Part shown: positions 1 to 64,000 of the stretch, piece after piece | Position numbering within the stretch: the first letter of the stretch is position 1 | Layout: each line of letters opens with the position of its first letter | DNA from: Gaiellaceae bacterium | GTDB taxonomy: Bacteria > Actinomycetota > Thermoleophilia > Gaiellales > Gaiellaceae | Assembly: GCA_036824055.1 (NCBI GenBank) | Contig: DAITAW010000004.1 | Span: 2,114 to 66,113 of the forward strand | DNA length: 64,000 nt | Reading direction: 5' to 3' | Translations under genes and position numbers: made by a program | Notes under the pieces: model-generated | Databases searched by the model: none | What the model was told of the DNA's origin: nothing | What the model saw: only the letters and a program-made list of their open reading frames with translations

Positions 1-1017
1 TGCCTCGACGAGCCCGAGCAGGCGATCGCGGCGCTGGAGGAAGCGTTGGCGCTACGCATAAAGATCAGTGGCCCAGCCGACCGCGAGACACTCCGTGTCA
101 AGGACGCGCTCGCGACCGTCTTTCGGTCGCAGCATCGACTCGACGAAGCAGTGCGATTGCAGGAGGAGATCTTGGCTGCCATCGACGGCCGTCCCGAGCG
201 GAGCATGGTTACGCTTCGGGCGTTGAATGCCCTTGCCGCTCTGCGCCATGAGCAGGGGGAGCTCGCTGAAGCGCGGTCGTTGTTCGGGCGGGTCGTAGCT
301 GCGCGGCGAGAGCGTTTCGGCGACGAGCACCCACTGACCTTGACCGCCCTCAACAATCTCGGCCAGGTCCTGCGCACGCTCAACGATCGCAAGGCGTTGC
401 GGGCATTGAACGAGGAGGTGCTCGCAGCGACCAACGCGCGAGCTGGGGGCGAACATCCAAACACGCTGGCGGCGATGACCAACCTCGCCTTGGTGTTGGC
501 CGACGAGGGTGAGCTGGAGCAAGCGCTCGACCTGCATGGGCGTGTTCTTGGCGTCCGCCGCCGGCGTCTCGGTGACGGCCACCGCTCGACGCTGACCGCG
601 ATGAACAACGTCGGTGATGTGCTGCGCAAGCTCGGCCGTCGCGACGAGGCGCGATCTTTGCTCGAGGAGGCGGCGCGCGGCCTCGCCGGGTTGCTCGGCG
701 ACGACCATCCCGACACGTTGACCGTCCGACTGAATCTGGCCAAGCTGCTCGACGAGCAAGGCGATAGCGACGCAGCGATAGCTATCGCGCGCGCGGTGTT
801 GACCGCGCGCCGCAAAGTCGACGGCGAGACTCACCCGCGCACACTGGCGGCAATCGGCAACTTGGCGGCCATGCTCGAGACAGCGGGCGCCCGCGCTGAG
901 GCCGCCGACTTGTTCAGCGCGATGCGCCGCAACGCGGAGGAAGCACTCGGCGCCGGGCACCCGCTGACGGCGGCAGCCGTCCGGGGCCAGGTGCGGCTCA
1001 GTGCCAACAGTGACTGA
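1..1017 (+). CDS. TPR-repeat protein, C-terminal part (5' end lies outside the window)
   Basis: Frame 1 is open from nt 1, with no stop before the listed ATG at 46. At least 7 tandem units of about 42 aa carry the recurring pattern G(D/E)xHPxTLxxxxNLAxxLxxxGxxxEA, typical of TPR_10/TPR_12-type repeats. Stop at 1015-1017. Confidence 0.8.
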   Translation, partial: CLDEPEQAIAALEEALALRIKISGPADRETLRVKDALATVFRSQHRLDEAVRLQEEILAAIDGRPERSMVTLRALNALAALRHEQGELAEARSLFGRVVAARRERFGDEHPLTLTALNNLGQVLRTLNDRKALRALNEEVLAATNARAGGEHPNTLAAMTNLALVLADEGELEQALDLHGRVLGVRRRRLGDGHRSTLTAMNNVGDVLRKLGRRDEARSLLEEAARGLAGLLGDDHPDTLTVRLNLAKLLDEQGDSDAAIAIARAVLTARRKVDGETHPRTLAAIGNLAAMLETAGARAEAADLFSAMRRNAEEALGAGHPLTAAAVRGQVRLSANSD

Positions 1018-1090
1018 CTCGGCTGCGCGCCGTGGCGTTGCGGCGTGAGTCGAGGTCTGCTCACCTTCGTCTCTGACTCCGCCGTCGCCC

Positions 1091-1462
1091 ATGCCGTTGC
1101 GGACTGCGCTTAGAGCTGCCCTTCCGCTGCCATTTGCGCGCGAGTGGATTGCCGGTTCAAGCGTTCGAGGTGCGGCCGAGGATCTTTTCCGCCGTGCGAC
1201 TCGGGACGGGCTCGATGGGCTGAGCCTGACTGAGCGGCGAGGACACCTGTCACCGGTGACCGGCGCCGTTGCCGAAGCGATCGCCGCCCGTGTGCTCGAC
1301 GAGGCTGGGTTCAGAGTCTTCGCGCGGCTGACCGAGTCGGGGGTGCGCGGAGTCGATCTATTGTTGTTGAGCCCCGAGGAGCGCGTGCTCGTGCTCGAGG
1401 TCAAAGGGACGCTGCGGGCGGGACACTGCCGCGGCTCGGTCGCTCAAGGCTTAGCCAGATGA
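1091..1462 (+). CDS. Hypothetical small protein with a PD-(D/E)xK nuclease-like motif
   Basis: The segment GVDLLLLSPEERVLVLEVKGT has the D...(E)xK strand-strand signature of restriction-endonuclease-fold proteins (YraN/UPF0102-like). Start and C-terminus are uncertain, and the 3' end runs into a decayed gene on the other strand. Confidence 0.4.
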   Translation: MPLRTALRAALPLPFAREWIAGSSVRGAAEDLFRRATRDGLDGLSLTERRGHLSPVTGAVAEAIAARVLDEAGFRVFARLTESGVRGVDLLLLSPEERVLVLEVKGTLRAGHCRGSVAQGLAR

Positions 1463-1608
1463 GCGCGGCTCTTGCGCGACTTTCGTAGACGTGCCGGTCG
1501 GCCAGCTGCGCACGCAGAGGTTCTGGTCGATCCACGGCTTAGTCGGCGTTCGCCTTACGTCACACCCGACGGGCCTCCTGTTCGAAACCGAGCTTGGAGG
1601 CGGAGCCG

Positions 1609-1913
1609 TCACGGTGCGGCAAATGAGCGCCCCGGCGGTCAGCCCGAGGGCGAAGGCGGCGTCGCCGATCGCCACGATGCCGCGTTCGTCGAACACTCCT
1701 GGCGTGAATCGGTTCATGTTGACGCGGTGGAGGGGGCTTGACCGCGAGGTGATCATGAGGCTGCACAGTCCGGCGACGGCGATGCCGGCAAGCCCGAGTA
1801 GTGCGACCTTGACGGCTAGCCAGCGGGTGCGGATGACGCTCTGCGTCCAGGCGAGGCCGGTAGGTGCCGGCCTCGAGTTCGCGGGCGACCAGCACGACAA
1901 GTTTGCGAGGCAG
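1609..1913 (-). pseudogene. Fragment of an ABC-2-type transporter permease (5'-truncated and frameshifted)
   Basis: Two minus-strand frames join into one recognisable permease segment. One frame reads LPRKLVVLVARELEAGTYR (open only from 1913). After a 1-nt shift near 1856-1859, the other reads (G)LAWTQSVIRTRWLAVKVALLGLAGIAVAGL...NMNRFTPGVFDERGIVAIGDAAFALGLTAGAL. The hydrophobic pattern is lost after about 1609. The family assignment is from memory of actinobacterial ABC-2 permeases. Confidence 0.45.
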
Positions 1914-2184
1914 TTAGGACGCGGCGCGGACCGTCATCGGTGGCGGCAGGTTGGCGACCTCGAGGCCGACGATCTGACAACGGATTCGGGGTCCATCAAG
2001 ATGATCTTGCTTCTCCTCGCCGCGCTCTGACTTGGATTTCACTGCCCCGCGGGTCGTCAATCTGTGGCGCTTCCGCGATTTTGAGGGTCAGGTCAATATT
2101 TGCCCTGACGCGCTAATGACAATAGGCGATTCGCCCAGGAAAATCTCTTTGAGTCCGCACGGTCCATGGGATAGCGTACATTAG

Positions 2185-2200
2185 TCGAACCTACGTTCGT
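2185..2200. promoter_or_regulatory. LexA/SOS (Cheo) box candidate 1: TCGAAC-CTAC-GTTCGT
   Basis: Matches 11/12 positions of the actinobacterial LexA consensus TCGAAC-N4-GTTCGA. A TATGAT -10-like hexamer follows directly at 2202-2207. Confidence 0.5.
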
Positions 2201-2261
2201 GTATGATCTGCGGTGACTGGAGTTACCGGAGAGCCTGTTAGTACCGGCTAGGCCGGTCCGT

Positions 2262-2277
2262 TAGAACATATGTTCGA
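2262..2277. promoter_or_regulatory. LexA/SOS (Cheo) box candidate 2: TAGAAC-ATAT-GTTCGA
   Basis: GAACATATGTTC is a perfect 12-bp palindrome and matches 11/12 positions of TCGAAC-N4-GTTCGA. It lies 18 nt upstream of the ATG at 2295, just before the AAGGAAG Shine-Dalgarno. Confidence 0.5.
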
Positions 2278-2294
2278 GAGAAAGGAAGTCTGAG

Positions 2295-2534
2295 ATGAGT
2301 AATCAGCGGCACGTAACCAAGGACGGCGACGACTGGGTGGTTAGGAAGCCAGGCGCAGAGCGCGCAAGCTCTCGCCATGGCACCCAGCGTCAGGCTGATC
2401 AGCGCGCCGCGGAGATCTTGGGCAACAGCGGCGGCGGCGAGCGGGTCACCCACGGCTTCGATGGGCAGATCCGCAGCAAGGACACGATCGCGCCTGGCAA
2501 CGACCCCAACCCGCCCAGGGACAAGGAGCACTAG
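2295..2534 (+). CDS. DUF2188-family small protein
   Basis: 79 aa. The pattern HVTKDGDDWVVRKPGAERASSRHGTQRQADQRAAEIL...ERVTHGFDGQIRSKDTIAPGNDPNPPRD matches the DUF2188 pattern (GW-V-k-Ga-Ras...tq-eA...A...HgrDG-Ir..dsyg.DP.PP.D). AAGGAAG SD lies 7 nt upstream of the ATG. Confidence 0.7.
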   Translation: MSNQRHVTKDGDDWVVRKPGAERASSRHGTQRQADQRAAEILGNSGGGERVTHGFDGQIRSKDTIAPGNDPNPPRDKEH

Positions 2535-2641
2535 CTGAGTCGAGCGAGACGCTCGCCAAGGCCACGACGCCACTCAGGGGCGCCAGTTGCGTTGGGTCGT
2601 GACGCAAAACCTCGTACTTGTATCAGGAGAAAGAACGGTAA

Positions 2642-3034
2642 ATGGCGCGGCGTCCCAGAGCATTCATCAGCTTCGATTACGACTACGACCTCGACCTGCG
2701 GAATCTGCTCGTCGGGCAGGCTCGCCACGCAGACACACCGTTCGAGATCGCCGACTGGTCGGTCAGAGAGCGACAGCTTGGCGACTGGAAGGCGAAGGTT
2801 CGTCGGCGTATTCGCGCGGTCGACGTGGTCATTGTTCTTTGCGGTCATCACACGGACGACGCGTCAGGCGTCAGCGAAGAGATCAAGCTCGCCCGTGCCG
2901 AGCGGAAGCCGTATTTCCTGCTTGCAGGTCGCAAGAGTGGGACGGTCAGAAAGCCACGGGCCGCCAGGCCGACCGACAAGGTCTACAGGTGGACGTGGGA
3001 CAACCTGAAGAAGTTGATCCATGGCCGTCGCTAA
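2642..3034 (+). CDS. TIR-like domain protein (DUF1863 / ThsB-like), copy A
   Basis: 130 aa. N-terminal AFISFDYDYD, central VDVVIVLCGHHTDDASGVSEEIKLA and KPYFLL reproduce the strand/helix pattern of MTH538-type TIR-like domains. AGGAGAAAG SD lies upstream. Confidence 0.6.
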   Translation: MARRPRAFISFDYDYDLDLRNLLVGQARHADTPFEIADWSVRERQLGDWKAKVRRRIRAVDVVIVLCGHHTDDASGVSEEIKLARAERKPYFLLAGRKSGTVRKPRAARPTDKVYRWTWDNLKKLIHGRR

Positions 3035-3072
3035 CCCGCCTGCCGACGGAGAGCTTCGGATGAGGAGGAAGA

Positions 3073-3450
3073 ATGGCCCGTGCGTTCATCAGCTTTGAAA
3101 TGGAGGATCGCTGGGCCAGGGAGTTCCTGGTTCAGCACGCCCACGACAAGGACACGAGCATTGACTTCACGGACTACTCCCTGCACGAGCCCTTTGACGA
3201 GAAGTGGAAGACGAACTGCAAGACGCGGATCAACCAGACGAAAGGCACTATCGTCATGGTCGGCCCGAATGCGGCGAAGTCTGAAGCGGTGCTTTGGGAG
3301 ATTGCTGAGACCAACCGCCAGGGCCATCCGATCTTCGGGATCCAGACCCGTAACGAGAAGACTCATCCGATCCCGCAGGGCCTGCCGTCGTCCCGCGTCA
3401 TCCGTTGGGACTTCGATGCAATCGTCAAAGAGCTGAACCGGTGGACGTAG
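3073..3450 (+). CDS. TIR-like domain protein (DUF1863 / ThsB-like), copy B
   Basis: 125 aa. AFISFEMEDRW, GTIVMVGPNAAKSEAVLWEIAETNRQGHPIFGI (the WEI motif carries the candidate catalytic Glu). GAGGAGGAAG SD lies directly upstream, 38 nt after copy A. Confidence 0.65.
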   Translation: MARAFISFEMEDRWAREFLVQHAHDKDTSIDFTDYSLHEPFDEKWKTNCKTRINQTKGTIVMVGPNAAKSEAVLWEIAETNRQGHPIFGIQTRNEKTHPIPQGLPSSRVIRWDFDAIVKELNRWT

Positions 3451-4404
3451 TTGAAGCGCGCACTACTCATCGGCATCGATCAGTACGACAACTTCAACAA
3501 CCTCGCTGGATGCGTCAACGACGCCGATGCCCTCGAGCCGCTCATCAGTCGCAACGAAGACGACAGTCTGAACTTCGAGTGCCAGAAACGAACCAGCGCC
3601 ACTGGCGGCGTCACCCGTGACGCGCTGCTCGGCGACCTTGAGGCTCTTTTCGGCGGAGGAGCAGACATCGCTGTGTTGTACTTCGCCGGCCACGGCGACG
3701 GCGTCCCGAACGACGTGGTGCTGATGACCGTGGACGGGACGAACAACACACCCGGAATCCCGTTTTCGGAAGTGATGACGAAGGTGGTCAACTCTCAGGT
3801 GGGCGAAGTGATCGTCCTCCTCGACTGCTGTTTTTCGGGTGCCGCCGGTGGAATCCCGCAGCTTGGAACGGCCGCCTCGGCCCTGCGCCCAGGGGTATCG
3901 ATCTTGATGGCCAGTCGTGGCGACCAGACGGCCGCCGAAACGGGCGAAGGGCGGGGGTTGTTCTCGACATACCTCTCTGGCGCTCTCGAAGGCGGCGCGG
4001 CCGACGTGCGAGGCAAGGTCACGCTAGCCGGCCTGTACTCGTATCTCGACGAGTCATTCGGCGCCTGGGATCAACGACCGGTGTTCAAGACGAACGTTGA
4101 CCGCCTGCACGAGATCAGGGGGTGCATCCCGACCTTGCCGCCATCTGAGTTGCGCCAGATCAATGCACTGTTTCCGGCCGTTGACCATGTGTTCTCCCTC
4201 GACCCGTCTTACGAAGACACGGTCGAAGATCATGATCCTGAGCACGCGAAGGTCTTCAAAGTCCTGCAGCGGTACCGCTACAGCAAGCTCGTCGACCCAA
4301 TCGACGAGGAGTACATGTATTACGCCGCCGTCAACAGCACCGCTTGCCAGCTCACGCCTCTTGGACGTCACTACTGGCATATGGCAAGTGAAGGCCGCCT
4401 GTGA
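3451..4404 (+). CDS. Caspase-like (peptidase C14 family) protease with a C-terminal extension of about 100 aa
   Basis: 317 aa. KRALLIGIDQY...NLAGCVNDA, His in VLYFAGHGDG (His81, nt 3691-3693) and Cys in VLLDCCFSG (Cys127, nt 3829-3831) form the caspase/metacaspase His-Cys dyad context. The TTG start abuts the TAG stop of the preceding gene. Confidence 0.8.
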   Translation: MKRALLIGIDQYDNFNNLAGCVNDADALEPLISRNEDDSLNFECQKRTSATGGVTRDALLGDLEALFGGGADIAVLYFAGHGDGVPNDVVLMTVDGTNNTPGIPFSEVMTKVVNSQVGEVIVLLDCCFSGAAGGIPQLGTAASALRPGVSILMASRGDQTAAETGEGRGLFSTYLSGALEGGAADVRGKVTLAGLYSYLDESFGAWDQRPVFKTNVDRLHEIRGCIPTLPPSELRQINALFPAVDHVFSLDPSYEDTVEDHDPEHAKVFKVLQRYRYSKLVDPIDEEYMYYAAVNSTACQLTPLGRHYWHMASEGRL

Positions 4405-4877
4405 CACGCATCGGCGCAACCGGTCATCAGGAGTTGCCTGTCGAGGCCGGCCCGTACATCCTCGAGCACGTCCGAGGCATCCTCTCCGGCTGCAGTGCGC
4501 CGCTTCGCGCTGTGACCGCCCTCGCCGCAGGCGCTGACCAGCTCGTAGCCCGCGAGGTCCTGCGTAACGGCGGCAGCCTGTATGCGATCGTCCCGGCAGT
4601 TGGCTACGAGGGCACCTTCACGGGGGAGGACTTGCGCGAATACGAGTATTTGCTTGCGCAGGCAGACCAGTTGACACGGCTCGACTTTCCCGAGCCGTCC
4701 GAGCACGCGTACTGGGCTGCCGGCAAGACCATGGTCGACAACTGCGACGTCCTCGTGGCCATTTGGGATGGCGAGCCCGCGCGCGGTCTGGGCGGAACCG
4801 GCGACGTGGTCGCCTACGCCGAAACCAGCAGCAAAGACGTACGTGTGATTTGGCCCGATGGGGTCGTGCGCGAATGA
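4401..4877 (+). CDS. Free-standing SLOG (SMF/DprA-LOG) superfamily domain protein
   Basis: 158 aa. GATGHQ..., ALAAGADQLVAREVL (DprA-like GxD helix) and VLVAIWDGEPARGLGGTGDVVAYA (LOG-like GGxGT motif). The GTG start overlaps the caspase stop (GTGA at 4401-4404). Confidence 0.55.
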   Translation: MTRIGATGHQELPVEAGPYILEHVRGILSGCSAPLRAVTALAAGADQLVAREVLRNGGSLYAIVPAVGYEGTFTGEDLREYEYLLAQADQLTRLDFPEPSEHAYWAAGKTMVDNCDVLVAIWDGEPARGLGGTGDVVAYAETSSKDVRVIWPDGVVRE

Positions 4878-4914
4878 TCCAGATCCAGCTACCGACAACC
4901 CGAGGAGGTGTGCC

Positions 4915-5466
4915 GTGGCCTATGTGACCTTGTCCGAAGCCCGCAGCGCTGCCGCGACTCGTTGGGTGACCAAGTCGCTGGCCGAGTCGGCCTTACGCAC
5001 AGCCGCGGCTGCCTCGACGAGCACCGATTACGACATCTTCTTGTCTCATTCAAGGGAGGATGCGCAGGTGATCGCCGGCGTAAAGACGCTGCTCGAGCAG
5101 GAAGGCGCGAGCGTCTATGTGTACTGGGCGGAAGAGAACCAGGTTGCACCCGTTACGGCATCAACCGCCGCCAAGCTGCGCGTGCGCATGAACCACTGCC
5201 GTTCGTTGATCTACGCCAGCTCGGAAGCATCGCCGCAGTCGAAGTGGATGCCGTGGGAGCTTGGCTATTTCGACGGACGAAAGCCCGGACATGTCGCGAT
5301 CATGCCGCTGCCATCGTCGAGTACCTTCACTGGGCAGGAGTACCTCGGTTTGTACCCGAACGTCGAGCGAGTATCGTTCCAGTCCGGACGACGCGGCCTT
5401 GCCGTCCGGAACCCGGCCACTACGAAGGCTCTGTCGAGCTTCATGCGTGAAGGGCTGAGCTTGTAG
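4915..5466 (+). CDS. Canonical TIR-domain protein
   Basis: YDIFLSHSREDAQ..., SLIYASSEASPQSKWMPWELGYFDG (candidate catalytic Glu at nt 5257-5259). I prefer the GTG at 4915 because GAGGAGG lies at 4902-4908. The track ATG at 4858 would overlap the SLOG gene by 20 nt. Confidence 0.8.
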   Translation: MAYVTLSEARSAAATRWVTKSLAESALRTAAAASTSTDYDIFLSHSREDAQVIAGVKTLLEQEGASVYVYWAEENQVAPVTASTAAKLRVRMNHCRSLIYASSEASPQSKWMPWELGYFDGRKPGHVAIMPLPSSSTFTGQEYLGLYPNVERVSFQSGRRGLAVRNPATTKALSSFMREGLSL

Positions 5467-5736
5467 TCCGATGGCTGCTGGCAAGAGCGTCGACCCGGAG
5501 CCGATGTCCACGCCGTGGACGCTTAGTGGGCGTCGAAGATGTCCTCCGCCGCCGAGCGCGGAGCAACAGAAACAGCCGCTAAGCACGAAATAAGTTCAAG
5601 CCCTCTGAGGGAGTCGAGCGTAACTACCGTTCTCACAAGCGCCGACAGCCCCTATGACCTCCTGGCTGCGTACCAGGCGCGGGCGTAATTTGCTTAAAGT
5701 GTGAGCTGAAGACTCCAGTCAACACGCTTCGCAAGT

Positions 5737-7503
5737 TTGCCCAAGGACACCTTTCCCGAGATCAATTCACTGTCGTGGCGGCAGGTGAGCTTGCTGACCC
5801 GGACTCTCGAAAAGCACCGGGAACTCTTACAGGCGGGTCATGAGGACGCGCGACGTGCGGCGCTTCTTGGTTCCCGACCCGCGTACGTCGTCGACTTTCA
5901 ACTCATCGAGGGCTACGTCTTTCCAATGGATGGTCCTCCGGAATGGAACGTTGAGCTTGGTTACTTATTCGGGCTGGGTCAAACGACTTTTGTCATTGGA
6001 CCCGGCACTCAGGTCGAGATTGCACGATTTCTCGAGTCTCTCGGCTTCTATCAGGACGAAGATGGGTTGGTCCATCAGGTGAAACCCAAATGGCGGCCGG
6101 GGCGGTCCAGTGGCGCCGCCGCGGAAGACGCGACAGCGTTGGCCCTCGATCGGCTCTCTCATCTGCTGAGCCAGAGCAACTTTGTTACCTATGACGAGCT
6201 CGTTGGCGATTCGACTGCGGAACTCGACGGAGACGGCTTCGACCAGGACGCGTATCGAACGGCGCTGGCAATACTCGAAGGGACTCCGCTGCGAAGAAAG
6301 GCATCGAGTTCTGCTAACAGAGCCGACGCTCTGAACTGGGCAACAGTGATTCAGCTCCGACGCGACCCGGCAAGAGATCGACAGATTTATCCATATCTTC
6401 TGACGGCCACACGCCCTCTTCTCGACGAGACTCTCTGGTCAGATGCGAGCAGATCGCCGGTGTCGCGTGCGCCAGCGGAAGCAATCTTCTCCGAGGTGCT
6501 ACTTGCGAGCTTTGCGAGGCCTGCCGAGGCAGCAGACCACACGGTAGAGATGGCCTTCGAGACCGCACGGCTCGAGCGCGACTTAAGGAAGAGTCCTGCC
6601 TATCGAGACCCTGACAAATTTTCTGAGGAGGCGGATTGGGAGCGAGCCCTGGAGCACGATCGCATAAGTCCTCGGCTGAGAGGCGAGCTTTCGGAGATGG
6701 CACGCTTCACGACGGATCCGATCGTCATTGAAACTCAGCGCATCTATTCTGCTGCCTCGCTCACCGCGAGTAGCACCTTTCAACAGCGTGGTATCAGCTC
6801 TGAGTCTTCTATCCTCGAGTCCCCACAGAGGCTTTTCGACCTGATCAATGGAATTAACGCGGCGTTAGTGGCCACCGCCGGCGGTCCGTCACCGATGGCC
6901 GACTTATGGAAATCGTTGCTGGAGGTCGAAGAAAAGACTGCAACGGGGTATCTGAGCTACTCAGTGGTGGATCGCGTACGGAACGATGAGACATATAGCT
7001 ACCTAGTTGCCGAAGTGCATTCGCCTCAGACGAGCGACACTGACGACGACGCGAGTCTCATCGTTTCCCGCTGGCGAAGTTCGCTTGACGGGGAAGCGAT
7101 CCTAGCTACGTTTTCTGACGCCTTCTCGCAAGCGAACGCCGAAACCGTGGACGTTCTCGTCGGAACTCCTATGGGGGTTGCCGAATTCGACGCGGATATT
7201 CCACTCACCTTGCTTGAGATTGTCAGCGCTTGCGAAAAAGCAGGGGCGTTCGGGAGGAGTGAAGTCGGCGTGCCCGCGATTAACTGGGTGAGGCTGGCGG
7301 CACCACCGTTTGAACTCTTCGCGGAGCTCACTGCAAGACCGCCGCGAACTCCCTTGATCGGTGTTTTCGCAAGCCGGTTCGATGAACCCCGGCTAGGCGA
7401 CCTCTTTCGACGTACGTCAGGGAGATATCTCTTCGCGGCTTGGCTTGAGCGAGCACTAGAAGACATCGAGCGACGTACGATGCAAGACCGAGTTGTCGCC
7501 TGA
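5737..7503 (+). CDS. Hypothetical protein, 588 aa, no recognisable domain
   Basis: A long ORF with a balanced, protein-like composition in a visibly AT-richer stretch. The opposing ORFs are Ser/Arg-rich shadows. The TTG start is uncertain. Confidence 0.6.
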   Translation: MPKDTFPEINSLSWRQVSLLTRTLEKHRELLQAGHEDARRAALLGSRPAYVVDFQLIEGYVFPMDGPPEWNVELGYLFGLGQTTFVIGPGTQVEIARFLESLGFYQDEDGLVHQVKPKWRPGRSSGAAAEDATALALDRLSHLLSQSNFVTYDELVGDSTAELDGDGFDQDAYRTALAILEGTPLRRKASSSANRADALNWATVIQLRRDPARDRQIYPYLLTATRPLLDETLWSDASRSPVSRAPAEAIFSEVLLASFARPAEAADHTVEMAFETARLERDLRKSPAYRDPDKFSEEADWERALEHDRISPRLRGELSEMARFTTDPIVIETQRIYSAASLTASSTFQQRGISSESSILESPQRLFDLINGINAALVATAGGPSPMADLWKSLLEVEEKTATGYLSYSVVDRVRNDETYSYLVAEVHSPQTSDTDDDASLIVSRWRSSLDGEAILATFSDAFSQANAETVDVLVGTPMGVAEFDADIPLTLLEIVSACEKAGAFGRSEVGVPAINWVRLAAPPFELFAELTARPPRTPLIGVFASRFDEPRLGDLFRRTSGRYLFAAWLERALEDIERRTMQDRVVA

Positions 7504-7505
7504 TT

Positions 7506-8030
7506 ATGGCTGTACGCTTTAAGGGGTTTCTCTCGAAACTGGCCCCGGAACGAAGTCGCGCAGCACGGGTGTTGGCGAGCCGGGACGAGGAAACCGTCGG
7601 CTACTGGACCTTGCCCGAGCACCACGGCGTGGAGATTGCCTTCTTCCTCCAATTCCATGATTCGGACGATCAGGCCCTTGCCAAGCGTAAAGCGCGGATT
7701 CGCGTTGCGTACCGGAACTTTCAGCCAGAGACACTCCATTTCAAACGACGCATCGGATCGTCGGGGTCGACTGTTGAGGACTACAAGGAGGATGACGAGC
7801 TGATCATTTGGGCGGCCAGGAACGATGACGATCGGGCCCCCTATGTCGAGCGGATCCTCGACGACGCTGTTGGCGTACGAAAGCGTCCGGACCGTTCTGA
7901 ACTTCAGGCGAAGATTGAATTTACAGAGCCTCAGCAGTACAGAGTATTGGGCGTCGACGAGTTCAGGTTCGCCTTTCCAGACGGAGGCAATGCCAAGTGC
8001 GTGTGTTGCTTGCAGTTTTTCCGTATCTAG
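7506..8030 (+). CDS. Hypothetical protein, 174 aa
   Basis: ATG lies 2 nt after the TGA of the 588-aa gene (tgattATG), which suggests coupling. The composition is protein-like. No known motif. Confidence 0.55.
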   Translation: MAVRFKGFLSKLAPERSRAARVLASRDEETVGYWTLPEHHGVEIAFFLQFHDSDDQALAKRKARIRVAYRNFQPETLHFKRRIGSSGSTVEDYKEDDELIIWAARNDDDRAPYVERILDDAVGVRKRPDRSELQAKIEFTEPQQYRVLGVDEFRFAFPDGGNAKCVCCLQFFRI

Positions 8031-8398
8031 CATCCCTCGCCGTGTACCTGTTCAACGCGCGTGATCTCTTCCTGAACACACGCCCGCCGCCGCATTGGAC
8101 TTGGCGGCTCTCAGCGCCGGTGATGATCGCGGGCCTGACCCCTCTTGCTCTGGCCTCGAAGACCTCGGCCGTATCGAGTGGGGAGCAGAACCTTCTATTG
8201 CTAGCTCCCGCCTTGGGAGTGATGTATGCGGTCCTCGCGTTTGGTCGCTTCCGAGAGAAGGATTTTCTGGCGCTACATCGCCCGTTTACGTTCTTCGATA
8301 GGGAGATCAAGTTTCTGTCGCGTCGCCGCTTTTGGATCGGCCTAGGAGCCTTGGTGATCGCCTACGCGGCCGCGGCGAACATCTATGTGAGCGCATAA
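7997..8398 (+). CDS. Hypothetical small integral membrane protein (3-4 predicted TM segments)
   Basis: Hydrophobic stretches LLAVFPYLASLAVYLF, APVMIAGLTPLALA, LLLLAPALGVMYAVLAF and WIGLGALVIAYAAAANIYV. The GTG start overlaps the preceding gene by 34 nt. Confidence 0.5.
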   Translation: MRVLLAVFPYLASLAVYLFNARDLFLNTRPPPHWTWRLSAPVMIAGLTPLALASKTSAVSSGEQNLLLLAPALGVMYAVLAFGRFREKDFLALHRPFTFFDREIKFLSRRRFWIGLGALVIAYAAAANIYVSA

Positions 8399-8630
8399 TG
8401 GCTCGTCTGGCCTAATTGACCGCTGGTGTCCAAAAAGGAGGCCTTTGGTGAGGTGGACCACGAGAGCGGTGGACGTGCTAATCAGCGGGCAAGAAGATCT
8501 GCGCGCCTTGGCCGTTTGCGAATCGCCGTCCCGTTAAGAATCCGTCGCGGGGCGCGAAATCCGCGAAATTCTCCCGTTAAGCGGTCGGGCCTAGCGTCAA
8601 CCCCGCTCGTGCGCTGGGCTGCGAAGTTGA

Positions 8631-8993
8631 AACCGAACCCTGCTGGCGCGCATCCGCGCCGTGCTGCGGCGGACGTCGCCGGCGGCGCACGAGGTCCTGC
8701 GGGCGGGCCCGATCGCCGCGGACCTTGCGACGAGGTGCGTGACCGTCGACGGCGTGCCGGTCACTCTCGCCGGGAAGGAGTACGAGCTCCTGCTCAAGCT
8801 GATGACCGATCCGACGAGGGTGTTCACGAAGGAGCACCTGCTCAGGGAGGTCTGGGACTTCAGGTCACTCGGCCGGACGAGGACGCTGGACTCGCACGCG
8901 TCGCGACTCCGACGGAAGCTCAGCGCCGCCGCGAACGAGGGGCCCTTCGTGCTGAACGTCTGGGGGGTGGGCTACCGGCTCCTCGGAGGATAA
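8631..8993 (+). pseudogene. OmpR/PhoB-type response-regulator remnant: only linker and winged-helix DNA-binding domain
   Basis: The frame opens right after a TGA at 8628-8630. It reads NRTLLARIRAVLRRTS...LRAGPIAADLATRCVTVDGVPVTLAGKEYELLLKLM...VFTKEHLLREVWD...TRTLDSHASRLRRKL...NVWGVGYRL, a Trans_reg_C domain. No receiver domain lies upstream. A GTG at 8661 could still allow expression of a stand-alone DNA-binding protein. Confidence 0.6.
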
Positions 8994-9004
8994 GCTCGTC
9001 CTCC

Positions 9005-9370
9005 ATGAGCGCGTTCGCCGGCCTTTCCTCGCTCGACCTGCAACGGATCTTCAACGGCGTGCACGTCCGCGTCGTACACGGCGAGCGGATCACTTTCGGC
9101 GTGGTCGAGCTCGATCCCGACAGTCACGTGCCGGAGCACCAGCACGAGAACGAGCAGCTCGGCATGTGTCTGCGCGGCACGCTCGGGTTCCGGGTCGGAG
9201 ACGAGAGCCGCGAGCTCGCTGCAGGTGACACCTGGTCGATTCCGAGCAACGTCCCGCACGAGGTCCACGTCGGTCCCGAGGGTGCGGTGGTCATCGACGT
9301 CTTCGTGCCGACCCGTGACGACTGGCGCGAGGCCGAGCGTGTCGAGCCGCGCCCGCCACGCTGGCCCTAG
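9005..9370 (+). CDS. Cupin-domain protein
   Basis: HVPEHQHENEQLGMCLRGTL and GDTWSIPSNVPHEV match the two cupin motifs. Only the part of the 8426-9370 ORF from the ATG at 9005 onward looks coding. Confidence 0.7.
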   Translation: MSAFAGLSSLDLQRIFNGVHVRVVHGERITFGVVELDPDSHVPEHQHENEQLGMCLRGTLGFRVGDESRELAAGDTWSIPSNVPHEVHVGPEGAVVIDVFVPTRDDWREAERVEPRPPRWP

Positions 9371-10275
9371 TCGAGGATCTCGACCGTGTCACCGTCCAGC
9401 AGCACGTGCGCGCGGCCGACCTGCTGACCGTCGAAGCGCGCCGACGGGCCCCAGACCCGCGCACCTGTGCAGCGCGCACCGAGGTCATGATGGATCGAAT
9501 CCGCGACGTCCAGCACCGTGAAGGGCGGGTGCAGCGCGATCGGATGCTCGCCGTCGCGTAGATAAACGCGCATCAGTCCGGTCAGCCGCCAGATCGTCTC
9601 GCGCAGACGTTCCACGCTGGCGTCGTCGAGCACGCTGACTTCGACGACCTGAAGCTTCGGGAACGCCGCGCGGAGCGCGGCGCTGTCGGCCTCATCGCTC
9701 TTCGTCGCGGCGATCACCGCCGGGCGTTCGATGCCCGCGTCGGTGACCTCGTCCATGACCGCTCGCAGTGCAGCGACCGGTGCGCCTGCGTCGTGGCAGA
9801 ACAGAATCGCGTCAGCGCCACGGAGCACGCCGAGAAGTGGACGTGCGCGGCCGCGACCCGCCGCTGCGCCTTCGATCAGACCGGGGATCTCGACCAGTTG
9901 CACGAGCACGCCGCCCACCCGAGTGAGCGCCGGCACGGGCTTCGTGGTCGTGAAAGCATAGGCGCCGGTCTTGATCTGGATGTTGGAGAGCGCCTGCAGC
10001 AGCGACGACTTCCCGGCATTCGGCACGCCGACGAGCGCGATCTGCGCGGCGCCCTCGCGCCGGACGGCGATCGAGTCGCGATGAGTCACGCGCTTCTGCA
10101 CCCGCGTGTGCTCGAGCTGCGACTCGACCCACTTGCGGATGTCCGCGTACGGGCCGTTCTTGTACCCGGGCAGCTCGGCGAGGATCGTCCTCAGCTCGCG
10201 CACGCGTTCGGAGCCGTCCTTGCCGACGAGCCGGCGTTTGATCAGTTGCATCTGCGTGCGATGCGGCATGGGCAT
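9367..10275 (-). CDS. OBG/DRG-family GTP-binding protein with C-terminal TGS domain
   Basis: The G1 motif is GVPNAGKSSL. The segments IEGAAAGRGR and ATKSD (the NKxD position) are also present. The C-terminus is TGS-like (VLDVADSIHHDLGARCTGARVWG...VLLDGDTVEI). Confidence 0.75.
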   Translation of the reverse strand: MPMPHRTQMQLIKRRLVGKDGSERVRELRTILAELPGYKNGPYADIRKWVESQLEHTRVQKRVTHRDSIAVRREGAAQIALVGVPNAGKSSLLQALSNIQIKTGAYAFTTTKPVPALTRVGGVLVQLVEIPGLIEGAAAGRGRARPLLGVLRGADAILFCHDAGAPVAALRAVMDEVTDAGIERPAVIAATKSDEADSAALRAAFPKLQVVEVSVLDDASVERLRETIWRLTGLMRVYLRDGEHPIALHPPFTVLDVADSIHHDLGARCTGARVWGPSARFDGQQVGRAHVLLDGDTVEILD

Positions 10276-10435
10276 CGCGTCACCTTCCTCTCAGACTTGC
10301 GGGAAGGCGCGCGCAACCTCGACCTGGGTCAGGTGCGCGTCCTGTCCCGCCGCTTCCACGGACGCTGTAGTCGGAAGCGGCGGACTAGCCGTGCTGCGTG
10401 CAGCAGATGGCTCGCCAGCGAGACATGGCTCGAGC

Positions 10436-10999
10436 CTACAGGATGGCGCCTTCGAGCCTGAGCAGCGTCTCCTTGCGCTCGAGCCCACCGGCGTAGCCCG
10501 TGAGCTTCCCGTTCGCTCCGATCACGCGATGGCACGGGAGGACGATCGGCAGCGGGTTCCGGTTCATGACCATGCCGACCGCGCGCGCCGCACGCGGCCG
10601 CGCCGAGCGTGCTGCGAGCTCGCCGTATGTCACGACCTCGCCGTACGGCACGCGCGCGAGCTCACGCAGCACGCGCCGATTGAAGTCGGCGAGCGAGGCG
10701 ACGTCGACTGGTAGATCGAAGCTCTGCCGCTTGCCCTCGAAGTACTCGTCGAGCTCACGCCGGGCCGCGTCGATCGGCTTCGGCGAACGCAGGACGCGAG
10801 CTCCGAAGGCTCGCGCGAGCTCCTCGAGCTCACGGTCGGGCTCCGCGTCGTACGAGATCCGGCAGAGGCCGCGCTTGCTCGCCGCAACGAGCAGCGGGCC
10901 GACGGGCGAGTCGACGAAGTCATACGCCGCATCGAGGAGGCCTTCCTCCGCTGCGGCGTCGCGGAAGCGGCGGTCGAGGTCGGGGGAAACGGCATTCAT
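10436..10999 (-). CDS. ogt: Methylated-DNA--protein-cysteine methyltransferase
   Basis: Active-site motif LPCHRVIG, helix-turn-helix YGELAARSARPRAARAVG and an N-terminal Ogt-type domain. The ATG at 10997-10999 overlaps the sigma-factor stop (ATGA). Confidence 0.85.
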   Translation of the reverse strand: MNAVSPDLDRRFRDAAAEEGLLDAAYDFVDSPVGPLLVAASKRGLCRISYDAEPDRELEELARAFGARVLRSPKPIDAARRELDEYFEGKRQSFDLPVDVASLADFNRRVLRELARVPYGEVVTYGELAARSARPRAARAVGMVMNRNPLPIVLPCHRVIGANGKLTGYAGGLERKETLLRLEGAIL

Positions 11000-11457
11000 C
11001 GAAGCTCCTTCTGTCGTAGCCGGCGAATGCCGGCCGAGGCCGCCTGGCGGGCGGCGGTCGCGTTCGATCCAAGTGCCGCGCCGATGTCGGAGTAGTCGAG
11101 GTCGTAGCCGTAGCGCAGAACGACGGCGGCGCGCTCGGTCGGCGGCAGCTGATCGGCGAGGTGCTCGAGTTGCGCAAAGGCGGGTCGGCCGTCGAGTGAT
11201 TCCAGCTCGGGCAGGTCGGCGTCGGCCCGCGGGCGGCGGTGCTCGTCGACGGCGATCCGGCTTGCGATGGTGTACGCCCAGGCGCGGAGGTGCTCGCCGT
11301 GACGCAGGTTGGGATACGCGCGAAGGGCGCGGAGGAAGGTCTCCTGGAACGCATCCTCGGCGCGCTGGCGTCCGAGCCTGCGGACCAGGAATCCGAAGAT
11401 CTCCTCGCGGTGCTGCTCGTAGAAGCGCTCGAAGGGCGGCAAGCTCATTCTCGACAT
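10996..11457 (-). CDS. ECF-type sigma-70 family RNA polymerase sigma factor
   Basis: Region 2 (EDAFQETFLRALRAY...AWAYTIASRIAVDEHRR) and region 4 (LPPTERAAVVLRYGYDLDYSDIGAALGSNATAARQAASAGIRRLR). Start taken at MSRMSL (11457). The ORF is open to 11499. Confidence 0.8.
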   Translation of the reverse strand: MSRMSLPPFERFYEQHREEIFGFLVRRLGRQRAEDAFQETFLRALRAYPNLRHGEHLRAWAYTIASRIAVDEHRRPRADADLPELESLDGRPAFAQLEHLADQLPPTERAAVVLRYGYDLDYSDIGAALGSNATAARQAASAGIRRLRQKELR

Positions 11458-11497
11458 CTTGAAACGCCGGAGGGGCCTCAGGTGTGAGGATCCCACC

Positions 11498-12325
11498 ATG
11501 CGGGTCGCCGTGGTGGGTCATGTCGAGTGGGTCGAATTCGTGCGGGTGGGGACCGTTCCCCTCTCCGGTCAGATCGTCCACGCCCTCGAGACCTGGGAAG
11601 AGCCCGGGGGAGCAGGAGCCGTCGCTGCAGCGCAACTGGCGCGGCTGGCGGGTTCCTGCTCGCTCTTCACGGCGCTCGGATCCGACGAGCTCGGGCGCCG
11701 CTCACGCGCCGAGCTGAGCCGGCTCGGCGTCGAGGTTCGGGCGATCCCGGAGACCGACCCGACCCGCCGTGCCTTCACGTATGTGGACGACACCGGCGAG
11801 AGGACGATCACCGTCCTGAACGAAAAGCTCCGACCGCGGGGTGGGGACAGCAGGTTGCCCTGGCGCGAGCTCGCGGGGATGGACGGGGTCTACTTCGTCA
11901 GCGGGGACGCCGAGGCGCTGCATCACTGCCGCACCGCCCGCGTGCTCGTTGCCACGTCGAGGGAGCTGGCGACGATCCAGGAGGCCGGTGTGGAGTTGGA
12001 TGCTCTCGTCGGGAGCGGGGAGGACGAGGCCGAGCTCTACCACCCGGGTGACCTCGTTCCGGCACCGAAGGTGGCGGTGACGACCGCCGGCGGGCTCGGC
12101 GGGTGGTTGCAGCCCGGCGGGCCTTTTCGGCCCGCTCCGCTGCCGGGACAGGTCGTCGACACCTACGGGGCCGGTGACTCCTTCGCCGCTGGCCTCACCT
12201 TTGCCCTCGCGCGGGGGGATGCCGTGGAAGACGCCGTCGCCGTGGCCGCCCGCTGCGGCGCCGCAGTGATGACCGGCCGAGGGCCCTACGCCGGGCAGCT
12301 CGGCGCGGAAGCCCTGGCCCCCTAA
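11498..12325 (+). CDS. PfkB-family carbohydrate/nucleoside kinase
   Basis: MRVAVVGHVEW..., GGAGAVAAAQLARLG and the C-terminal DTYGAGDSFAAG anion-hole motif. Confidence 0.75.
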   Translation: MRVAVVGHVEWVEFVRVGTVPLSGQIVHALETWEEPGGAGAVAAAQLARLAGSCSLFTALGSDELGRRSRAELSRLGVEVRAIPETDPTRRAFTYVDDTGERTITVLNEKLRPRGGDSRLPWRELAGMDGVYFVSGDAEALHHCRTARVLVATSRELATIQEAGVELDALVGSGEDEAELYHPGDLVPAPKVAVTTAGGLGGWLQPGGPFRPAPLPGQVVDTYGAGDSFAAGLTFALARGDAVEDAVAVAARCGAAVMTGRGPYAGQLGAEALAP

Positions 12326-12358
12326 GCCGCCGAAAAATCCCCCTTCAGGGGTGGACAG

Positions 12359-12392
12359 GTGGGGGGTGGTGGTTTAAAGTGGGGCGAAGTGG
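12359..12392 (+). promoter_or_regulatory. Candidate MraZ operator: four GTGG(GG) direct repeats phased at exactly 10 bp
   Basis: GTGG starts at 12359, 12369, 12379 and 12389, with extra copies at 12351 and 12366. The array ends 23 nt before the mraZ ATG. E. coli MraZ is known to bind TGGGN repeats with 10-bp spacing in its own promoter. Confidence 0.5.
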
Positions 12393-12414
12393 TAATCTCC
12401 ACACGGCCCCCAGC

Positions 12415-12849
12415 ATGCTCCTAGGCGCATACGACCACACACTCGATGACAAAAACCGTCTCACTCTTCCGGCCAAGTTCCGTGAAGCCTTCCTTGACGG
12501 TGTTGTCGTCACCCGCGGCCTCGACGGCTGCCTGTACGCCTTCCGTCGTGCGGATTGGGATCGACTCGTCGACTCGCGACTGTCCACGCTGGATCCGCTC
12601 AGCCCGGGGGGCCGGCGCCTCCAGAGGCACTTCTTCTCCGGAGCGTCCGAGGCCGAGCTCGACAAACAGGGCCGCGTGATGATTCCCGTCCAGCTGATCG
12701 AGCACGCAAAGCTGGGCAAGGAAGTCGTCATCGCAGGTGTCAACGACCGGCTCGAGATCTGGGACCGCGCCGCCTGGCGCAAAGAGCTGGCAGAAGTCGA
12801 AGGGAGTGCGGAGGATGTTGCCGAACGTCTTGCAAACCAGCGCGACTGA
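12415..12849 (+). CDS. mraZ: Transcriptional regulator MraZ
   Basis: MLLGAYDHTLDDKNRLTLPAKFRE... and a second DKQGRVMIP half (two SpoVT/AbrB-like repeats). First gene of the dcw cluster. The track start at 12379 lies inside the operator repeats. Confidence 0.9.
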   Translation: MLLGAYDHTLDDKNRLTLPAKFREAFLDGVVVTRGLDGCLYAFRRADWDRLVDSRLSTLDPLSPGGRRLQRHFFSGASEAELDKQGRVMIPVQLIEHAKLGKEVVIAGVNDRLEIWDRAAWRKELAEVEGSAEDVAERLANQRD

Positions 12850-13771
12850 TCACGTCCCCGTTCTCGCCGACGAGGTGCGCGAGCTCCTCGCGGTCCGGCC
12901 GGGGGAGACCGTCGTCGATGCCACCTTCGGCGCCGGCGGGCACGCCTCGCTGCTCGCTGCCGACCTGCAAGGGAGCGGGAAGCTGATCGCGATCGATCGC
13001 GATCCGGGCGCGCGCGCGTATTTCGACCGGTTGGCGAAGCGCGCGCAGGTACAGACCCGTTTCTTGCGCGGTGACTTCTCGGTCGTCCTCGAGCAACTTG
13101 CCGGCAACGGCGTCGAGGCCGACGCGATCCTGCTCGACCTCGGCGTCTCGTCGATGCAGATCGATCGCCCCGAACGCGGTTTCTCGTACACGGCCGACGC
13201 GCCGCTCGACATGCGCATGGATCCCTCGGCGGACGTCAGCGCGGCCGGAATCGTGAACGAAGCCGCAGAGCGGGATCTCGCGACCATCTTCAAGCGTTAC
13301 GGCGAGGAGCGCTATGCGCGGCAGATCGCGAGGGCGATCGTCCGGCGCCGGAAGGAGCAGCCCTTCGAGCGGACCGGTGACCTCGTCGAGACGATCAAGG
13401 CCGCGATTCCCGCGCCTGCCCGTTTCGGCGACGGGCATCCCGCGAAGCGCGTGTTCCAGGCACTGCGCATCGCGGTCAACGACGAGCTCGGTGCCCTCGA
13501 GGCTGCGCTGCCGTCCGCGTTCTCGATGCTGCGGCCCGGTGGCCGGCTCGCCGTGATCAGCTTCCACTCTCTCGAGGACCGGATCGTCAAGCGCTTCATG
13601 CGGGACCGCGAGCGCGGCTGCGTATGCCCGCCCGATTTTCCGGTGTGCGTGTGCGGCAAGACGCCCGAGCTCCGCTCGACCTCGCGCAAGGCCGTTCGGC
13701 CAAGCGCCGGGGAGACCGCGGCGAATCCGAGATCGTCGTCCGCCCGACTCCGTGTCGGAGTCAAGACCTAG
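12815..13771 (+). CDS. rsmH: 16S rRNA (cytosine1402-N4)-methyltransferase
   Basis: HVPVLADEV, DATFGAGGH, DLGVSSMQID, FHSLEDRIVK. ATG at 12815 follows GGAGG. Overlaps the mraZ 3' end. Confidence 0.9.
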   Translation: MLPNVLQTSATDHVPVLADEVRELLAVRPGETVVDATFGAGGHASLLAADLQGSGKLIAIDRDPGARAYFDRLAKRAQVQTRFLRGDFSVVLEQLAGNGVEADAILLDLGVSSMQIDRPERGFSYTADAPLDMRMDPSADVSAAGIVNEAAERDLATIFKRYGEERYARQIARAIVRRRKEQPFERTGDLVETIKAAIPAPARFGDGHPAKRVFQALRIAVNDELGALEAALPSAFSMLRPGGRLAVISFHSLEDRIVKRFMRDRERGCVCPPDFPVCVCGKTPELRSTSRKAVRPSAGETAANPRSSSARLRVGVKT

Positions 13772-13773
13772 CC

Positions 13774-14142
13774 ATGGCAGCCTGGGCCGCCGCCGCCAGG
13801 GCCGAGGAAACAGCCGCTCCGCTGCGCCCACGCACGCGACCGCGACCGCGACTACGTGTGGCGAAGCGCGAGCGACGTGTTACCGGCGGCGTCGTCTGGA
13901 TCGGGATCGTCGCGACGCTGCTTGCGGGCGTCGTCGCGACGAATGTCGCGGTGCTGCGCCTGAACATGAAGCTCGACCGCCTGGGCCGTGAGCGCACCGA
14001 CTTGCGCGCCCAGAACGCACAGCTGTCGTCGCAGCTGTCGAGCGCCGCGTCCGCGCCACGGATCCAGACGCTTGCCGCCAAACAACTCGGGTGGGTCCAG
14101 GCGACCTCCGACCAGACGACCTACTTCACGCTCCACAAGTAG
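13774..14142 (+). CDS. ftsL: FtsL-like cell-division protein (single TM plus coiled coil)
   Basis: Position between rsmH and ftsI, TM segment VVWIGIVATLLAGVVATNVAVL, then a coiled coil LNMKLDRLGRERTDLRAQNAQLSSQLS. Confidence 0.6.
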   Translation: MAAWAAAARAEETAAPLRPRTRPRPRLRVAKRERRVTGGVVWIGIVATLLAGVVATNVAVLRLNMKLDRLGRERTDLRAQNAQLSSQLSSAASAPRIQTLAAKQLGWVQATSDQTTYFTLHK

Positions 14143-14148
14143 GAGGGT

Positions 14149-15822
14149 ATGAACCGCCTCGTCAACCGGCGGATCAGGCTCTTCCTCGCGACGCTGGCCC
14201 TCGTCTTCGGTGGACTGCTCGTCCGGGCGACGTGGCTGCAGACCGTGCGGGCCGACGCGCTTTCGAGCCTGGCCCAGATCCAGCACCGGGAGACGGTCAC
14301 GATTCCCGCCGGGCGCGGGACACTTTTCGACCGCAGCGGCCTCGAGCTTGCCCTCGGCGAGCAGGCAACGACCGTCTACGCGGACCCGATGCAGATCACG
14401 AATCCGCGCCGCGCCGCGCTCGCCGTGGAGCGGACGCTCGGAGTGAACGCAGATCAGATCCTCCCGGCCCTCGCAAACCGGGCGCGGGGCTTCGTCTACG
14501 TCGCCCGCCAGGCCGATCCGGCGCAAGCCGCCGCCCTGCAGCGTCTGAAGCTCCCCGGCTTCGGCTTCTATCCCGAGGAGCGCCGCGACTATCCGCAACG
14601 ATCGGTGGCCGCGCAGGTCCTCGGGTACGTCGGCACCGACGGCAACGGCCTCTCGGGCCTGGAGCTGCAGTTCGATCACCAGTTGGCGGGCCGGCCCGGC
14701 AAGGAAACGATCACCAAGGACCCGACCGGCCAGGTGATCGACGTTCAGAACCAGATTCCCGAGGTTCCCGGGCGCGACGTGTACCTGACGCTGGATCACA
14801 GCATCCAGGCGAACGCCGAGGAAGTGCTCCGGGAGACCGTCCGCAAGTGGGCGGCCAAGAGCGCCAGCGCGATCGTCCTCGATCCGCGCACCGGCGCCAT
14901 TCTCGCGATGGCCGTCCAGCCGGGCTTCAACGCAAACAGCTTCCCGTCGACGCCGAGCGACCTGCAGCGCAACAGAACGGTCACGGACACGTACGAGCCC
15001 GGTTCGACGTTCAAGCTCGTCACAGTGGCGGGCGCGCTCTCCGAGCGGATCGTCTCGCCGAGGACCCGGTTCAGGCTGCCGTACTCGCTGCACGTTGCCG
15101 ACCGCGTCATTCACGACGCAGAGAAGCGCGGGATCGTGAACTACTCCGTCGCCCAGATCCTCGCGCACTCCTCGAACATCGGCGCGATCACGCTCGCAGA
15201 GATGCTGGGACGCACCCGTTTGTCCTCCTGGATCACGAAGTTCGGTTTCGGGCGCACGACGGGCGTCGACTTCCCCGGTGAGAGCCCCGGCATCGTCCTG
15301 CCCCCGGACAAGTGGTCAGGCTCGACGATCGGGAACGTGCCGATCGGCCAGGGAATCGCGGTCACGCCCGTCCAGATGGCGGCGGCGTACGCCGCGATCG
15401 CGAACCGAGGCGTCTGGTCGCGACCGCACCTCGTCGACCACGTCGCGGGTGGAGCGCGACCTTCGTTGAACCACCGGCGGCTCGTCTCCCCGAAGATCGC
15501 CAGGCAGCTGATGACGATGCTGAAAGACGTCGTCGCCGAAGGCACGGGACAGTTCGCCGCCGTGCCCGGCTACCAGGTCGCCGGCAAGACCGGCACCGCC
15601 CAGAAGCCCGATTCACACGGCGGCTACGCGACAGGTCGCTACGTCGCATCGTTCGTCGGGATCGTGCCGGCTTCCCGCCCGCGCTTCGTCATCCTCGTCG
15701 CCGTCGACGAGCCTCGCGGTGCAATCTGGGGCGGCACCGTTGCCGCGCCGGCCTTCCAGCAGATCGCGCGCTTCGACCTGCAGTACCTCGAGGTCCCGCC
15801 CGACGCGGCGCCGGGCCAGTAA
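14149..15822 (+). CDS. ftsI: Penicillin-binding protein (FtsI/PBP3-type transpeptidase)
   Basis: N-terminal TM anchor, then the SxxK motif GSTFK, SxN motif HSSNIG and KTGT motif AGKTGTA. dcw position. Confidence 0.9.
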   Translation: MNRLVNRRIRLFLATLALVFGGLLVRATWLQTVRADALSSLAQIQHRETVTIPAGRGTLFDRSGLELALGEQATTVYADPMQITNPRRAALAVERTLGVNADQILPALANRARGFVYVARQADPAQAAALQRLKLPGFGFYPEERRDYPQRSVAAQVLGYVGTDGNGLSGLELQFDHQLAGRPGKETITKDPTGQVIDVQNQIPEVPGRDVYLTLDHSIQANAEEVLRETVRKWAAKSASAIVLDPRTGAILAMAVQPGFNANSFPSTPSDLQRNRTVTDTYEPGSTFKLVTVAGALSERIVSPRTRFRLPYSLHVADRVIHDAEKRGIVNYSVAQILAHSSNIGAITLAEMLGRTRLSSWITKFGFGRTTGVDFPGESPGIVLPPDKWSGSTIGNVPIGQGIAVTPVQMAAAYAAIANRGVWSRPHLVDHVAGGARPSLNHRRLVSPKIARQLMTMLKDVVAEGTGQFAAVPGYQVAGKTGTAQKPDSHGGYATGRYVASFVGIVPASRPRFVILVAVDEPRGAIWGGTVAAPAFQQIARFDLQYLEVPPDAAPGQ

Positions 15823-15849
15823 ACGGTCGGGCGCTCTCGCGTGTACCTA

Positions 15850-16209
15850 TTAGACGCGGCTGAGGTGCGTGTCCTTGAACGCCGTCGGGTACTTCAGCCC
15901 GTAGCCGAGCAGCCGGTCCGCGCCGATGTGCGCGAGCCAGATCAGCGCGATCTTCGTTGCGCCGCTGGAGTCGGCCACGACCCCCACCGCGCCGAGCGCA
16001 ACCGGGAAGATCTCCGTGTGCACCGCGTCATAGGCGATCGCCCCCACCTTCGGCCCGAAGGCATAGCCGGCGAAAGAGAGATCCGGGGCCAGGATCAGCG
16101 CCACGAAGAGGATCCACCCGAAGTCTTCGTGGAAATACAGAACGACCGCGGCGGCCACGATTGCGAGGCCCTCCAGCCGGAGCAGCAGGTGCGGGAGCCG
16201 GTCCAGCAC
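15850..16209 (-). CDS. DUF4260-family membrane protein
   Basis: LLRLEGLAIVAAAVVLYF...GWILFVALILAPDLSFAGY...YDAVHT...LIWLAHIGADRLLGYGLKY matches the DUF4260 pattern. It lies on the opposite strand inside the dcw cluster. GTG start taken at 16209. Confidence 0.6.
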   Translation of the reverse strand: MLDRLPHLLLRLEGLAIVAAAVVLYFHEDFGWILFVALILAPDLSFAGYAFGPKVGAIAYDAVHTEIFPVALGAVGVVADSSGATKIALIWLAHIGADRLLGYGLKYPTAFKDTHLSRV

Positions 16210-16258
16210 CCTGCAACAGTAACGCCGTAGGGCGCCCGCACTAGACTTGGGCGGCGAA

Positions 16259-17623
16259 ATGCAGCTGGAGCGGCTCATCGCAGCGCTCGCTCCGACCGAC
16301 GTCGTCGGAGACGGTGCCCTCGAGATCCGCGAGCTGGCGTACGACGCGCGGGAGGTGCCGCGCGACTCCCTGTTCTTCTGCGTCCCGGGCGCGAAGGCTG
16401 ACGGCCACGATTTCGCTGCTCAGGCGCTCGAACGGGGTGCGGCGGCGCTCGTGGTCGAGCGCCGGCTCGAGCTCGATGCCACGCAGGTCATCGTCCCCAG
16501 CGTCCGGGCTGCCATGCCGCCTGCCGCGGTGAAGTTCTTCGGCGATCCGACGGCCAAGCTGCCGGTCGCGGCAATCACCGGGACAAACGGGAAGACGACG
16601 ACCGCCTACCTGCTCTGGTCGATTCTCGCCGCCGCAGGTGAGCAGCCCGGGCTGCTCACGAACATGGAACGGCGGGTCGGCGCCGAGGTGCGCGAGGTCG
16701 GCCTCAACACGCCCGAGTCGATCGACCTGCAACGTCTGTTCCGCGAGATGATCGACGAAGGGAATCGCGCGTGCGTGATGGAGGCGACCTCGATAGCGTC
16801 GGCGAAGGGACGGCTCGAAGGAGCCCGGTTCGCTGTGCTCGTCTTCACGAACCTGACGCAGGACCACCTCGACTTCCATGGCACGATGGAGGACTACTTC
16901 GAGTCGAAGAGGCGTCTCTTCGCGCAGGCCCAGCATGCCGTCGTCAACGTCGGCGACGAGTACGGCGAACGCCTCGCTGCCGAGCTTCCCGGTGCGATCA
17001 CGTTCCGGCCGGACGACGCGTTGGGTGACGTGGACCTGAAGCTCGCCGGGCGTTTCAACATCGAGAACGCACTCGCCGCGGCCACCGCTGCGCGCGCACT
17101 CGGCATCGGCGACGCGGCGATCAAGCAGGGCATCGAGGCGGTCACGCGTGTCTCCGGCCGCTTCGAACGGGTTGACGAGGGTCAGCCCTTCACAGTGCTC
17201 GTCGACTACGCGCACACGCCCGGAGCGCTCGAGACGGCACTCGAGGCGGCGCGCGAGCTCGGTCCCGGAGGCCGTCTGCTCTGCGTCTTCGGGGCAGGGG
17301 GCGACCGCGACCGGGCAAAACGGCCCTTGATGGGGCGGGTCGTCGCGGAGCTCGCAGACGTCTCGCTCGTGACCTCGGACAATCCCCGGAGCGAGGATCC
17401 GGCCGCGATCGCGGCCGAGATCGTCGCTGGGCTCGACCTCGAGGTCGAGCTCGACCGTCGCCGTGCGATCGAGCGGGCGCTCGAGTCGGCGCGGGCGGGC
17501 GACGTCGTCGTCATTGCCGGCAAGGGACACGAGCAGGGTCAAGAAATCGCCGGGCGCAAGCTCCCCTTCGATGACCGCGAAGTGGCGCGCGAGGCTCTGC
17601 GCCGCCTGGGGGCGCCGACGTGA
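16259..17623 (+). CDS. murE: UDP-N-acetylmuramoyl-L-alanyl-D-glutamate--2,6-diaminopimelate ligase
   Basis: ITGTNGKTTT P-loop, Mur ligase middle and C-terminal domains, and the DNPR motif (TSDNPRSEDP) that indicates meso-DAP specificity. Confidence 0.9.
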   Translation: MQLERLIAALAPTDVVGDGALEIRELAYDAREVPRDSLFFCVPGAKADGHDFAAQALERGAAALVVERRLELDATQVIVPSVRAAMPPAAVKFFGDPTAKLPVAAITGTNGKTTTAYLLWSILAAAGEQPGLLTNMERRVGAEVREVGLNTPESIDLQRLFREMIDEGNRACVMEATSIASAKGRLEGARFAVLVFTNLTQDHLDFHGTMEDYFESKRRLFAQAQHAVVNVGDEYGERLAAELPGAITFRPDDALGDVDLKLAGRFNIENALAAATAARALGIGDAAIKQGIEAVTRVSGRFERVDEGQPFTVLVDYAHTPGALETALEAARELGPGGRLLCVFGAGGDRDRAKRPLMGRVVAELADVSLVTSDNPRSEDPAAIAAEIVAGLDLEVELDRRRAIERALESARAGDVVVIAGKGHEQGQEIAGRKLPFDDREVAREALRRLGAPT

Positions 17624-18846
17624 TCGCGCTCGAGCTGCACACGCTGAGCGGGCTCGGTGAGATAGACGCACGCGCGGACACGTTCACCGGCGTGCAAGTG
17701 GACTCGCGGCGCATTGTCCCGGGAGATCTCTTCGTCGCCGTGGGCACGGGCTCGGACTTCGTGGACGACGCTCTCAGCCGTGGCGCGGCCGCGACGCTGG
17801 TACCGCATGATCCTTTCGCAGCGCTTGCACGCCTCGGGGCTGCCGTGCGCAAGCGCACGTCGGCGAGCATCGTGGCGATCACGGGGTCGATGGGGAAGAC
17901 GTCGACGAAAGACATCCTCGCTGCTTTGAGCACGCCGTCGGCGCGCACCATCGCAGCAGAGGCGAGCTTCAACAACGAGATCGGCGTGCCGCTCACGCTC
18001 TGCCGCCTCGAAGAGGACACGGAGGTCTGCATCCTCGAGCTGGCCATGCGAGGCTTCGGACAGATCGCCGAGCTCGCGCAGATCGCGAGGCCGCAAATAG
18101 GTGTCGTCACGAACGTCGGTCCCGTGCACCTCGAGCTCGTGGACTCCCTGGACGGCGTCGTCCGGGCGAAGAGTGAGCTGATCGCAGCACTGCCCAGCGG
18201 CGGCACGGCCATCGTCCCCGCGGACTTTCCGGTCTCCCGCAACGACGTCGACGTCGTGCGAGTCGGAGCTCCGGACGCGACCCGTGTCGCGGGGCGAACG
18301 ATCGTCGGCGGTGTGAGCTTCAACTTCACCGCGCACCATCAGATCCAGAACGCGGCGAGCGCGCTCGCCGCTCTCGACGCGCTCGTGCTGCCGCGCCCGC
18401 AGTCCGTCGACGTGGATTTCGCCCGTTGGCGTGGGGAGGAGCACGAGCTCCCAGGCGGCGGACTGCTCATCAACGACGCCTACAACGCCAACCCCGTCTC
18501 GATGCGCGCGGCACTCGCCTACCTGGCCGAGCGGGCGGCCGACCGCCGCCGTGTTGCGATTCTCGGCGACATGGCCGAGCTCGGCCGCACAGGCCCGGAG
18601 TACCACCGAGAGGTCGGCGTCGCCGCGTCGGAGCTCGGCGTGGACGAGCTCCTCGCCGTCGGCGAGCTCGCCCGCGGGTACCTTGAAGGCGGCGTCCCGG
18701 GTCGCTGGGCCGCCAACGTCCACGACGCGCTCCGTCAGGTGGACGAGCTGGTCCGGCCGGGAGACGCGGTGCTCGTGAAGGCGTCACGTGCCGTCGGTCT
18801 CGAAGCTGTGGCAGCTGCACTCACTCAGACACCCACGACGACGTGA
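17620..18846 (+). CDS. murF: UDP-N-acetylmuramoyl-tripeptide--D-alanyl-D-alanine ligase
   Basis: ITGSMGKTSTKD P-loop, NDAYNANP motif, dcw position, GTGA overlap with murE. Confidence 0.9.
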   Translation: MIALELHTLSGLGEIDARADTFTGVQVDSRRIVPGDLFVAVGTGSDFVDDALSRGAAATLVPHDPFAALARLGAAVRKRTSASIVAITGSMGKTSTKDILAALSTPSARTIAAEASFNNEIGVPLTLCRLEEDTEVCILELAMRGFGQIAELAQIARPQIGVVTNVGPVHLELVDSLDGVVRAKSELIAALPSGGTAIVPADFPVSRNDVDVVRVGAPDATRVAGRTIVGGVSFNFTAHHQIQNAASALAALDALVLPRPQSVDVDFARWRGEEHELPGGGLLINDAYNANPVSMRAALAYLAERAADRRRVAILGDMAELGRTGPEYHREVGVAASELGVDELLAVGELARGYLEGGVPGRWAANVHDALRQVDELVRPGDAVLVKASRAVGLEAVAAALTQTPTTT

Positions 18847-19853
18847 TCCGCGTTCTCGCCGCAGGAGTGGTCGCGATGATCGTGTCGATCGTCGTCGGTC
18901 CCAAGTTCATCGCGTTTCTGCGCCGGAACGAGTTCGGCCAGCACATCCGTGAGGAGTTACCGGAAGGCCACCGTGTGAAACAGGGAACGCCGACGATGGG
19001 TGGCCTGCTCATCCTTGTCGTCGCCACGGGTGCGTTCCTCGCCGTGTCGAAGTACAAGGTTCCTGCGCTCACGGTGCTCTTCGTCACGCTCGGCTGCGGA
19101 GCGATCGGGTTCCTCGACGATTTCATCAAGCTCACGCACAGGCGCTCGCTCGGGTTACGCGGACGCTGGAAGATGTTGCTGCTCGCCCTGATCACCGTCG
19201 GCGTCGGTTTCGCGGCCCAGCACCAGCGGCTACCCACGAACGTCTTCATCCCCATCGTGCACTGGAACGTCGAGCTCTCGTGGGGCTGGTACGTCCTGTT
19301 GTTTCTCGTGATCGCGGGAACTGCGAACGGAGTCAACCTCGCCGACGGGCTCGACGGGCTGGCGGCGGGAACCGGGATCATTGCCCTGATCACCTTCACG
19401 GCCATCTCGGTCGTGACCTACATCCGTTCGGGCAACCCCGGTGGTCGCTTCGACAGCCGACTCGATCTCGCCATCGTCGGCGCCGCATTGATCGGAGCCA
19501 CGATCGGATTCCTCTGGTACAACGCCTTCCCTGCGGAAGTGATCATGGGTGACACCGGGGCGATGGCGATCGGTGGCGCGCTCGCTGCGATGGCGATCTT
19601 CACTCAGACCATTTTCCTGCTTCTGTTCATCGGCGGTATCTTCGCGATCGAGGCGCTCTCCGTGATCGTGCAGGTCATCGGCTTCAAGTACTACGGCAGA
19701 CGCGTCTTCTTGATGGCGCCGATTCACTACCACTTCGAGATGAAGGCGTGGTCCGAGACCAAGATCATGGTGCGCTTCTGGATCATCACCGCGATCCTCT
19801 GCGCCATCGGCTTCGCACTCTTCTACCGCGACTTCACGTTCTTCCGACACTGA
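18843..19853 (+). CDS. mraY: Phospho-N-acetylmuramoyl-pentapeptide transferase
   Basis: KQGTPTMGG, GFLDDFIKL, NGVNLADGLDGLA, MGDTGA and APIHYHFE motifs. GTGA overlap with murF. Confidence 0.95.
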   Translation: MIRVLAAGVVAMIVSIVVGPKFIAFLRRNEFGQHIREELPEGHRVKQGTPTMGGLLILVVATGAFLAVSKYKVPALTVLFVTLGCGAIGFLDDFIKLTHRRSLGLRGRWKMLLLALITVGVGFAAQHQRLPTNVFIPIVHWNVELSWGWYVLLFLVIAGTANGVNLADGLDGLAAGTGIIALITFTAISVVTYIRSGNPGGRFDSRLDLAIVGAALIGATIGFLWYNAFPAEVIMGDTGAMAIGGALAAMAIFTQTIFLLLFIGGIFAIEALSVIVQVIGFKYYGRRVFLMAPIHYHFEMKAWSETKIMVRFWIITAILCAIGFALFYRDFTFFRH

Positions 19854-20290
19854 GCGAGCGGCCCGGCGATACCGTCGTCAGGATCGGAGCAGGCGATTCG
19901 GTCTCCGAGCTTGCGGAACGCGTGGCTCCCGAGGGAGACGTGCTCGTGGTCGATCGTTCGGTCGACGCGTTGGAGTATCTCCGTGACACCACCACGGCCT
20001 CGAACGTCTTCTACCTGGTCGGTTCGATGGACGTCCTGCCGCTGACCGACGCGAGCGCCGACGAGATCCTCGCGACAGCCGTTCCCACCGTGGACGCTGC
20101 AGCCGAGTTCTTCCGCGTCCTCCGTCCTCGAGGACAGGTAGCTCTTGCAACGAGCGACGAGGACCAGACCGGGCTCGCGTTGAACGTAGAGGCAGATGAG
20201 CTCGAGCAGCTGTTCAGCGACGCCGGATTCACCGCGGTGACGGTCGCCGTGGCACCAGGCCGGCTGGCCGTCGCCGCGCAGAAGCCGTGA
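19850..20290 (+). CDS. Small class-I SAM-methyltransferase-like ORF with no canonical start
   Basis: Motif I-like VVRIGAGDS, post-I VLVVDRS, LPLTDASADEIL and FFRVLRPRGQVAL. The only in-frame start options are a CTG overlapping the mraY stop (CTGA at 19850-19853), an ATG at 19748 (106-nt overlap with mraY), or a GTG at 19922 downstream of motif I. The 3' end overlaps murD by GTGA. Confidence 0.4.
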   Translation: MSERPGDTVVRIGAGDSVSELAERVAPEGDVLVVDRSVDALEYLRDTTTASNVFYLVGSMDVLPLTDASADEILATAVPTVDAAAEFFRVLRPRGQVALATSDEDQTGLALNVEADELEQLFSDAGFTAVTVAVAPGRLAVAAQKP

Positions 20291-21540
20291 AACTTCCACG
20301 CCGGGCGCTCGTCCTCGGGCTGGCACGATCCGGGCAGGCAGCGGCCCTGGCACTCGCCCGGCGCGGCGTGCCCACGGTGGGCGTAGACCGGGCCGACGGC
20401 CTGGACACCGGGAGGCTTGCCGAAGCTGGCGTCGAAGTTCACCTCGGGACTGAGGAGGAAGGTCTGCTGGACGACGTCGAGCTGCTCATCAAGAGCCCGG
20501 GCGTGCCCGGGGAATCGCCGCTGCCGACGGCTGCGCGCGTGCGCGGAATTCCGATCTGGAGCGAGATCGAGCTCGGCTTCCGCCTGCTTCGAAACCCGCT
20601 TGTTGGGGTTACGGGGACGAACGGTAAGACGACGACGAGCGAGCTACTCGGCGCGATGTTCCGCGCCGCGGGCACGCCGGTGGCCGTCGCCGGGAATGTC
20701 GGCAGGCCGCTGACCGGCTTCGACGGCGCGTTGGAGAAGGACGCCTGGATCGTCTGCGAGCTGTCGAGCTTCCAGCTCGAGGACGTCCACCGCCTCAGAC
20801 CGCGTGTTGCCGTCCTCCTGAACCTGGAGCCCGACCATCTCGACCGCCACGAGTCCTACGACGCCTACCGGGACGCGAAGCTGAGGATCTTCGAGAACCA
20901 GACCGAGGCCGACGTCGCCGTCGTGCCGCAGGACTTCGGAGTGATCCCGGGTGGCGCGGACCGCGTCGAGTTCCGGGCGGACGATCCGCTCCCCGCCGAG
21001 CCGCTCATCCCCGGCGCGCACAACCGCGAGAACGCCGCGGCCGCCACGGCTGCAGCGCGGGCCGCGGGCATCGAGGACGCCGCCATCGCCGAAGCGCTCA
21101 GCACGTTTCCCGGGGTCGAACACCGCCTCGAGCTCGTCGCCGAGCTCGACGGCGTTCGGTTCGTCAACGACTCGAAGGCGACCAACACGGCTGCGGCACG
21201 TCGGGGCATCGCCGCCTACGCCGGCCGGCCGCTCCGGCTCATTCTCGGCGGCTCGTTGAAAGGCGAGTCGTTCGACGAGCTCGCCGAAGAGCTTCCCGCC
21301 TCGGTGCGTTCGATCGATCTCATCGGCGAGGCGACCGAGCAGCTTGCTGCTTCGTTGGCGCGCGCCGGGCGCTCGTTCCGCCGATCCGGCGACCTCGCCA
21401 CCGCGGTCGGAGCTGCCGCCGGAGACGCCGAGCCCGGCGACGTCGTGCTGCTGTCGCCCGCCTGTGCGAGCTACGACCAATTTCGCGATTTCGAAGAGCG
21501 CGGCGAAACGTTCCGGCGGCTCGTCGGAGAGCTGTGGTGA
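20287..21540 (+). CDS. murD: UDP-N-acetylmuramoylalanine--D-glutamate ligase
   Basis: VTGTNGKTTTSEL P-loop, Mur ligase domains, dcw position. Confidence 0.9.
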   Translation: MKLPRRALVLGLARSGQAAALALARRGVPTVGVDRADGLDTGRLAEAGVEVHLGTEEEGLLDDVELLIKSPGVPGESPLPTAARVRGIPIWSEIELGFRLLRNPLVGVTGTNGKTTTSELLGAMFRAAGTPVAVAGNVGRPLTGFDGALEKDAWIVCELSSFQLEDVHRLRPRVAVLLNLEPDHLDRHESYDAYRDAKLRIFENQTEADVAVVPQDFGVIPGGADRVEFRADDPLPAEPLIPGAHNRENAAAATAAARAAGIEDAAIAEALSTFPGVEHRLELVAELDGVRFVNDSKATNTAAARRGIAAYAGRPLRLILGGSLKGESFDELAEELPASVRSIDLIGEATEQLAASLARAGRSFRRSGDLATAVGAAAGDAEPGDVVLLSPACASYDQFRDFEERGETFRRLVGELW

Positions 21541-22700
21541 AGAGGGCGCAGCTCGAATCGCACCTGCTCGTCATGGTCACCCTGGCTCTTGTCGCGTTCG
21601 GCCTGGTGATGGTGTACAGCGCGACCTCGGCGCCGGCGGCCCTCGCACGCACCGATCCGATGTCGTACCTGAAGAAGCAGGCCATCTACGCCTTGATCGG
21701 TGTCGCCCTGATGATGACGGCCTCGCGGTTCGACTATCGGCGGCTGCGCCTGCTCGCGCCCCCCCTGGTGCTGACCGCCCTCGGAGGTTGCCTTGCGGTG
21801 CTCGTGATCGGCGCGCGCATCAACGGCGCGCGCCGTTGGATCGAGCTCGGGCCCGCGACGTTCCAGCCGTCCGAGCTCGCCAAGCTCGCGCTGGCCGTGT
21901 GGGCGGCGGCCTATCTGTCGAAGCACCCGGCGCCGCGTTCCCTCAAGGAGCTCTGGCGTCCGATCGGCTTGCTGCTCGGCGTCTTCTGCCTGCTGATCCT
22001 CGCGGAGCCCGATCTCGGCACGGCCATCTCACTCGTGGTCGTTCTCCTCGCGGTGCTGCTCATCTCGGGCACGCCGGTCTCGACGCTGGCAGCGGGAACG
22101 AGCATCGCCGTCGGGCTCGGTCTCGTCGCGATCTGGTTCGAGCCCTATCGACGGGCGCGCCTCTTCAGCTTCGTCGATCCCTGGAAGGATCCGCAGGGCG
22201 CCGGATTCCAGACGGTGCAGGCGCTGATCTCGTTCGGGTCCGGCGGTTTCCTCGGTGCGGGTCTCGGCCACGGCGTGGCGAAGATCAACTATCTCCCCGA
22301 GGCGCACACCGACATGATCTTCGCGGTGATCGGCGAGGAGCTCGGACTGCTCGGTGTGACGGCGGTGATCGCCGCCTACGCGACGTTTGCCTACGCCGGT
22401 CTGCGCGTCGCGCTCGCCTGCAAGGACCCATTCGGAAAGCGTCTGGCGGCCGGGATCGTCGGGCTCGTCTGCGGTCAGGCGGTGATCAACCTCGCAGCCG
22501 TCCTCGGCCTGGCTCCGCTGACCGGGATTCCGCTGCCGTTCATCTCCTACGGCGGCTCGAGCCTCGTTGTCGCGCTCCTGGGAGTAGGGATCCTCCTTAA
22601 CATCGCCGGCAGGCATGGAGCAGCAGAGGCCAAACGTGCGGTGCCTGATCGCAGCAGGCGGGACAGCGGGCCACGTCGCGCCGTCGCTAGCGGTCGCTGA
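21534..22700 (+). CDS. ftsW: FtsW/RodA/SpoVE-family peptidoglycan polymerase
   Basis: About 10 TM segments, FQPSELAK, PDLGTA and LPEAHTDMIFAVIGEELG motifs. The 3' tail overlaps the murG start as annotated, so the true end or the murG start is uncertain. Confidence 0.85.
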   Translation: MVKRAQLESHLLVMVTLALVAFGLVMVYSATSAPAALARTDPMSYLKKQAIYALIGVALMMTASRFDYRRLRLLAPPLVLTALGGCLAVLVIGARINGARRWIELGPATFQPSELAKLALAVWAAAYLSKHPAPRSLKELWRPIGLLLGVFCLLILAEPDLGTAISLVVVLLAVLLISGTPVSTLAAGTSIAVGLGLVAIWFEPYRRARLFSFVDPWKDPQGAGFQTVQALISFGSGGFLGAGLGHGVAKINYLPEAHTDMIFAVIGEELGLLGVTAVIAAYATFAYAGLRVALACKDPFGKRLAAGIVGLVCGQAVINLAAVLGLAPLTGIPLPFISYGGSSLVVALLGVGILLNIAGRHGAAEAKRAVPDRSRRDSGPRRAVASGR

Positions 22701-23685
22701 AGCACTGCAGCGGCGCGGGGCGCACGTGACGTTCGCCGGGTCGCCCGATCGGATCGAAGCTCGGCTCGTTCCCGAGGCGGGTTACGAGCTCGACACCTTT
22801 CGGATCTCCGGGCTCCCACGCCGGCCCTCGCCCGAGCTGGTGCGCGCCCTGCTCCTCGCCGGACGTGCACCGCGAGCTTGCGCGCGCATCCTGGCAGCGC
22901 GGCGACCGGACGTCGTGCTCGGAGGCGGCGGCTACGTGGCGGGACCGATGGTGTACGCGGCTGCACGCCGAAAGATTCCAACCGCGTTGATGGAGGCCGA
23001 TGCCCAGCTCGGGCTGGCCAACAGGTTGGCTGCGCCGTTCGCGGCCCGCGTCTTCCTCTCGTTTCCGATTGCCGGGCGCGGCGGGTCGAAATACAGAGTC
23101 ACCGGCCGGCCGATACCGGCGCGCTCACAGGCCGTGCCGAGGGAGGAAGCGCGCAGCCTCTTCGGCCTCCCGCGGGAGGGACCGGTGTTACTCGTCTTCG
23201 GCGGTTCGCTCGGGGCACATGTGCTGAACGAGCTCGCGATCGAGGCATTCGGGGAGGAAGGTCCGGCCGTCCTGCACCTATCCGGCACGCGCGACTACGA
23301 CGAGTTGCGCACGAGAGTGACGCGGCCGGACTACCGCCTCTTCGCCTTTGTCGAGGAGTTCGGTGCGGCTCTCGGTGCGAGCGACCTCGCGCTCGCCCGA
23401 GCGGGCGGCTCGGTCTGGGAGCTCGCCGCTGCCGGCAAGCCGGCTGTGCTCGTTCCCGGTCTCTTCGCGACCGGCGATCATCAGACCAAGAACGCGCAGT
23501 ACTTCGAGGTGGGCGGAGGCGCGGTCGTTGTGCCGGAGGAGGACGTTTCGCAGGCGCCTGATCTGATCCGCTCGCTGCTCGACGACCCGCCTAGGCTGGC
23601 GGAGATGTCGGCCGCGATGACGCGGCTCGCGCGGCCTGATGCTGCAGACGAGATCGCCGAGGAGCTCATTGCCCTCGCCTCTTGA
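22615..23685 (+). CDS. murG: UDP-N-acetylglucosamine--N-acetylmuramyl-(pentapeptide) pyrophosphoryl-undecaprenol GlcNAc transferase
   Basis: AAGGTAGHVAPSLAVAEAL N-terminal motif, GGSLGA and ARAGGSVWELAAAGKPAVLVP. Confidence 0.9.
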   Translation: MEQQRPNVRCLIAAGGTAGHVAPSLAVAEALQRRGAHVTFAGSPDRIEARLVPEAGYELDTFRISGLPRRPSPELVRALLLAGRAPRACARILAARRPDVVLGGGGYVAGPMVYAAARRKIPTALMEADAQLGLANRLAAPFAARVFLSFPIAGRGGSKYRVTGRPIPARSQAVPREEARSLFGLPREGPVLLVFGGSLGAHVLNELAIEAFGEEGPAVLHLSGTRDYDELRTRVTRPDYRLFAFVEEFGAALGASDLALARAGGSVWELAAAGKPAVLVPGLFATGDHQTKNAQYFEVGGGAVVVPEEDVSQAPDLIRSLLDDPPRLAEMSAAMTRLARPDAADEIAEELIALAS

Positions 23686-24850
23686 GGGGCGAAAGGTCTG
23701 GCTTGCCGGCATCGGCGGCGCGGGCATGAGCGCGTACGCCGTGCTCGCCCGAGCCTGGGGAGCGGACGTGCGCGGCTGGGATCGAACGCACACCCCGTAC
23801 ACCGAGCATCTCGCCGGGATCGACGTCGAGATCTCGGACGAACCGCCGCAGCCGCCGGAGGGCTGGGAGGCGTTCGTGTCCACCGCATTCGCCGGGCGCG
23901 TCCCGGGAAAGACCCGCGCCGAGCTGCTTGCCGAGCTCGTCTCCTTGCGCGACTCCATCGTTGTCGCCGGCGCGCATGGCAAGACGACCACCAGCGCCAT
24001 GATCGCGTTCTGCCTCGAGCAGCTCGGCCGCGACCCGGCCTGGCTGATCGGCGCCGATGTTCCGCAGCTCGGTGGCAATGCCGGAACGGGAGAGGGATGG
24101 CTCGTCGTCGAGGGAGACGAGTCCGACCGGACGATTGCCGAGCTGCGGCCACGCGTGGCGGTCGTGACCAACGTCGACCTCGACCATCATGCGACGTTCG
24201 GCTCGCGCGCGGAGGTTGCCGAGCTCTTCGAGCGCTGGCTCGCGAACGTTCCGGCGGTCGTGCGCGGCGAGGAGCTCGACCCGTACGACGGACCACTCGC
24301 CGTTGCGGGTGTGCACAACCGGCGCAACGCAGCCGCCGCGGTTGCCGCCCTCGAGCTCGCAGGGGTCGGCCTCGACGAGGCTGCGCCCGTGCTCGCGGAA
24401 TTTCGCGGTGCAGCACGTCGCCTCGAGCACCGCGGCGGGGCCGCGAACGTCGAGGTCTACGACGACTACGCTCACCACCCGGCGGAGATCGCCGCGACGC
24501 TCGCGGCGTTGAAGAACGGAGGCCGGCTGCTCGTCCTGTTCCAGCCGCATCTGTATTCGCGCACCCGGCACCTCGCGCACGAGCTCGCCCGCGCTCTTGC
24601 CGCGGCCGATGTCGTCGCGGTGACCGACGTCTATCCCGCGCGCGAGCAGCCCGTCGACGGAGTGACGGGCAAGCTCGTTGTCGATGCACTCGCCGATCTC
24701 CGGCCGGGGATGCTCATCGGGTGGATGCCGTCGGTCGACGAAGGCGCACGTTTCCTCGCGGGTCTGCTCGGGTCCGGCGACCGCGTCGTCACCATGGGAG
24801 CGGGCGACGTGGACCGTGCCGCCGCGACAATTCTGGAGGCGCTCCGGTGA
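23639..24850 (+). CDS. murC: UDP-N-acetylmuramate--L-alanine ligase
   Basis: GIGGAGMSAYA, VAGAHGKTTTSAM P-loop and DDYAHHP motif. The start codon is uncertain because the ORF overlaps the murG 3' end. Confidence 0.9.
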   Translation: MLQTRSPRSSLPSPLEGRKVWLAGIGGAGMSAYAVLARAWGADVRGWDRTHTPYTEHLAGIDVEISDEPPQPPEGWEAFVSTAFAGRVPGKTRAELLAELVSLRDSIVVAGAHGKTTTSAMIAFCLEQLGRDPAWLIGADVPQLGGNAGTGEGWLVVEGDESDRTIAELRPRVAVVTNVDLDHHATFGSRAEVAELFERWLANVPAVVRGEELDPYDGPLAVAGVHNRRNAAAAVAALELAGVGLDEAAPVLAEFRGAARRLEHRGGAANVEVYDDYAHHPAEIAATLAALKNGGRLLVLFQPHLYSRTRHLAHELARALAAADVVAVTDVYPAREQPVDGVTGKLVVDALADLRPGMLIGWMPSVDEGARFLAGLLGSGDRVVTMGAGDVDRAAATILEALR

Positions 24851-25731
24851 AGGTCGAGGAAGGCGTCACCCTTTCCCGCTTCACGACGCTCGGCACGGGA
24901 GGGCGCGCTCGGGCCTTCGCGCGACCCGAAACGCTGGACGAGCTACAGGAAGCTCTTGCTTTCGCAAGCGAGCAGGGCGTGCCGGTTGCAGTGCTCGGTC
25001 TCGGCTCGAACCTCCTCGTGGCTGATGACGGCTTCGACGGTCTGGCCCTCAAGCTCGCCGGCGAGCTCGCGCAGGTCGACGTTCAGGGCGAGCTGCTCGT
25101 GACCGGTGGCGGGGCACCCAATGCCGTCGCTCTACACCGCGCGCGCGGCGCCGGGTTGGGAGGTTTCGAGTTCGCGTGCGCGATCCCCGGAACGGCCGGC
25201 GGCGGAGTCTGGATGAATGCCGGCGCGTACGGTGGTGACTGGGCAGGCATTCTCGAGCGAGCGCTGGTCGTCGACGGCGAGAGCGTGGAGTGGCGGACGC
25301 CCGCCGAGCTCGGTCTCAGCTACCGGCATTCGAACCTGAAGCACGGTCAGGTCGTCGCGCAGGTCGAGTTCCGGCTCACCCCGCGGCCGGCCGCCGAGAT
25401 CAAGGCCACCGTTGCCGAGTTGCAGGCCCAGAGAAAAGCTGCGCAACCGACGAACAAGCGCACGTACGGGAGTGTGTTCAAGAACCCGGGCCACGAGCTC
25501 TCCGCCGGAAAGATGCTCGAGGCCTGTGGTCTCAAGGGGCACAGGATCGGCGGCGCCCAGATCTCGCCGCGCCACGCGAACTTCATCGAGAACGCCGACC
25601 GGGCCCGCTCGGCCGATGCGATCGCCCTGATGAGCGAAGCCCGGCGGCGCGCCTGGGAGCAGTTCGGAGTGGAGCTCCAACACGAGGTCGAATTCCTCGG
25701 CGCGATCGAGCTGGCTTCCATCGCCGGGTAG
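24847..25731 (+). CDS. murB: UDP-N-acetylenolpyruvoylglucosamine reductase
   Basis: FTTLGTGGRA, GLGSNLLV, YRHS and GSVFKNP motifs. The GTG start overlaps the murC stop (GTGA at 24847-24850). The upstream part of the 24097 ORF is an Arg-rich shadow. Confidence 0.9.
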   Translation: MKVEEGVTLSRFTTLGTGGRARAFARPETLDELQEALAFASEQGVPVAVLGLGSNLLVADDGFDGLALKLAGELAQVDVQGELLVTGGGAPNAVALHRARGAGLGGFEFACAIPGTAGGGVWMNAGAYGGDWAGILERALVVDGESVEWRTPAELGLSYRHSNLKHGQVVAQVEFRLTPRPAAEIKATVAELQAQRKAAQPTNKRTYGSVFKNPGHELSAGKMLEACGLKGHRIGGAQISPRHANFIENADRARSADAIALMSEARRRAWEQFGVELQHEVEFLGAIELASIAG

Positions 25732-25762
25732 GACCCGCGGGCAGAGCGGCGAAGTCACCCAC

Positions 25763-26551
25763 GTGGGCGAGAAGGTTCTTCGGCTGCCGCGCAAGCGGAG
25801 CATCGATGTGCTGCGGTTCGCGCCGTCGCGCCGGTCGCTTGCGATCAGCGCCTCGATCGTGTTGCTCGCAGGCGGGCTGTACGGCCTGGCACGTGGGACG
25901 TCGATGTTCGCGGTGCGTTCGATCGAAGTCGACGGCGCCTCACCGGCCTTGGCCGGGGAGATACGAGCTGAGCTTCGCTCCTTCGATGGCCGCAGCCTTG
26001 TCTCGTTGAACGCCAACGACGTGGCGCAGCGGGTCGACGGCCTCGCCACAGTTCGTAGCTCGGTGGTCGACCGGGCCTTCCCGCACACGCTCAGGATCCA
26101 CGTCCTGCCGGAGGTGCCGGTCGCGGTGCTGCGGCGGGGAACCGAGTCCTGGCTGGTCTCTGCCCGCGGCCGAGTCATCGCGACGCTGCCGCTCCGAGCA
26201 CGTCACGACCTTCCGCGCATCTGGCTGCCGACCCGCACCCAGATCGCGACCGGCGCCTTCCTCACGAACGAGCCCGGCGCGCTTGCGGCGCACTCACTCG
26301 CCGCCTTCGTCGGCAGCGGCTTCTCCAGCCGGATTGCGTTCGTCCGGGCGCTCAACGGTCAGATCACCCTCGGACTCCGCGACGGGCTCGAGATCAAGCT
26401 TGGCGCGCCGATCGATCTCCGCCTCAAGGTCGCGATCGCGCGGGGCATCCTCCCGCTGCTCGCGTTCCCCGCCGCCGGCGGTCCGGACTATCTGGACATC
26501 ACCGTGCCCGAGCGCCCCGTCGCGGGCCGCAACCCTCAACCCTCAGGCTGA
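25763..26551 (+). CDS. ftsQ: FtsQ/DivIB-type cell-division protein (POTRA domain)
   Basis: N-terminal TM (LAISASIVLLAGGLYGLA), POTRA-like VRSIEVDGAS...IRAEL, and its position directly before ftsZ. Confidence 0.75.
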   Translation: MGEKVLRLPRKRSIDVLRFAPSRRSLAISASIVLLAGGLYGLARGTSMFAVRSIEVDGASPALAGEIRAELRSFDGRSLVSLNANDVAQRVDGLATVRSSVVDRAFPHTLRIHVLPEVPVAVLRRGTESWLVSARGRVIATLPLRARHDLPRIWLPTRTQIATGAFLTNEPGALAAHSLAAFVGSGFSSRIAFVRALNGQITLGLRDGLEIKLGAPIDLRLKVAIARGILPLLAFPAAGGPDYLDITVPERPVAGRNPQPSG

Positions 26552-26563
26552 ACGTGAGGGTTG
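26537..26563 (+). other. Stem-loop spanning the ftsQ stop codon (9-bp stem CAACCCTCA / TGAGGGTTG, 9-nt loop)
   Basis: Read directly from the sequence. No U-tract follows, so terminator function is unproven. Confidence 0.3.
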
Positions 26564-26569
26564 TCCGCA

Positions 26570-26598
26570 TTGACACCCCGGGAATCGCAGCGTACCCT
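26570..26598 (+). promoter_or_regulatory. Candidate ftsZ promoter (-35 TTGACA, 17-bp spacer, -10 TACCCT)
   Basis: TTGACA at 26570-26575 and TACCCT (TAnnnT class) at 26593-26598, 69 nt upstream of the ftsZ ATG. Confidence 0.35.
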
Positions 26599-26666
26599 CC
26601 TGCGGAGGAGCCGCTCGGTAGCCCCAAGCCTTTAGTCCAGCTTGAGGTCGAGCCACCTTCAGTGTC

Positions 26667-27737
26667 ATGAGCCAAACAGGCAATTACCTCGCGGTCATCA
26701 AGGTCGTCGGCGTCGGCGGCGGAGGCACCAACGCGGTCAACCGCATGGTGGATGCCGGCCTGGCCGGCGTCGAGTTCATCGCCGTGAACACCGATGCGCA
26801 GGCGTTGATGATGACGGACGCCGACGTGAAGATCCAGGTCGGCGCGCAGGCGACGCGCGGCCTGGGTGCGGGAGCAGATCCCGAGATCGGATTCGCCGCT
26901 GCGCAGGAAAGCCGCGACGAGCTCAAGGAGGCGCTGAAGGGCGCGGACATGGTCTTCATCACGGCGGGCGAAGGCGGCGGCACCGGAACGGGAGGAGCAC
27001 CTGTCGTCGCCGAGCTCGGCCAGGAGATCGGCGCACTGACCGTTGGCGTCGTCACGCGGCCGTTTGCGTTCGAGGGCCGCAAGCGCGCCGATCAGGCTGA
27101 GCGTGGTGTCGACCAACTTCGGGATCGCGTCGACACGCTGATCGTGATCGAGAACGACCGGTTGCTGCAGGTCGTCGAGCGACAGACCTCGGTCGTCGAG
27201 GCCTTTCGGATGGCCGACGACATCCTGCGGCAGGGCGTCCAGGGCATCACCGATCTGATCACCGAGCCCGGTCTCGTGAATCTGGACTTCGCCGACGTCA
27301 GGACGATCATGCGTGACGCCGGGTCGGCCCTGATGGGAATCGGCCGTGCGTCGGGTGAAAACCGAGCCGCGGAGGCGGCCCGGATTGCCGTTTCGTCTCC
27401 TCTCCTCGAGGCCTCGATCGAAGGCGCGACCGGGATCCTGCTCAACATCACCGGTGGTTCAGACATCGGCCTCTTCGAGGTCAACGAGGCCGCCGAGGTC
27501 GTCACGGGAGCGGCGGATCAGAACGCCAACGTCATCTTCGGCGCCGTGATCGACAATTCGCTCCAGGAAGAGGTGCAGGTCACCGTCATTGCAACCGGGT
27601 TCGGTGGCCGGGGCGGCCGGCGCGCCCGGCGCAGGGAAACGGCTCCTGAAGCTCCGCTGCCGACGAGTTCCGCACGCGAAGGGTTCGACGTCTCGCAGGA
27701 CGTGCTGGACGTCCCCTCGTTCCTCCGCGACGACTGA
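26667..27737 (+). CDS. ftsZ: Cell-division GTPase FtsZ
   Basis: Tubulin signature [20 protein letters not shown] and a conserved C-terminal peptide [10 protein letters not shown]. Confidence 0.97.
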
Positions 27738-27892
27738 GGTTTGGCGCCGGCACGGCGCGGTTATCTCTGACCTGCCCTCCTGGGGTTCATCCTCCCCGGT
27801 TGGCCCCACGACCCGGTCCGTCGCTCCGGTTGCGCCTCCCAGAGACACAGCCGGAGCGGCACCTTTCCGACGCTCGTTAGCATCGTCCGCCT

Positions 27893-28945
27893 ATGGCCCA
27901 GATGCTCCTGCGGACAGCGCTCCACGACCGCCAGGTCGCCTTGGGCGCGCGGATGGTCGGGTTCGCCGGCTGGGAGATGCCGGTGCAATACGAAGGCGTC
28001 ATCCCTGAGCACCGGGCGGTTCGGGCCGATTGTGGCGTCTTCGACGTCTCGCACATGGGCGAATTCGAGGTGGAGGGCCCGCGTGCGACTGCGCTGTTGC
28101 AGGCGACCCTCTCGAACGATCTCGACAAGATCGGCGCCGGCCAGGCGCAGTACACGCTTCTGACGAACGACCGTGGCGGAATCATCGACGACCTGATCGT
28201 CTACCGACTCGATGATTTCCGCTTCCTGCTGATCGTGAACGCGGCCAACCGGGAGGTCGACCTCCGCTGGCTGAAGGAGCGCGAGATTCCGGGCTCCGAC
28301 GTTCGCGACGTCTCCGACGAATACGCGCTGCTCGCGGTCCAGGGGCCGCGGGCGATCGAGCGGCTGGGACTGCCCGAAGCCGCGCAGTTCACATTCGCCG
28401 AAGGAGAGATCGACGGGATTCAGTGCATGGTGAACCGCACGGGGTATACCGGGGAGCACGGGTGCGAGATCCTGGTCATGGCGGAGGACGCCGGCGACCT
28501 GTGGGACCGCGTGCTCGAACGTGGCGCCGTCCCATGCGGGTTGGGCGCACGCGACACGCTACGGCTCGAGGCCTCACTGCCCCTGCACGGGAACGACATC
28601 ACGCCCGACACCGACGCGATCTCAGCCGGGCTGGGCTGGTGCTGCGCGCTGGACAAGGAGTTCTCGGGCGCCGCGGAGCTTCGTGAGCTCAAAGCTCGCG
28701 GTCCCGAGCAGAAGCTCGTCTCGTTCGTCATGGAAGAGAAGGCGGTGCCACGCCAGGGAATGACGATCGAGGGCGGGGGCGAGGTCACGTCGGGCACGCA
28801 TTCGCCGATGCTCGACCGCGGCATCGGAATGGGCTACGTCCCCGCAGGCTCTGCGGCGCCGGACACGGAACTGGTAATCGACGTCCGCGGGAAGTCACGG
28901 CGAGCACGTGTTGTCAAGAGACCGATCTACAAGCGAGAGGAGTAG
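27893..28945 (+). CDS. gcvT: Glycine cleavage system aminomethyltransferase (T protein)
   Basis: GWEMPVQY, VFDVSHMGE and RTGYTGEHGCEI motifs. Confidence 0.92.
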   Translation: MAQMLLRTALHDRQVALGARMVGFAGWEMPVQYEGVIPEHRAVRADCGVFDVSHMGEFEVEGPRATALLQATLSNDLDKIGAGQAQYTLLTNDRGGIIDDLIVYRLDDFRFLLIVNAANREVDLRWLKEREIPGSDVRDVSDEYALLAVQGPRAIERLGLPEAAQFTFAEGEIDGIQCMVNRTGYTGEHGCEILVMAEDAGDLWDRVLERGAVPCGLGARDTLRLEASLPLHGNDITPDTDAISAGLGWCCALDKEFSGAAELRELKARGPEQKLVSFVMEEKAVPRQGMTIEGGGEVTSGTHSPMLDRGIGMGYVPAGSAAPDTELVIDVRGKSRRARVVKRPIYKREE

Positions 28946-28951
28946 CCCCAG

Positions 28952-29347
28952 TTGGCCGCAAGCGAGACCTATCCCGCCGATCTGAGGTACCACGCAGAAC
29001 ACGACTGGGCCCGCATCGAGGGCGACGAGGCAGTGCTCGGGATCACGTGGTTTGCACAGGACGCGCTCGGCGAGCTCGTCCACTACGAGCCGCCGAACGA
29101 GGGCGACACGATCGCGAAGGATTCGGCGTACGGCGAGGTGGAATCGGTGAAGGCGGTCTCGGATGTGATCGCGCCTCTGTCCGGTGAGGTGCTCGAGGTG
29201 AACGCCAAGGCCGTCGAGGAGCCCGAGACCGTGAACGATGACCCGTACGGTGACGGCTGGCTGGTCCGGGTCCGCTTGACCAATCCGGCCGAAGCCGACT
29301 CGCTGCTGGGCGTCGACGCTTACAAGCAAGTCGTAGCCGAAGCGTGA
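28952..29347 (+). CDS. gcvH: Glycine cleavage system H protein
   Basis: HDWARIEGD..., lipoyl-lysine context GEVESVKAVSDV, and DPYGDGWL. Confidence 0.92.
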   Translation: MAASETYPADLRYHAEHDWARIEGDEAVLGITWFAQDALGELVHYEPPNEGDTIAKDSAYGEVESVKAVSDVIAPLSGEVLEVNAKAVEEPETVNDDPYGDGWLVRVRLTNPAEADSLLGVDAYKQVVAEA

Positions 29348-29348
29348 T

Positions 29349-30680
29349 TTGAGTTATCTCTCGCTGACCGAGCGGGACCGCGAGGAGATGCTCGCGGCGA
29401 TCGGCGTCTCCTCCGTGGAGGAGTTGTTCCGCGACATCCCTACCGGCGTGCGCTTCGGCCGCGAGCTCGATCTCGGCCCGTCGCTTTCCGAGCAAGAGCT
29501 CTCCCGTCATCTCGAAGAGCTTGCAGCGCGAAACGTCGATTCGAGCAGAGAGCTGTCGTTCCTCGGCGCCGGCATCTATGACCACTACGTTCCGGCCGTC
29601 GTCGACACGGTGCTCCAGCGAGGCGAGTTGCTGACGGCGTACACGCCGTACCAGCCGGAGATGAGCCAGGGGGTGCTCCAGGCGATCTTCGAGTACCAGA
29701 CCGTGATCTGCGAGCTCACAGGGATGGACGTCTCGAACGCTTCCGGCTACGACGGCACCACCGTTGCGGCGGATGCGTGTTACGTGGCCAAGCACGTGAC
29801 GGGCCGGACGAAGGTCGTCGTGACCGAGGCGACGAACCCGCAGGTGAGGCAGGTGGTCAAGACATACGCGCCCGGCTTCGGGCTCGAAGTCGTCGAGGTG
29901 CCCCATCGCGGGGGCGTCACGGACCCGGGCGAACTGCGCCGCGCGGCGACAGACGCGGCCTGCGTGATCTTCCAGCAACCGAACTTCTTCGGCTGCCTGG
30001 AGCCGGGGCCCGACTTGGCCGCCGCCGCCAACGACGCGGAGGCGATCGCGGTTGCGCACGTCGACCCGATCTCCCTCGGGGTGCTGGAAGCACCGGGTGC
30101 CTACGGTTGTGGGATGGCGATCGGCGAGGGTCAGAGCGCGGGCAACTACCAGTCGTTCGCCGGCCCGCATTACGGCTTCCTCGCTGCACGGAAAGAGTTC
30201 ATCCGCCGCATGCCGGGACGGATCGTCGGTGAGACGCTCGACGTTGCGGGTGAGCGCGGCTTTGTCCTCACTCTGCAGACCCGGGAGCAGCACATCCGGC
30301 GCGAGAAAGCGACCTCGAACATCACGACAAACCAGACGCTGCTCGCGCTCGCCGGGCTGGTGCACCTCTCGTGGCTCGGGCCCCAGGGGCTGCGTGAGGT
30401 GGGGGAGACCTGCATGAGCCTCGCCGCCTACGCGCAGAGCAGGCTGGCGGAGGCCGGGCTCGAGCCTGCGTTTCCCGAACGGACAACATTCAAGGAGTTT
30501 GCAGTGCGCACCGGACGGAGTGCCCAGGACGCGATCCGCTCCGCGCGCGAACGCGGCGTGCATCCCGGTTATGCGCTCGGCCGCGATTACCAAGGCTTCG
30601 ACGATGCGTTGCTCGTTGCCGTGACGGAGCGCCGAACCCCCGCGGACATCGACCGGCTGGTGGAAGCGCTCGCACCGTGA
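29349..30680 (+). CDS. gcvPA: Glycine dehydrogenase (decarboxylating) subunit 1
   Basis: FLGAGIYDHYVPAVV, TAYTPYQPEMSQG and REQHIRREKATSNI motifs. TTG start 1 nt after the gcvH stop. Confidence 0.9.
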   Translation: MSYLSLTERDREEMLAAIGVSSVEELFRDIPTGVRFGRELDLGPSLSEQELSRHLEELAARNVDSSRELSFLGAGIYDHYVPAVVDTVLQRGELLTAYTPYQPEMSQGVLQAIFEYQTVICELTGMDVSNASGYDGTTVAADACYVAKHVTGRTKVVVTEATNPQVRQVVKTYAPGFGLEVVEVPHRGGVTDPGELRRAATDAACVIFQQPNFFGCLEPGPDLAAAANDAEAIAVAHVDPISLGVLEAPGAYGCGMAIGEGQSAGNYQSFAGPHYGFLAARKEFIRRMPGRIVGETLDVAGERGFVLTLQTREQHIRREKATSNITTNQTLLALAGLVHLSWLGPQGLREVGETCMSLAAYAQSRLAEAGLEPAFPERTTFKEFAVRTGRSAQDAIRSARERGVHPGYALGRDYQGFDDALLVAVTERRTPADIDRLVEALAP

Positions 30681-32176
30681 AGCTCATCTTCGAGAAGTCG
30701 CAAGCCGGCCGGCGCGGCGGAGAGCTGCCGAACTACGAGCTCCCGCGCGCGAAGGTGCCCGACGAGCTGAGGCGGGAGACCGCACCGCGATTGCCAGAGC
30801 TCGCGGAGCCCGAGATCGTCCGGCACTTTACAGAGCTCTCGACGCGCAACTTCGGCATCGACACGGGCTTCTATCCGCTCGGGTCCTGCACGATGAAGTA
30901 CAACCCGCGCGTCAACGAACGGCTGGCGATGCTGCCGGGGTTCCGGGACCTTCATCCGTACCAGGACGAGGACGCGAGCCAGGGAGCGCTCGAACTGATG
31001 TGGCGACTGCAGGAGGCGCTGATCGAGGTGTCGGGCCTTCATGCGTGCTCGCTGCAGCCGGCCGCGGGCTCCCAGGGGGAATTGACGGGGCTGATGCTCA
31101 TGCGCGCGTACTTCGCCGATCGCGGGGAGAGCGAGCAGCGCGACACGATCATCACGGCCGACACGGCGCACGGCACGAACCCCGCGAGCGTGACGATGGC
31201 CGGGTACAAGCTCGCGAAGGTCGAGACCGACGCGCGGGGCAACGTCGACGTCGCCCATCTCCGCGAGATGGTCGACGAACGGACAGCCGGGCTCATGCTC
31301 ACGAACCCGTCGACGCTCGGGCTCTTCGACGAGCACATCGAGGAGATCGCAACGATCTTCCACGAGGTCGGCGCCCTCCTCTACTACGACGGCGCCAACC
31401 TGAACGCCGTCTGCGGCATTTCGAGGCCGGGCGACATGGGCTTCGACATCGTGCACATCAATCTGCACAAGACCTTCTCGCAGCCGCACGGCGGGGGCGG
31501 GCCCGGAGGCGGCCCGGTCGTCGTACGAGACAAGCTCGAGCCCTTCCTGCCCCTGCCGGCGGTGGTCCGGGACGGGGAGCGGTTCCGTCTCGACCACGAT
31601 CGGCCCAAGTCGATCGGCAAGGTGCGCGGCTTCACGGGACCGTTCGGCGTCTTCGTCCGCTCGTACGCGTACATCCGCTCGTATGGGCCGCGCCTCCGCG
31701 AGATGTCGGAGGTCGCCGTCCTCAACTCCAACTATCTGCTGGCCCGGCTGCGGGAGGCGTACGACCTCCCGTACGACCGCCTCGCGATGCACGAGTTCGT
31801 CCTCAGCGCCCGCTCGCTGAAGCGACAACACGGCATCACGGCACTCGATGTCGCGAAGCGGCTGATGGATTACGGCTTCCATCCGCCGACGATCTACTTC
31901 CCACTCGTCGTGCCGGAGGCGTTGATGATCGAGCCGACCGAGACCGAGGCCAAGGAAACGCTGGACGAGTTCGCCGACGCGATGCTTGCGATTGCGCGAG
32001 AGGCGGCGGACGACCCGGAGCTACTGCGCGAGGCGCCGCACGCGCGACCCGTCAAGCGGTTGGACGAGGTGCTCGCGGCGAAGCGCGCGATCGTGAAATA
32101 CGGCTTCGACCAGCACCCGGACTTGAGTGACGCGCGGCCAGAGCCCCGCCAGCTCGAGGCTCAGAAGGGCGCGTAA
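30677..32176 (+). CDS. gcvPB: Glycine dehydrogenase (decarboxylating) subunit 2
   Basis: YPLGSCTMKYNP, PLP-lysine context HINLHKTFSQPHGGGGPG. GTGA overlap with gcvPA. Confidence 0.9.
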   Translation: MKLIFEKSQAGRRGGELPNYELPRAKVPDELRRETAPRLPELAEPEIVRHFTELSTRNFGIDTGFYPLGSCTMKYNPRVNERLAMLPGFRDLHPYQDEDASQGALELMWRLQEALIEVSGLHACSLQPAAGSQGELTGLMLMRAYFADRGESEQRDTIITADTAHGTNPASVTMAGYKLAKVETDARGNVDVAHLREMVDERTAGLMLTNPSTLGLFDEHIEEIATIFHEVGALLYYDGANLNAVCGISRPGDMGFDIVHINLHKTFSQPHGGGGPGGGPVVVRDKLEPFLPLPAVVRDGERFRLDHDRPKSIGKVRGFTGPFGVFVRSYAYIRSYGPRLREMSEVAVLNSNYLLARLREAYDLPYDRLAMHEFVLSARSLKRQHGITALDVAKRLMDYGFHPPTIYFPLVVPEALMIEPTETEAKETLDEFADAMLAIAREAADDPELLREAPHARPVKRLDEVLAAKRAIVKYGFDQHPDLSDARPEPRQLEAQKGA

Positions 32177-32179
32177 CTC

Positions 32180-32836
32180 TTAGGCGGCCAGCGGCAGGCT
32201 CAACTGCCTGAGTCCCAGCCGCTCGAAGACCAACTCGACCTCGATCGCAACCGGTGCGAACTGCTCCGCCTGCCAGATGTGCGCGTCGTCTTCGGCCTGC
32301 AGCTTCCCGAGCTGTCGGCCAAGCGCGCTGTCCTCGGATCGCAGCATCACCGTCTGCGCATAGGAACGCGCCCAGACTTCGTGCACCGACTGGAAGTACC
32401 GCTGACGCGACGAACCGCCGGGGAGCACGCGCTTGTCGAGCAGCGCGGCAGCTTCGCGCCAGGGTGCGAAGGCCTGGTGCACAGCCGATGCCCACGAGCG
32501 CGTCTTGCGGTCGTAGAAGATCTGGTGGTCAAGAAGGTGACCGAGCTCGTGCAGGAAGCCGAGCGCGGATCGCCCACCGACGCGTGAGACACGCAGGTCG
32601 ATCGGATCACGCTTGCGAAAGCGGTAGGCACCGGCCTCGCTGATCGTCGCCGTTGCGACGACCGGAACGGGCGAAAGATCCGAGCGAAGTCCGTGCAGCC
32701 TAGACGCCGCAGCGAGTGCACGCTGCAGCTCCGCCGCGAGAGGGCTCCGTCGCGGTAATGCGACGACGTCTTCCAACGAACGCAGGCGAGGCTTTCCCTC
32801 GCGGGGCACGCATTCCGGATAGCGGCGTTGTCCCAT
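32180..32836 (-). CDS. Hypothetical HEXXH-motif protein (putative zinc metallopeptidase)
   Basis: The motif GFLHELGHLLDH is present. Only the part from the ATG at 32836 looks coding. The upstream part of the 363-aa ORF is a shadow of the LspA-like gene. Confidence 0.5.
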   Translation of the reverse strand: MGQRRYPECVPREGKPRLRSLEDVVALPRRSPLAAELQRALAAASRLHGLRSDLSPVPVVATATISEAGAYRFRKRDPIDLRVSRVGGRSALGFLHELGHLLDHQIFYDRKTRSWASAVHQAFAPWREAAALLDKRVLPGGSSRQRYFQSVHEVWARSYAQTVMLRSEDSALGRQLGKLQAEDDAHIWQAEQFAPVAIEVELVFERLGLRQLSLPLAA

Positions 32837-32872
32837 TGGTAAATCTTCGGTTGTGCATCGGACGGACTTGAG

Positions 32873-33298
32873 TTGCGTGTCATGCTCTGCAGAGTGAAAC
32901 CGCGTCGTACGCTTCTCGTTTGCATCGCTGTTTCCTTTGCGGCAATCGATCTCGCGCACAAGTCTTTGGCGTCCGCGGACTTCCATCATGCGCGCACGCC
33001 GTTCGTCACGCTGGTGATGGGTGCGTTGATTGCGGCGCTCGTTGTTCTCGTACCGCGAGTCCCGTCGAATGCTGCCGCGGTTGGTGCAGGGATCGCGTGC
33101 GGTGGCACGCTCGGGAATCTGATCTCGCTGCTCGTGTGGTCGCAGGGCGTGCCCGACCCCCTGGTGGTCGCCGGCAGGGTGCAGGGGCTCGCCTTCAATC
33201 TCGCCGATCTGTTCGCGATCGTGGGCGACATGCTTCTGGTCAGTGCGGTCGCCCTCCACGGGGTTCGGCACCGCTCGAGTTTGCGGGAACGCGTCTAG
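32873..33298 (+). CDS. Signal peptidase II (LspA)-like membrane protein, first catalytic Asp replaced
   Basis: IDLAHKSL, GGTLGNLISLL and AFNLADLFAIVGD align with LspA GGAxGNLxDR ... FNxAD. The spacing from the GNLxD position to the Asp of NLAD is 27 residues, as in E. coli LspA. The first Asp is Ser here. Start uncertain (TTG 32873, ATG 32882 or GTG 32894). Confidence 0.5.
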   Translation: MRVMLCRVKPRRTLLVCIAVSFAAIDLAHKSLASADFHHARTPFVTLVMGALIAALVVLVPRVPSNAAAVGAGIACGGTLGNLISLLVWSQGVPDPLVVAGRVQGLAFNLADLFAIVGDMLLVSAVALHGVRHRSSLRERV

Positions 33299-33300
33299 AA

Positions 33301-33516
33301 CTAGTAGAGATCGTCGAGGTCGTCCACGATCGGCATGTGGTCTTCGCGACGACGACGTACGAGCTCCGACACCACGAGCAGAAGCGGTACGGCGAGCGCC
33401 GCCGCGAGGCTCGTCCAGGCGAGTGCGAACCAGGCGAGGACGAGTGCGCCCACGCCGAAGCGCTGCCCTACTGGGTCGTGCCGCAGGAAGCTCATGAGCA
33501 CGGCTGCTTCCTTCAT
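33301..33516 (-). CDS. Hypothetical small membrane protein (71 aa)
   Basis: Hydrophobic core [29 protein letters not shown] followed by an acidic tail. No homology recognised. Confidence 0.3.
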
Positions 33517-33635
33517 TTTGGCTCCTCCTTCAAGGGCAGGAATCGGCCGCCCCGGGGGGACCCTCCATCCCTCACTCGCGTAATGCCTGCTCCAGTCGCA
33601 AGACTGTAGGGAGGCACCCGAATGAGGGAGAGACG

Positions 33636-34028
33636 ATGACGAAAGTCCAGAAGACCGAGGAACAGTGGCGTGCGGAGCTGGATCCGGAGCGGTACCACGT
33701 CCTCAGGGAGAAGGGCACCGAGGCGCCGTTCTCCGGTGAGTACGACCACACCTTCGATCCCGGCACCTACCGCTGCGCGGGCTGTGGCGCAGAGGTCTTC
33801 CGCTCCGAGGCGAAGTACGACTCAGGCTGCGGCTGGCCGGCGTTCTACGCTCCCGCGGGGGAGGACGCGATCGACGAAGAAAGCGACACCACCTACGGCA
33901 TGGTCCGCACCGAGGTGACGTGCGCGAACTGCGGTGGCCACCTCGGCCACGTGTTCCCCGACGGGCCCGCACCGACGGGCCTGCGCTACTGCATCAATTC
34001 GAAGGCACTCGACCTGGAGGAGGAATAG
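33636..34028 (+). CDS. msrB: Peptide-methionine (R)-S-oxide reductase
   Basis: Two CxxC zinc motifs ([21 protein letters not shown]) and catalytic RYCINS. Confidence 0.92.
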
Positions 34029-34522
34029 TGGAGAAGAAGGCAACGTTCGGCGCCGGCTGCTTCTGGGGCGTCGAGGCAGCATTCCGGCAGCTCGACGGCG
34101 TGACGCGAACGCGCGTCGGCTACTCCGGTGGCAAGACGGAGAACCCGACCTACGAGGACGTCTGCTCGCACACGACGGGACACGCCGAGGTCGTCGAGGT
34201 CACGTACGACCCGGACCGCATCTCGTACGAGCAGCTGCTCGAGGTCTTCTGGGCGAAGCACGATCCGACGCAGCTGAATCGCCAGGGCTGGGACATCGGC
34301 GACAACTATCGCTCGGCGATCTTCTTCCACGACGAGGAGCAGCACGAGGACGCCTTGAAGTCGAAGGCCGGCGAGCAGCGCAACTGGGGCGCACCGATCG
34401 TGACGCAGGTCGAGCCCGCGCAGCCGTTCTACGAGGCCGAGGACTATCACCAGCAGTACCTCGAGAAGCGCGGCCGCTCGAGCTGCACGCCTGCGCTGCA
34501 GCGCGCAACAGCCGCGAGCTGA
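34028..34522 (+). CDS. msrA: Peptide-methionine (S)-S-oxide reductase
   Basis: Catalytic motif [17 protein letters not shown] and GHAEVV. The GTG start shares 1 nt with the msrB TAG stop. Confidence 0.9.
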
Positions 34523-34576
34523 GACCTGGCTACAGCAAGCTGACCGTAGGCCGCGGCGACGCGGCCTACGGCAGCG

Positions 34577-35071
34577 CTAGCCCTTCAAGAGCGCGCAGCG
34601 CGGTTCGTGCCTTTCCGCGAGGCGGAGCAGAAGCGCGTGCAGGTCCGCGCGGTCCTTGTCGCCGAGGGGGGCGAGAAACCCGTCCTCGATCTCCTTCGAA
34701 AGAGCACGTAGCCGCTTGAGCGTTCGCTTCCCGTCCGATGTGAGGCGGACGAGGTGCCGCCGGCGGTCGTCCGGATCGCGACGGCGCTCGATGAGCCCCT
34801 GCTCCTCGAGCTCGTCGAGCAATCCCACGAGCTGGCCGCGGTCGTAGCCGAGCGCGTCGGCGATCGAGCCCTGCGTGTCGGCCGACCCCGCGTCGAGCAC
34901 GAGCAGGATCGCGTGGTGATACGGATGGAGCCCGGTCCCCTCGTAGGCCTTCATCGTTCGTTCCTTCGCGGCGTAGCCCAGCCGCTTGAGCAGGAACGTG
35001 GCGGATGCAACGAGCTCCTCAGGTAGCTGAGGAGCCGTGCGCGGCTGTGTTTCGGGGTTTGTGACGGTCAT
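34577..35071 (-). CDS. MarR-family transcriptional regulator
   Basis: Winged-helix pattern QGSIADALGYDRGQLVGLLDELEEQGLIERRRDPDDRRRHLVRLTSDGK. Divergent from an MFS efflux gene. Confidence 0.85.
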   Translation of the reverse strand: MTVTNPETQPRTAPQLPEELVASATFLLKRLGYAAKERTMKAYEGTGLHPYHHAILLVLDAGSADTQGSIADALGYDRGQLVGLLDELEEQGLIERRRDPDDRRRHLVRLTSDGKRTLKRLRALSKEIEDGFLAPLGDKDRADLHALLLRLAERHEPRCALLKG

Positions 35072-35113
35072 GTGAAACAGAGTAGCGCGTACAAGCGTTG
35101 TTGTGCTATAAAA

Positions 35114-35126
35114 TTGTCCATGACAA
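35114..35126. promoter_or_regulatory. Palindrome TTGTC-CAT-GACAA in the MarR/MFS divergent intergenic region (candidate MarR operator)
   Basis: A perfect 5-3-5 inverted repeat read from the sequence, adjacent to the AT-rich TATAAAA at 35107-35113. Confidence 0.35.
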
Positions 35127-35145
35127 CGATTTTGGAGGTCAATTA

Positions 35146-36621
35146 GTGAAAATCTTCACGAAGAGCGAGAGGCGCTGGAGCGCCCTGGCTCTCATCGTCA
35201 CTGCACAGTTCATGGTCGTTCTCGACGTCGCCATCGTGAACGTTGCCTTGCCGTCGATCAAGACGGATCTCAATTTTTCCCAGGCGAACCTCCAGTGGGT
35301 GATCTCTGCGTATGCGATCCTGTTCGGCGGGGCGTTGCTCCTCGGCGGGAGGCTGGCGGACCTGCTCGGCCGCCGGAGGCTGTTCGTCGCCGGTCTCGGC
35401 CTCTTCACTGCAAGCTCGCTGCTCTGCGGTCTCGCCTGGTCGGAGACTTCCCTGATCGGGTTCCGTGCGCTCCAGGGGCTCGGTGGAGCGATGCTCGCCC
35501 CGGCCGCGCTCTCGCTGCTGATGACGACGTTCGCCGAGGGCCGTGAACGCAATCTCGCGCTCGGCATCTACGGTGCCGCCTCGGGGAGTGGCGCGGCTGC
35601 GGGTGTCCTGCTCGGCGGCTTGCTCACGTCCTACTTGAGCTGGGCTTGGGTCTTCTTCATCAACGTTCCCGTCGGCGTCGCGGCAATCGCGCTCACGCCC
35701 CTGCTGCTGAAGGAGAGCCGAGCCGAACTGGCGCATCGTCACTTCGACTTCCCCGGCGCGGCATCGATCACCGCAGGCCTGATGTTGCTCGTCTACGCGA
35801 TGACGCGCGCAACGACCGACGGCTGGGGCGCGGGTACGACAATCGCGCTTCTTGGGGGTGCCGTCGCCCTCGTGCTGGCGTTTGTTGGAATCGAGCTGCG
35901 CTCGCCGTCACCGCTGCTGCCCCTGCGGATCTTCCGCGTGCGCTCGCTCACGGGGGCGAACGTGGCGATGGCGATCGTCGGCTCCGTTGCGTTCTCCGAG
36001 TTCTTCCTGTTGACGCTCTACCTCCAGGACGTCTTGCACTACTCCGCGATGCAGAGCGGCGTCGCGTTCGTCGCCTTCGCGGGCACGGTCGTCGTGACAT
36101 CGAACGTCGCCCAGGTCATCGTGGGGCGCTTCGGCGTGCGGCCGACGCTGACCGCCGGACTGCTCGCGTCTGCCGTGTCGGTTGGCGCGCTCACCCGCCT
36201 TCCGGTTGATGGGCACTACTTCTGGGATCTCTTTCCCTGGTTCGTCCTCGGCGGTGCCGGGATGGGCCTCTCATTCGTCCCCGTCACGATCGCAAGCCTC
36301 ACCGGCGTGGGCCGCTCGGATGCCGGCGTGGCTTCGGGACTGATCAACACGAGCCGTCAGATCGGCGGCGCGATCGGCCTCGCCGCGGTGAGCGCGATCG
36401 CCGCCACCTCGGCGAGCAACTATGCGCACGCTCACTCCGGGGTCACCGCCTCGAGCGGCGTGGCGCTCGACCACGGCTTCCAGACGGCTCTCTACGTTCT
36501 CACAGGCTTGCTCGTCGTCGGCGCGCTGGTTGCCGTCGGCCTCGTCAGGTCAGCTCCCGCCCCGAGGGCCGAGGCCCAGTTCGCGGACGGCGAGGTGGTC
36601 GCGTTCGAGGAAGCCGCCTGA
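35146..36621 (+). CDS. MFS transporter, DHA2 (EmrB/QacA-like, 14-TM) drug:H+ antiporter family
   Basis: VLDVAIVNVALPSI, GGRLADLLGRRR and about 14 hydrophobic segments. GTG at 35146 lies 8 nt after GGAGG. Confidence 0.85.
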   Translation: MKIFTKSERRWSALALIVTAQFMVVLDVAIVNVALPSIKTDLNFSQANLQWVISAYAILFGGALLLGGRLADLLGRRRLFVAGLGLFTASSLLCGLAWSETSLIGFRALQGLGGAMLAPAALSLLMTTFAEGRERNLALGIYGAASGSGAAAGVLLGGLLTSYLSWAWVFFINVPVGVAAIALTPLLLKESRAELAHRHFDFPGAASITAGLMLLVYAMTRATTDGWGAGTTIALLGGAVALVLAFVGIELRSPSPLLPLRIFRVRSLTGANVAMAIVGSVAFSEFFLLTLYLQDVLHYSAMQSGVAFVAFAGTVVVTSNVAQVIVGRFGVRPTLTAGLLASAVSVGALTRLPVDGHYFWDLFPWFVLGGAGMGLSFVPVTIASLTGVGRSDAGVASGLINTSRQIGGAIGLAAVSAIAATSASNYAHAHSGVTASSGVALDHGFQTALYVLTGLLVVGALVAVGLVRSAPAPRAEAQFADGEVVAFEEAA

Positions 36622-36828
36622 TGGCCGCCGAAGACAGATTGGGTGACGGCTTTCGCAAGCTCGACGACCTCGTCCTGCACCTGAAGGGCCTGGTTCTGGT
36701 TCGCGGGCTCCGCGAACAGGGCGGTGCCGACGAGGGCGAGCTCCTCATGTACGGCGCGGAGATCGATCGCGTGCGCGGCCAGCTTGCAACGTTTGCGAGG
36801 AACGGGGCCTGAGCCGGGCCCTGACGTC

Positions 36829-37824
36829 CTACGCGCGTTGAAGCGTCGACGTGACGGCCAGCTGCCCGCAAGCGGCCTGGATGTCGCGCCCGCGCGTGAG
36901 TCTCACGGTCGACAGCAGCCGTGCACGATCGAGCGTCGCCTTGAAGGCCGCGATCGCCTTCGACGAGGAGCCGTCATAGATCCCGGTCGGGTTGTACGGG
37001 ATCAGATTGACCTTGAAGACCTTCGGGTCGAGCAGTGCCGCGAGCGCGCGGGCCTGCTCGACCCGATCGTTGACGCCACGCAGCATCACGTATTCGACGA
37101 AGACCTTCCGCCGGTGCGCCGCGAAGTAACGGCTGCACTCCGAGATCACAGCTGCAAGCGGGTAGCGGTCGTTCACTGGCATGAGCTCGCTGCGGAGCTC
37201 CTCGGTCGGGGCGTGCAACGAGAACGCCAGCCTGATCGGCTCTTCGACCTCGTCGACGAACCGGCGGAGGCCGGGCAGCCAGCCGACCGTGGAGATCGTC
37301 GTCCGTCGCCAGGTGATTCCGACATCCGGCAGCGCCCGCGCGGCTTCGAGCACCGAGTCGAGGTTCAGCATCGGCTCGCCCATGCCCATGAAGACCGCGT
37401 GGTCGATCGGCTCGATCCGTCGGAAGTGCAGCGCCTGGTCGAGGATCTCGGATGCGGTGAGATTCCGCCCGAAGCGCATCTGTCCGGTCGCGCAGAAGGC
37501 GCACGTGAGCGGGCAGCCGGACTGGGACGACAGGCAGACGGAGCGCCGGCCGTCGCGATAGCGCATCAGGACGGCCTCGACGGGATGGCCCTCCCCGGTG
37601 CGAAACAGGGCCTTGACCGTGCCGTCGCTTGCCTTCGCTTCGTGCACCAGTTCGAGGCTCGAGAACGGCACCTCCTGCGCGAGCTGCGCGCGTAGCGGGC
37701 CGGGGATGTTCGTCATCTCTTCGTAGCCGGCAGCGCCGCGAGCGGCCCAGTCCCAGACTTGGCCGGCACGGTACGCCGCCTCGCCGCGCTCGCTCAGACG
37801 CTGTTGCAACAAGGCACGATCCAT
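36829..37824 (-). CDS. rlmN: 23S rRNA/tRNA (adenine-C2)-methyltransferase, radical SAM
   Basis: CPLTCAFCATG radical-SAM cluster motif, MGMGEPMLN and a C-terminal Cys in AACGQL. Start taken at MDRALLQQRL (37824). The ORF is open to 37854. Confidence 0.9.
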   Translation of the reverse strand: MDRALLQQRLSERGEAAYRAGQVWDWAARGAAGYEEMTNIPGPLRAQLAQEVPFSSLELVHEAKASDGTVKALFRTGEGHPVEAVLMRYRDGRRSVCLSSQSGCPLTCAFCATGQMRFGRNLTASEILDQALHFRRIEPIDHAVFMGMGEPMLNLDSVLEAARALPDVGITWRRTTISTVGWLPGLRRFVDEVEEPIRLAFSLHAPTEELRSELMPVNDRYPLAAVISECSRYFAAHRRKVFVEYVMLRGVNDRVEQARALAALLDPKVFKVNLIPYNPTGIYDGSSSKAIAAFKATLDRARLLSTVRLTRGRDIQAACGQLAVTSTLQRA

Positions 37825-37846
37825 TGCGCCCAGGGTAGCTTTGCCC

Positions 37847-39280
37847 ATGGCCACGCCCCCGCAGCCCTGGTGGTCAGGGGGCGTTGTGTATCAGGCGTAT
37901 CCGCGTTCGTTCGCAGACTCGAACGGCGACGGCATCGGCGACCTTCCCGGTCTGCGCGAGCGGCTGGAGTACCTGCACTGGCTCGGCGTCGACGGCGTCT
38001 GGCTCAATCCGACCTTCCCGTCGCCCAACCGCGACTGGGGTTACGACGTTTCGGACTACTGCGACGTCCACCCCCACTTCGGCACGCTCGACGATCTCGA
38101 TGCACTGATCGCGGCCGCGGCCGAGCTCGGGATCCGCATCCTGCTCGACCTCGTCCCAGCCCACACGAGCGATCGGCACGCGTGGTTCGGCGACTCGCGC
38201 TCGTCGAGGGAGTCTCCTCGCCGTTCCTGGTACATCTGGCGTGACGAAGCCGACGAGCAGGAGAGCGTCTTCGGCGGCAAGGCGTGGACGTACGACGAGC
38301 GGACGGGCCAGTACTACCACCACCTCTTCCTGCCCGAGCAGCCGGACCTCAACTGGATGCATCCGGACGTGCGCGACGCCTTCGACGAGATCCTGCGCTT
38401 CTGGTTCGAGCGTGGCATAGCCGGCTTTCGGATCGACGTCGTGCACGAGCTCGTCAAGGATCCGCCGAGCCGGGCAAATCGCGCCGAGATCCACGATGTG
38501 CTCCGGCGTTGGCGTTCACTGGCGGGCGGCTATGACCCCCAGCGCCTGCTCGTAGGGGAGACGTGGGTCATGGAGCTCGAGGAGTTGGCGAGGTTTTACG
38601 GAAGCAACGACGAGCTGCAGCTCGCCTTCAACTTTCCGTTCATGTTCGCCGGCCTCGATGCGTCGGCACTCGAGAACGTGGTCGCGCGCACGGAAGCCGT
38701 CCTTCCCGCAGGCGCTCTGCCCGTGTGGGCGCTGTCGAATCACGATGTCGTCAGGTTCCCGACGCGAATGTGCGACGAGGACGATGCAAAGGTCCGCGTG
38801 GCGCTCCTCATCCTCCTGACTTTGCGCGGGACCTCGTTCCTCTACTACGGAGACGAGCTCGGCATGCGGCAGGTCGACATTCCGGCGGATCGGGTGCGCG
38901 ACGTGCACGATCGCGACGGGGCGCGGACGCCGCTCCCGTGGGGCGACGCCGACTGGCGCGACCCGTGGCTCCCGCTTGGCGCGAATGTCGCGACGGTTGC
39001 GGAGCAGCGGGCCGATCCCGGATCAGTCCTGAGCTTCTGCCGTGAAGCGATCGCTCTTCGACATGGCCGGGAGGAGTTGGTCTCGGGCGGGTACACGCCG
39101 ATCGCGAGCCCGCCGGGAGTCTGGGCGTGGCGGCGCGGAAGCGACACCGCTATTGCGCTGAACCTGACCGGCTCGGACGCGACCGTGCCGCTCACGGGAC
39201 AGGTCCTCCTCTCGACGAAGGGCCGCGACGACCCTGCGCGCCTCGAGCCGTGGGAAGGTGTGGTCGTCGCGCTCAGTTAG
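37847..39280 (+). CDS. GH13 alpha-glucosidase / oligo-1,6-glucosidase-like enzyme
   Basis: VVYQAYPRSFADSNGDGIGDL, GVDGVWLNP, nucleophile context GFRIDVVHEL, GETW and SNHD motifs. Confidence 0.85.
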   Translation: MATPPQPWWSGGVVYQAYPRSFADSNGDGIGDLPGLRERLEYLHWLGVDGVWLNPTFPSPNRDWGYDVSDYCDVHPHFGTLDDLDALIAAAAELGIRILLDLVPAHTSDRHAWFGDSRSSRESPRRSWYIWRDEADEQESVFGGKAWTYDERTGQYYHHLFLPEQPDLNWMHPDVRDAFDEILRFWFERGIAGFRIDVVHELVKDPPSRANRAEIHDVLRRWRSLAGGYDPQRLLVGETWVMELEELARFYGSNDELQLAFNFPFMFAGLDASALENVVARTEAVLPAGALPVWALSNHDVVRFPTRMCDEDDAKVRVALLILLTLRGTSFLYYGDELGMRQVDIPADRVRDVHDRDGARTPLPWGDADWRDPWLPLGANVATVAEQRADPGSVLSFCREAIALRHGREELVSGGYTPIASPPGVWAWRRGSDTAIALNLTGSDATVPLTGQVLLSTKGRDDPARLEPWEGVVVALS

Positions 39281-39827
39281 CGCAGGAAGGCGTGTAACGC
39301 CAGGCTTCCTGGATCGCAGAGCGCTCGCCGACCACGAGGTCGACGCCACGCCCGAGCACGCGTTCGAGGACCTCCACGTCGACGTCTGCGGGGTCCCCGA
39401 CGGCAACTTCGATGCGTCCCGAGTTGAGAAAACGCACCGGGACGGCGAACATCCGACGGGCAACCTCGAGCGGCAGGAGCCGCGCCGCCGACGGGTCGAG
39501 CGGGTGGCCGACCAGATCGACGTAGCGCAGGCCGGCCTGCTCCGCCAGCGCTGCAGCAAGCTCCGACTCGAAGAGCCAGCCGCGAGAAAGGAGGGTCTCG
39601 CCGAGGCGCATGCCGCTGACCTTCACCTCTGCGAGCACTTCGTCGAGTCGCTCGTGCGTGATCCAGCCCTTCTGCACGAGGATCGAGCCGAGCATGGGGC
39701 GAACCTCGCGCTCGAAGAAGCTGTGGTCGAGACGAAGCGGAGCCGCGGAGCCCGAGGCCACCCGAAGGCCACCACCGAGATAGCGTTTGTCAGAGGGATT
39801 CATCTGCACACCTTCCGGCCATTTCAT
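39273..39827 (-). CDS. Stand-alone T2SSE_N / MshEN-type domain protein (possible c-di-GMP receptor)
   Basis: Tandem 24-residue motifs MLGSILVQKGWITHERLDEVLAEV and RLGETLLSRGWLFESELAAALAEQ separated by 5 residues (KVSGM), followed by a GspE N-terminal-like fold (LPLEVARRMFAVPV...IEVAVGDP). Confidence 0.6.
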   Translation of the reverse strand: MKWPEGVQMNPSDKRYLGGGLRVASGSAAPLRLDHSFFEREVRPMLGSILVQKGWITHERLDEVLAEVKVSGMRLGETLLSRGWLFESELAAALAEQAGLRYVDLVGHPLDPSAARLLPLEVARRMFAVPVRFLNSGRIEVAVGDPADVDVEVLERVLGRGVDLVVGERSAIQEAWRYTPSCAN

Positions 39828-39904
39828 CGGCTGCGCAGGGGTCGCGGATGATCACCCGCGTAGGTGAGCCGTGGCCTACCGCTTCAAACGGGCAAAATAG
39901 ACGT

Positions 39905-40954
39905 GTGATCGATCTCCGCTCCGACACCTTGACCCAGCCGAGCCCGGCGATGCGCGAGGCGATCGCCAACGCGGCTGTCGGCGACGAGCAGAAGCGCGAG
40001 GACCCGACCGTCAACGAGCTCGAGCGTCGGGGGGCTGAGTTTCTCGGGCAGGAGGAGGCGGTCTTCCTCCCGACCGCGACGATGGCCAACCAGATCGCGC
40101 TGAACATCCTCGGCCGTCCCGGCGACGCCCTCCTCGTGGAGCGGCACGCCCACATCATGCTCTCCGAATTGGGCGGCCCGGCGGCGCACTCGGGCCTGCT
40201 GACGATCGGGCTCGAGGGCACGAAGGGCCGGTTCTCCCCGGACCAGGTCGTGTCGGAGATTCGCGATCGGACGAGCGTGCACGTCGCACCGACACGCGTG
40301 GTCACGATCGAGAACACGCACAACAGCGCTGGAGGCAGTGTCTGGCCGCTCGACGAGGTCGACGCGATCGTCGCGACCTGTCGCGAGCACGAGCTCGCAG
40401 TGCACCTCGACGGCGCGCGGCTCGTCAACGCCGCGGTCGCAACCGGCGTCGACTCGGCCAGGATCGGACGCGGTTTCGACACCGTGACGCTCTGCTTCTC
40501 CAAGGGACTCGGGTGTCCGCTCGGCGCATTGATCGCGGGCTCCGCGGAACTGATGGAGCAGGCGCGCCGCGGCAAGCACTACTTCGGGGGTGCGATGCGC
40601 CAGGCCGGGATCGTCGCGGCGGCGGCCCTCTACGCCCTCGACCATCACGTCGGTCGCATCGCTGACGATCACGCGCGTGCGCGCCGCCTTGCGGAAGGTC
40701 TCGCCGAGGCGGGAGTGGGGGTCGACCTGGAGCAGGTAGAGACGAACTTCGTCCAGATCGACGTCGGTCCCGACCGGGGCCGCGCGATCGAGCGGATCAA
40801 GGAGCGCGGCGTTCTCGTGTCCACGACAGTGCACCCGGCAGTCGTGCGCGCAGTCACGCACCTGGACATCTCCGACGACGACGTCGACGCGGCGATCGAA
40901 GCTCTGTCCGCCGCGCTCGGCGCTACTCGTACTGAAGTGCCTCTAGAACGTTGA
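39905..40954 (+). CDS. ltaE: Low-specificity L-threonine aldolase (beta-eliminating lyase family)
   Basis: IDLRSDTLTQPSPAMREA, DEQKREDPTVNELE, TATMANQIAL and PLP-lysine context CFSKGLGCPLGA. GTG start at 39905 fits family N-termini. Confidence 0.8.
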   Translation: MIDLRSDTLTQPSPAMREAIANAAVGDEQKREDPTVNELERRGAEFLGQEEAVFLPTATMANQIALNILGRPGDALLVERHAHIMLSELGGPAAHSGLLTIGLEGTKGRFSPDQVVSEIRDRTSVHVAPTRVVTIENTHNSAGGSVWPLDEVDAIVATCREHELAVHLDGARLVNAAVATGVDSARIGRGFDTVTLCFSKGLGCPLGALIAGSAELMEQARRGKHYFGGAMRQAGIVAAAALYALDHHVGRIADDHARARRLAEGLAEAGVGVDLEQVETNFVQIDVGPDRGRAIERIKERGVLVSTTVHPAVVRAVTHLDISDDDVDAAIEALSAALGATRTEVPLER

Positions 40955-43481
40955 GCCTGGCGGCGCGGCGCGCCGGGAAGATCGCGGCGATGATGCCGAC
41001 GAAGATCGCCGCAATCCCGAACAGCACGAGCTGCCCGACCGGAATCGACAGCACGATGAAGTTCACCCGGGCGATCAGCAGGGCGGCGAGAATGACGCCG
41101 AGCGCGATGCCGATGACCGCGCCGATCAACGCCGTGATCACGCTCTCGTGCCGAATCATTCGCCGGACCTGTCGTCGCGTCATTCCGATCGCCCGGAGCA
41201 TGCCGATCTCCCGCGTGCGCTCGAAGACGGTCAGAACGAGAGTGTTGACGATGCCGAACAGGCTCACGATCACGGAAAGCGCGAGCAGCACGTAGAGGAT
41301 GTTGAGCACCGAGCTCAGTCCTGAAATCTGATTGTCGATGAACTTCTGGCGCGTTGCCGCTTTCGCGTTCGGGAACGCCTTGAGAGTTTGATCGAGGGCC
41401 GCCCTGTTCGCGTCGGTCTGGCCCCCTTTCATCAGGACGAAGGAGTAGAGGTTCTGCGGCTGGGTCACGAAACGGTCGAACGTCGCGGCAGAAATGGTCA
41501 CGCTTCCGAACGGCGAGCCGCCCGTCGGCGGCGCGAAGATTCCCCGTAGCACGAACGCCTTATGGGCCCCCGTTGCGAAGGTCAGCGGAATTGATGAGCC
41601 AACCTGGAGCTGGTGGTCCTTGGCGTAGCCCTTGTCGACGAACGCACCGTTCGCACCCAGATCAGCGAGGACGGAGCCGGACCCGTGTGTCCAGTCGAGT
41701 TGGAACATCTGACTCGCGGCTGGATTGACAGCCGTGAGCGTGCTCGTGTGGTTGAACGCACGAGCCTGGCCTGCGCGCACATCACCGACCGCGGTAACGC
41801 CCGGCGTCTTCGAGACGGCTTCCGCCACCGCGATTGGAATCGGCGAGAAGTTGTTCTGAGCGGTGATTGCGTAGTCGGCGTTCTTCCAGATCTTGTGGAC
41901 GGAGCTCCTGAAGCTCGTGATGATCCCTGCTGCAAGCATCGACACGAGCGTCACGAGAGCAAGCCCGATCATCAGCGCGGATGCAGTCGATGCGGTTCGC
42001 TGCGGATTTCGCTGCGCATTCTCGCGGGCGAGCGTGCCTGCGGTCCCACCGATCCTCGTCGCCGGCCAGCCAAGCAAGGTCGCGAGCGGAGTTACGAGCC
42101 TTACTGACAGCAGGGCGATGCCGAAGAACACCAGCAGTGCGCCGCCGAGCATGAAGACGAGGACGCCGGCCGTCCCGAGGGCGGGCGCAAACAGGCCCCA
42201 GAGCAGCCCGCCGAAGCCGAGCGCTGTCAGCAACGCGGATGCCGGAAGCCTGAAGCGGGCGAACCGCGACTCCGGCAACGTGGCGCCTTCCCGCACGGCC
42301 GCGATCGGTGGAACGCGCGTTGCCCGCAGCGCCGGCCGGAGGCTTGCGAGGAGCGTGACGACGATGCCGACGGCGAGCGAGACGACAACCGTCCGGGTCT
42401 CGAAAGTCAGTCCGTTGTTCGGGAGCGTGAATCCGACCGCGTTGAACAGCGCGAACAGCCCTTTGGCGAGGGCGAGCCCGGCGAAGAGCCCGATCACTGC
42501 CGCGAGAATTCCGATCGCCAGCGCCTCGATGATGATCGAACGGAGGAGCTGACGACGGGAGGCGCCGAGAGTCCTGAGGGTCGCTAGCTCACGCGTCCGC
42601 TGCGCGATCGTGATCGAGAGCGAGTTCGCGATCACGAAACTGCCGACGAAGAGAGCGACGCCACCGAAGCCGAGCAGGAACTTTTGCAGGAAGGAGATGA
42701 ACGAATTCGTGTCCTTGCTGTCCTGGTGTGCCTGCGCTGCACCGGTCCGCACCTGCGTATCGGCCGGGAGGATGCCCTGGATCTGCTGCAGCAATTGGTC
42801 GATGGAAACGTTGGGCTTGGCTGCGATCGCAATCTCGTCGAGCTTCCCGGGTTTGCCGAAGAGTCGCTGTGCGGTTGGGAGGTCGAAGCCTGCCAGTGTC
42901 GCGCCGCCGATCGTCGCGACCGAGCCGAACTTCACGATCCCGGACACCCGCAGCCGCTGAACCGGGCCGATGGCCTGCACGCCGACGATCTGACCGATCC
43001 GGAAGTGGTCTTTGCTCGCAGTCGACTTGTCGATCACGACCTCGTTGCTCTTCGGCCACGACCCGCTGACGAGCGTCAAAGGATTGAAGGGGGACTCGCC
43101 CCGCGCGATGCTGAACCCCAGGTTGGGGGCTCCGCCGCGGACGATCGCCTTGCCATCCTTGCCGATCAGCTGAGCCTCACCGTTGACACTGCCGTCGGCA
43201 ACGCCGACGTCGGGAAGGCTGCGGACACGCTCGAGCAGCGATTCGTCGAACGCCGGGGCCGTGACGCCGGTCCCATTCCCGACGGTGAAAGCGGCCTTCC
43301 CGCTGATGACAGCGTCCGAGCCCTTGCGGCTCTCGTTGAAGATCGACCCGAAGGCCTTGTCGATCGAGTCGGTGAGAACGTACGTGCCGCTCACGGTCGC
43401 GACCCCGAGGACGATCGCGAAGGCTGACAGGACTGTGCGCAGCTTGCGGCCGAGAAGTGCTTTGAGAGCGAAACGGGTCAC
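40923..43481 (-). CDS. ABC transporter permease, MacB/FtsX-like with two FtsX modules (852 aa)
   Basis: N-terminal FALKALLGRKLRTVLSAFAIVLGVA, large periplasmic-type domains and duplicated FtsX 4-TM modules (REIGMLRAIGMTRRQV, RELATLRTLGASRRQL). Confidence 0.85.
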   Translation of the reverse strand: MTRFALKALLGRKLRTVLSAFAIVLGVATVSGTYVLTDSIDKAFGSIFNESRKGSDAVISGKAAFTVGNGTGVTAPAFDESLLERVRSLPDVGVADGSVNGEAQLIGKDGKAIVRGGAPNLGFSIARGESPFNPLTLVSGSWPKSNEVVIDKSTASKDHFRIGQIVGVQAIGPVQRLRVSGIVKFGSVATIGGATLAGFDLPTAQRLFGKPGKLDEIAIAAKPNVSIDQLLQQIQGILPADTQVRTGAAQAHQDSKDTNSFISFLQKFLLGFGGVALFVGSFVIANSLSITIAQRTRELATLRTLGASRRQLLRSIIIEALAIGILAAVIGLFAGLALAKGLFALFNAVGFTLPNNGLTFETRTVVVSLAVGIVVTLLASLRPALRATRVPPIAAVREGATLPESRFARFRLPASALLTALGFGGLLWGLFAPALGTAGVLVFMLGGALLVFFGIALLSVRLVTPLATLLGWPATRIGGTAGTLARENAQRNPQRTASTASALMIGLALVTLVSMLAAGIITSFRSSVHKIWKNADYAITAQNNFSPIPIAVAEAVSKTPGVTAVGDVRAGQARAFNHTSTLTAVNPAASQMFQLDWTHGSGSVLADLGANGAFVDKGYAKDHQLQVGSSIPLTFATGAHKAFVLRGIFAPPTGGSPFGSVTISAATFDRFVTQPQNLYSFVLMKGGQTDANRAALDQTLKAFPNAKAATRQKFIDNQISGLSSVLNILYVLLALSVIVSLFGIVNTLVLTVFERTREIGMLRAIGMTRRQVRRMIRHESVITALIGAVIGIALGVILAALLIARVNFIVLSIPVGQLVLFGIAAIFVGIIAAIFPARRAARLNVLEALQYE

Positions 43482-44257
43482 GCGCTGTCTAGCTGTTCCA
43501 TCTCACTGACGATCTCGTGCGCGGAAAGGCCTTTCGACTCGCGAACGATGAGCCCGTCGGCGAGGAACAACACGCGATCGGCGATCGTCGCGGCTCGCGC
43601 CTCGTGCGTCACCATCACGATCGTCTGCTCGAGCTCCTGGACGGAACGGTTGAGAACTTCGAGAATCTCCCCGCTCGTTTTCGAGTCGAGGTTGCCCGTT
43701 GGCTCGTCGGCAAAGACAATCGTCGGCCTGCTGATGAGAGCCCGGCCGATTGCCACGCGCTGTTGCTGACCGCCGGAGAGCTCGGACGGGCGATGGGTGC
43801 GGCGGTTGGTAAGACCCATTCGATCGATCAGCTGGTCGACCCATCCTGGATCCGGGTTCACACCCGCGATGGAGAGCGGCAGCAGGATGTTCTCCTCCGC
43901 AGTCAGCATCGGAAGCAGGTTGAAGAACTGGAAGATGAAACCGATGTTTCGGCGGCGCAGCTTCGTCAGGTCCGAGTCGCTGAGCTTCGAGATCGCGGTG
44001 CCGGCGATCGTTACCTCCCCCGAGGTGGGTTTGTCGAGGCCGGCCAGGATGTGCATCAGGGTCGACTTCCCCGACCCGGAGGGGCCCATGACGGCGGTGA
44101 GCTGGCCCTTCGGGACATCGAGCGAGACGCCGCGCAAGGCGTCGACCGCGGTGTCTCCTTCGCCGTAGCGGCGGGTCAGGTCCGTGGCAGAGAGCACGAA
44201 TCCCGTGGAGGGGGAATCGACCGTCTCCGCGGACTGCGCTGCCAGTGGGTTGCTCAT
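43478..44257 (-). CDS. ABC transporter ATP-binding protein (MacB/LolD-like)
   Basis: Walker A GPSGSGKST, signature LSGGQQQRVAIGRAL and Walker B IVFADEPTGNLD. ATG at 44257 follows GGAGGACAG. The stop overlaps the permease start. Confidence 0.9.
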   Translation of the reverse strand: MSNPLAAQSAETVDSPSTGFVLSATDLTRRYGEGDTAVDALRGVSLDVPKGQLTAVMGPSGSGKSTLMHILAGLDKPTSGEVTIAGTAISKLSDSDLTKLRRRNIGFIFQFFNLLPMLTAEENILLPLSIAGVNPDPGWVDQLIDRMGLTNRRTHRPSELSGGQQQRVAIGRALISRPTIVFADEPTGNLDSKTSGEILEVLNRSVQELEQTIVMVTHEARAATIADRVLFLADGLIVRESKGLSAHEIVSEMEQLDSA

Positions 44258-44358
44258 CTGTCCTCCATCGCGTCGGGGCAAGTGTTCACGGTATCGCCAG
44301 CGCTCACCAGGCGGGCCACAGGCTAACGGTGGTGCGGTTGACCGCACAAGGCTGGCCT

Positions 44359-45393
44359 CTATCTGTCTCCCGCGGAAAGGAACCAGAGCACGACGCCCCC
44401 GTAGACGGCGATCAGGAGCGCCCCCTCCCAGCGGCGCGCGCGGCCGTCGCGGATCACGAAGCCGACGAAGAGCGCCGCTGCGCCCATGGCGATCAGCTCG
44501 ATCGGGCGAAACGCAAGCGACAGCGGGTGCGCGAAGGCGAAGGACGCGAGGGTGACGATCGGGATGACCAGCAGGCCGACCTGGGCGCTCGAGGAGATCG
44601 CGATCTCGGTCGCGAGCTTCATCTTCCCGCGTCTGGCGATCACGACGGCGCCCCCGTGTTCTGCGGCATTGCCGACGATCGCCACGATCACCACTGCGAT
44701 GAAGAACTCGGAGAGGTTCGCGGCCTTCGCGAAGGCCTGAAGCGAGTGGATGAGGATCTCGCTGATCACCGCAGTCGCCACGGTGGCCCCTCCAAGGGCG
44801 ACGAGGCAGGTCCGCAGGCTCCAGCCGCTCGTGTTGGTGACCTCATGTGCGGGACGACGCCGGAGGTCGACGATCGTGACGACGAGGTAGAGGGCGAGGA
44901 GCACGATTGCGGGGCCGATGCTGAGCAACGCGAGGGAATGGCGATTCGGGTTGCCGTGCCAGCCGGGGACGGACGGGATCAGCAGCAGCACCACCGCGAT
45001 GAAGACGAGACCGAGCTGCCCCAACAATGAGGAACGGTCGAGCTCCGCGTTGTCCTTGCCGAGAATGAGCGCCGCGCCGAGCACGAGCAGGATGTTCGAG
45101 ACGATGCTGCCCGCCATCGAGCCGCGCACGACGTCGGGCAGATTGTCGGAGACGGCGATCAGGGCGATGATGAGCTCGGGCGCGTTTCCGAAGCTCGCGT
45201 TCAGCAGGCCGCCGATGCGCGCACCCGTGTGTTCTCCCGCCTGTTCGGTTGCTTCCCCGATCAGCCAGGCCAGGGGCACGAGCGAGAGCGCGGCGAGCAC
45301 GAACAGGGCCGTCCTGTCCGGATGGACCAGGACATCGAGGAGCATCGTGATCGGAGCGAGCGCAAGCGAGGCCCACAGGAGTCGTCGCGCCAA
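44359..45393 (-). CDS. cax: Ca2+/H+ antiporter (CaCA family, ChaA/CAX-type)
   Basis: Two alpha-repeat signatures GNAPELI and GNAAEH, and about 11 TM segments. Confidence 0.8.
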   Translation of the reverse strand: MARRLLWASLALAPITMLLDVLVHPDRTALFVLAALSLVPLAWLIGEATEQAGEHTGARIGGLLNASFGNAPELIIALIAVSDNLPDVVRGSMAGSIVSNILLVLGAALILGKDNAELDRSSLLGQLGLVFIAVVLLLIPSVPGWHGNPNRHSLALLSIGPAIVLLALYLVVTIVDLRRRPAHEVTNTSGWSLRTCLVALGGATVATAVISEILIHSLQAFAKAANLSEFFIAVVIVAIVGNAAEHGGAVVIARRGKMKLATEIAISSSAQVGLLVIPIVTLASFAFAHPLSLAFRPIELIAMGAAALFVGFVIRDGRARRWEGALLIAVYGGVVLWFLSAGDR

Positions 45394-45434
45394 GGAGACT
45401 TAGCCTAGCGCTCCCTAGCTGATCGACGGCCCGC

Positions 45435-45905
45435 ATGTCAAGTCTTGCGGAGGCTGCTTTCCGGTACGACAATTCCAACATGCAACCACCGGCCGAGCGC
45501 CTCGAGGCACTGACCGTCACGGAGCTGCCGCTCCGGCCTCAGGACGAGCTGGAGTGCCGCAGGTGCGAGGTGCACTGCGACAAAGTGGTCTACCCGTCCG
45601 CCTGCGTCGAGCGCGCGTGCCCGTTCATGTACGCGTATGAGGAGTTCGGGCACACCTACATCGGGTGCATGCAGCGCGTGTACGGCGTCGAGATCGATCT
45701 GGAGATGCTGAGAGAAGCCGAGGCGCGCAGCGAAGGGTTTGGCGCGATGCGCACGACGCGTGCGCCGCTCCCGATGTGCAGCGTCGAGGTCGAGGAGTGC
45801 TACGGCTCGGGGCGCTCCGGCGAGCTTGGCTGCGTGAACCCGGAATTCCACGAGCTCCCGGTGGGCTCGCCGTCGTTCAAGGTCTTCGCTCAGCTAGCGG
45901 ACTGA
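45435..45905 (+). CDS. Hypothetical cysteine-rich protein
   Basis: Cys clusters CRRCEVHC, ACVERACPF, GC, MC, EC and GC. No family recognised. The start could be the internal ATG (MQPPAERL). Confidence 0.45.
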   Translation: MSSLAEAAFRYDNSNMQPPAERLEALTVTELPLRPQDELECRRCEVHCDKVVYPSACVERACPFMYAYEEFGHTYIGCMQRVYGVEIDLEMLREAEARSEGFGAMRTTRAPLPMCSVEVEECYGSGRSGELGCVNPEFHELPVGSPSFKVFAQLAD

Positions 45906-47088
45906 GCAGGGCGTAGCCCACGAGCGGGCTGAGCGCCGCCAGCGCGAAGGCGAGCCGCCAGGACGCGTGGTGGACGACGGTTGCGAACGCGACCGGAGCG
46001 ACGATGGCGCCCGCAGCGAGAAAGGTCTGCTGCAACCCGATCGCGACGCCGCTGCGGGCCCGCCCTGCAGCCTCCGCCGCCGCGGCGAACGAGAGCCCGT
46101 TCCAGGACAGTCCGAACGTCCCGGCGACGACGAGGGCCGCCACGACGATCCACGTCGGCGCAGCTACGAGCGCCGCGGTGATTCCGACCGTGAACGCGAG
46201 GCCGAGTGCAACCCAGCGCAGCGGAACGATCCGCAGGCGTAACCGGTCCGACAGCCGGCCCAAGGCGATCCGCGCGACGCCGCCGAAGACCTGCGTGACG
46301 GCGAGCGCTCCGGCAGCCACTCCGGTCGACACGCCCCGCCGGTCGTGGAGGAAGAGCACGAAGAAGGCAAGCAGGCTGATCTGCGTCGCGACGTAGAACA
46401 AACTCGCGGTACAGATCCGCCAGACCCGAGGATCGCGCAAGGGACGAGCGTGCACGGAGTGCTCCTCGGCGGGCTCGAGCCGCAAGAGCACGCCGCCGAC
46501 CACCGCAGCCGCGAGACAGGCTGCCGCCAATCCGTCGAACGCCGCCCGCAGACTGATCTGCTGATCGAGCACCGGGAGGACGACGGCGGCAACGGCTCCG
46601 CCGAGCGGCGTCGCCATCTGGCGAATGCCGAGCGCAAGCCCGCGCTCATCTTTGCCGAACCATGCCATGACTGCGCGCCCACTCGCTGCGTTGACGCCCG
46701 CGCCAAGTGCTCCGACCAAGGCCAGGGCGCCGACGAGCTCTCTGTACGAGGACGCGTACGCCGCCCACACGAGTGCCGCGGCCGTCCCGGACTGTCCGAT
46801 GGCGATCACAGCACGCTCGCCGATCCGGTCGGCCACGATCCCCCAGAGCAGCATCGTCGCGAGCGAGCCGAAGTTGATCGCCGCGAGCACCACGCCGACC
46901 TGGGTCAAGCTGAGGTTGTAGTGGTCGCGGATCGCCGGGGCGATCGCCGCGAGCCCGAGTAGGATCGCCGAGAACGCTCCCTGCGCCAGGACCCCGGCGG
47001 ACAGGATCGTCCAGCGGTACCTAGGTGGTTGCGCGGGCGTGGAGCTCACGCAGCTTGCGGATCTCGTCGGCGTTCGGGCCCTTGCCAT
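45877..47088 (-). CDS. MFS transporter
   Basis: About 12 hydrophobic segments and the loop motif GIVADRIGER. The listed start overlaps nfo by 68 nt, so the true start is probably downstream. Confidence 0.7.
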   Translation of the reverse strand: MARARTPTRSASCVSSTPAQPPRYRWTILSAGVLAQGAFSAILLGLAAIAPAIRDHYNLSLTQVGVVLAAINFGSLATMLLWGIVADRIGERAVIAIGQSGTAAALVWAAYASSYRELVGALALVGALGAGVNAASGRAVMAWFGKDERGLALGIRQMATPLGGAVAAVVLPVLDQQISLRAAFDGLAAACLAAAVVGGVLLRLEPAEEHSVHARPLRDPRVWRICTASLFYVATQISLLAFFVLFLHDRRGVSTGVAAGALAVTQVFGGVARIALGRLSDRLRLRIVPLRWVALGLAFTVGITAALVAAPTWIVVAALVVAGTFGLSWNGLSFAAAAEAAGRARSGVAIGLQQTFLAAGAIVAPVAFATVVHHASWRLAFALAALSPLVGYALLSPLAERRP

Positions 47089-47863
47089 CGGCCCCGGGCA
47101 CCTCCAGGACGACGGGGAGCGCCTGCAGCTTCGGGTGCGCGAGAAAGACGCCGAGGCCCTCGCCGATCAGCCCTTCACCGATGTTGTCGTGACGGTCGCG
47201 ATTCGATCCGAGCGGCGCCTTTGCATCGTTCGCGTGCAGTGCGCGGACGCGGTCGAGCCCGATGCGGCTGTCGAGGTCCTCCAGGAGCGCATTCCACGTC
47301 GCCGGGTCGGTGACGTCCACGCCGGAGACGAAGAGATGGCACGAGTCGAGACAGACGCCGAAACGCTCGTGCCGTCCGAGTGCGTCGAAGATCGCTGCGA
47401 GCTCGTCGATGGAGCGACCGATCGTCCCACCGGCGCCGGCGGAGTTTTCCATCAGCAGCCAGGTTCGCTCGTTGCAGCGCTCGAGCACCTGCTCGAGCGC
47501 GGGCACGACGCGCCCGAGACCGGTCTCGAAGCCCGCACCGAGATGAGAGCCGACGTGGAAGACCACTGCCTCCGCATCGAGCGCGCAGGCTGTGTCGACG
47601 GTCGCGCGCATCGTGTCGACGCTCTTCGAGTAGATCGCCTCATCCGGGGCAGCGAGATTCACGAGGTAGAGCGCGTGAACCAGCACCGGAACACCCGTCT
47701 CCGCCCGTTTCGACCTGAACGCCTCGAGAACGGCGGGGTCGTGCGCGGGGAACCGCCACGTGCGCGGGCTCTGGACGAACAGCTGCACGACCTCTGCGCC
47801 CATTGCCGCTCCGTTGTCGAGCGCCTGCTTCACACCTCCGGAACAGTGGGCCCCGAATAGCAC
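47021..47863 (-). CDS. nfo: Deoxyribonuclease IV (endonuclease IV)
   Basis: FGAH..., VQLFVQSPR, VVFHVGSH, LLMENSAG, VCLDSCHLF and HANDAK metal-ligand motifs. Confidence 0.9.
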   Translation of the reverse strand: MLFGAHCSGGVKQALDNGAAMGAEVVQLFVQSPRTWRFPAHDPAVLEAFRSKRAETGVPVLVHALYLVNLAAPDEAIYSKSVDTMRATVDTACALDAEAVVFHVGSHLGAGFETGLGRVVPALEQVLERCNERTWLLMENSAGAGGTIGRSIDELAAIFDALGRHERFGVCLDSCHLFVSGVDVTDPATWNALLEDLDSRIGLDRVRALHANDAKAPLGSNRDRHDNIGEGLIGEGLGVFLAHPKLQALPVVLEVPGADGKGPNADEIRKLRELHARATT

Positions 47864-47880
47864 GCCAGTAACCTAACGGT

Positions 47881-49149
47881 GTGCCCGTTCGCGTCCGCAT
47901 GGCTCCGAGCCCGACCGGCTTCCTGCACATCGGGAATGTTCGGACGGCGCTCTTCAACTGGCTGTTCGCCCGGAACAGGAGCGGGGAGTTTCGCCTGCGG
48001 ATCGAGAACACCGATACCAACCGCGAAGTCGAAGCCGCGACTCAGCAGATTCAGGACTCGTTGCGCTGGCTCGGGCTCGACTGGGACGGCGAGGTCACCT
48101 TCCAGCTCGACCGGTTGCCGGAATCCGCCGAGGTCGCGCGCCGCCTCGTCGACGAAGGCAAGGCCTACGAAGACGAGGGTGCGATCCGTTTCCGCATGCC
48201 GGACGAAGGTGTCACAGCCTGGGACGACGCGGTGCGAGGGCGCATCGAGTTTCCGAATGAGAAGCTCGAGGATGTCGTCCTCGTCCGCTCGGACGGCCGC
48301 CCGACGTATAACTTCGCCTCGCCGCTGGAGGACGTGTGGGACGAGATCACGCACGTGATCCGGGGTGAGGACCACATCTCGAACACGCCGAAGCAGATCA
48401 ACATCATCCGTGCCCTCGGGGTCGAACCACCTGTTTACGCGCATGTTTCGCACGTGCTCGGCCCGGACGGCAAGAGCCTCTCGAAGCGTCACGGCTCGGT
48501 GACGGTCGACGAGTTCCGCCAGGCCGGCTACTACGCGCCGGCGTTGCTGAACTTCCTCGCGCTCCTGGGCTGGAGCTACGACGACAAGACGACGATCATG
48601 TCCCGTGACGAGTTGATCGAGCGGTTCAGCCTCGACCGCGTCGTCTCGAGCCCCGCGACGTTCGACTACGAGAAGCTCGACTGGCTGAACGGGATGTATC
48701 TGCGGGCGCTCTCACCGGACGAGTACGCAGGCGAGCTCGTGCGCTTTCTCCGCGACGAGGGCTATGGCTGGGACGAGACGCTGATCCGGCGTGCTGCGCC
48801 GATCGTGCAGGAAAAGATCGAGCGCTTCGGACAGTTCCCAGACTTCGCGGGTTTCCTGTTCCGCGAGATCGATCCCGATCCGGCACTGCTGAACGGCGCG
48901 GCACCCGTCGTCACTGCCGCGCGGGACGAGCTCGAGCGCGTCGACCCGTTCGCCGCGTCCGAGATCGAGGCGGCGCTGCGCGGCGTGGCCGAGCGGCTCG
49001 AGCTGTCGCCGCGCAAGGCGTTCGAGCCGATCCGCATCGGGGTCACCGGCTCGAAGGTCTCGCCTGGGCTATTCGAGAGCCTCGAGTTGCTGGGGAAGGA
49101 AGAGACGCTTCGGCGTCTCAGTGTTGCTGCCGACCGCGCAGCGGCTTAG
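47881..49149 (+). CDS. gltX: Glutamate--tRNA ligase
   Basis: VRVRMAPSPTGFLHIGN (HIGH motif), IRGEDHISNTPKQ and the KMSKS equivalent SLSKRHG. Confidence 0.9.
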   Translation: MPVRVRMAPSPTGFLHIGNVRTALFNWLFARNRSGEFRLRIENTDTNREVEAATQQIQDSLRWLGLDWDGEVTFQLDRLPESAEVARRLVDEGKAYEDEGAIRFRMPDEGVTAWDDAVRGRIEFPNEKLEDVVLVRSDGRPTYNFASPLEDVWDEITHVIRGEDHISNTPKQINIIRALGVEPPVYAHVSHVLGPDGKSLSKRHGSVTVDEFRQAGYYAPALLNFLALLGWSYDDKTTIMSRDELIERFSLDRVVSSPATFDYEKLDWLNGMYLRALSPDEYAGELVRFLRDEGYGWDETLIRRAAPIVQEKIERFGQFPDFAGFLFREIDPDPALLNGAAPVVTAARDELERVDPFAASEIEAALRGVAERLELSPRKAFEPIRIGVTGSKVSPGLFESLELLGKEETLRRLSVAADRAAA

Positions 49150-49348
49150 GTTTCGCGAGCGGATCGAGTGCGCGCTGAAATGCAAGCCAGGACCGCATCC
49201 TGAAGAGGGGTGAAGCCCGTGGGATACGGGCCGAGGCGCGATCAAGCTCGCGCTCGAGATCATCCCGGTTGTGGCCGCAATCCTTTCTCACTTTCAAGTA
49301 GTAAACGAATTCTGAACGGATCGAGTTACGCGTACACTGGCGGCCGCG

Positions 49349-49729
49349 GTGGACTCGCCCAGCCACACCGTGCTCGTCGTCGACGACGATGCAGCCATCC
49401 GTTTTCTCTGTCGCGTGAACCTGGAGCTCGACGGTTGGACCGTGCACGAAGCCAATGCAATCGAGCAGGCGCGCGAGACCCTCGGCTCGGCTCCGGTCGA
49501 CCTCGTTCTGCTCGACGTCCACGTTGGTGTCGAGAGCGGTCTCGACTTCATCGCTGAGATCCGCGAGCGCAAGCCAGGCGTCCCCGTCGTGCTGCTCACC
49601 GGCTCGGTCGGGTCGCCGGGTCTCGAAGGAGTCGATGCCGATGCGGTCATCTCGAAGCCTTTCACGCTCGACGAGCTGACCGGCACCCTCGGCAGGCTCG
49701 TCCTTGGCCGAGGCTCCGAGGCTGGATAG
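49349..49729 (+). CDS. Stand-alone response-regulator receiver (CheY-like) protein
   Basis: VLVVDDD, phospho-acceptor context DLVLLDVHV, LLTGS and SKPF motifs. No output domain. Confidence 0.8.
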   Translation: MDSPSHTVLVVDDDAAIRFLCRVNLELDGWTVHEANAIEQARETLGSAPVDLVLLDVHVGVESGLDFIAEIRERKPGVPVVLLTGSVGSPGLEGVDADAVISKPFTLDELTGTLGRLVLGRGSEAG

Positions 49730-49739
49730 AGTTATCGAG

Positions 49740-51248
49740 ATGTCGACCACGGCGGTGCGCAGTCCCGCGGAGTTCGAGGAACAGCTCCAGCGGTACCTCT
49801 ACGAACGGTCCGAAGAGGGGCGAGCCGTCCGCGTCGGCGAGAAAGAGGTGTCGGAACAGGCCGCGATCGTGGCGCGGTATGCCGACCTCTTCAGCCGTGA
49901 CCAGTTGCGCGCGCTGCGTGACGAGGAGGCTCGAGCCGACGCCGACCAGCGCGAGTGGCTCTACCGGCTCCGCAAGACCTGCGAGAGCGGGCTGATCGCG
50001 GCTGAGCTCGCGGAGAAGGATGACGAGCTCGAGAACGAGATCCTCGCCGCTCGGCTCGACTTCAAAGGCGAGGAGCTTCCTCTTCGCTCCGCACTGGCGA
50101 CTCTCGCGATCGTCTCCGACTACGGGGAGCGAGACGAGCTGGGCGAGTTGTACCGGCGTAGGTCGGCCGACTTCAACGAGCAGCGGCTCGAGCTGCTGCA
50201 GGCGTACGAGGAGCTCGAGGCGGACCTGACGGAAGAGCCCGACCCGGTGGCGCGAAGCGAAGAGGAGAAGCAGGTCTCGCTTCGAGAGCTGGAAGCCGTT
50301 CTGGTGGCAGCGAGCAACGAGATCGAGGGTCGCTATATCGCACTGCGCGAGCGCTGGTTCGAGCGGCTGCTAGGCCCGGATCGCGAAGAGCAGCCTTCGT
50401 CGGCCCACATGGGTTACGTCCGCCGCCTCTCGCCGCTCGACTCGACCTACACCAAGGAGCGCGCGACGGAGGTCTGTCTGGCGACGCTCACGGCGCTCGG
50501 CTTCGATCTCGCCGCGGACCGCAACATCCGCCTCGACCTCGACGACAGGCCGCAGAAGTCTCCGCGCGCCTGCGTGATCGCCTCCGATCCGCCGCACGTG
50601 GTCCACCTGATCACCCGCGCGCAAGGCGGGCTGCACGACTATCAGGCTTTCCTGCACGAGGCCGGCCACGCTCTCCACTACGCGGGTGTCGATCCGAATC
50701 TGCCCTACACCTTCCGGAGGCTCTCGAGAGATCACGCGCTGACCGAGATCTACTCGTACATCTGCGAGGCGATCACCCGCGAGCCGGCGTGGCACGCCGA
50801 GCACTTCGGGCTCCCGGACGAGGACGCGCGTACGAATGCCGAAGCGACGACCTTCCTCGAGGCGCTGCTCTTCCGGCGCTACACCGCCAAGCTCCAGTTC
50901 GAGCTCGGCTTCTGGTCGGACTTCGATCGCGCCGGCCCCACGAGCGACGATTATTCGCAGCGGCTGACCGCAGCGACCGGCATCCGCTATGCGAAGGACA
51001 GTCATCTCTCCGACATGGACGCCGGCTTCTATTCGGCGGACTACTTGCGCGCCTGGATCCGCCACGCACAGCTGCGCGCCTACCTCATCGACGAGGTCGG
51101 AGAGGACTGGTGGCGGAGCGCCCGGACGGGAGAGCTCCTGCGCAACCTCTTCGCGGAGGGGACGAGGCCCTCCAGCGAGGAGATCGCGGGGCGGCTCGGC
51201 TTCGAGCCTTACGACACGGCTCCCCTCGTCGGCGACTTGACCCACTAG
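49740..51248 (+). CDS. M3-like (oligoendopeptidase F-type) zinc metallopeptidase
   Basis: HEAGHALH matches the M3 HExGHxxH signature, with a downstream Glu (ALTEIYS). Start at MSTTAV (49740). Confidence 0.6.
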   Translation: MSTTAVRSPAEFEEQLQRYLYERSEEGRAVRVGEKEVSEQAAIVARYADLFSRDQLRALRDEEARADADQREWLYRLRKTCESGLIAAELAEKDDELENEILAARLDFKGEELPLRSALATLAIVSDYGERDELGELYRRRSADFNEQRLELLQAYEELEADLTEEPDPVARSEEEKQVSLRELEAVLVAASNEIEGRYIALRERWFERLLGPDREEQPSSAHMGYVRRLSPLDSTYTKERATEVCLATLTALGFDLAADRNIRLDLDDRPQKSPRACVIASDPPHVVHLITRAQGGLHDYQAFLHEAGHALHYAGVDPNLPYTFRRLSRDHALTEIYSYICEAITREPAWHAEHFGLPDEDARTNAEATTFLEALLFRRYTAKLQFELGFWSDFDRAGPTSDDYSQRLTAATGIRYAKDSHLSDMDAGFYSADYLRAWIRHAQLRAYLIDEVGEDWWRSARTGELLRNLFAEGTRPSSEEIAGRLGFEPYDTAPLVGDLTH

Positions 51249-51251
51249 TAC

Positions 51252-52934
51252 GTGCGCTCCGTCGCGTACGACCATTTCTACGCGTACGACGAGCTGACGG
51301 ACACGCTGCGCACGTGGGCGGAGGAAGTGCCGAACCTCTGTGCGCTCGAATCCATCGGCAAGTCATACGAGGGTCGCGACATCTGGCTCGTCACGATCAC
51401 GAACAGCGAGACCGGCGCTCACGTCGACAAACCGGGGTTCCTGATCGAGGCCAACATCCATTCGATGGAGTGGACCGGGTGCACCGCGGCGCTGCACCTC
51501 ATCCATCGGCTCCTGGCCGGGCACGGCACCGACGATCTCGTCACGCGCGCGCTCGACACGCGTGTCTTCTACGTCATCCCCCGGTTGAACCCGGACGGCG
51601 CCGAACTGGGCCTCCAGCAGCGGCGGTTCATCCGCTCGAGCGTCAGGCCATACCCACGTGAAGATCTAGCGGACGGTCTGCGCGTCGAAGACCTCGACGG
51701 CGACGGGCGCGTGCTCCACATGCGCATCGAGGACCCGAACGGCGCCTGGCATCCCCATCCGGACGAGCGCGAGCTGCTGGTTCGCCGCGAGCCCGTGGAC
51801 TCGGCGGAGGACGGACCGTTCTACAGGCTGCTCACCGAAGGACGCATCGAGAACTACGACGGCGTCACGATCAAGATCCCACCTCCGCTCGAGGGGCTCG
51901 ACTTGAATCGGAACTTCCCCGCCGAGTGGGTCCCCGAGCACGAGCAGCGCGGCGCCGGTCCGTATCCGACCTCCGAGCCAGAGGTACGCGCGATGGTGCA
52001 GGCGGTCACCGAGCGTCCGAACATCACCGGGCACATCGCCTATCACACGTTCAGCGGGGTGCACCTGCGCCCGTACGCGGCACGTTCGGACGACGAGTTT
52101 CCGACACCGGATCTGCGGGCGTACAAGCTGATCGGCGAGCGCGGCACGGAGCTGACGGGCTACCCCGCCGTTTCGGTCTTCCACGACTTCAAGTACGAGC
52201 CGAAGCAGACGATCAAGGGTGGCGCGCACGACTGGATGTACGACCATCTGGGCGTGTTCTCGTGGACGACCGAATTCTGGAGCCCGCAGCGCCAGGCCGG
52301 TCTCTCCGACTACCACTTCACCGACTGGATCAGGGAGCACCCGATCGAGGACGACATGAAACTGCTCCAGTGGGCGAAGAAGACGTATCCGGACGCGTAC
52401 GTCGATTGGTACGAGTTCGAACATCCGGAGCTCGGCAAGGTGGAGCTTGGTGGGTGGGACATCATCAACTACTGGTTCAACGTTCCCTTCGATCGACTGG
52501 AGGACGAGGTCGCGCCGCATACGGAGTGGGCGCTCTTCCATCTCCTCGTCTCGCCGTTGCTCGAGGCGCGTTCGCTCGAGTTCGAGAAGCTCGGGGAGAG
52601 CTCGTTTCTCGTCCGTCTCGTGCTGCAGAACTCGGGTTGGCTGCCGACGAACGTGACGGAGAAAGCTCTGGAGCGGAAGGCCGTTCGGGATCTCGAGGTC
52701 GAGGTCGACTTGCCCGAGGGGACCCGGCTCGTGGGCGGTGAGGTCAAGACGGAGGCCGGACAGCTGAAGGGGCGCGCAGACAAGCGCTCCACCACCTGGT
52801 GGGCGAACGACGAATCCACCGGTGACCTCGTGAAGCTCGAATGGGTCGTCGAAGCGCCTGCCGGAACTGAGATCGGGATCGAAGCCCGGCATCCCCGCGC
52901 CGGCACCGTACGGCGACGCATCACGCTCGAGTAA
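51252..52934 (+). CDS. M14-family zinc carboxypeptidase
   Basis: EANIHSMEWTG (HxxE zinc ligands), DLNRNFP, AYHTFSG. GTG start 1 nt after the stop of the preceding gene. Confidence 0.75.
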   Translation: MRSVAYDHFYAYDELTDTLRTWAEEVPNLCALESIGKSYEGRDIWLVTITNSETGAHVDKPGFLIEANIHSMEWTGCTAALHLIHRLLAGHGTDDLVTRALDTRVFYVIPRLNPDGAELGLQQRRFIRSSVRPYPREDLADGLRVEDLDGDGRVLHMRIEDPNGAWHPHPDERELLVRREPVDSAEDGPFYRLLTEGRIENYDGVTIKIPPPLEGLDLNRNFPAEWVPEHEQRGAGPYPTSEPEVRAMVQAVTERPNITGHIAYHTFSGVHLRPYAARSDDEFPTPDLRAYKLIGERGTELTGYPAVSVFHDFKYEPKQTIKGGAHDWMYDHLGVFSWTTEFWSPQRQAGLSDYHFTDWIREHPIEDDMKLLQWAKKTYPDAYVDWYEFEHPELGKVELGGWDIINYWFNVPFDRLEDEVAPHTEWALFHLLVSPLLEARSLEFEKLGESSFLVRLVLQNSGWLPTNVTEKALERKAVRDLEVEVDLPEGTRLVGGEVKTEAGQLKGRADKRSTTWWANDESTGDLVKLEWVVEAPAGTEIGIEARHPRAGTVRRRITLE

Positions 52935-53096
52935 GGCCGATCCCTCGACCGAGTGATTTCCGCGCCCTCCCCCGGGTGAGGGAGGCCCATGCGCAGGTGC
53001 CGCTCTACGTTGCGAGTCCGACGGAGACCTCGGCGTCTCCCTGGCCTCGACTGCGGCTCCGCGTGTTTGCGCGGGCAAAAGGAGTTTCTTCGAAAA

Positions 53097-54920
53097 ATGC
53101 GGAATCCACGGAATTCGACTAACGGCATTCGTTCGAATGCGCTCTGGGGGTCTGGTTCTCGCGGCGACTCCCGGCGGAACACGCTCTGGGGATCGGGCAG
53201 CGGGAAGCGCGGCAATGCTCTCTGGGGTCGAGGCGGTCGCAGCGTCGTGCTGACCGCGCTTGCGGCCTGCACGCTGCTTCTACCGCTTGCTGCAGGCGCG
53301 CAAGACGGCGGCCCCGGCAACCACGGTCAGACATTCATCACTCCGGGGCTGCTCGACAAGGCAGCGCAGGATCCGGGCAAGAAGCTTCACGTCATCGTCC
53401 AGAGCTCTGCCGGCACGAGTGACGCCGTCAACAAGATCGTCGGACTTGGCGCCGGCGTGCGTAGGCGCCTGGATCTGATCGGCGCGGTTGCGATCGACAT
53501 CACGGCTGGGAAGCTCGCGTCACTCTCGAAGCAGCCGGGCCTGACGATCACGCCCGACTCTTCGGTCCACCTCGCGGGCACGATCTCGTCGGATCAGATG
53601 TGGCCGTACGAGTCCGGCGTCTCGAAGCTCTGGGGTACGGCGACGAGCCCTGCTCCGCAGGCGCCGACGATTGCGATCGTCGACTCCGGGATCGAGGCCA
53701 ATCGTGCGGACTTCGGGAACGGCTCGCGTGTCGTCGGCAACGTCACGTTGACCGGCTCGACCGCCAACACGCCGGGTGACGGCCGTGGACACGGCACCTT
53801 CGTTGCGGGGATTGCGGCGGGGTCGGCCGACCACTATGCGGGCGCGGCTCCGAACGCCGGAATCCTCTCGATCGACGTCATGGATGACACGGGCACTGCT
53901 CGAACCAGCGACGTCATTGCCGCGTGCGACTACATCCTCGCGAACAAAGGCAAGTACAACATCCGCGTAGCGAACTTCTCGCTCCATTCGGCTGCGTTCA
54001 ACCACTTCTACAATGATCCCCTCGACCTCGCGGTCGAGAAGCTCTGGTTCAACGGGATCTTCGTCGTCGCAGCCGCGGGGAACTACGGTAGCTCCGCAGG
54101 GCCGAGCGGCGTCATGCACGCGCCCGGCAACGATCCGTTCGTCATGACGGTCGGCGCAGTCGACATCGGCAGCAAGGTCGCCGTCGGTGACGACTCGAAC
54201 GCTCCGTGGTCGGCGTACGGTTACACCGAAGACGGCTTCGCGAAGCCCGAAATGGGCGCTCCGGGCCGCTACATGATCGGGCCGGTGCCACAGAGCTCGA
54301 CCCTCGTGGCGCAGAAGCCGGGAAATGTCGTCGCGCCTGGTTACATCCAACTCTCAGGCACGTCTTTCGCAGCGCCGGTCATTGCCGGAGTGGCCGCGCA
54401 ACTGATCGCTCGGCATCCGGACTGGACGCCGGACCAGGTCAAGGGCGCTCTGATGATGACCACCAAGCCGGCTCCTCACGCGCAGCCGGGTTCCGTCGGT
54501 GTCGGACAGTTGAACGCTGCGAAGTTGCCAGGCCTGACGGGAACTCCGCCGAACCCGAATCTGGCGCTGAACAGGTTCGTCGTCTCGGGCTCTGGAGGTG
54601 CCAGCTTCGACGCCGCCAGCTGGGCAGCGATGGTTGCCGGGAATGCCTCGTGGGCCGACGCCTCGTGGGCCGACGCCTCCTGGGCCGACGCGTCCTGGAG
54701 CGCGGCTTCGTGGGCGGACGCTTCGTGGGCGGACGCCTCGTGGGCCGATGCTTCGTGGGCGGATCTGGCTTACGCTCAGGCGTCGTGGGCAGACAGCGCA
54801 ACGGAAGACGGAGCGGACGCCGAAGCGGCGGGCACTCCGCCCGAGATGTCGGCTGACTCGTTCACGGAGCTGCAGACCGATCCGTATCTGGCGCTGTCCG
54901 CAACGCCAACCTCTCCCTAG
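53097..54920 (+). CDS. S8 (subtilisin-family) serine peptidase with N-terminal LWG motifs and a C-terminal ASWAD repeat tail
   Basis: Catalytic triad contexts IAIVDSGI, GHGTFVAGIAAG and SGTSFAAPVIAGVAA. Hydrophobic signal/anchor VVLTALAACTLLLPLAAGA. ATG at 53097 follows AAAAGGAG. Confidence 0.85.
   Translation: MRNPRNSTNGIRSNALWGSGSRGDSRRNTLWGSGSGKRGNALWGRGGRSVVLTALAACTLLLPLAAGAQDGGPGNHGQTFITPGLLDKAAQDPGKKLHVIVQSSAGTSDAVNKIVGLGAGVRRRLDLIGAVAIDITAGKLASLSKQPGLTITPDSSVHLAGTISSDQMWPYESGVSKLWGTATSPAPQAPTIAIVDSGIEANRADFGNGSRVVGNVTLTGSTANTPGDGRGHGTFVAGIAAGSADHYAGAAPNAGILSIDVMDDTGTARTSDVIAACDYILANKGKYNIRVANFSLHSAAFNHFYNDPLDLAVEKLWFNGIFVVAAAGNYGSSAGPSGVMHAPGNDPFVMTVGAVDIGSKVAVGDDSNAPWSAYGYTEDGFAKPEMGAPGRYMIGPVPQSSTLVAQKPGNVVAPGYIQLSGTSFAAPVIAGVAAQLIARHPDWTPDQVKGALMMTTKPAPHAQPGSVGVGQLNAAKLPGLTGTPPNPNLALNRFVVSGSGGASFDAASWAAMVAGNASWADASWADASWADASWSAASWADASWADASWADASWADLAYAQASWADSATEDGADAEAAGTPPEMSADSFTELQTDPYLALSATPTSP
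54645..54794 (+). repeat. Ten tandem 15-nt units encoding (ASWAD)n within the S8 peptidase gene
   Basis: The units read ASWAD x3, ASWSA, ASWAD x4, LAYAQ, ASWAD. The DNA unit is gcSt cgtgg gcS gaY, with synonymous variation between copies. Confidence 0.9.
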
Positions 54921-55051
54921 ATTCGCACCGCAAGTCGGGGGCTCTCGCAACGGGAGTCCCCGACTTGTGCTGCCCGCGTCGCCTGTTCGTAGTTTGTAAG
55001 AGAAGTGCTGTGACAGCCGCGCCCGTCGGTGGCCTTCGCTAGCCTCGTTGC

Positions 55052-56410
55052 ATGCTTCGGGGGGTTGGACGCGTGGCCTTGACCGTGATGCTAAGGCTGC
55101 TCGTGCTCGTTGGCTGCCATCGCAAGGCAGCCGCGGTGGCGTATCGATCACGTGCGCGTCGCCTTGCGCTCGATGCTCACGGCCGGATGCGTAGGTGGGG
55201 GGTCTCGTTCGACCTCAATCTGAACGACAACGTTCAGCGCACGTTCTATTACACGGGCTGGTACGAGCGGGCCTTCCTGAAGTTCCTGCGAGACGAGCTT
55301 CGGTCCGACGACACCTACATCGACGTCGGCGCCCACGTCGGCATCGATGCAGCCTTCGTCGCGAATCTTGCCCCGGCGGGAACAGTTGTCGCTTTCGAGC
55401 CCGCGCCCGACACGGTGGCAGTGCTCCGCAACTCCGTTGGTCGACTCGACAACGTGGAGGTGATTCCTGCCGCGCTCGGCGACGAAGCAGGCACGCTGAC
55501 ACTGCGCGCGAATCCGAAGTGGCATCCCGAAGATGCGGCCATACGCTCGTCTGTCGGCGCAGGCCTGCCCGTTTGCGAGGCACCGCTCATCCGCTTCGAC
55601 GACTGGGCGACCGACCTCACGCGCATGGACGTGATCAAGATCGACGTCGAAGGCGCCGAGCTCGACGTCCTCAAAGGCATGCTGCAGTCGCTCAGGCGAC
55701 TCCGACCACGCGTGGTCGCGGTCGAGATCTATCCGCCCTACCTCGCAGCTGCCGGAACGAGTGAAGAGGAGATCGTGGAGCTTCTTGCGGACGTCGGCTA
55801 TGCGCGAGAGCGGACGATCGGCGACAACACGATCTTTCGTCTCCGCGGCACCGCCCCGGCGCGGGCGCGTAGCAGAGCGACTCGGGCGAAGTCCAGCCTG
55901 CTCCCATCGGCTCTTCGACCGGCGCTCCCACTCGCAGCAGCCTCGGTCGCGCTCAGCGCGTGGTTTGCAAAAGCCGTGATCCTTCGGGGCTACGATCCTG
56001 TCTGGGGACAGGTGGGCGTCGGCTGGGGCTTATGGACCTTCCTGGTCCCCGGTTGCGCCCTGATTGTCTTGATCATCGCGGTCGCCTTGCTTGCACTGCG
56101 GAACAGAGAGCATGCCCGCGCTCTCGCGGGCTTGATCCCGGATTGCCTCGTACTCGTTAGCCGGCTTCTGCGAGACAGCCGCGTCCCGCGACGACGGAAG
56201 CTTCTGCTCGTGCTTCTTCTCGGCTACCTCGCCATGCCCATCGATCCCATTCCGGATCTCATCCCGATCGTGGGCCAACTCGACGACATGCTCGTCTTCG
56301 CGTTCGTGCTACGGCGGTTCCTGCGCGCAGGCGGGGAGCCGCTAGTGCGCCAACATTGGCCCGGCCCGGACGTATCGCTGCGGCTCGTTCTCCGCCTCGC
56401 AACGAACTGA
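55052..56410 (+). CDS. FkbM-family methyltransferase fused to a C-terminal DUF1232 (YkvA-like) membrane domain
   Basis: DVGAHVGIDAAF, VVAFEPAP, ALGDEAGTLTL and DVIKIDVEGAELDVLKG (FkbM). Then TM segments and LGYLAMPIDPIPDLIPIVGQLDDMLVFAFVLR (DUF1232). Start uncertain. Confidence 0.7.
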   Translation: MLRGVGRVALTVMLRLLVLVGCHRKAAAVAYRSRARRLALDAHGRMRRWGVSFDLNLNDNVQRTFYYTGWYERAFLKFLRDELRSDDTYIDVGAHVGIDAAFVANLAPAGTVVAFEPAPDTVAVLRNSVGRLDNVEVIPAALGDEAGTLTLRANPKWHPEDAAIRSSVGAGLPVCEAPLIRFDDWATDLTRMDVIKIDVEGAELDVLKGMLQSLRRLRPRVVAVEIYPPYLAAAGTSEEEIVELLADVGYARERTIGDNTIFRLRGTAPARARSRATRAKSSLLPSALRPALPLAAASVALSAWFAKAVILRGYDPVWGQVGVGWGLWTFLVPGCALIVLIIAVALLALRNREHARALAGLIPDCLVLVSRLLRDSRVPRRRKLLLVLLLGYLAMPIDPIPDLIPIVGQLDDMLVFAFVLRRFLRAGGEPLVRQHWPGPDVSLRLVLRLATN

Positions 56411-56444
56411 CCCGCATGGCCGCACAATCCTGAGGGGACCCTCG

Positions 56445-56939
56445 CTATCGAAGCAGCACGAAGACGTCGCCGTGGGTCTTTCCGCGTGTGGCGTGGATGC
56501 GCCAGCAGCCTGTCTCCCAGAAGAACCATCCCGTGCCCCACTCGCCGCCGGGGTGAACCCAGTTCGACCCCGTATGGCGGTCGGGCCCCCACACCGGATT
56601 GACGCGTGTGCCGCTCGGCGCGATCGCGAAGATTCGTAGCGGGCCTGTCCCGGTCATCCGCCAGATCCACTTCAGTGGATACGGCTGCGAAACGAGTCCA
56701 ACGAAGGTTGCGAGAGGGGGTTCGGCAGAGGGTCCGAAGCCAAAGACCCACATCTGGCCTCTGTTGGTCGCACCTCGGATTTCAGGCCAGCCCGTGGGTT
56801 TGTAGGAGCTGACGGTCGAAGGCGGAGAGCATGTGATTGCCGATGCAGCAGTGGCGTGAAGCCGATCGGCCCCCGCGAAGAGCGCGGCGATCGCAGTCGC
56901 AACGGCGGCAAGCACGACCCGCATGACGTGATTATTCAT
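56445..56939 (-). CDS. Hypothetical secreted protein
   Basis: Signal-peptide-like N-terminus MNNHVMRVVLAAVATAIAALFAGA and a Trp/Gly-rich mature part. The upstream part of the 257-aa ORF overlaps tRNA-Gln and is discarded. Confidence 0.5.
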   Translation of the reverse strand: MNNHVMRVVLAAVATAIAALFAGADRLHATAASAITCSPPSTVSSYKPTGWPEIRGATNRGQMWVFGFGPSAEPPLATFVGLVSQPYPLKWIWRMTGTGPLRIFAIAPSGTRVNPVWGPDRHTGSNWVHPGGEWGTGWFFWETGCWRIHATRGKTHGDVFVLLR

Positions 56940-57011
56940 GCGCCTGAGGAACCAGTTTCGACGGTGGTCCGCCAAAACAAAAAACCTGAGATTTCGAGGG
57001 TGGTCGTGGAG

Positions 57012-57082
57012 CTGCGGGGCAAGGACTCGAACCTTGACTACCTGATCCAGAGTCAGGCGTCCTACCATTAGACGACCCCGCA
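57012..57082 (-). tRNA. tRNA-Gln (anticodon CUG)
   Basis: Hand-folded cloverleaf: TGCGGGG-TC-GTCT-AATGGTA-GGAC-G-CCTGA-CTCTGGA-TCAGG-TAGT-CAAGG-TTCGAGT-CCTTG-CCCCGCA-G. It has the U1:A72 pair typical of bacterial tRNA-Gln. CCA is not encoded. Confidence 0.85.
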
Positions 57083-57211
57083 ACGGGCCGACATTGTACC
57101 GGCGCTCCTTGCGCTTTTCGGCGCATTCCTTTGTTGAAAGCGCCACTGACCGGACTGCTCTCGGCGTCCCCCAAAGGCGACTGTTTCCCCTCGCTAGACT
57201 GAATCCCGCTC

Positions 57212-57284
57212 GGCCCATTCGTCTAGTGGCCTAGGACACCGCCCTCTCACGGCGGCGGCACGGGTTCGAATCCCGTATGGGCCT
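57212..57284 (+). tRNA. tRNA-Glu (anticodon CUC)
   Basis: Hand-folded cloverleaf: GGCCCAT-TC-GTCT-AGTGGCCTA-GGAC-A-CCGCC-CTCTCAC-GGCGG-CGGC-ACGGG-TTCGAAT-CCCGT-ATGGGCC-T. A TAGACT -10-like box at 57195-57200 lies 11 nt upstream. Confidence 0.9.
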
Positions 57285-57286
57285 TT
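57261..57286 (+). repeat. 26-bp direct repeat, copy 1 (3' part of tRNA-Glu; attL-like)
   Basis: CGGGTTCGAATCCCGTATGGGCCTTT is identical to 63897-63922. Confidence 0.9.
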
Positions 57287-57710
57287 CTGACGCGCCTGGC
57301 TACCCGCGCACCGCATGGTTACGCGGGTCAGGTGTGTCAGGGGTGCCGCGAATGCGCATGCGGTGCAGACCCCGGTGATACCTCCGCGAGTTGTCCGCTC
57401 AGACACCAGGACCTTCCGCCCGATGAGCGGGCGTCGAAGGGTCGGCCGGACCAGTAGGACCGGCGCGGGACGAGGGTTCGACACACCTCGATCTGCGGCC
57501 TCTGAGGAGAAGCCCCGCGTCGGCCTGACGACGGTAACTCGGCGAGGGGGGCGAGCGCCTGTACGAAGGATCAAAGTTGCGACGGACAGACGGCTAGGTG
57601 CAACCGCGACGGGCGGCTTCGGCTGCGGGCTGGGCCTGGACAGGCCGCCTGTTCTGCGTAAGTTGAGTAGAAGGGGCGGGTCGTCCACATCGGGGAGGGG
57701 TCTTCGAGAC

Positions 57711-57950
57711 GTGTGGCCAGAGGTAACAATCGAGGCGTGCAATCACGACGAGGTGAATTGCCTCGTGCGAGCGCTAAGCAAAGACGGCTACGCCTCGCGC
57801 GTGCGCGATGGGTTCCGAGTTGAGGTCAGCAATGGCAACCCAGCAGCAATCCTGAGCGCAGTCCAAGCGTGCCTCATCAAGGAAGGGATCAAGTCAGTTT
57901 CGATTGTGCTGAAGACGGGCCGCAAGCTGGCGCTGTCCCGTCCGGCTTAG
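57711..57950 (+). CDS. Hypothetical small protein (79 aa)
   Basis: GTG at 57711 lies 10 nt after GGGGAGGGG. The composition is protein-like (VWPEVTIEACNHDEVNCLVRALSKDGYASRVRDGFRVEV...). The upstream part of the 211-aa ORF is Arg-rich and was rejected. Confidence 0.35.
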   Translation: MWPEVTIEACNHDEVNCLVRALSKDGYASRVRDGFRVEVSNGNPAAILSAVQACLIKEGIKSVSIVLKTGRKLALSRPA

Positions 57951-58317
57951 AAGCAGCGTGCCGCTCCTCGATCGACCGAAGACCTCTGAGGGCTAGAACT
58001 GGGCGGCGATCAGCCAAGCACCCATAGCTGCGACAGTTGCGCCGAGTACCGGGATTCCGACCCGGATAAAAACGGCGTGGCGCCACGCCGGATCACGAAC
58101 CGGGAAGAACTTTGGGCGAGGCCGCGCAAACACAGCAGCCTTATCGGCAACGTCTTCGCCGAGCTTTACGAAACCAGCCGACCCTTGCGGCCGTCGTGAG
58201 ACCTAGCTGTGAACCGCCGCCCGGCACACAACCCCATACCTTTGGTGGATTGACGCTGACTGTCCGCTCGCCGAAGCTGAGATAGACGTCTCCTGCGGGG
58301 AGGCGCACTGCGGGAAC

Positions 58318-58527
58318 ATGCTGATAGGAGACACCGTCACCCACGACGGGCGGACTTACAACGTCGTTGGCTTCACGCCGACGAGCGTTCGGCCTGCCCA
58401 GGTCCAATTGAGCGACCCTGCGACGGGCGCCATCGTCTGGGTGGACCTGCCGCTTCAAGCCGAAAGCGCGTTTGAACGGGCCGCCCTCCGACTCGTCTCC
58501 CGTGACCGCCGTCGAGAGGAAGGCTAG
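58318..58527 (+). CDS. Hypothetical small protein (69 aa)
   Basis: Balanced composition (MLIGDTVTHDGRTYNVVGFTPTSVRPAQVQLSDPATGAIVWVDLPL...). The next ORF follows 8 nt later. Confidence 0.4.
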   Translation: MLIGDTVTHDGRTYNVVGFTPTSVRPAQVQLSDPATGAIVWVDLPLQAESAFERAALRLVSRDRRREEG

Positions 58528-58535
58528 GATCGGAA

Positions 58536-58949
58536 GTGCCGCCGCCCCTGCGGCCTTCTATGACGTCGCAGGGAAGCGCACAAGGCAGATTTCAGCGGGC
58601 GATCCGCGCCCGCAACCTATGGGACGCGACGATCGCGGCACACGAGCTCGGCCACGTCAGCCTCGGCAACGCGCTCGCGCTCACGCTGCTCACCGCTGAA
58701 GTCGGCGACGACCGCTGGCCTCGAGCCGCCGCACGCTGGCTGGGACGTTTCATCATCGAATCACCCGCCATAACCATTGGTGAGGCCGGTCTAGCTGCTG
58801 CGGCGATCCAAGAGCTAGCCGGTGGGGGTCGGGGAGTGGCCGCCGAGACCCTGCGGCAACTCGCCTCAACGCACGGCCACTCGACCGTCGCGGCACTTCT
58901 AGAACCTCCTGCTAAGGCGCTGCGTCCCGGAGAACGCCGCCTCAGGTGA
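58536..58949 (+). CDS. Hypothetical helical protein (137 aa)
   Basis: RFQRAIRARNLWDATIAAHELGHVSLGNALALTLL...RAAARWLGRFIIE has a helical-repeat-like composition. An alternative ATG lies at 58560. Confidence 0.4.
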   Translation: MPPPLRPSMTSQGSAQGRFQRAIRARNLWDATIAAHELGHVSLGNALALTLLTAEVGDDRWPRAAARWLGRFIIESPAITIGEAGLAAAAIQELAGGGRGVAAETLRQLASTHGHSTVAALLEPPAKALRPGERRLR

Positions 58950-59313
58950 CCGCTTAACCGCGGCGCCTACTGCGACGGCCCGAGCGCTCGAACATCAGCG
59001 CAAGAACAGCCGCGAAGGCCATACCTCCTAAAGCGCCCCACATTTTCTCCCCTTTCGTCGGAATCGCCCGGCCAGCAAGGAGCCCCCTCCCCGACCGAGC
59101 CGTGCATCCCCGACCACGTCAGCACAGTTTTTCCAGAACCGCGGCGGTAAAACAAGTAGGTCCGCCACCGTGATCCGGCTGAGAGTGGGCGAGCCCCGGC
59201 GAGCCTGCGCGCCGCCAGCTGCGCGGCCCTTTCCCTAGGCTCGCCCCTCCTGACATCGGTGGGTGGCGCGCCAAGCGCAATCCCCCGCCACCGCCACTCC
59301 TAGAATCGTGTCC

Positions 59314-59502
59314 GTGAGCACCGAGCAGGTCGCTCTGATCCCGCGGTGCGCCGAATGCGGCGAACGTCGGATCCCGAGAGCTAGGCCGCGGCAGTCGGAT
59401 CTATCCAAACGGCCAGGGCATTCGCGTGTCGACTCGAACCAGCCTTCGGCGTGCCCGCCGACGACAATGCGGCGTTGCCTGCGACACACGATAACTTTCT
59501 AG
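59314..59502 (+). CDS. Zn-ribbon paralog 1, probably degenerate after the first CxxC
   Basis: VSTEQVALIPRCAECGER parallels the start of the 60026 gene. The shared upstream CTCCTAGAATC places a TAGAAT box at 59301-59306. The C-terminal half has lost the second CxxC. Confidence 0.3.
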   Translation: MSTEQVALIPRCAECGERRIPRARPRQSDLSKRPGHSRVDSNQPSACPPTTMRRCLRHTITF

Positions 59503-59732
59503 AGGTTTCAGAAGTTTCAACGGAGCTTTTATAGGGTTGAAGTTACCCCCGGTGGGGGAAGTCCCCCCACCCCATAAGGACGAACCTTCTCTGTGGGAGG
59601 GGCCCGGAACGACCGCCTCGGGGGGCCGCAGCCCTGGGTAGGTTCGGAAGCTCCCAAGCTTCCCGGGCTCTCCCCCCAGCCAAGCTAAGAGGCCGGGGAA
59701 ACGAAAACGACAGCAGGCTGCGGCATTCCGAA

Positions 59733-59975
59733 GTGGAGATGCCGATGTGGGTTTGGATCATGATCGGGGTGGGCTCGTTCCTCGGCCTGTCTTTCCTGGC
59801 GGGGTTCGCGTTGGCCGCGATCCTCGGGACGATTGGTCGGCAGATCTCAGAGCTGCATCAAACGGACGATTGGACGACGCTGCCGCCGACTCGAGCTCGG
59901 AAAGAAGTGAAGGAGCAGCAGCCCGAAGAGCCGGCGGCGTCCTCGCGCGTCGATCGGCTGACGCGGCACCATTAG
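59733..59975 (+). CDS. Hypothetical single-pass membrane protein (80 aa)
   Basis: TM segment MWVWIMIGVGSFLGLSFLAGFALAAILGTI followed by a charged tail. Confidence 0.45.
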   Translation: MEMPMWVWIMIGVGSFLGLSFLAGFALAAILGTIGRQISELHQTDDWTTLPPTRARKEVKEQQPEEPAASSRVDRLTRHH

Positions 59976-60025
59976 CGATCTTCCCCGGCGCGCCGCGCGA
60001 TCGACACGCTCCTAGAATCCAGCTT

Positions 60026-60181
60026 GTGAGCGCTGAGCAGCTTGCCATCATCCCCACCTGCGCCGAGTGCGGAGAGCGCTGGCTACCCGACGACGAGGAC
60101 CGCTGGCAGGCGTACTTCGCCACGGACGGCGTACTGATTTTCTACTGCCCGAAGTGCGCGGAGCGCGAGTTCGACCGCTAG
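60026..60181 (+). CDS. Small zinc-ribbon protein (51 aa), paralog 2
   Basis: VSAEQLAIIPTCAECGERWLPDDEDRWQAYFATDGVLIFYCPKCAEREFDR has two CxxC pairs. TAGAAT at 60013-60018 lies 7 nt upstream of the GTG, which suggests a leaderless transcript. Confidence 0.5.
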   Translation: MSAEQLAIIPTCAECGERWLPDDEDRWQAYFATDGVLIFYCPKCAEREFDR

Positions 60182-60350
60182 AGCGCGACTGATGCGCTCG
60201 GATAAGAAACAAAGGGCGGTGTCGGTAACGACCCGGTGCCGCCGAGGCCACTCAGTGCGAAGTCCCACGTTTGGTACCAACTCCCGCACCGCACTGCCTC
60301 AGGGTTGATCGAGGCGGAGCGGTTCAACGCGCCGCACGTGACTCACCCTC

Positions 60351-60704
60351 TTGAGTGATCCGGCGCGTGCGCCGACGCGCTACTCATGGGCAATGACCGT
60401 TCCTCCGGAGGAAGACAGCCGAGAGCCAGCGGATCCCGGCTACGAGCGCGACGCACGCCGTCTATTCCCGATTGGCGAGATGGAGCCAGAGCGGTACGTG
60501 GCCCTCTATGGACACGGCTGGCTAGCCGGCACCATCTTCACAGTCAGGTACGAGGAGCCCGAGATGGACGCCTGGATCTCTCGTGCTGGCGCCCTGCTGT
60601 TCGACTTCAAAAGCCGCGATGCTCTGGAACGAGAGTGGTTGTCTCCTGAAGAGTACGAACAGGTCCAGAGAAGGTATGCGCAACAGATGGACGGCGACCT
60701 TTGA
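60351..60704 (+). CDS. Hypothetical acidic protein (117 aa)
   Basis: Protein-like composition. An alternative ATG lies at 60393. Coupled to the next ORF. Confidence 0.45.
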   Translation: MSDPARAPTRYSWAMTVPPEEDSREPADPGYERDARRLFPIGEMEPERYVALYGHGWLAGTIFTVRYEEPEMDAWISRAGALLFDFKSRDALEREWLSPEEYEQVQRRYAQQMDGDL

Positions 60705-60934
60705 GCCTCCGTGTCGGTACTTCTGATCCGTACCACTACCCGTACGCGATCTTGAGCAAGCGGCTTGGAACGCCGCCCGATGATGGCTACGAGCTGCACT
60801 TTCTCGACGCCGGAACAAAAGCGGAATGGAAGGCACACGCACAGGCGCTGCGAGACAGCGGCGAGTTCGATTGGGTGCGCTTCACAACGATCAACTTCAT
60901 GGATGACGACACTGGCGAACTACTCGGCGGGTAG
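60701..60934 (+). CDS. Hypothetical protein (77 aa)
   Basis: The TTG start overlaps the stop of the preceding ORF (TTGA). Protein-like composition. Confidence 0.4.
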   Translation: MSLRVGTSDPYHYPYAILSKRLGTPPDDGYELHFLDAGTKAEWKAHAQALRDSGEFDWVRFTTINFMDDDTGELLGG

Positions 60935-61191
60935 CGACCTCCGAAGCTGACAGAGATCCGAGCCTGCAGGCGTCCTAAACGGTGAGCCATTCCGCTTCGC
61001 CCGTCGATTAGACGGGGGTAGGTTCGCCATCGTGAACCACACAAGCCACGGGCTGACCCACGCTCTCCGTTTTCGCGAGTGTCAGAAGTTCAGTGCGCTG
61101 CCAAACTGCGAAGTTTTTGGCGTGTCTTGCGCGACGGAGGAGGCAGCCGTGCGCGTGTGACGAACTACACGCATGCCCAGGGGCACCTCGG

Positions 61192-61497
61192 TCACCCACA
61201 CCCCTCCCCGGGGTGCGACCGAGTCGCGGCGTGAACCGCAGACGCCTCGCCCCTGGGCGCCTCCTCCACATCGCAAGACTTGAGCTCGAGCCGCGTCTTG
61301 TTCGTTGGACCCCGCGCCTGTTCGTGCGTTAAGGCTGGCGGGCCTTGGGGAGAGGCTGGCCCGGGCTCCAAGTCACCCACTGTTCGGCCGCCGACCACGA
61401 CCCAGAGCCCTCCGACGAGTCCGACGCACGAAACCACGTAGGGCAGATCGCTGACCGCCACGCGGCGAGAGAGCTCGTCGGTTACACGAGAAGACAC
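61192..61497 (-). CDS. Hypothetical small membrane protein downstream of the histidine kinase
   Basis: One TM segment LPYVVSCVGLVGGLWVVVGG. The C-terminal half is low-complexity, so the true end is uncertain. Confidence 0.25.
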   Translation of the reverse strand: MSSRVTDELSRRVAVSDLPYVVSCVGLVGGLWVVVGGRTVGDLEPGPASPQGPPALTHEQARGPTNKTRLELKSCDVEEAPRGEASAVHAATRSHPGEGCG

Positions 61498-61559
61498 TTT
61501 TATCCAGTAGCGCGACGGTAAAACAGGTCAGCCTACGATCAGGCGTCCACAGACTGAAA

Positions 61560-62945
61560 CTACGCGACGGCTGGCAGAGCGTTCGTTGAGGGTGGGAGAA
61601 CGACGCGGAAGGTCGCCCCGTTGCCTTGATCGCTCTCGACCGAGACGGAGCCGCCGTGCGCCTCTGCGATCCCTTTGACGATCGAGAGGCCGAGACCTGT
61701 TCCGGCGATAACGTTCTGCGTCGCGGCGTCAGCCCGAAAGAAGCGTTGGAACAGGCTGTCCTGCTCGGTCTTCGGGATCCCGATCCCGTTGTCTTGGAAT
61801 TCAAACGCTGTTGAGCCGTCGGGTTCAAGCTTGAGGCGAACATCGACACGTCCACCATTCGGGGTGAACTTCAAGGAGTTGGAGAGAAGATTGTCGAGCA
61901 ACTGCGAGAGGCGGGCGCGGTCGCCGCTGATGTCGGGAATATCCTGTACATGGCCGACGAGGTTGATCTGGCGTTCGTCCGCAGTGGGGCGCGCCGAGGC
62001 GATCGCCTCTTCGACCAGTTCCCCCGGCCGTAAAGGTGCGAGCGCGAGCTCGAGCTCGAGCTCGAGCTTACCGGAGTCATCTTGGGCCACGAAGAGGAGA
62101 TCGCCGACGAGGCTTACGAGTCGTTCCGAGTTACGCTGGATGACGCTAAGGAACTCGCGGGCTTGGGGCGAGACGCTCTCTTCGTCAATCAGTTCGAGGT
62201 AGCCGCGGATCGAGGTGAGCGGGGTTCGAAGCTCGTGTGAGACGGTCGCGACGAACTCATCTTTCGTCCGGTCGACCTCGCGTAGCCGATCGTGGCGCTC
62301 GATTGCGAAGCGAGTGGTTTCGGCTTCGATTCGGCGCTTCGCCTCGACTCGGCTGACTCGCCAGAACAACAGCGCGATGATGGCGAGCGTTCCGAGCATC
62401 GCAGCCGCCGTCCCGGCGATCGTCGTCGTGATGGTCGAGGCCGCCACCTTGGCGAGGCGCGCGCCTTCCTGCTCCAACTCTGTCTGAAGAAGGCTCAGGC
62501 TCGGCACGACAACGTCTCGGTCATAGGTGTTGCCTTGGGTGTCCGACCCCGGCACGATGCCCACGAGCCGCTCGAGCACGCGGAAGTGGGCCGCAGAGAG
62601 TTCGCCTATGCGCCGAAGCGCAGGGCTGGAGTCGAGTCGTGCCAGTTGGCGGAGCTCGGCAGCGACGGTCATATACTCGGCATTGAGTTCGCTCACAACG
62701 TCTGCTCTGGATCGCCCGGCCTGGGTGCCCCAAGGGATCAATGCGGCTTCGTTGTGGGCTGACCCGAGCGCGGAGATGACTAGTTGGGCCTGGCGAGCGG
62801 TGTCGACCCGATGTACGAGCTTACTGACACCGAGCGTCGATCCCCCAGCGAGCGCTAATGCGAACAAGATCAGGAACCATGTAGAGATTCGGGTTCTAGG
62901 GCGAGCGTCTGCGGTGCCGAAGGGGTCGGCATCTGTTCGGCGCAT
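61560..62945 (-). CDS. Sensor histidine kinase (orphan; two TM segments, HisKA plus HATPase_c)
   Basis: H-box FVATVSHELRTPLTSIRGY, N-box LLDNLLSNSLKFT, G-boxes DNGIGIP and GTGLGLSIVKGIAEAHGG. Start taken at the ATG at 62945. The ORF is open to 63035. Confidence 0.85.
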   Translation of the reverse strand: MRRTDADPFGTADARPRTRISTWFLILFALALAGGSTLGVSKLVHRVDTARQAQLVISALGSAHNEAALIPWGTQAGRSRADVVSELNAEYMTVAAELRQLARLDSSPALRRIGELSAAHFRVLERLVGIVPGSDTQGNTYDRDVVVPSLSLLQTELEQEGARLAKVAASTITTTIAGTAAAMLGTLAIIALLFWRVSRVEAKRRIEAETTRFAIERHDRLREVDRTKDEFVATVSHELRTPLTSIRGYLELIDEESVSPQAREFLSVIQRNSERLVSLVGDLLFVAQDDSGKLELELELALAPLRPGELVEEAIASARPTADERQINLVGHVQDIPDISGDRARLSQLLDNLLSNSLKFTPNGGRVDVRLKLEPDGSTAFEFQDNGIGIPKTEQDSLFQRFFRADAATQNVIAGTGLGLSIVKGIAEAHGGSVSVESDQGNGATFRVVLPPSTNALPAVA

Positions 62946-63156
62946 ACGTTCACTATCGGCGCCGCTAGAGGTACAGATTTGCTCCCCGAACTGCGTCCCG
63001 ACGTGTACCCCAAAACGGGGATACTCCGGCTTCAACCGCTTGTGGAAGTGGCACTCGCTTCGTCAGCGCTCGCGGAGGTTCGGCCGGGAGTCTCCGGCCT
63101 GACGTCCGTAGCAGGTTGGGTGCGTGGCGTCACCAAACCCCTTGACGCCCAGCGCG

Positions 63157-63516
63157 TCAGTTGGCGCGGCGCCCCCGGTTGCGGCCTAAAAACCACTCGG
63201 GGGAAAAAGGACATGGCGAGGGTGTCCGTCGAACCTCGGTCCCCGTCGAAGGATACGCCTCCCCCTGGGGGTGCCAGTTGTTTCCGTGGCGGGTCGCTTC
63301 GCCCTGTTCTCTTGCGAGTTGCATGCCGGCTGCGACGTTGGGCATGTCGAGGACGCAGTCGAGGTGGAGGAGACCCCCGCCGCCGCCGGTTGCGTCGTGC
63401 GGACGACTGAACAGCATAAAGCCGGAGTCCCATTCGTGCTCAGGCTCGAGGTAGGAGACCGCCATGACGTCGTCGCCGTCGATGACTCCTTGGTCGCAGA
63501 TGACGGCCCGTGTCAT
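63157..63516 (-). CDS. Hypothetical protein, DUF2185/immunity-protein-like
   Basis: GVIDGDDVMAVSYLEPEHEWDSGFMLFS...LLHLDCVLDMPNVAAGMQL resembles the DUF2185 pattern (acidic loop plus DSGW/F). From memory only. Confidence 0.35.
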   Translation of the reverse strand: MTRAVICDQGVIDGDDVMAVSYLEPEHEWDSGFMLFSRPHDATGGGGGLLHLDCVLDMPNVAAGMQLAREQGEATRHGNNWHPQGEAYPSTGTEVRRTPSPCPFSPEWFLGRNRGRRAN

Positions 63517-63579
63517 CGCCACCGCACCCGTAGTTCGTCCGGGAGTTTGTTGCTGCGCCGTGCGTTGCATGAGCGGTGG

Positions 63580-63654
63580 AGCAGCGCGGAGATTGGCCGG
63601 GTGGTCGCCGCCGCCGAGGCTGCGTGGAATGTAGTGGTCCGCGACGAACGGGTC
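63580..63654 (-). pseudogene. HNH-endonuclease motif remnant
   Basis: DPFVADHYIPRSLGGGDHPANLRAA matches the DH-x-P-x-S-x-GG...NL core of HNH nucleases. It lacks the flanking Cys/Asn elements, and the surrounding frame is junk. Confidence 0.25.
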
Positions 63655-63896
63655 ATTAGGTCGCGCCAGGCGATACCCACGACGAGGCGCTTTTGTGTGC
63701 GGAGGCGGGCGCCTATCTGGCGGGGATCGTGATGATCGGCGCTGCCCTTGAGGCGATGCTGCTCGCAACCGCCACCACATTCGAGGCTGAGCTGCGCGCA
63801 GAAGGGATCTGGCCCTAAGAGAGACCCGCTCCAAAATTGCTCGGACGGTGCTTACCTCGGTGACACCTCGACGGTAGAAAACCGCCGATTTGCAGC

Positions 63897-63922
63897 CGGG
63901 TTCGAATCCCGTATGGGCCTTT
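63897..63922 (+). repeat. 26-bp direct repeat, copy 2 (partial tRNA-Glu T-arm/acceptor; attR-like)
   Basis: CGGGTTCGAATCCCGTATGGGCCTTT is identical to 57261-57286. No matching 5' half of a tRNA lies upstream. Confidence 0.85.
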
Positions 63923-64000
63923 TTCAGTGCGCGCGGTCGGATCGCCGACGTGCTTAGGAACGACGAGGCAAACCGTGGTCAGGCCCGCTCCGTAAGAGAG

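Follow-up and report, generated by a model that had tools for sequence, protein, structure and literature searches.

Candidate LexA operators upstream of a defence-associated DUF2188 gene and a type IV Thoeris-like operon in an uncultured Gaiellaceae bacterium

Is a small defence-associated gene in an uncultured Gaiellaceae bacterium switched on by DNA damage, and does the TIR/caspase operon behind it follow? The question is raised by a 64,000-nt stretch of DNA (hereafter the window; C82:2114-66113 of the host assembly), near the left end of which two palindromes precede a gene of the DUF2188 family. The host is represented by a Gaiellaceae MAG (Thermoleophilia) of 3.17 Mb in 221 contigs, with 66.8% GC and 89% completeness. 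An original prediction took the palindromes for SOS (Cheo) boxes of the Gram-positive/actinobacterial type, TCGAAC-N4-GTTCGA, which is defined for the LexA proteins of Mycobacterium tuberculosis and Bacillus subtilis. What we show by computation is the motif, the regulon of the host and how far the boxes are conserved; from these we infer LexA binding, promoter positions and damage induction. The head of the locus comprises the following features.

2185-2200, no strand: LexA box 1 (distal), TCGAACCTACGTTCGT, from direct reading of the sequence and a position weight matrix (PWM)
2202-2207, + strand: -10-like hexamer TATGAT, seen in the sequence; putative distal promoter P1
2262-2277, no strand: LexA box 2 (proximal, predicted ancestral), TAGAACATATGTTCGA, from the PWM and alignment with homologous cassettes
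2281-2288, + strand: Shine-Dalgarno-like AAAGGAAG, 6 nt ahead of the DUF2188 start codon (ATG)
2295-2534, + strand: DUF2188 gene, 79 aa; Pfam PF09954, PADLOC candidate PDC-S16, PHROG 3220 (phrog_3220)

The coordinates originally given for both palindromes, TCGAACCTACGTTCGT at 2185-2200 and TAGAACATATGTTCGA at 2262-2277, hold. Each has the GAAC-N4-GTTC core and TC/GA flanks of a Gram-positive/actinobacterial LexA operator and matches 11 of the 12 consensus positions, as had been claimed. Box 1 ends 1 nt 5' of TATGAT, 17 nt separate the end of box 2 from the ATG at 2295, and the leader is AT-richer than the genome (54% GC at 2000-2250 versus 67%). The boxes lie 77 bp apart, centre to centre. Box 2 aligns with boxes of homologous genes that directly follow a TAnnnT hexamer, so that both sites occupy putative promoter positions.

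Whether these palindromes mean anything to the host depends on its own repressor. The host lexA gene (C181:8204-8827) encodes an intact LexA, with a DNA-binding domain scoring 89.5 bits and with the Ala-Gly cleavage site, the Ser and the Lys all present, and it carries TCGAACGTGTGTTCGC 18 nt 5' of its start. Further genes with the same motif in their promoter region, identified by NCBIfam, are uvrA, dinB, an imuB-like gene with two boxes, dnaE2, a Rv2578c-family radical-SAM gene and dprA, and two boxes also precede the gene for a 79-aa membrane and LysM protein resembling the YneA/ChiZ division inhibitors. The original prediction had named lexA and uvrA as genes in which to look for the motif, and both have it. 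No recA was found in the 89%-complete assembly, and its promoter is therefore absent from the regulon scan; the motif otherwise stands at lexA and at canonical SOS genes alongside an intact LexA. Read from the genome, the host LexA is predicted to use a motif of the TCGAAC-N4-GTTCGA type. The arrangement is that of the actinobacterial SOS system, with an identical palindrome placed over or beside the -10 and a lexA that would regulate itself through its box. Shared regulon members are uvrA, dinB, imuB/dnaE2, the Rv2578c-type radical-SAM gene and the YneA/ChiZ-like LysM division inhibitor. What differs is the target, DUF2188, and the host, an uncultured member of the Gaiellaceae with a previously undescribed regulon.

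Several other sites of the host genome outside the window deserve mention in their own right. In the LysM-gene promoter (C81:5340-5640), one LexA box lies between a TTGACA -35 and a TACTCT -10, and another follows the -10; the protein of 79 aa is apparently leaderless, combines a single TM segment with a LysM domain (PF01476, E = 3e-9), and is a candidate SOS cell-division inhibitor of the YneA/ChiZ type. At C187:15117-17236 a LexA box, TCGAACATATGTTCGC (25.9 bits), lies between two divergent genes, one for a protein of 491 aa in which an IrrE/ImmA M78 peptidase domain is joined to a large, unassigned C-terminal part, the other HD/YfbR-like and 5'-deoxynucleotidase-like; this locus may be another SOS-controlled accessory module. 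Unusual candidate regulon members are a SigH-like sigma factor gene with an upstream box (C126:3989, 26.0 bits) and dnaB, with a box 27 nt upstream (C102:11944, 23.1 bits).

Given this regulon, we ranked the window's sites against the rest of the genome, using a PWM trained on eight canonical SOS sites of the host from which the window's own sites were left out. Box 2 scored 26.3 bits and ranked first in the 3.17 Mb; box 1 ranked 17th with 19.4 bits, a level similar to that of the weaker imuB box (18.9 bits), and owes its lower score to an atypical spacer, CTAC. Scores in the host genome fall off past about 18 sites. Ten first-order Markov random genomes scored with the same matrix served as a chance baseline: at 19.4 bits or more there were 17 real sites against a mean of 1.7 (range 0-4) per random genome, and at 26 bits or more 3 real sites against none. 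GAAC-N4-GTTC cores number only 56 across the genome, 9 of them with at most one mismatch. Within the 64-kb window, boxes 1 and 2 are the only sites at most one mismatch from TCGAAC-N4-GTTCGA; with up to two mismatches there were 21 sites against 5.1 expected.

Both sites could be chance matches or decayed, non-functional remnants. Nothing specific speaks for this beyond the baseline itself, which still yields about 1.7 sites of the box 1 level per random genome; the same baseline gives an estimate of about 1e-4 for such a site falling within 100 bp of box 2, in line with the original argument that two sites within 90 bp are improbable by chance. Since box 2 also tops the genome ranking and is conserved in orthologous promoters, we consider a chance origin highly improbable.

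Four other Gaiellales/Thermoleophilia genomes and five metagenome contigs supplied the close homologues of the DUF2188 gene (71-85% identity) from which this conservation is read. All of them have one GAAC-N4-GTTC 9-60 nt before the start, in most cases directly after a TAnnnT hexamer (TAGTCT, TAGGCT, TACTAT, TATAGT, TATTCT, TAGGGT), and one further genome, G186, has a decayed site before DUF2188. With the window counted, the box is present in 8 of 9 distinct close DUF2188 cassettes, against a chance per locus that we estimate at about 0.002. In DNA alignments of these loci, homology is confined to the stretch from the -10/box to the stop codon, and for this reason we regard the -10, LexA box, ribosome-binding site and DUF2188 gene as a small self-contained cassette. 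Box 2, the site conserved in orthologous promoters, is the predicted ancestral operator of that cassette.

In relatives the cassette has an IS30 transposase or a phage-type integrase as neighbour and is usually solitary, with no TIR or caspase gene within 3 kb in the five metagenome homologues L113-L117. In one Thermoleophilia genome (L008/L022; G093:C1:1097812-1098043), the LexA-box DUF2188 copy sits directly after a phage-type integrase gene and is split over two frames, by a frameshift or an assembly indel. In another locus (L023:1959-3821; MAG Actinomycetota SVA bin5, JALZOQ010000212.1), a gene on the same strand, 180 nt upstream of a LexA-box DUF2188 cassette, encodes a protein of 620 aa whose N-terminal domain is a caspase (C14). 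We rejected the broader idea of SOS control for every actinobacterial DUF2188 gene, as a box is missing from most of the loci surveyed, 80 from genomes and 75 more distant ones from metagenomes. Since the majority of the other DUF2188 genes in actinobacteria are without an SOS box, the predicted LexA-box control of DUF2188 is lineage-specific.

The company of integrases and transposases, together with the strain-specific nature of the island, would also fit palindromes that are bound by the repressor of a mobile element (e.g., a CI- or ImmR-like protein) and not by the host LexA. However, no regulator gene lies next to the cassette in the window, and the same motif stands at the host lexA, uvrA and dinB promoters. 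We consider binding by such a repressor extremely unlikely.

Box 1 has a different history. No counterpart was found in the homologous cassettes by DNA alignment, and no homologue of 1900-2300 was found in the rest of the genome or in the retrieved loci, so that the origin of box 1 is without a source there. Since the minus-strand hexamer TAATGT (2183 to 2178) adjoins box 1 just as TATGAT does on the plus strand, and the adjoining minus-strand gene is a truncated ABC-2 permease remnant, box 1 might instead be the operator of a leftward promoter that is now a relic and takes no part in DUF2188 control; the missing counterpart in homologous cassettes would suit this. Against it, there is no intact minus-strand gene within about 300 nt, and the plus-strand layout of a box followed by a -10 recurs, both in L117, a homologue from a metagenome, where TGG and TATGAT follow the box, and at the radical-SAM gene of the host, where TATACT follows it. 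On balance we find a relic leftward promoter unlikely, and favour box 1 as an extra operator of the DUF2188 gene.

A second promoter may lie closer to the gene. The proximal -10 hexamers of the homologues (TAGTCT, TAGGCT, TACTAT) are not kept in the window, so a proximal promoter, P2, would depend on the TAGAAC half of box 2 also serving as its -10, which it may do. The host imuB promoter mirrors this, with TAGAAC separated from TTGACA by an 18-nt spacer. Two boxes occur at just three loci of the host genome: imuB, the LysM gene and DUF2188. Like the other two, the DUF2188 locus combines the promoter of a putatively harmful gene with two boxes no more than about 20-80 bp away, but its box spacing is 77 bp as compared to 17-22 bp at imuB and the LysM gene. 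Such double boxes are consistent with especially tight repression.

Taken together, both palindromes are probably operators of the host LexA, the cassette's own box 2 and an extra box 1, with damage induction of DUF2188; we hold this reading with good confidence, and regard partial read-through beyond DUF2188 as plausible. The claim of DNA-damage (SOS) control of DUF2188 thus gains support from the motif of the host regulon, and at the level of sequence it is well supported because the box is conserved before DUF2188 in 8 of 9 distinct close homologues. DUF2188 is supported as a new, conserved member of the LexA regulon in Gaiellales. We found no description of DUF2188 as a LexA target in the searched literature mentioning the family.

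The proposed course of events would be as follows. Box 2 would lie over the proximal promoter or transcription start of DUF2188, as part of a mobile cassette circulating in Gaiellales/Thermoleophilia, and box 1 would be an extra operator adjoining a second, upstream -10 (TATGAT); the two would give double repression, as at the host imuB and LysM-gene promoters. In the undamaged cell, LexA would cover both promoters and at box 2 would also stop transcripts that start at P1. RecA-coated single-stranded DNA, arising from damage or from the replication of a phage or prophage, would bring about LexA self-cleavage, upon which DUF2188 would be transcribed. Any read-through into the TIR/caspase operon would prime, but not trigger, an abortive-infection system.

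The predicted target itself is well defined as a family. The window protein matches nearly the full length of both profiles, PF09954 (E = 1.2e-16, 61 bits, profile positions 2-61 of 62) and PDC-S16 (E = 2e-19, 68 bits, positions 1-74 of 75), and can be assigned to DUF2188/PDC-S16 accordingly. The gene is an accessory one, carried by 15 of 201 Gaiellaceae genomes. Its AF2 model (pLDDT 85.6) has a beta-beta-beta-alpha-beta-beta fold, and conserved features are an invariant GGGE loop and a GNDPxPPxD tail. A PDB structure search with this model gave no significant match (best E = 0.04, TM at most 0.4), the sequence profile found no relative in the PDB, and a BFVD search matched uncharacterised phage proteins only. 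A HicB-like or antitoxin-like fold is hinted at by 3k6q, a non-significant structure match (TM 0.39), and by a mycobacteriophage 'antitoxin' annotation, and we do not claim it. The annotation belongs to the M. abscessus prophage prophiT48-1 (L111:2291-3225; Mycobacterium phage, OQ417964.1), where a DUF2188 domain forms the C-terminal part of a 197-aa 'antitoxin' encoded directly 3' of a BrnT-like toxin gene.

We then asked how far LexA control might extend beyond DUF2188. Downstream, all genes are on the same strand.

2535-2641, + strand: spacer between DUF2188 and the first TIR gene (TIR1), 107 nt; no recognisable terminator and no TANNNT hexamer
2642-3034, + strand: ThsB-TIR (Pfam/PADLOC)
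3073-3450, + strand: ThsB-TIR (Pfam/PADLOC)
3451-4404, + strand: caspase-like (C14) protease (PF00656, PADLOC caspase model)
4401-4877, + strand: 158-aa protein with no Pfam or PADLOC match
4858-5466, + strand: TIR (Pfam)
2642-5466, + strand: type IV Thoeris-like operon as a whole, by domain content; putatively co-transcribed with DUF2188

Three of these genes have PF08937 or PF13676 and one has PF00656, and PADLOC scored the ThsB model at 1e-57 and the caspase model at 3e-15. Type IV Thoeris consists of a ThsB TIR and a caspase-like protease (Rousset et al., 2025, as cited in bioRxiv 10.64898/2025.12.03.692087), and the same 2025 preprint lists DUF2188, adjacent to TIR genes, among untested putative Thoeris effectors (bioRxiv 10.64898/2025.12.03.692087). 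The window likewise has TIR and C14 caspase-like genes directly downstream, with DUF2188 beside a TIR gene as in the preprint. With a ThsB TIR and a C14 caspase-like protease in one operon, the locus has the gene content of type IV Thoeris, an assignment that we make here from its genes; N7-cADPR would be its signal.

Positions 1-8640 of the window, this operon among them, have no DNA match in 20 same-genus genomes, and synteny resumes at about 8640, inside a truncated response-regulator gene. Everything to the left of that point, a TPR protein included, is therefore strain-specific. At the right edge of this strain-specific island, a 33-nt stretch (window 8550-8582) is 91% identical to C187:13539-13571, about 2 kb from the putatively LexA-controlled M78/HD locus described above; it may represent a site of recombination or attachment, or else a small repeat element.

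One could suppose that LexA control arrived with the Thoeris operon. We rejected this, since homologous operons have no boxes and no caspase homologue was found in 200 other Gaiellaceae genomes. The three homologous TIR/caspase operons that we retrieved (L108-L110) have neither a GAAC-N4-GTTC nor a DUF2188 gene within 4-5 kb; in this the window differs from other type IV Thoeris operons examined, and SOS control is not a trait of the family among them. Caspase homologues numbered only four in 400 Actinomycetota. LexA control thus belongs to the DUF2188 cassette and not to Thoeris, given three homologous operons without a box, a rare caspase and a region 1-8640 without counterpart. The juxtaposition of the DUF2188 cassette and Thoeris is, as far as the compared genomes indicate, specific to this island.

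Whether transcripts cross the 107-nt spacer is the point on which control of the operon turns. The two stem-loops that the original prediction described at 2535-2577 and 2541-2555 are both there, without a U-tract and with a folding energy that does not exceed that of shuffled sequence (z = +0.5 to -1.8). Folding of the spacer as a whole gave z = +0.5 against shuffled sequences and its sub-hairpins z = -0.8 to -1.8, the lowest value being that of a 6-bp hairpin at 2541-2555. We found no U-tract terminator, TANNNT hexamer or sigma-70-like match in the spacer, and no Rfam element in the leader or the spacer, where folding z-scores were unremarkable. Actinobacterial terminators can be without U-tracts. 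The absence of TANNNT from the 146 nt examined is weakly informative because about one is expected there by chance; a homologous operon (L108) has TAGCAT about 35 nt upstream of its first gene.

From the lack of terminator or promoter signals in the 107 nt before TIR1, we propose at least partial co-induction of the operon by read-through. Read-through from the LexA-controlled promoter or promoters into the Thoeris-like operon is plausible, and we place it only just short of an even call. The LexA boxes may also be real and control DUF2188 alone, with the operon having its own unrecognised promoter in 2535-2641 or transcripts ending at the weak hairpins, in which case Thoeris would not be SOS-regulated. 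Such restriction would suit a cassette that is self-contained and usually solitary, homologous TIR/caspase operons that have neither boxes nor DUF2188, and a gap of 107 nt that is much larger than the 3-14 nt found where DUF2188 is operonic with a DUF1883-TIR gene; the 6-bp hairpin (z = -1.8) would offer an end point. It is harder to reconcile with a spacer that has no TANNNT, sigma-70-like match or U-tract terminator and folds no better than shuffled sequence, with genes that all share one strand, and with a second DUF2188-TIR-...-TIR-caspase array, in the Mycobacterium MAG L057, which suggests a functional link. We regard control of DUF2188 alone as a substantial possibility, somewhat below an even call. 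Even under the read-through that we propose, co-regulation could be an accident of juxtaposition, because homologous operons have no boxes and the cassette is normally alone. No description of SOS control of Thoeris was found in the searched literature covering both Thoeris and LexA.

To place the locus among its relatives, we surveyed 80 DUF2188 loci from many phyla. A TIR gene lies within 4 kb in 11 of the 80; in 7 of those 11, a DUF1883-TIR gene follows 3' of DUF2188 within about 300 nt, the gap being only 3-14 nt in five. The Mycobacterium locus (L057:4001-7723; Mycobacterium sp. MAG, JBPPMS010000001.1) has, all on one strand and in this order, genes for DUF2188, DUF1883-TIR, a multi-TM protein of 394 aa, a ThsB-like TIR protein and a caspase-like protein. 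It represents a second, independent DUF2188-headed TIR/caspase cluster, and no LexA box is present there.

An IrrE/ImmA-type M78 peptidase gene, often with an HTH gene, lies within 4 kb at 20 of the 80 loci and a WYL regulator gene at 4, and a LexA/S24 gene accompanies 3. Among the last, a Parcubacteria MAG (L064:2410-3331; VMFT01000037.1) has DUF2188 and a full-length lexA in divergent orientation, with an AT-rich spacer of 59 nt between them, the lexA product being 36% identical to the host LexA over 205 aa. Candidate lineage-appropriate boxes also precede DUF2188 in a Thermoflexaceae MAG, with AGAACGTTCGTTCT (AGAAC-N4-GTTCT) right after a TACCAT hexamer, and in Stappia, with an alphaproteobacterial-type GTTC-N7-GTTC.

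The M78, WYL and lexA neighbours agree with a published link between DUF2188 and CapH/CapP operons: Lau et al. described DUF2188 operons under the damage-responsive CapH/CapP pair (bioRxiv 10.1101/2022.04.27.489752). The logic proposed here is that of the CapH/CapP and CapW/BrxR WYL systems, in which a repressor is inactivated after DNA damage and a defence-linked operon is turned up, and DUF2188 is documented CapH/CapP cargo. However, the window has no dedicated regulator, and control is proposed to act in trans, by the chromosomal LexA through SOS boxes. No HTH, M78 or WYL domain was found in the ten window ORFs scanned between 46 and 8027. With neither an adjacent HTH and M78 pair nor a WYL gene, the locus resembles the CapH/CapP- or WYL-regulated class in its logic and is not a member of it.

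A wider and more speculative reading is that DUF2188 is a dedicated DNA-damage-gated immunity module, wired to the damage response several times independently. It would be a damage-inducible partner of TIR signalling (effector, sensor or buffer), and here a complete type IV Thoeris would have come directly under the host SOS repressor, with a second operator silencing toxic cargo. The wiring routes that we count are GAAC-N4-GTTC in Thermoleophilia, AGAAC-N4-GTTCT in Chloroflexota, GTTC-N7-GTTC in Alphaproteobacteria, a divergent lexA in Patescibacteria, HTH/M78 (CapH/CapP-like) pairs and WYL regulators. We offer this reading tentatively, as possible but less likely than not.

For the organism, these results give a first sequence-based view of the LexA regulon in an uncultured member of the Gaiellaceae, with about 18 sites that include repair, mutasome and LysM division-inhibitor-like genes. 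To this regulon they would add a defence-associated gene, DUF2188 (PDC-S16), a predicted Thoeris effector. If read-through is real, a TIR/caspase abortive-infection system would stand directly under the host LexA, with no dedicated regulator. For the family, an uncharacterised group of defence-associated proteins would be tied to the DNA-damage response by yet another route. The LexA boxes, the CapH/CapP link and the neighbouring regulators suggest that DUF2188 is needed specifically under DNA damage or phage replication, which offers a handle on its function.

Follow-up and report, generated by a model that had tools for sequence, protein, structure and literature searches.

The locus described here raises the question of whether five adjacent genes, encoding two short TIR proteins, a caspase-like protease, a free-standing SLOG protein and a third TIR protein, form a new subtype of Thoeris immunity, as an earlier note on this DNA had proposed, or a described system with an additional component. 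The window, a 64,000-nucleotide stretch of a Gaiellaceae bacterium contig, contains all five of the open reading frames listed in that note on the forward strand, and their motifs and junctions agree with direct reading of the sequence (Table 1).

Table 1. Genes of the five-gene block, with candidate functional residues and motifs (nucleotide positions in the window).
Feature	Position	Strand	Description
TIRa (thsB copy, 130 aa)	2642..3034	+	DUF1863/ThsB_TIR-type TIR
TIRa Glu80	2879-2881	+	candidate catalytic residue
TIRb (thsB copy, 125 aa)	3073..3450	+	DUF1863/ThsB_TIR-type TIR, abuts caspase gene
TIRb Glu76	3298-3300	+	candidate catalytic residue (WEI)
TIRb stop codon	3448-3450	+	TAG
thsE, caspase-like effector (317 aa)	3451..4404	+	PF00656 + ThsE C-terminal domain
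ThsE protease domain		+	~residues 1-205
ThsE His81	3691-3693	+	candidate catalytic dyad
ThsE Cys127	3829-3831	+	candidate catalytic dyad
ThsE C-terminal domain	4066-4401	+	~residues 206-317
thsE/SLOG overlap	4401-4404	+	GTGA
Free-standing YpsA-like SLOG protein (158 aa)	4401..4877	+	AlphaFold/Foldseek
SLOG motif GxxGH	4413-4427	+	G5..H9
SLOG motif GxDQ	4530-4541	+	G44..Q47
SLOG motif WDG	4764-4772	+	
SLOG motif GxGGT	4785-4799	+	G129..T133
TIRc (thsB copy, 183 aa)	4915..5466	+	canonical TIR
TIRc Glu	5257-5259	+	candidate catalytic residue (PWELGYF)

The genes are tightly packed, with an RBS-like GGAGAAAG upstream of the TIRa ATG at 2642, GAGGAGGA upstream of the TIRb ATG at 3073, and gaps of 38 and 37 nt separating TIRa from TIRb and the SLOG gene from TIRc. 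The TIRb stop codon is followed directly by the TTG start of the caspase gene, a start that is backed by the conserved N-terminus MKRALL(I/V)GID of its homologues, and the caspase and SLOG genes share a GTGA overlap; both junctions uphold the translational coupling that had been claimed. For TIRc the best start is the GTG at 4915, with GAGGAGG just upstream, and gene callers applied to contigs of the same organism also give a protein of 183 aa. The block lies in an island of 57-62% GC between flanks of ~69% and adjoins a TIR-NB-ARC-TPR gene and a PADLOC candidate gene. It is also conserved elsewhere: the same genes occur in the same order in locus L083 (caspase 74% identical), L081 and L082 carry near-identical variants of the block, the TIRa orthologues found at this position in L081 and L083 are 73-77% identical, and the TIRc gene lies 3' of the SLOG gene in L082, L083, L086, L088 and L133.

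Type IV Thoeris consists of a ThsB TIR and a caspase-like protease, ThsE (Rousset et al., bioRxiv 10.1101/2024.10.24.620036, Science 2025); it was published with only these two components, which suffice in the verified representatives from Pseudomonas and E. coli. Gene for gene, the TIR and caspase core of the present locus corresponds to this system, and on sequence grounds it very probably is a type IV Thoeris rather than the undescribed subtype that had been suspected. The caspase fold is supported by a PF00656 match (7e-15) and by a structure model that matches MALT1 paracaspase and metacaspases, and alignment places His81 and Cys127 at the catalytic dyad, the latter opposite PsCaspase C129. 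Over its entire length the protein shares 40% identity with both EcCaspase (E 3e-80) and PsCaspase (E 1e-76), with identity in the C-terminal domain (48% and 45%, respectively) exceeding that in the protease half. This domain, which had been described as uncharacterised, is therefore the ThsE C-terminal domain of the verified effectors, hypothesised to be the N7-cADPR binder (Rousset et al., bioRxiv 10.1101/2024.10.24.620036). Its conservation implies that the effector keeps its own putative sensor, contrary to the suggestion that signal generator, sensor and protease are divided among separate polypeptides.

The TIR assignments are similarly well founded. TIRa (E 3e-8) and TIRb (E 4e-14) match Pfam PF08937 ThsB_TIR and are full-length homologues of the verified PsTIR, at 34% (E 2e-21) and 27% (E 2e-16) identity, and the candidate catalytic glutamates of both align with PsTIR E79. 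Because TIRa and TIRb are only 30% identical to each other, TIRb appears to be an old paralogue and not a recent duplicate. TIRc has a canonical TIR fold (Pfam TIR_2 at cutoff, 2.8e-6; PADLOC ThsB model PDLC00422, 1e-57) with its candidate Glu where it had been placed, and the three ThsBs at the locus represent two TIR families, one PsTIR-like and the other canonical. While the three TIR genes are indeed present, they do not amount to a novelty, as type IV loci with extra TIRs have already been catalogued in the literature (Table S1, 'additional TIR' column) and type IV configurations are among the published settings of the TIRc family. In 52 of 75 loci the gene immediately 5' of the caspase gene encodes a TIR protein.

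The locus thus resembles type IV Thoeris in having a caspase that is orthologous over its whole length, with His/Cys dyad and C-terminal domain retained, an abutting short DUF1863-type TIR with a catalytic Glu, and a defence-island setting. It differs in the SLOG gene coupled between thsE and the third TIR, in its three ThsBs of two families, and in belonging to a clade known from sequence. Type IV is described as a core of two genes to which no other conserved component belongs, whereas here there is a SLOG gene that both verified loci (L084 and L156) lack; for this reason we regard the locus as a variant of type IV rather than a non-member. Of the earlier interpretation as a whole, the folds, residues, coupling and co-conservation hold, as does the predicted Thoeris-type defence role, but the new subtype does not. 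The novel part is the free-standing SLOG gene that is tightly and widely linked to ThsE, an arrangement of which we found no mention in the literature searched.

The SLOG protein is, as had been noted, a single-domain protein with no fused effector. Its AlphaFold model (pLDDT 94) has a SLOG fold, with B. subtilis YpsA/DUF1273 as the best Foldseek match (2nx2, E 3e-8, TMq 0.75), further superfamily matches to TM1055, ShosA, DprA, the 3'cADPR-bound ThsA SLOG, Moco carrier protein and LOG, and additional matches to viral YspA/DUF2493/DprA-like proteins. The protein is similar to YpsA in size and in its GxD/E nucleotide-site motif, but it has no Pfam match at E up to 0.1 (DUF1273 included) and none in PADLOC or NCBIfam, and it is encoded in a defence operon rather than beside gpsB, unlike the cell-division-related YpsA; certain of its homologues carry the source label DUF1273. 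Scored over 128 sequences, the pocket motifs are invariant, as are the polar residues H9, D46, Q47 and D123, while Gln occupies residue 10 in 100% of caspase-linked and 9% of stand-alone SLOGs, with Arg in the stand-alone copies inspected.

In 52 of the 57 metagenome loci that were selected by their caspase, the SLOG gene comes directly after it. Alignment coordinates from 70 loci put the SLOG start so that it overlaps or adjoins the caspase stop codon in 59, and they indicate a 4-nt overlap in 45 of the 70. The caspase-SLOG pair is kept as its partner varies between PsTIR-like, EcTIR-like, TIR_2, TIR-WD40 and CATRA/EAD1 proteins, and the linked loci span a GC of 0.45-0.74 and include B. subtilis pBS72, Agrobacterium Ti and Rhizobium plasmids. 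SLOG is present with only 8 of 50 plasmid-borne ThsE-like caspases and has been lost in five loci within or near the clade, the pairwise identities of caspase and SLOG are only moderately correlated (r = 0.51), and no caspase-SLOG fusion was found among the few multi-domain proteins checked in the best 150 family representatives. In the 57 caspase-selected environmental contigs sampled, the prevalent type IV architecture is SLOG-linked and not the published two-gene form, and it is likely that the SLOG protein functionally belongs with ThsE.

The same SLOG family also extends beyond caspases. Orthologues of 44-49% identity with identical pocket motifs pair with SLATT effectors, as in the one adjoining a Streptomyces SLATT_3+SLATT_1 protein, and members in other bacteria are fused to SLATT/DUF4231, resembling the SLOG-SLATT pairs and fusions described as nucleotide-centred conflict systems (Burroughs et al., 2015; Pfam SLATT_1/SLATT_3/DUF4231) in which a small SLOG module partners an effector; the present locus differs in its partner effector, a caspase-like protease, and in having TIR genes. 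TIR genes are absent near the stand-alone and SLATT-linked orthologues, and therefore the ligand of the family is not necessarily TIR-made and the protein could be an enzyme.

Taken together, we favor a reading, with a probability of roughly 0.6 for the whole, in which type IV Thoeris signaling is combined with a nucleotide-binding SLOG subunit that gates or tunes the protease. By homology, the locus would be an abortive-infection type IV Thoeris in the low-GC defence island of a Gaiellaceae-like actinobacterium, in which one of the three ThsB TIRs may sense a phage cue and convert NAD+ to a cyclic ADP-ribose isomer, N7-cADPR being the TIR product in the verified type IV systems (Rousset et al., bioRxiv 10.1101/2024.10.24.620036). 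The isomer would bind the ThsE C-terminal domain, whereupon ThsE would cut many cellular proteins after arginine and so stop the infected cell, and the several ThsBs probably broaden the range of phages that are sensed. The overlapping start codon would fix the ratio in which SLOG and ThsE are synthesized, and the SLOG protein, as a regulatory subunit of the effector, may bind a TIR-made ADP-ribose derivative and set a threshold or provide a second input for ThsE activation, without being the primary sensor. Since ThsE retains its C-terminal domain, and a SLOG is dispensable in the verified systems, the SLOG protein appears to be an add-on. It is doubtful that it is instead a required third component that alters Thoeris signaling logic; in one version of that reading it would be the first host-encoded regulator of a Thoeris signal, a buffer or hydrolase setting the ThsE threshold, and in another a second receptor for a different isomer (for example 3'cADPR from TIRc-type ThsBs) feeding into the caspase, in which case the system would integrate two TIR-derived signals.

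Within the favored reading, the view that the SLOG protein is a ligand-binding regulator and not an enzyme is a tentative one. The YpsA clade, its nearest fold, is predicted to bind NAD/ADP-ribose-type ligands, the invariant pocket motifs count for binding, and so does the fusion of the family to SLATT/DUF4231, which is the usual pattern of a sensor module. Unlikely as we consider it, the protein may act enzymatically on the signal, either as an off-switch that opens or degrades the cyclic ADPR isomer to guard against autoimmunity, which could make it analogous to the ring nucleases of type III CRISPR, or as a converter that could mature the TIR product into the true ThsE activator. LOG phosphoribohydrolases, which belong to the SLOG superfamily, split the N-glycosidic bond between base and phosphoribose, and the N7-cADPR ring is presumably closed by a bond of this type; moreover, the four polar residues are invariant, the orthologues that have no caspase or TIR neighbor suggest an intrinsic activity, and both sensor and nucleotide-processing roles have been proposed for conflict-system SLOG proteins. 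However, a hand alignment with the LOG motif, which we take to be PGGxGTxxE, puts its catalytic Glu at a conserved Val in the SLOG protein (Val136), and the adjacent Asp135 reaches only 69% conservation among the stand-alone sequences. The nearest structures, YpsA, DprA, the ThsA SLOG and Moco carrier protein, are known as binders, and fusions to SLATT effectors suit a sensor better.

Other explanations place the SLOG protein, or the entire block, in a different system. The model of the earlier note, in which a new Thoeris type has TIR, SLOG and caspase as separate units and the SLOG protein is the obligatory receptor that activates the protease, draws on type I Thoeris (ThsB with a SIR2-SLOG ThsA), where a TIR signal maker is likewise combined with a SLOG fold that is the 3'cADPR receptor; the near-constant, translationally coupled co-occurrence of SLOG and caspase through TIR exchanges would fit. 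We consider it improbable, as ThsE has the length and architecture of verified effectors that respond to N7-cADPR with no SLOG, its putative ligand domain is its best-conserved part, and it has lost nothing for the SLOG protein to replace. The ThsA SLOG of type I in its 3'cADPR-bound form (7uxs) matches the SLOG model significantly (E 2e-4), and members of the TIRc family serve type I systems too. Unlike in type I, no SIR2 gene or domain occurs in the five-gene operon, the protease effector brings a putative sensor domain of its own, and the SLOG protein is free-standing and closer to YpsA than to the ThsA SLOG (TMq 0.75 vs 0.47). It is similarly improbable that two systems lie side by side, a type IV system of TIRa/TIRb and ThsE and a SLOG/TIRc pair akin to type I, III or IX Thoeris, with TIRc supplying the SLOG protein with 3'cADPR. 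The TIR domain of TIRc is 52% and 47% identical to verified type IX and type V ThsBs (cluster 2612357774), the cluster also contains type I ThsBs, type IX TIRs produce 3'cADPR, and type I and IX effectors have SLOG domains. Additionally, type III Thoeris combines several TIRs with a SLOG-containing effector (van den Berg et al., 2024, according to the summary in 10.64898/2025.12.03.692087), TIRc is 32% identical to its TIR1, and on a Klebsiella plasmid a type III-like locus encodes a SLOG (cluster 3) protein that stands alone. Against this, the SLOG gene is coupled to the caspase stop codon and not to TIRc, no TIR follows it in 43 of 52 loci with enough sequence, its 158-aa product has no effector domain of its own, and its profile matches neither the SLOG cluster 2 nor the cluster 3 proteins of the type III-like locus by Pfam or hhalign (probability ~1%). 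Like type III, the present locus has several TIR genes and a SLOG-fold protein; its effector is the caspase, and neither a patatin nor any other effector fused to a SLOG is present. Finally, a caspase-based module for regulated cell death or development in multicellular actinobacteria, with no anti-phage role, could be imagined from Frankia, where the caspase-SLOG pair stands beside a CATRA/EAD1 protein and the surrounding 8 kb contain no TIR, and from a sub-threshold NCBIfam match to the EACC1-associated caspase type, but full-length homology to two effectors verified in phage defence, the low-GC island with its adjoining TIR-NB-ARC-TPR and PADLOC candidate genes, and the occurrence of the block on plasmids of unicellular bacteria make it highly improbable.

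Co-translated with ThsE in most environmental members of a large clade and kept through TIR exchange, the SLOG protein is a candidate for a missing layer of ThsE control, whether it sets a threshold, serves as a second receptor or processes the signal enzymatically, and homologues on B. subtilis pBS72 and on Agrobacterium and Rhizobium plasmids make it tractable. As the same family also partners SLATT membrane effectors, the ligand and mode of action of the SLOG protein would inform a broader range of SLOG-containing conflict systems.

[quoted passage not shown] ORF calling recovers the five same-strand reading frames of the earlier note, and the third gene is a Pfam match to Peptidase_C14. 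Its product aligns end to end with both verified type IV effectors (ThsE), EcCaspase (40% identity, E 3e-80) and PsCaspase (40%, E 1e-76), with the catalytic His and Cys invariant among all three. Identity is higher over the C-terminal 112 residues (48% to EcCaspase and 45% to PsCaspase) than over the protease half (36-38%). The C-terminal domain of ThsE is the proposed N7-cADPR receptor (Rousset et al., 10.1101/2024.10.24.620036), and the portion of the window caspase that had been called uncharacterised is this same domain; searches of the PDB by sequence and by fold returned no ThsE structure.

Features of the window and of the compared loci
Feature	Position	Strand	Remark
ORF, C-terminal TPR part of a TIR_2-NB-ARC-TPR (STAND/NLR-like) protein	window 46-1017	+	truncated by the window start; full protein 986 aa
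DUF2188 protein	window 2295-2534	+	79 aa; 107 nt upstream of TIRa
TIRa	window 2642-3034	+	operon gene
TIRb	window 3073-3450	+	operon gene
Caspase (thsE)	window 3451-4404	+	operon gene
SLOG	window 4401-4877	+	operon gene
TIRc	window 4915-5466	+	operon gene
ORF	window 5737-7503	+	588 aa
ORF	window 7506-8030	+	174 aa
ORF	window 7997-8398	+	133 aa
Caspase-SLOG pair with CATRA-N/CATRA-C/EAD1 gene, Frankia sp. R82	L004:5287-8477		ThsE-like caspase, 57% identity
Stand-alone SLOG gene	L008:8001-8474		convergent to the next entry
SLATT_3+SLATT_1 membrane protein	L008:8492-9451	-
TIR-caspase-SLOG operon, Agrobacterium pTiCFBP5877	L161:2651-4492		complete
TIR-caspase-SLOG operon, B. subtilis plasmid pBS72	L163:1629-3483		complete
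Type III-Thoeris-like locus, Klebsiella variicola plasmid pKLVA-1	L162:4908-10285		four TIR genes

All three TIR assignments held in profile searches, TIRa and TIRb matching Pfam ThsB_TIR, and TIRc matching TIR_2 as well as the PADLOC ThsB model at 1e-57. Full-length comparison with PsTIR, the verified Pseudomonas ThsB, gives 34% identity for TIRa and 27% for TIRb, and the catalytic Glu79 of PsTIR aligns with Glu80 of the former and Glu76 of the latter. A recent duplication giving rise to TIRa and TIRb was ruled out by their mere 30% mutual identity and by the separate orthologues of each. The TIR domain of TIRc shares 52% identity with a type IX ThsB and 47% with a type V ThsB, both from a TIR cluster for which the Sorek laboratory reports type I, IV and V configurations. 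Extra TIR genes in type IV loci are likewise already on record (Rousset et al., Table S1), and the designation of the operon as a new Thoeris-like system was therefore overstated: it is a multi-ThsB type IV Thoeris by homology, and its sole departure from the type as published is a conserved third gene family, the SLOG gene. The operon is not type I Thoeris, because it lacks the SIR2-SLOG effector of that type. Nor does the operon's SLOG protein resemble that of type III Thoeris, as far as the type III-like Klebsiella locus shows: its profile matches neither the patatin-SLOG cluster 2 protein nor the SLOG cluster 3 protein encoded there. In that locus the SLOG cluster 2 domain is carried by a patatin protein and the SLOG cluster 3 protein is free-standing, which shows that multi-TIR operons can also include free-standing SLOGs from a different family.

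The SLOG gene is absent from both verified type IV loci, that of E. coli (retrieved via the published TIR DNA) and that of Pseudomonas sp. 1-7 (the native locus, retrieved via the PsTIR protein). Among 57 metagenome loci picked by caspase similarity only, with ≥300 nt of downstream sequence, a SLOG gene directly follows the caspase in 52, and in the other five the SLOG profile finds nothing on the whole contig. The junction is tight: of 70 loci that have both genes, with SLOG starts inferred from alignment coordinates, 45 show a 4-nt overlap between caspase stop and SLOG start, and a further 14 show another overlap or direct abutment. The caspase-SLOG pair is more constant than its TIR, a DUF1863-type TIR lying directly upstream in 52 of 75 loci, and other partners include a TIR_2 protein (L124), a TIR-WD40 protein (L021) and a TIR on the opposite strand (L001, L010, L137); a further TIR after the SLOG gene, as in the window operon, is present in 9 of 52 loci. 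The five-gene block is itself co-conserved, with identical order in L083; near-identical variants are L082, which has no TIRa, and L081, whose TIRc-like frame is broken into two parts.

The SLOG-linked metagenome loci range from 45 to 74% GC, and the three-gene TIR-caspase-SLOG form is found on B. subtilis plasmid pBS72 (L163: TIR 1629-2039, caspase 2036-2998, SLOG 2995-3483; caspase 41% and SLOG 43% identical to those of the window), Agrobacterium Ti plasmids and Rhizobium plasmids. A SLOG gene is adjacent or close in 8 of 50 plasmid-borne ThsE-like caspases. In a neighbour-joining caspase tree, rooted on EcCaspase by choice, PsCaspase falls outside the clade containing the SLOG-linked caspases, and the scatter of SLOG-less loci within that clade points to sporadic losses. 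In Frankia sp. R82 the caspase-SLOG pair instead follows the gene of a CATRA-N/CATRA-C/EAD1 protein, and the surrounding 8 kb contain no TIR gene, so the pair may also serve non-TIR sensors. Many Actinobacteria type IV entries in Table S1 of Rousset et al. have the TIR two genes from the caspase ('±2'), a spacing that would fit an unmentioned SLOG gene between them; those organisms of our SLOG-linked loci that were looked up by name are absent from that table. Our literature search, Burroughs et al. (2015) and van den Berg (2024) being outside its scope, found no paper tying a SLOG gene to type IV Thoeris or N7-cADPR.

The SLOG protein has no match in Pfam, PADLOC or NCBIfam, nothing significant in a PDB sequence search and a weak match in PHROGs (E 0.006, a 'GTP-binding domain' family). 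Similar proteins of ~158 aa form a tightly conserved family, whose profile finds 333 representative clusters at E ≤ 1e-30; at E ≤ 1e-10 the number rises to 5160. Its AlphaFold model (pLDDT 94) best matches B. subtilis YpsA (E 3e-8, TMq 0.75), followed by TM1055, ShosA, DprA, the ThsA SLOG domain with 3'cADPR, a Moco carrier protein and LOG enzymes, as well as viral YspA/DUF2493/DprA-like proteins; these structural matches of the predicted model bear out the SLOG assignment and place it in a YpsA-like branch. The structures nearest to the model are known as binders of ligands or nucleic acids. Sixteen positions (G5, G8, H9, G44, D46, Q47, P65, Y69, G108, W122, D123, G124, G129, G131, G132 and T133) vary little or not at all in both 60 caspase-linked and 68 stand-alone sequences, and the pocket chemistry is therefore likely shared. 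When the GGT motif is aligned by hand with the LOG motif PGGxGTxxE, a conserved Val stands where LOG enzymes have their catalytic Glu.

Stand-alone SLOG orthologues with 44-49% identity come mostly from Streptomyces, with ~60 loci of that genus (L002-L080) whose flanks contain no detected caspase or TIR; an FxsB-like radical SAM gene is near the SLOG gene in those inspected, and in L008 the SLOG gene also converges on that of a SLATT_3+SLATT_1 membrane protein. The few multi-domain proteins among the best 150 family representatives include fusions to SLATT/DUF4231, a STAND NTPase and an MpaB-like domain, with no caspase-SLOG fusion among them. Such pairing or fusion with effectors has been interpreted earlier as an attached SLOG sensor or nucleotide-processing module.

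Since ThsE has a putative receptor domain of its own, and the verified systems need no SLOG protein, the SLOG protein is most likely an accessory nucleotide-binding regulator of ThsE, setting a threshold or providing a second input. An enzyme that degrades or converts the signal would be the next most probable role, and the obligatory split sensor proposed in the earlier note ranks behind both. Two signals may also operate, with a TIRc-type 3'cADPR beside the product of another TIR, since in other systems members of the TIRc family work with SLOG-containing effectors, and the type IX member produces 3'cADPR; most SLOG-linked loci, however, have no TIRc-like TIR.

The operon lies in an island of 57-62% GC (~2000-8500), compared with ~69% in both flanks, and on same-organism contigs (a Gaiellaceae-labelled MAG) the island neighbours are housekeeping genes, namely an Obg-like GTPase, mraZ, rsmH and a PBP; a scan for mobile-element boundaries found neither a tRNA nor flanking direct repeats that were convincing. 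Reading the junctions confirmed the TTG immediately after TAG between TIRb and the caspase (3448-3453) and the GTGA common to the caspase stop and SLOG start (4401-4404), and Shine-Dalgarno-like runs precede the starts of the three TIR genes. The sole plus-strand promoter-like site is upstream of the DUF2188 gene, and terminator-like sites are no more frequent than in shuffled sequence. The DUF2188 protein matches the PADLOC candidate PDC-S16 (2e-19), and DUF2188 has been described as a putative Thoeris effector adjoining TIR genes (2025 Sorek-lab preprint); as a sixth conserved operon gene it was rejected, because contigs of the same organism have it but neither L081-L083 nor any other locus does. 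The TIR_2-NB-ARC-TPR gene, complete on same-organism contigs L157-L160, lies ~1.6 kb upstream of the operon; it brings the TIR-domain genes to four and probably acts in defence independently. Downstream, the three closely spaced ORFs in the same low-GC island are kept on same-organism contigs, have no match in Pfam, PADLOC, NCBIfam or PHROGs, and could form an uncharacterised defence module.

Collectively, this multi-ThsB type IV Thoeris reveals a widespread, apparently undescribed SLOG-linked variant. The operons of pBS72 and pTiCFBP5877, from genetically tractable bacteria, are good experimental stand-ins for it, and its interest would be greater if the SLOG protein turns out to regulate the signal or to act as a second receptor.

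Follow-up and report, generated by a model that had tools for sequence, protein, structure and literature searches.

The open reading frame at positions 3451..4404 (+) of the window, i.e., the whole 64,000-nucleotide stretch of DNA analysed here, encodes a caspase-like protease of 317 aa that carries an additional C-terminal domain (hereafter the tail), and this combination is a new member of type IV Thoeris. In our preferred reading, to which we give a probability of roughly 0.6, the protein acts as a ThsE-type effector of a type IV Thoeris-like system, its tail being the receiver of a signal made by TIR proteins. The gene sits in a row of tightly packed genes on the + strand between 2.0 and 8.5 kb of the window (Table 1), where the G+C content dips to 0.58-0.63 against about 0.69 on either side; a scan of positions 2000-8500 was uninformative, returning 3 promoter-like sites (1.3 +/- 1.1 in shuffled sequences) and 4 terminator-like ones (5.1 +/- 2.2 in shuffled sequences). 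The caspase was looked for in 31 genomes, many of them incomplete, namely the window's own, 18 congeneric ones, and 12 more from the order; it was found only in the window's own genome. This single occurrence, together with the low-GC island, makes the gene an accessory one, and the locus fits a horizontally acquired, lower-GC, mobile defence island.

Table 1. Features on the coding strand around the caspase gene, with positions counted from the first letter of the window.
Feature	Position (nt)	Strand	Family match
DUF2188 protein	2295-2534	+	
TIR gene 1, 130 aa, ThsB-type short TIR	2642..3034	+	Pfam ThsB_TIR E 3e-08
TIR gene 2, 125 aa, ThsB-type short TIR	3073..3450	+	Pfam ThsB_TIR E 4.2e-14
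ThsE-like effector, caspase (C14) domain (residues 1-225; dyad H81/C127)	3451..4125	+	
C-terminal domain, residues ~226-317 plus stop, winged-helix-like, putative receiver/activation module	4126..4404	+	
Stand-alone SLOG-like protein, 158 aa, GTG start	4401..4877	+	
TIR gene 3, 202 aa, another ThsB/TIR_2 class	4858..5466	+	PADLOC ThsB PDLC00422 E 1.2e-57
Two ORFs without family	5737-7503 and 7506-8030	+	

The caspase gene and the SLOG-like gene that follows it are, thus, flanked by three TIR genes of two classes. TIR 1, located 420 nt upstream of the caspase, is matched by the PADLOC ThsB models (E 3e-4) and by a custom short-TIR HMM that we built from 48 short TIRs of the loci fetched in this study (E 1e-44); it retains a Glu at the invariant catalytic column of the TIR alignment. 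TIR 2 (PADLOC ThsB, E 1.8e-09) has its E76 in the Glu column that is invariant over 14 aligned TIRs, and its TAG stop codon (3448-3450) is immediately followed by the TTG initiation codon of the caspase. TIR 3 also matches Pfam TIR_2 (E 2.8e-06). Its relatives were found by tblastn in 12 of the 80 homologous loci described below, and in 7 of these 12 (L028, L036, L052, L057, L063, L064, and L082) the relative adjoins the caspase gene.

The caspase domain and the tail

The ORF opens with its TTG codon just 3' of a GGTGGA, and homologues share the N-terminal M-[KR]-[KR]-A-L of the window protein; the existence of more than 5,000 full-length homologues shows that we are not dealing with a chance reading frame. 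Residues 2-183 match Pfam Peptidase_C14 (PF00656, E 6.9e-15), and residues 3-202 are recognised by the NCBIfam model caspase_w_EACC1 with 93.8 bits, under its cut-off of 140. From an alignment of 81 sequences, AF2 produced a model of the full protein with a pLDDT of 96.0 and a pTM of 0.91, in which residues 1-225 superpose on the MALT1 paracaspase 3v4o (Z 23.2, rmsd 3.0, 201 residues aligned), on metacaspase 4 (6w8r, Z 23.0), as well as on metacaspase 9 and caspases. MALT1 and the type II metacaspases are, thus, the best fold matches of the protease domain, with Z of about 23, whereas the regions that flank it in these proteins (Ig-like domains, p10 linker) are unrelated to the tail and come with no TIR-operon context. 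Of the 81 sequences, at least 90% keep H81 and C127, while the neighbouring C126 varies. The protein had been described from the sequence as a caspase-like C14 protease with its catalytic dyad, and the Pfam match, the superposition on MALT1, and the H81/C127 pair all bear this out.

Where the protease ends and the tail begins is set by the last two strands (211-224), which are part of the caspase fold; the extra domain, therefore, covers residues ~226-317 (about 92 aa, nt ~4126-4401). The preliminary description had proposed an unclassified domain from residue 215 to 317: its lack of a family holds, but its start has to be moved. Indeed, the tail gave zero matches in Pfam, NCBIfam, and PADLOC; in a sequence search of the PDB, single-protein matches to the full protein stopped at or before residue 193, and a PDB search with a profile of the tail returned, as its best hit, a nanobody with an E-value of 0.2.

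A structure prediction of this domain, one of the checks put forward in the preliminary description, yielded a confident winged-helix-like fold, with a pLDDT of 94.7 when the tail was folded alone from the 81 sequences. Compared exhaustively by VIA-align with 48,161 PDB representatives, it reached no Z of 8 or above; nearly all of the top 50 rows are MarR/HxlR/ArsR-type winged-helix proteins with weak scores (Z 5.2-6.6), the best being 5h3r (Z 6.6, rmsd 3.1, 69 residues aligned). Foldseek also put a MarR protein first (3voe, E 0.014, TM 0.49), with no match at E<=1e-3. In its topology, namely helix, strand, helix, short helix, hairpin, and helix, the predicted tail is similar to MarR-type domains such as those of 5h3r and 3voe; MarR proteins are dimers, with small ligands binding between their domains. 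The fold match is no evidence for a pocket. As the matches from both programs are weak, we describe the predicted tail as winged-helix-like and claim no homology. When caspase clusters were excluded, a search of the ESM Atlas with the tail returned only unnamed clusters of 143-193 aa (feature scores up to 0.86) that look like fragments of the same caspase family.

Conservation over the 81 sequences is high. F241, L250, A292, A293, L301, and G305 are invariant; P252, E255, Q273, L280, P283, T302, and Y308 are conserved in at least 98% of the sequences; F269, L272, and C299 are also invariant or near-invariant, as are R209, P210, and R223 at the junction of the two domains. R209 is kept in at least 90% of the sequences, and R223, D251, and Y290 in at least 80%. 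C299 and W309, both near-invariant in the family, are replaced in PsCaspase, the effector of the characterised Pseudomonas system, according to a visual comparison; these two residues are, thus, not essential for the characterised activity.

Since its best fold matches are DNA-binding MarR/HxlR/ArsR-type winged helices, one could imagine a tail devoted to nucleic-acid binding or substrate recognition, or else a housekeeping metacaspase with a generic appendage; we regard this as very improbable. The matches are weak (Z <=6.6, Foldseek E >=0.014), and identity to MarR proteins is about 10%. The tail has no basic surface, unlike MarR proteins: with a net charge of -5 and a pI of 5.6, the tail of the window protein is acidic, and the median net charge over the 81 homologues is 0. 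Where the recognition helix would lie, there is a helix of only six residues, which carries the invariant, probably buried A292 and A293. This charge and this short helix make DNA binding by the tail unlikely. As for the housekeeping version, solved metacaspases align only to residues 1-228, and the family is TIR-linked with a patchy distribution.

Distribution of the family and linkage to TIR genes

At E<=1e-3, the full protein finds more than 5,000 clusters of homologues, spread over many phyla; among the 120 matches listed from this set, lengths are 294-322 aa and query coverage is 91-100%. Plasmids contribute 74 matching records, of which 49 align over at least 80% of the query, with about 38-44% identity; these relatives, found in Pseudomonadota, Bacillota, and Actinomycetota, bear the annotation "caspase family protein" beside a "TIR domain-containing protein". 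Species-representative genomes were searched with a pattern derived from a 12-row alignment, which gave 601 matches and 525 relatives, of which 80 loci were kept. They belong to many bacterial phyla, candidate-phyla groups, and one archaeon, and in all 80 the protein aligns from residues 1-3 to at least residue 308.

The tail alone, compared with 1.84 billion representatives, gave 457 matches at E<=1e-3. Among the best 150 of these 457, we found 80 complete caspases, 35 N-truncated caspases, and 35 fragments of 71-199 aa consisting chiefly of the tail, with no other recognised effector domain. Longer tail-bearing forms are still caspases; this is the case, for example, for P0170, a single-chain fusion in which a TIR domain, TPR repeats, the caspase, and the tail succeed one another. 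Extensions of about 100 aa beyond the tail in P0164 and P0237 were considered as RyR-like, and both Pfam and an HMM of the RyR-like neighbour genes mentioned below were negative. The tail is essentially confined to this caspase family, and the distribution of the whole protein and of the tail matches identifies it as a fixed part of the protein rather than a mobile module or a generic appendage of metacaspases. The possibility that it is such an appendage, widespread among housekeeping metacaspases, had been named beforehand as the result that would speak against a dedicated domain; it fails, as solved metacaspases have no tail and 70 of the 80 loci are TIR-linked.

This linkage was established in two ways. 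With the short-TIR HMM, a same-strand TIR gene adjoins the caspase in 68 of the 80 loci, lying upstream within 400 nt in 57 loci and downstream within 1,200 nt in 19, and a TIR is found anywhere in the locus in 71. With Pfam, 54 of the 74 upstream ORFs and many of the downstream ones were recognised as TIRs; TIR_2-type neighbours at L045 and L052 were added in this way, bringing the total of TIR-linked loci to 70/80. Multiple or tandem TIRs are frequent. At L010 and L011 the TIR is in the other orientation; no TIR was detected in the fetched sequence of L004, L008, L009, L016, L020 (where only 65 nt of upstream sequence are covered), L048, L062, and L074.

Likeness to type IV Thoeris and proposed mechanism

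According to the available text of the preprint describing it, type IV Thoeris relies on a short TIR protein making N7-cADPR, which activates a caspase-like protease cutting after Arg; the cleavage is promiscuous and provides defence by abortive infection (10.1101/2024.10.24.620036). The same text reports that the Pseudomonas-type system functions with two genes, and it gives as detection rule a caspase HMM combined with PF13676 or PF08937 (10.1101/2024.10.24.620036). This combination is found in the window, where the caspase lies beside ThsB_TIR/TIR_2 genes. The consulted part of a December 2025 survey preprint (10.64898/2025.12.03.692087) cites Rousset et al., Science 387:510, 2025, for type IV Thoeris, composed of a ThsB TIR and ThsE.

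The sequences of PsTIR and PsCaspase of Pseudomonas sp. 1-7, printed in Supplementary Data 1 of the 2026 sponge paper PMC13243611, allowed us to carry out the comparison with a published TIR-caspase system that the preliminary description had called for, and by eye the two caspases share their architecture, their dyad Cys, and motifs of the C-terminal domain. As in the window, a short ThsB-type TIR stands directly upstream of a caspase of about 320 aa. PsCaspase C129 corresponds to C127 of the window protein within the same architecture (visual comparison only), and PsTIR E79, counted by eye, to E76 of TIR 2 in the invariant Glu column; the motifs QRPVFKTNV, LDPSYE, LQ.Y, HM..AA, and LT.LG.HY of the C-terminal domain are common to both caspases (by eye). 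Location in a defence island and patchy distribution are further points of likeness to type IV Thoeris. The full-length window caspase is 39-41% identical to plasmid proteins of P. aeruginosa and Paenarthrobacter, themselves about 60% identical to PsCaspase (by eye).

There are also differences. The window caspase is only ~38-41% identical to Pseudomonas-type members and belongs to a separate clade; its tail does without the roughly 8-10 residues that are inserted in the Pseudomonas-type tail. Three TIRs of two classes surround it, against one in the PsTIR/PsCaspase system. Finally, the window has a translationally coupled third gene, SLOG-like, which goes unmentioned in the available texts on type IV Thoeris.

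The available text of 10.1101/2024.10.24.620036 already puts forward, as a hypothesis, the binding of N7-cADPR by the C-terminal domain of PsCaspase. Neither our literature search nor the consulted part of the survey (10.64898/2025.12.03.692087) yielded structure or binding data for the type IV tail; the literature search found no later paper resolving whether it binds N7-cADPR, and a term search of the main text of PMC13243611 found no mention of the effector's C-terminal domain. For ThsD, our literature search yielded no usable description, and PADLOC v2.0.0 gave no match. What is new here is the predicted fold of the tail, its restriction to this caspase, the SLOG-linked clade, and the three flanking TIRs.

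We propose the following mechanism. One or more of the flanking TIRs would sense phage infection and convert NAD+ into a cyclic ADP-ribose isomer. The tail would most likely receive this signal, probably at the interface of two paired protomers, so that activation would, as we infer, proceed via dimerisation; binding would release the caspase domain (H81/C127), which would then cut cellular proteins and abort the infection, and the response could be modulated by the SLOG-like protein, acting as co-sensor, buffer, or signal hydrolase. The signal of the characterised Pseudomonas system is N7-cADPR according to the available text of 10.1101/2024.10.24.620036; given that identity to the Pseudomonas-type proteins is only ~38-41%, it could be another isomer here. 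The idea from which we started, a protease switched on by a TIR product through a dedicated binding domain, gains support from the TIR neighbours in the window, from the linkage in 70/80 loci, and from the publication of the same proposal; the role of the tail is putative. If this simple reading is true, the locus adds one further member to a known defence family and is of value mainly for annotation. The question of how a small molecule switches a Thoeris caspase is narrowed to a compact, confidently modelled tail that is confined to this caspase and has a short list of invariant residues.

The SLOG-like neighbour and the SLOG-linked clade

The GTG initiation codon of the SLOG-like gene overlaps the TGA stop codon of the caspase by 4 nt (GTGA). 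Its product belongs to a family of 621 clusters; Pfam gives no match for the window protein, and in 34 family members it reports DNA_processg_A in 6 and YpsA in 2, in line with weak profile matches of the family to DprA (E 0.15) and YpsA (E 0.53). In the ESM Atlas structure search, the Atlas model of the protein (pTM 0.92) resembles a YpsA/DprA cluster (TM 0.80) and the N-terminal domains of proteins with a fused NUDIX, SLATT, or RyR part (TM 0.86-0.91). Across 34 SLOG-like sequences, little or no variation is seen in the motifs TGHQ, LAxGADQ, and GLGGTxD. Going by the model and these motifs, the 158-aa protein is predicted to adopt a Rossmann-like SLOG fold with Gly-rich nucleotide loops.

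According to an HMM of this family, 12 of the 80 loci have such a gene directly 3' of the caspase. The window shares this arrangement, and so does B. subtilis plasmid pBS72, whose SLOG-like protein is 43% identical to the window's and whose genes show the same 4-nt overlap; the carriers belong to Actinomycetota, Planctomycetota, Bacteroidota, and Bacillota. A quick ML tree of 84 caspases puts all 14 SLOG-linked ones inside one 19-row set (SH-aLRT 95). A same-strand short TIR is absent from 5 of these 14 loci, so that the caspase-SLOG pair may sometimes answer to a cue other than an adjacent TIR; L008 and L009 have no TIR inside the fetched flanks of about 4 kb, and the neighbours of L004 are CATRA-N/C, EAD1, and CATASP genes. 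Where no TIR is present, as in the CATRA/EAD1 surroundings of L004, the pair may even serve as a portable effector cassette.

This second protein is itself a candidate sensor in this clade, its relatives being fused to effector domains: among 34 longer relatives, the domain occurs in fusion with SLATT_1/DUF4231, NUDIX, PNP_UDP_1, MPAB_Lcp_cat, TrkA_N, or RyR. In type I Thoeris, moreover, ThsA binds its signal through a SLOG domain, as stated in the consulted part of 10.64898/2025.12.03.692087. ThsA resembles the present case in that an effector is switched by a TIR-made cADPR isomer and a SLOG-fold module is present; it differs in that the SLOG-like module of the window is a separate protein of 158 aa and the effector is a protease with an extra domain, without SIR2. 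The SLOG-like protein could, thus, be the true receptor of the TIR signal in this clade, the tail being a docking, dimerisation, or allosteric module for its SLOG partner. In favour of such an arrangement, which we nonetheless hold to be unlikely, are the GTGA overlap; the recurrence of the gene behind the caspase in four phyla; the sensor-effector layout of the SLATT/DUF4231, NUDIX, PNP, and RyR fusions in the same SLOG clade; the 28 longest-contig sizes shared by the best-120 lists of the two proteins, an indirect sign of co-location; and the position on the tail's long helix of two (266 and 276) of the three caspase residues specific to SLOG-linked members, a pattern confounded by kinship. 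Against it, 70 of the 84 caspases lack a SLOG-like neighbour, the Pseudomonas type included, and in these the tail shows the same degree of conservation, which implies that its core function is not SLOG docking; moreover, none of the 34 longer SLOG relatives is a caspase fusion.

With three TIRs of two classes around the pair, one may also suspect two intermingled systems, in which the SLOG-like protein would be an independent, type III-like Thoeris module, or an off-switch or buffer, and the caspase tail would still be the sensor. The consulted part of the survey describes type III Thoeris as several TIR proteins with a SLOG-containing effector and records islands mixing several ThsB genes and effectors (10.64898/2025.12.03.692087). 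The window matches this gene content with its three TIRs and one SLOG-like gene, a content insufficient on its own for membership; the 158-aa protein, however, has no effector domain of its own, and it is tied to the caspase and not to the TIR, as seen in the pairs of L004, L008, and L009 that have no TIR in the fetched flanks. We find this option somewhat less likely still than a SLOG receptor. An off-switch has some chemical basis: LOG-family enzymes are N-glycosidases acting on adenine nucleotides, which makes the ring-opening of an N-linked cADPR isomer chemically plausible.

Returning to the tail as receiver, the SLOG-like protein is most likely an accessory of this clade, be it a second binder, a buffer, or a signal degrader, and the operon, with its three TIRs and coupled SLOG-like gene, is probably a three-gene variant of type IV Thoeris. 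We would go further only tentatively, the odds being somewhat against it, and see in the window a three-component branch of type IV Thoeris, undescribed in the available texts, in which a stand-alone, caspase-coupled SLOG protein takes part in signalling. It could be a co-receptor passing the TIR signal on to the winged-helix-like tail; alternatively, as a built-in N-glycosidase or sponge, it could fix the threshold for activation or bring about a reset, much as stand-alone CARF ring nucleases act as resets and threshold-setters in type III CRISPR; the signal of the SLOG-linked branch may be a cADPR isomer other than N7-cADPR. The SLOG-linked clade lends itself to a comparison that asks whether a second protein has taken over sensing, buffering, or the turnover of the signal. 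If true, such delegated regulation would parallel the layers known in CBASS and type III CRISPR signalling. In the same tree, a small gene with weak RyR similarity marks another caspase clade (6 rows, support 99), and this clade contains the Pseudomonas-type plasmid caspase.

TIRs and caspases in single chains and neighbouring genes

The functional link between TIR and caspase is supported by protein P0170 (836 aa), found through the caspase's winged-helix-like C-terminal domain (hereafter the tail), because this relative carries TIR_2, TPR, caspase and tail in one chain. In another such relative, P0163 (1017 aa), two caspase-like regions precede the tail. Among the 80 genome loci with caspase relatives, the nearest relative of the window caspase (68% identity) lies at locus L010, where we found no short TIR, and a protein combining Trypsin_2 and TIR_2 is encoded next to it (see table).

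Genes that follow the caspase

The caspase and SLOG-like pair also occurs at L004, a locus of Frankia sp. R82, with 57% identity to the pair of the window; it is flanked by a CATRA-N/CATRA-C/EAD1 protein on one side and by a CATASP-like ORF on the other, and no TIR was found in the flanks (about 4 kb). We considered a caspase position to be specific to the SLOG-linked set if it was conserved in at least 85% of the 14 SLOG-linked caspases and shared by at most 15% of the other 70; only residues 119, 266 and 276 of the window caspase (nt about 3805, 4246 and 4276) came out, and two of these fall within the tail's long helix. The common ancestry of the SLOG-linked group may by itself explain these three residues.

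TIR-caspase loci of another clade carry a conserved gene directly 3' of the caspase; its product, about 93 aa long, shows weak similarity to the RyR domain (Pfam E about 1e-3). Our own HMM of this gene found it in 4 of the 80 genome loci and in two plasmids. A plasmid-borne protein from P. aeruginosa belongs to this clade and looks similar to PsCaspase when the two are compared by eye. For the published type IV Thoeris system, an operon of two genes is described. Neither Pfam nor the RyR-like HMM assigned a family to the extension of about 100 aa that follows the tail in family members P0164 (247 aa) and P0237 (308 aa).

Other genes of the window

The DUF2188 protein also matches the PADLOC candidate system PDC-S16 (E 2.1e-19), and a 2025 survey preprint (10.64898/2025.12.03.692087) mentions an island with multiple ThsB genes in which DUF2188 is a putative effector of Thoeris. 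The TIRs next to it could feed this protein as well as the caspase, which would make it a second effector. The two adjoining ORFs of 588 and 174 aa, with no match in Pfam, PADLOC or NCBIfam, may form another, uncharacterised defence pair. At the beginning of the window, the repeats of the 338-aa ORF resemble, by eye, TPR repeats.

Features of the window and of related loci
Feature	Location	Strand	Remarks
ORF, 338 aa within window	window 1-1017	+	open at 5' end; repetitive sequence
DUF2188 protein, 79 aa	window 2295-2534	+	just 5' of TIR 1; Pfam E 1.2e-16
ORF, 588 aa	window 5737-7503	+	same low-GC island as caspase; adjoins next ORF
ORF, 174 aa	window 7506-8030	+	same low-GC island as caspase; adjoins previous ORF
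Caspase and SLOG-like pair	L004 2252-5995		
Trypsin_2 + TIR_2 protein, 857 aa	L010 1165-3735	-	upstream of caspase, divergent orientation
RyR-like gene	L002 5002-5280		after caspase
RyR-like gene	L003 5987-6268		after caspase
RyR-like gene	L055 4993-5268		after caspase
RyR-like gene	L059 4900-5283		after caspase
RyR-like gene	L061, L074		further matches
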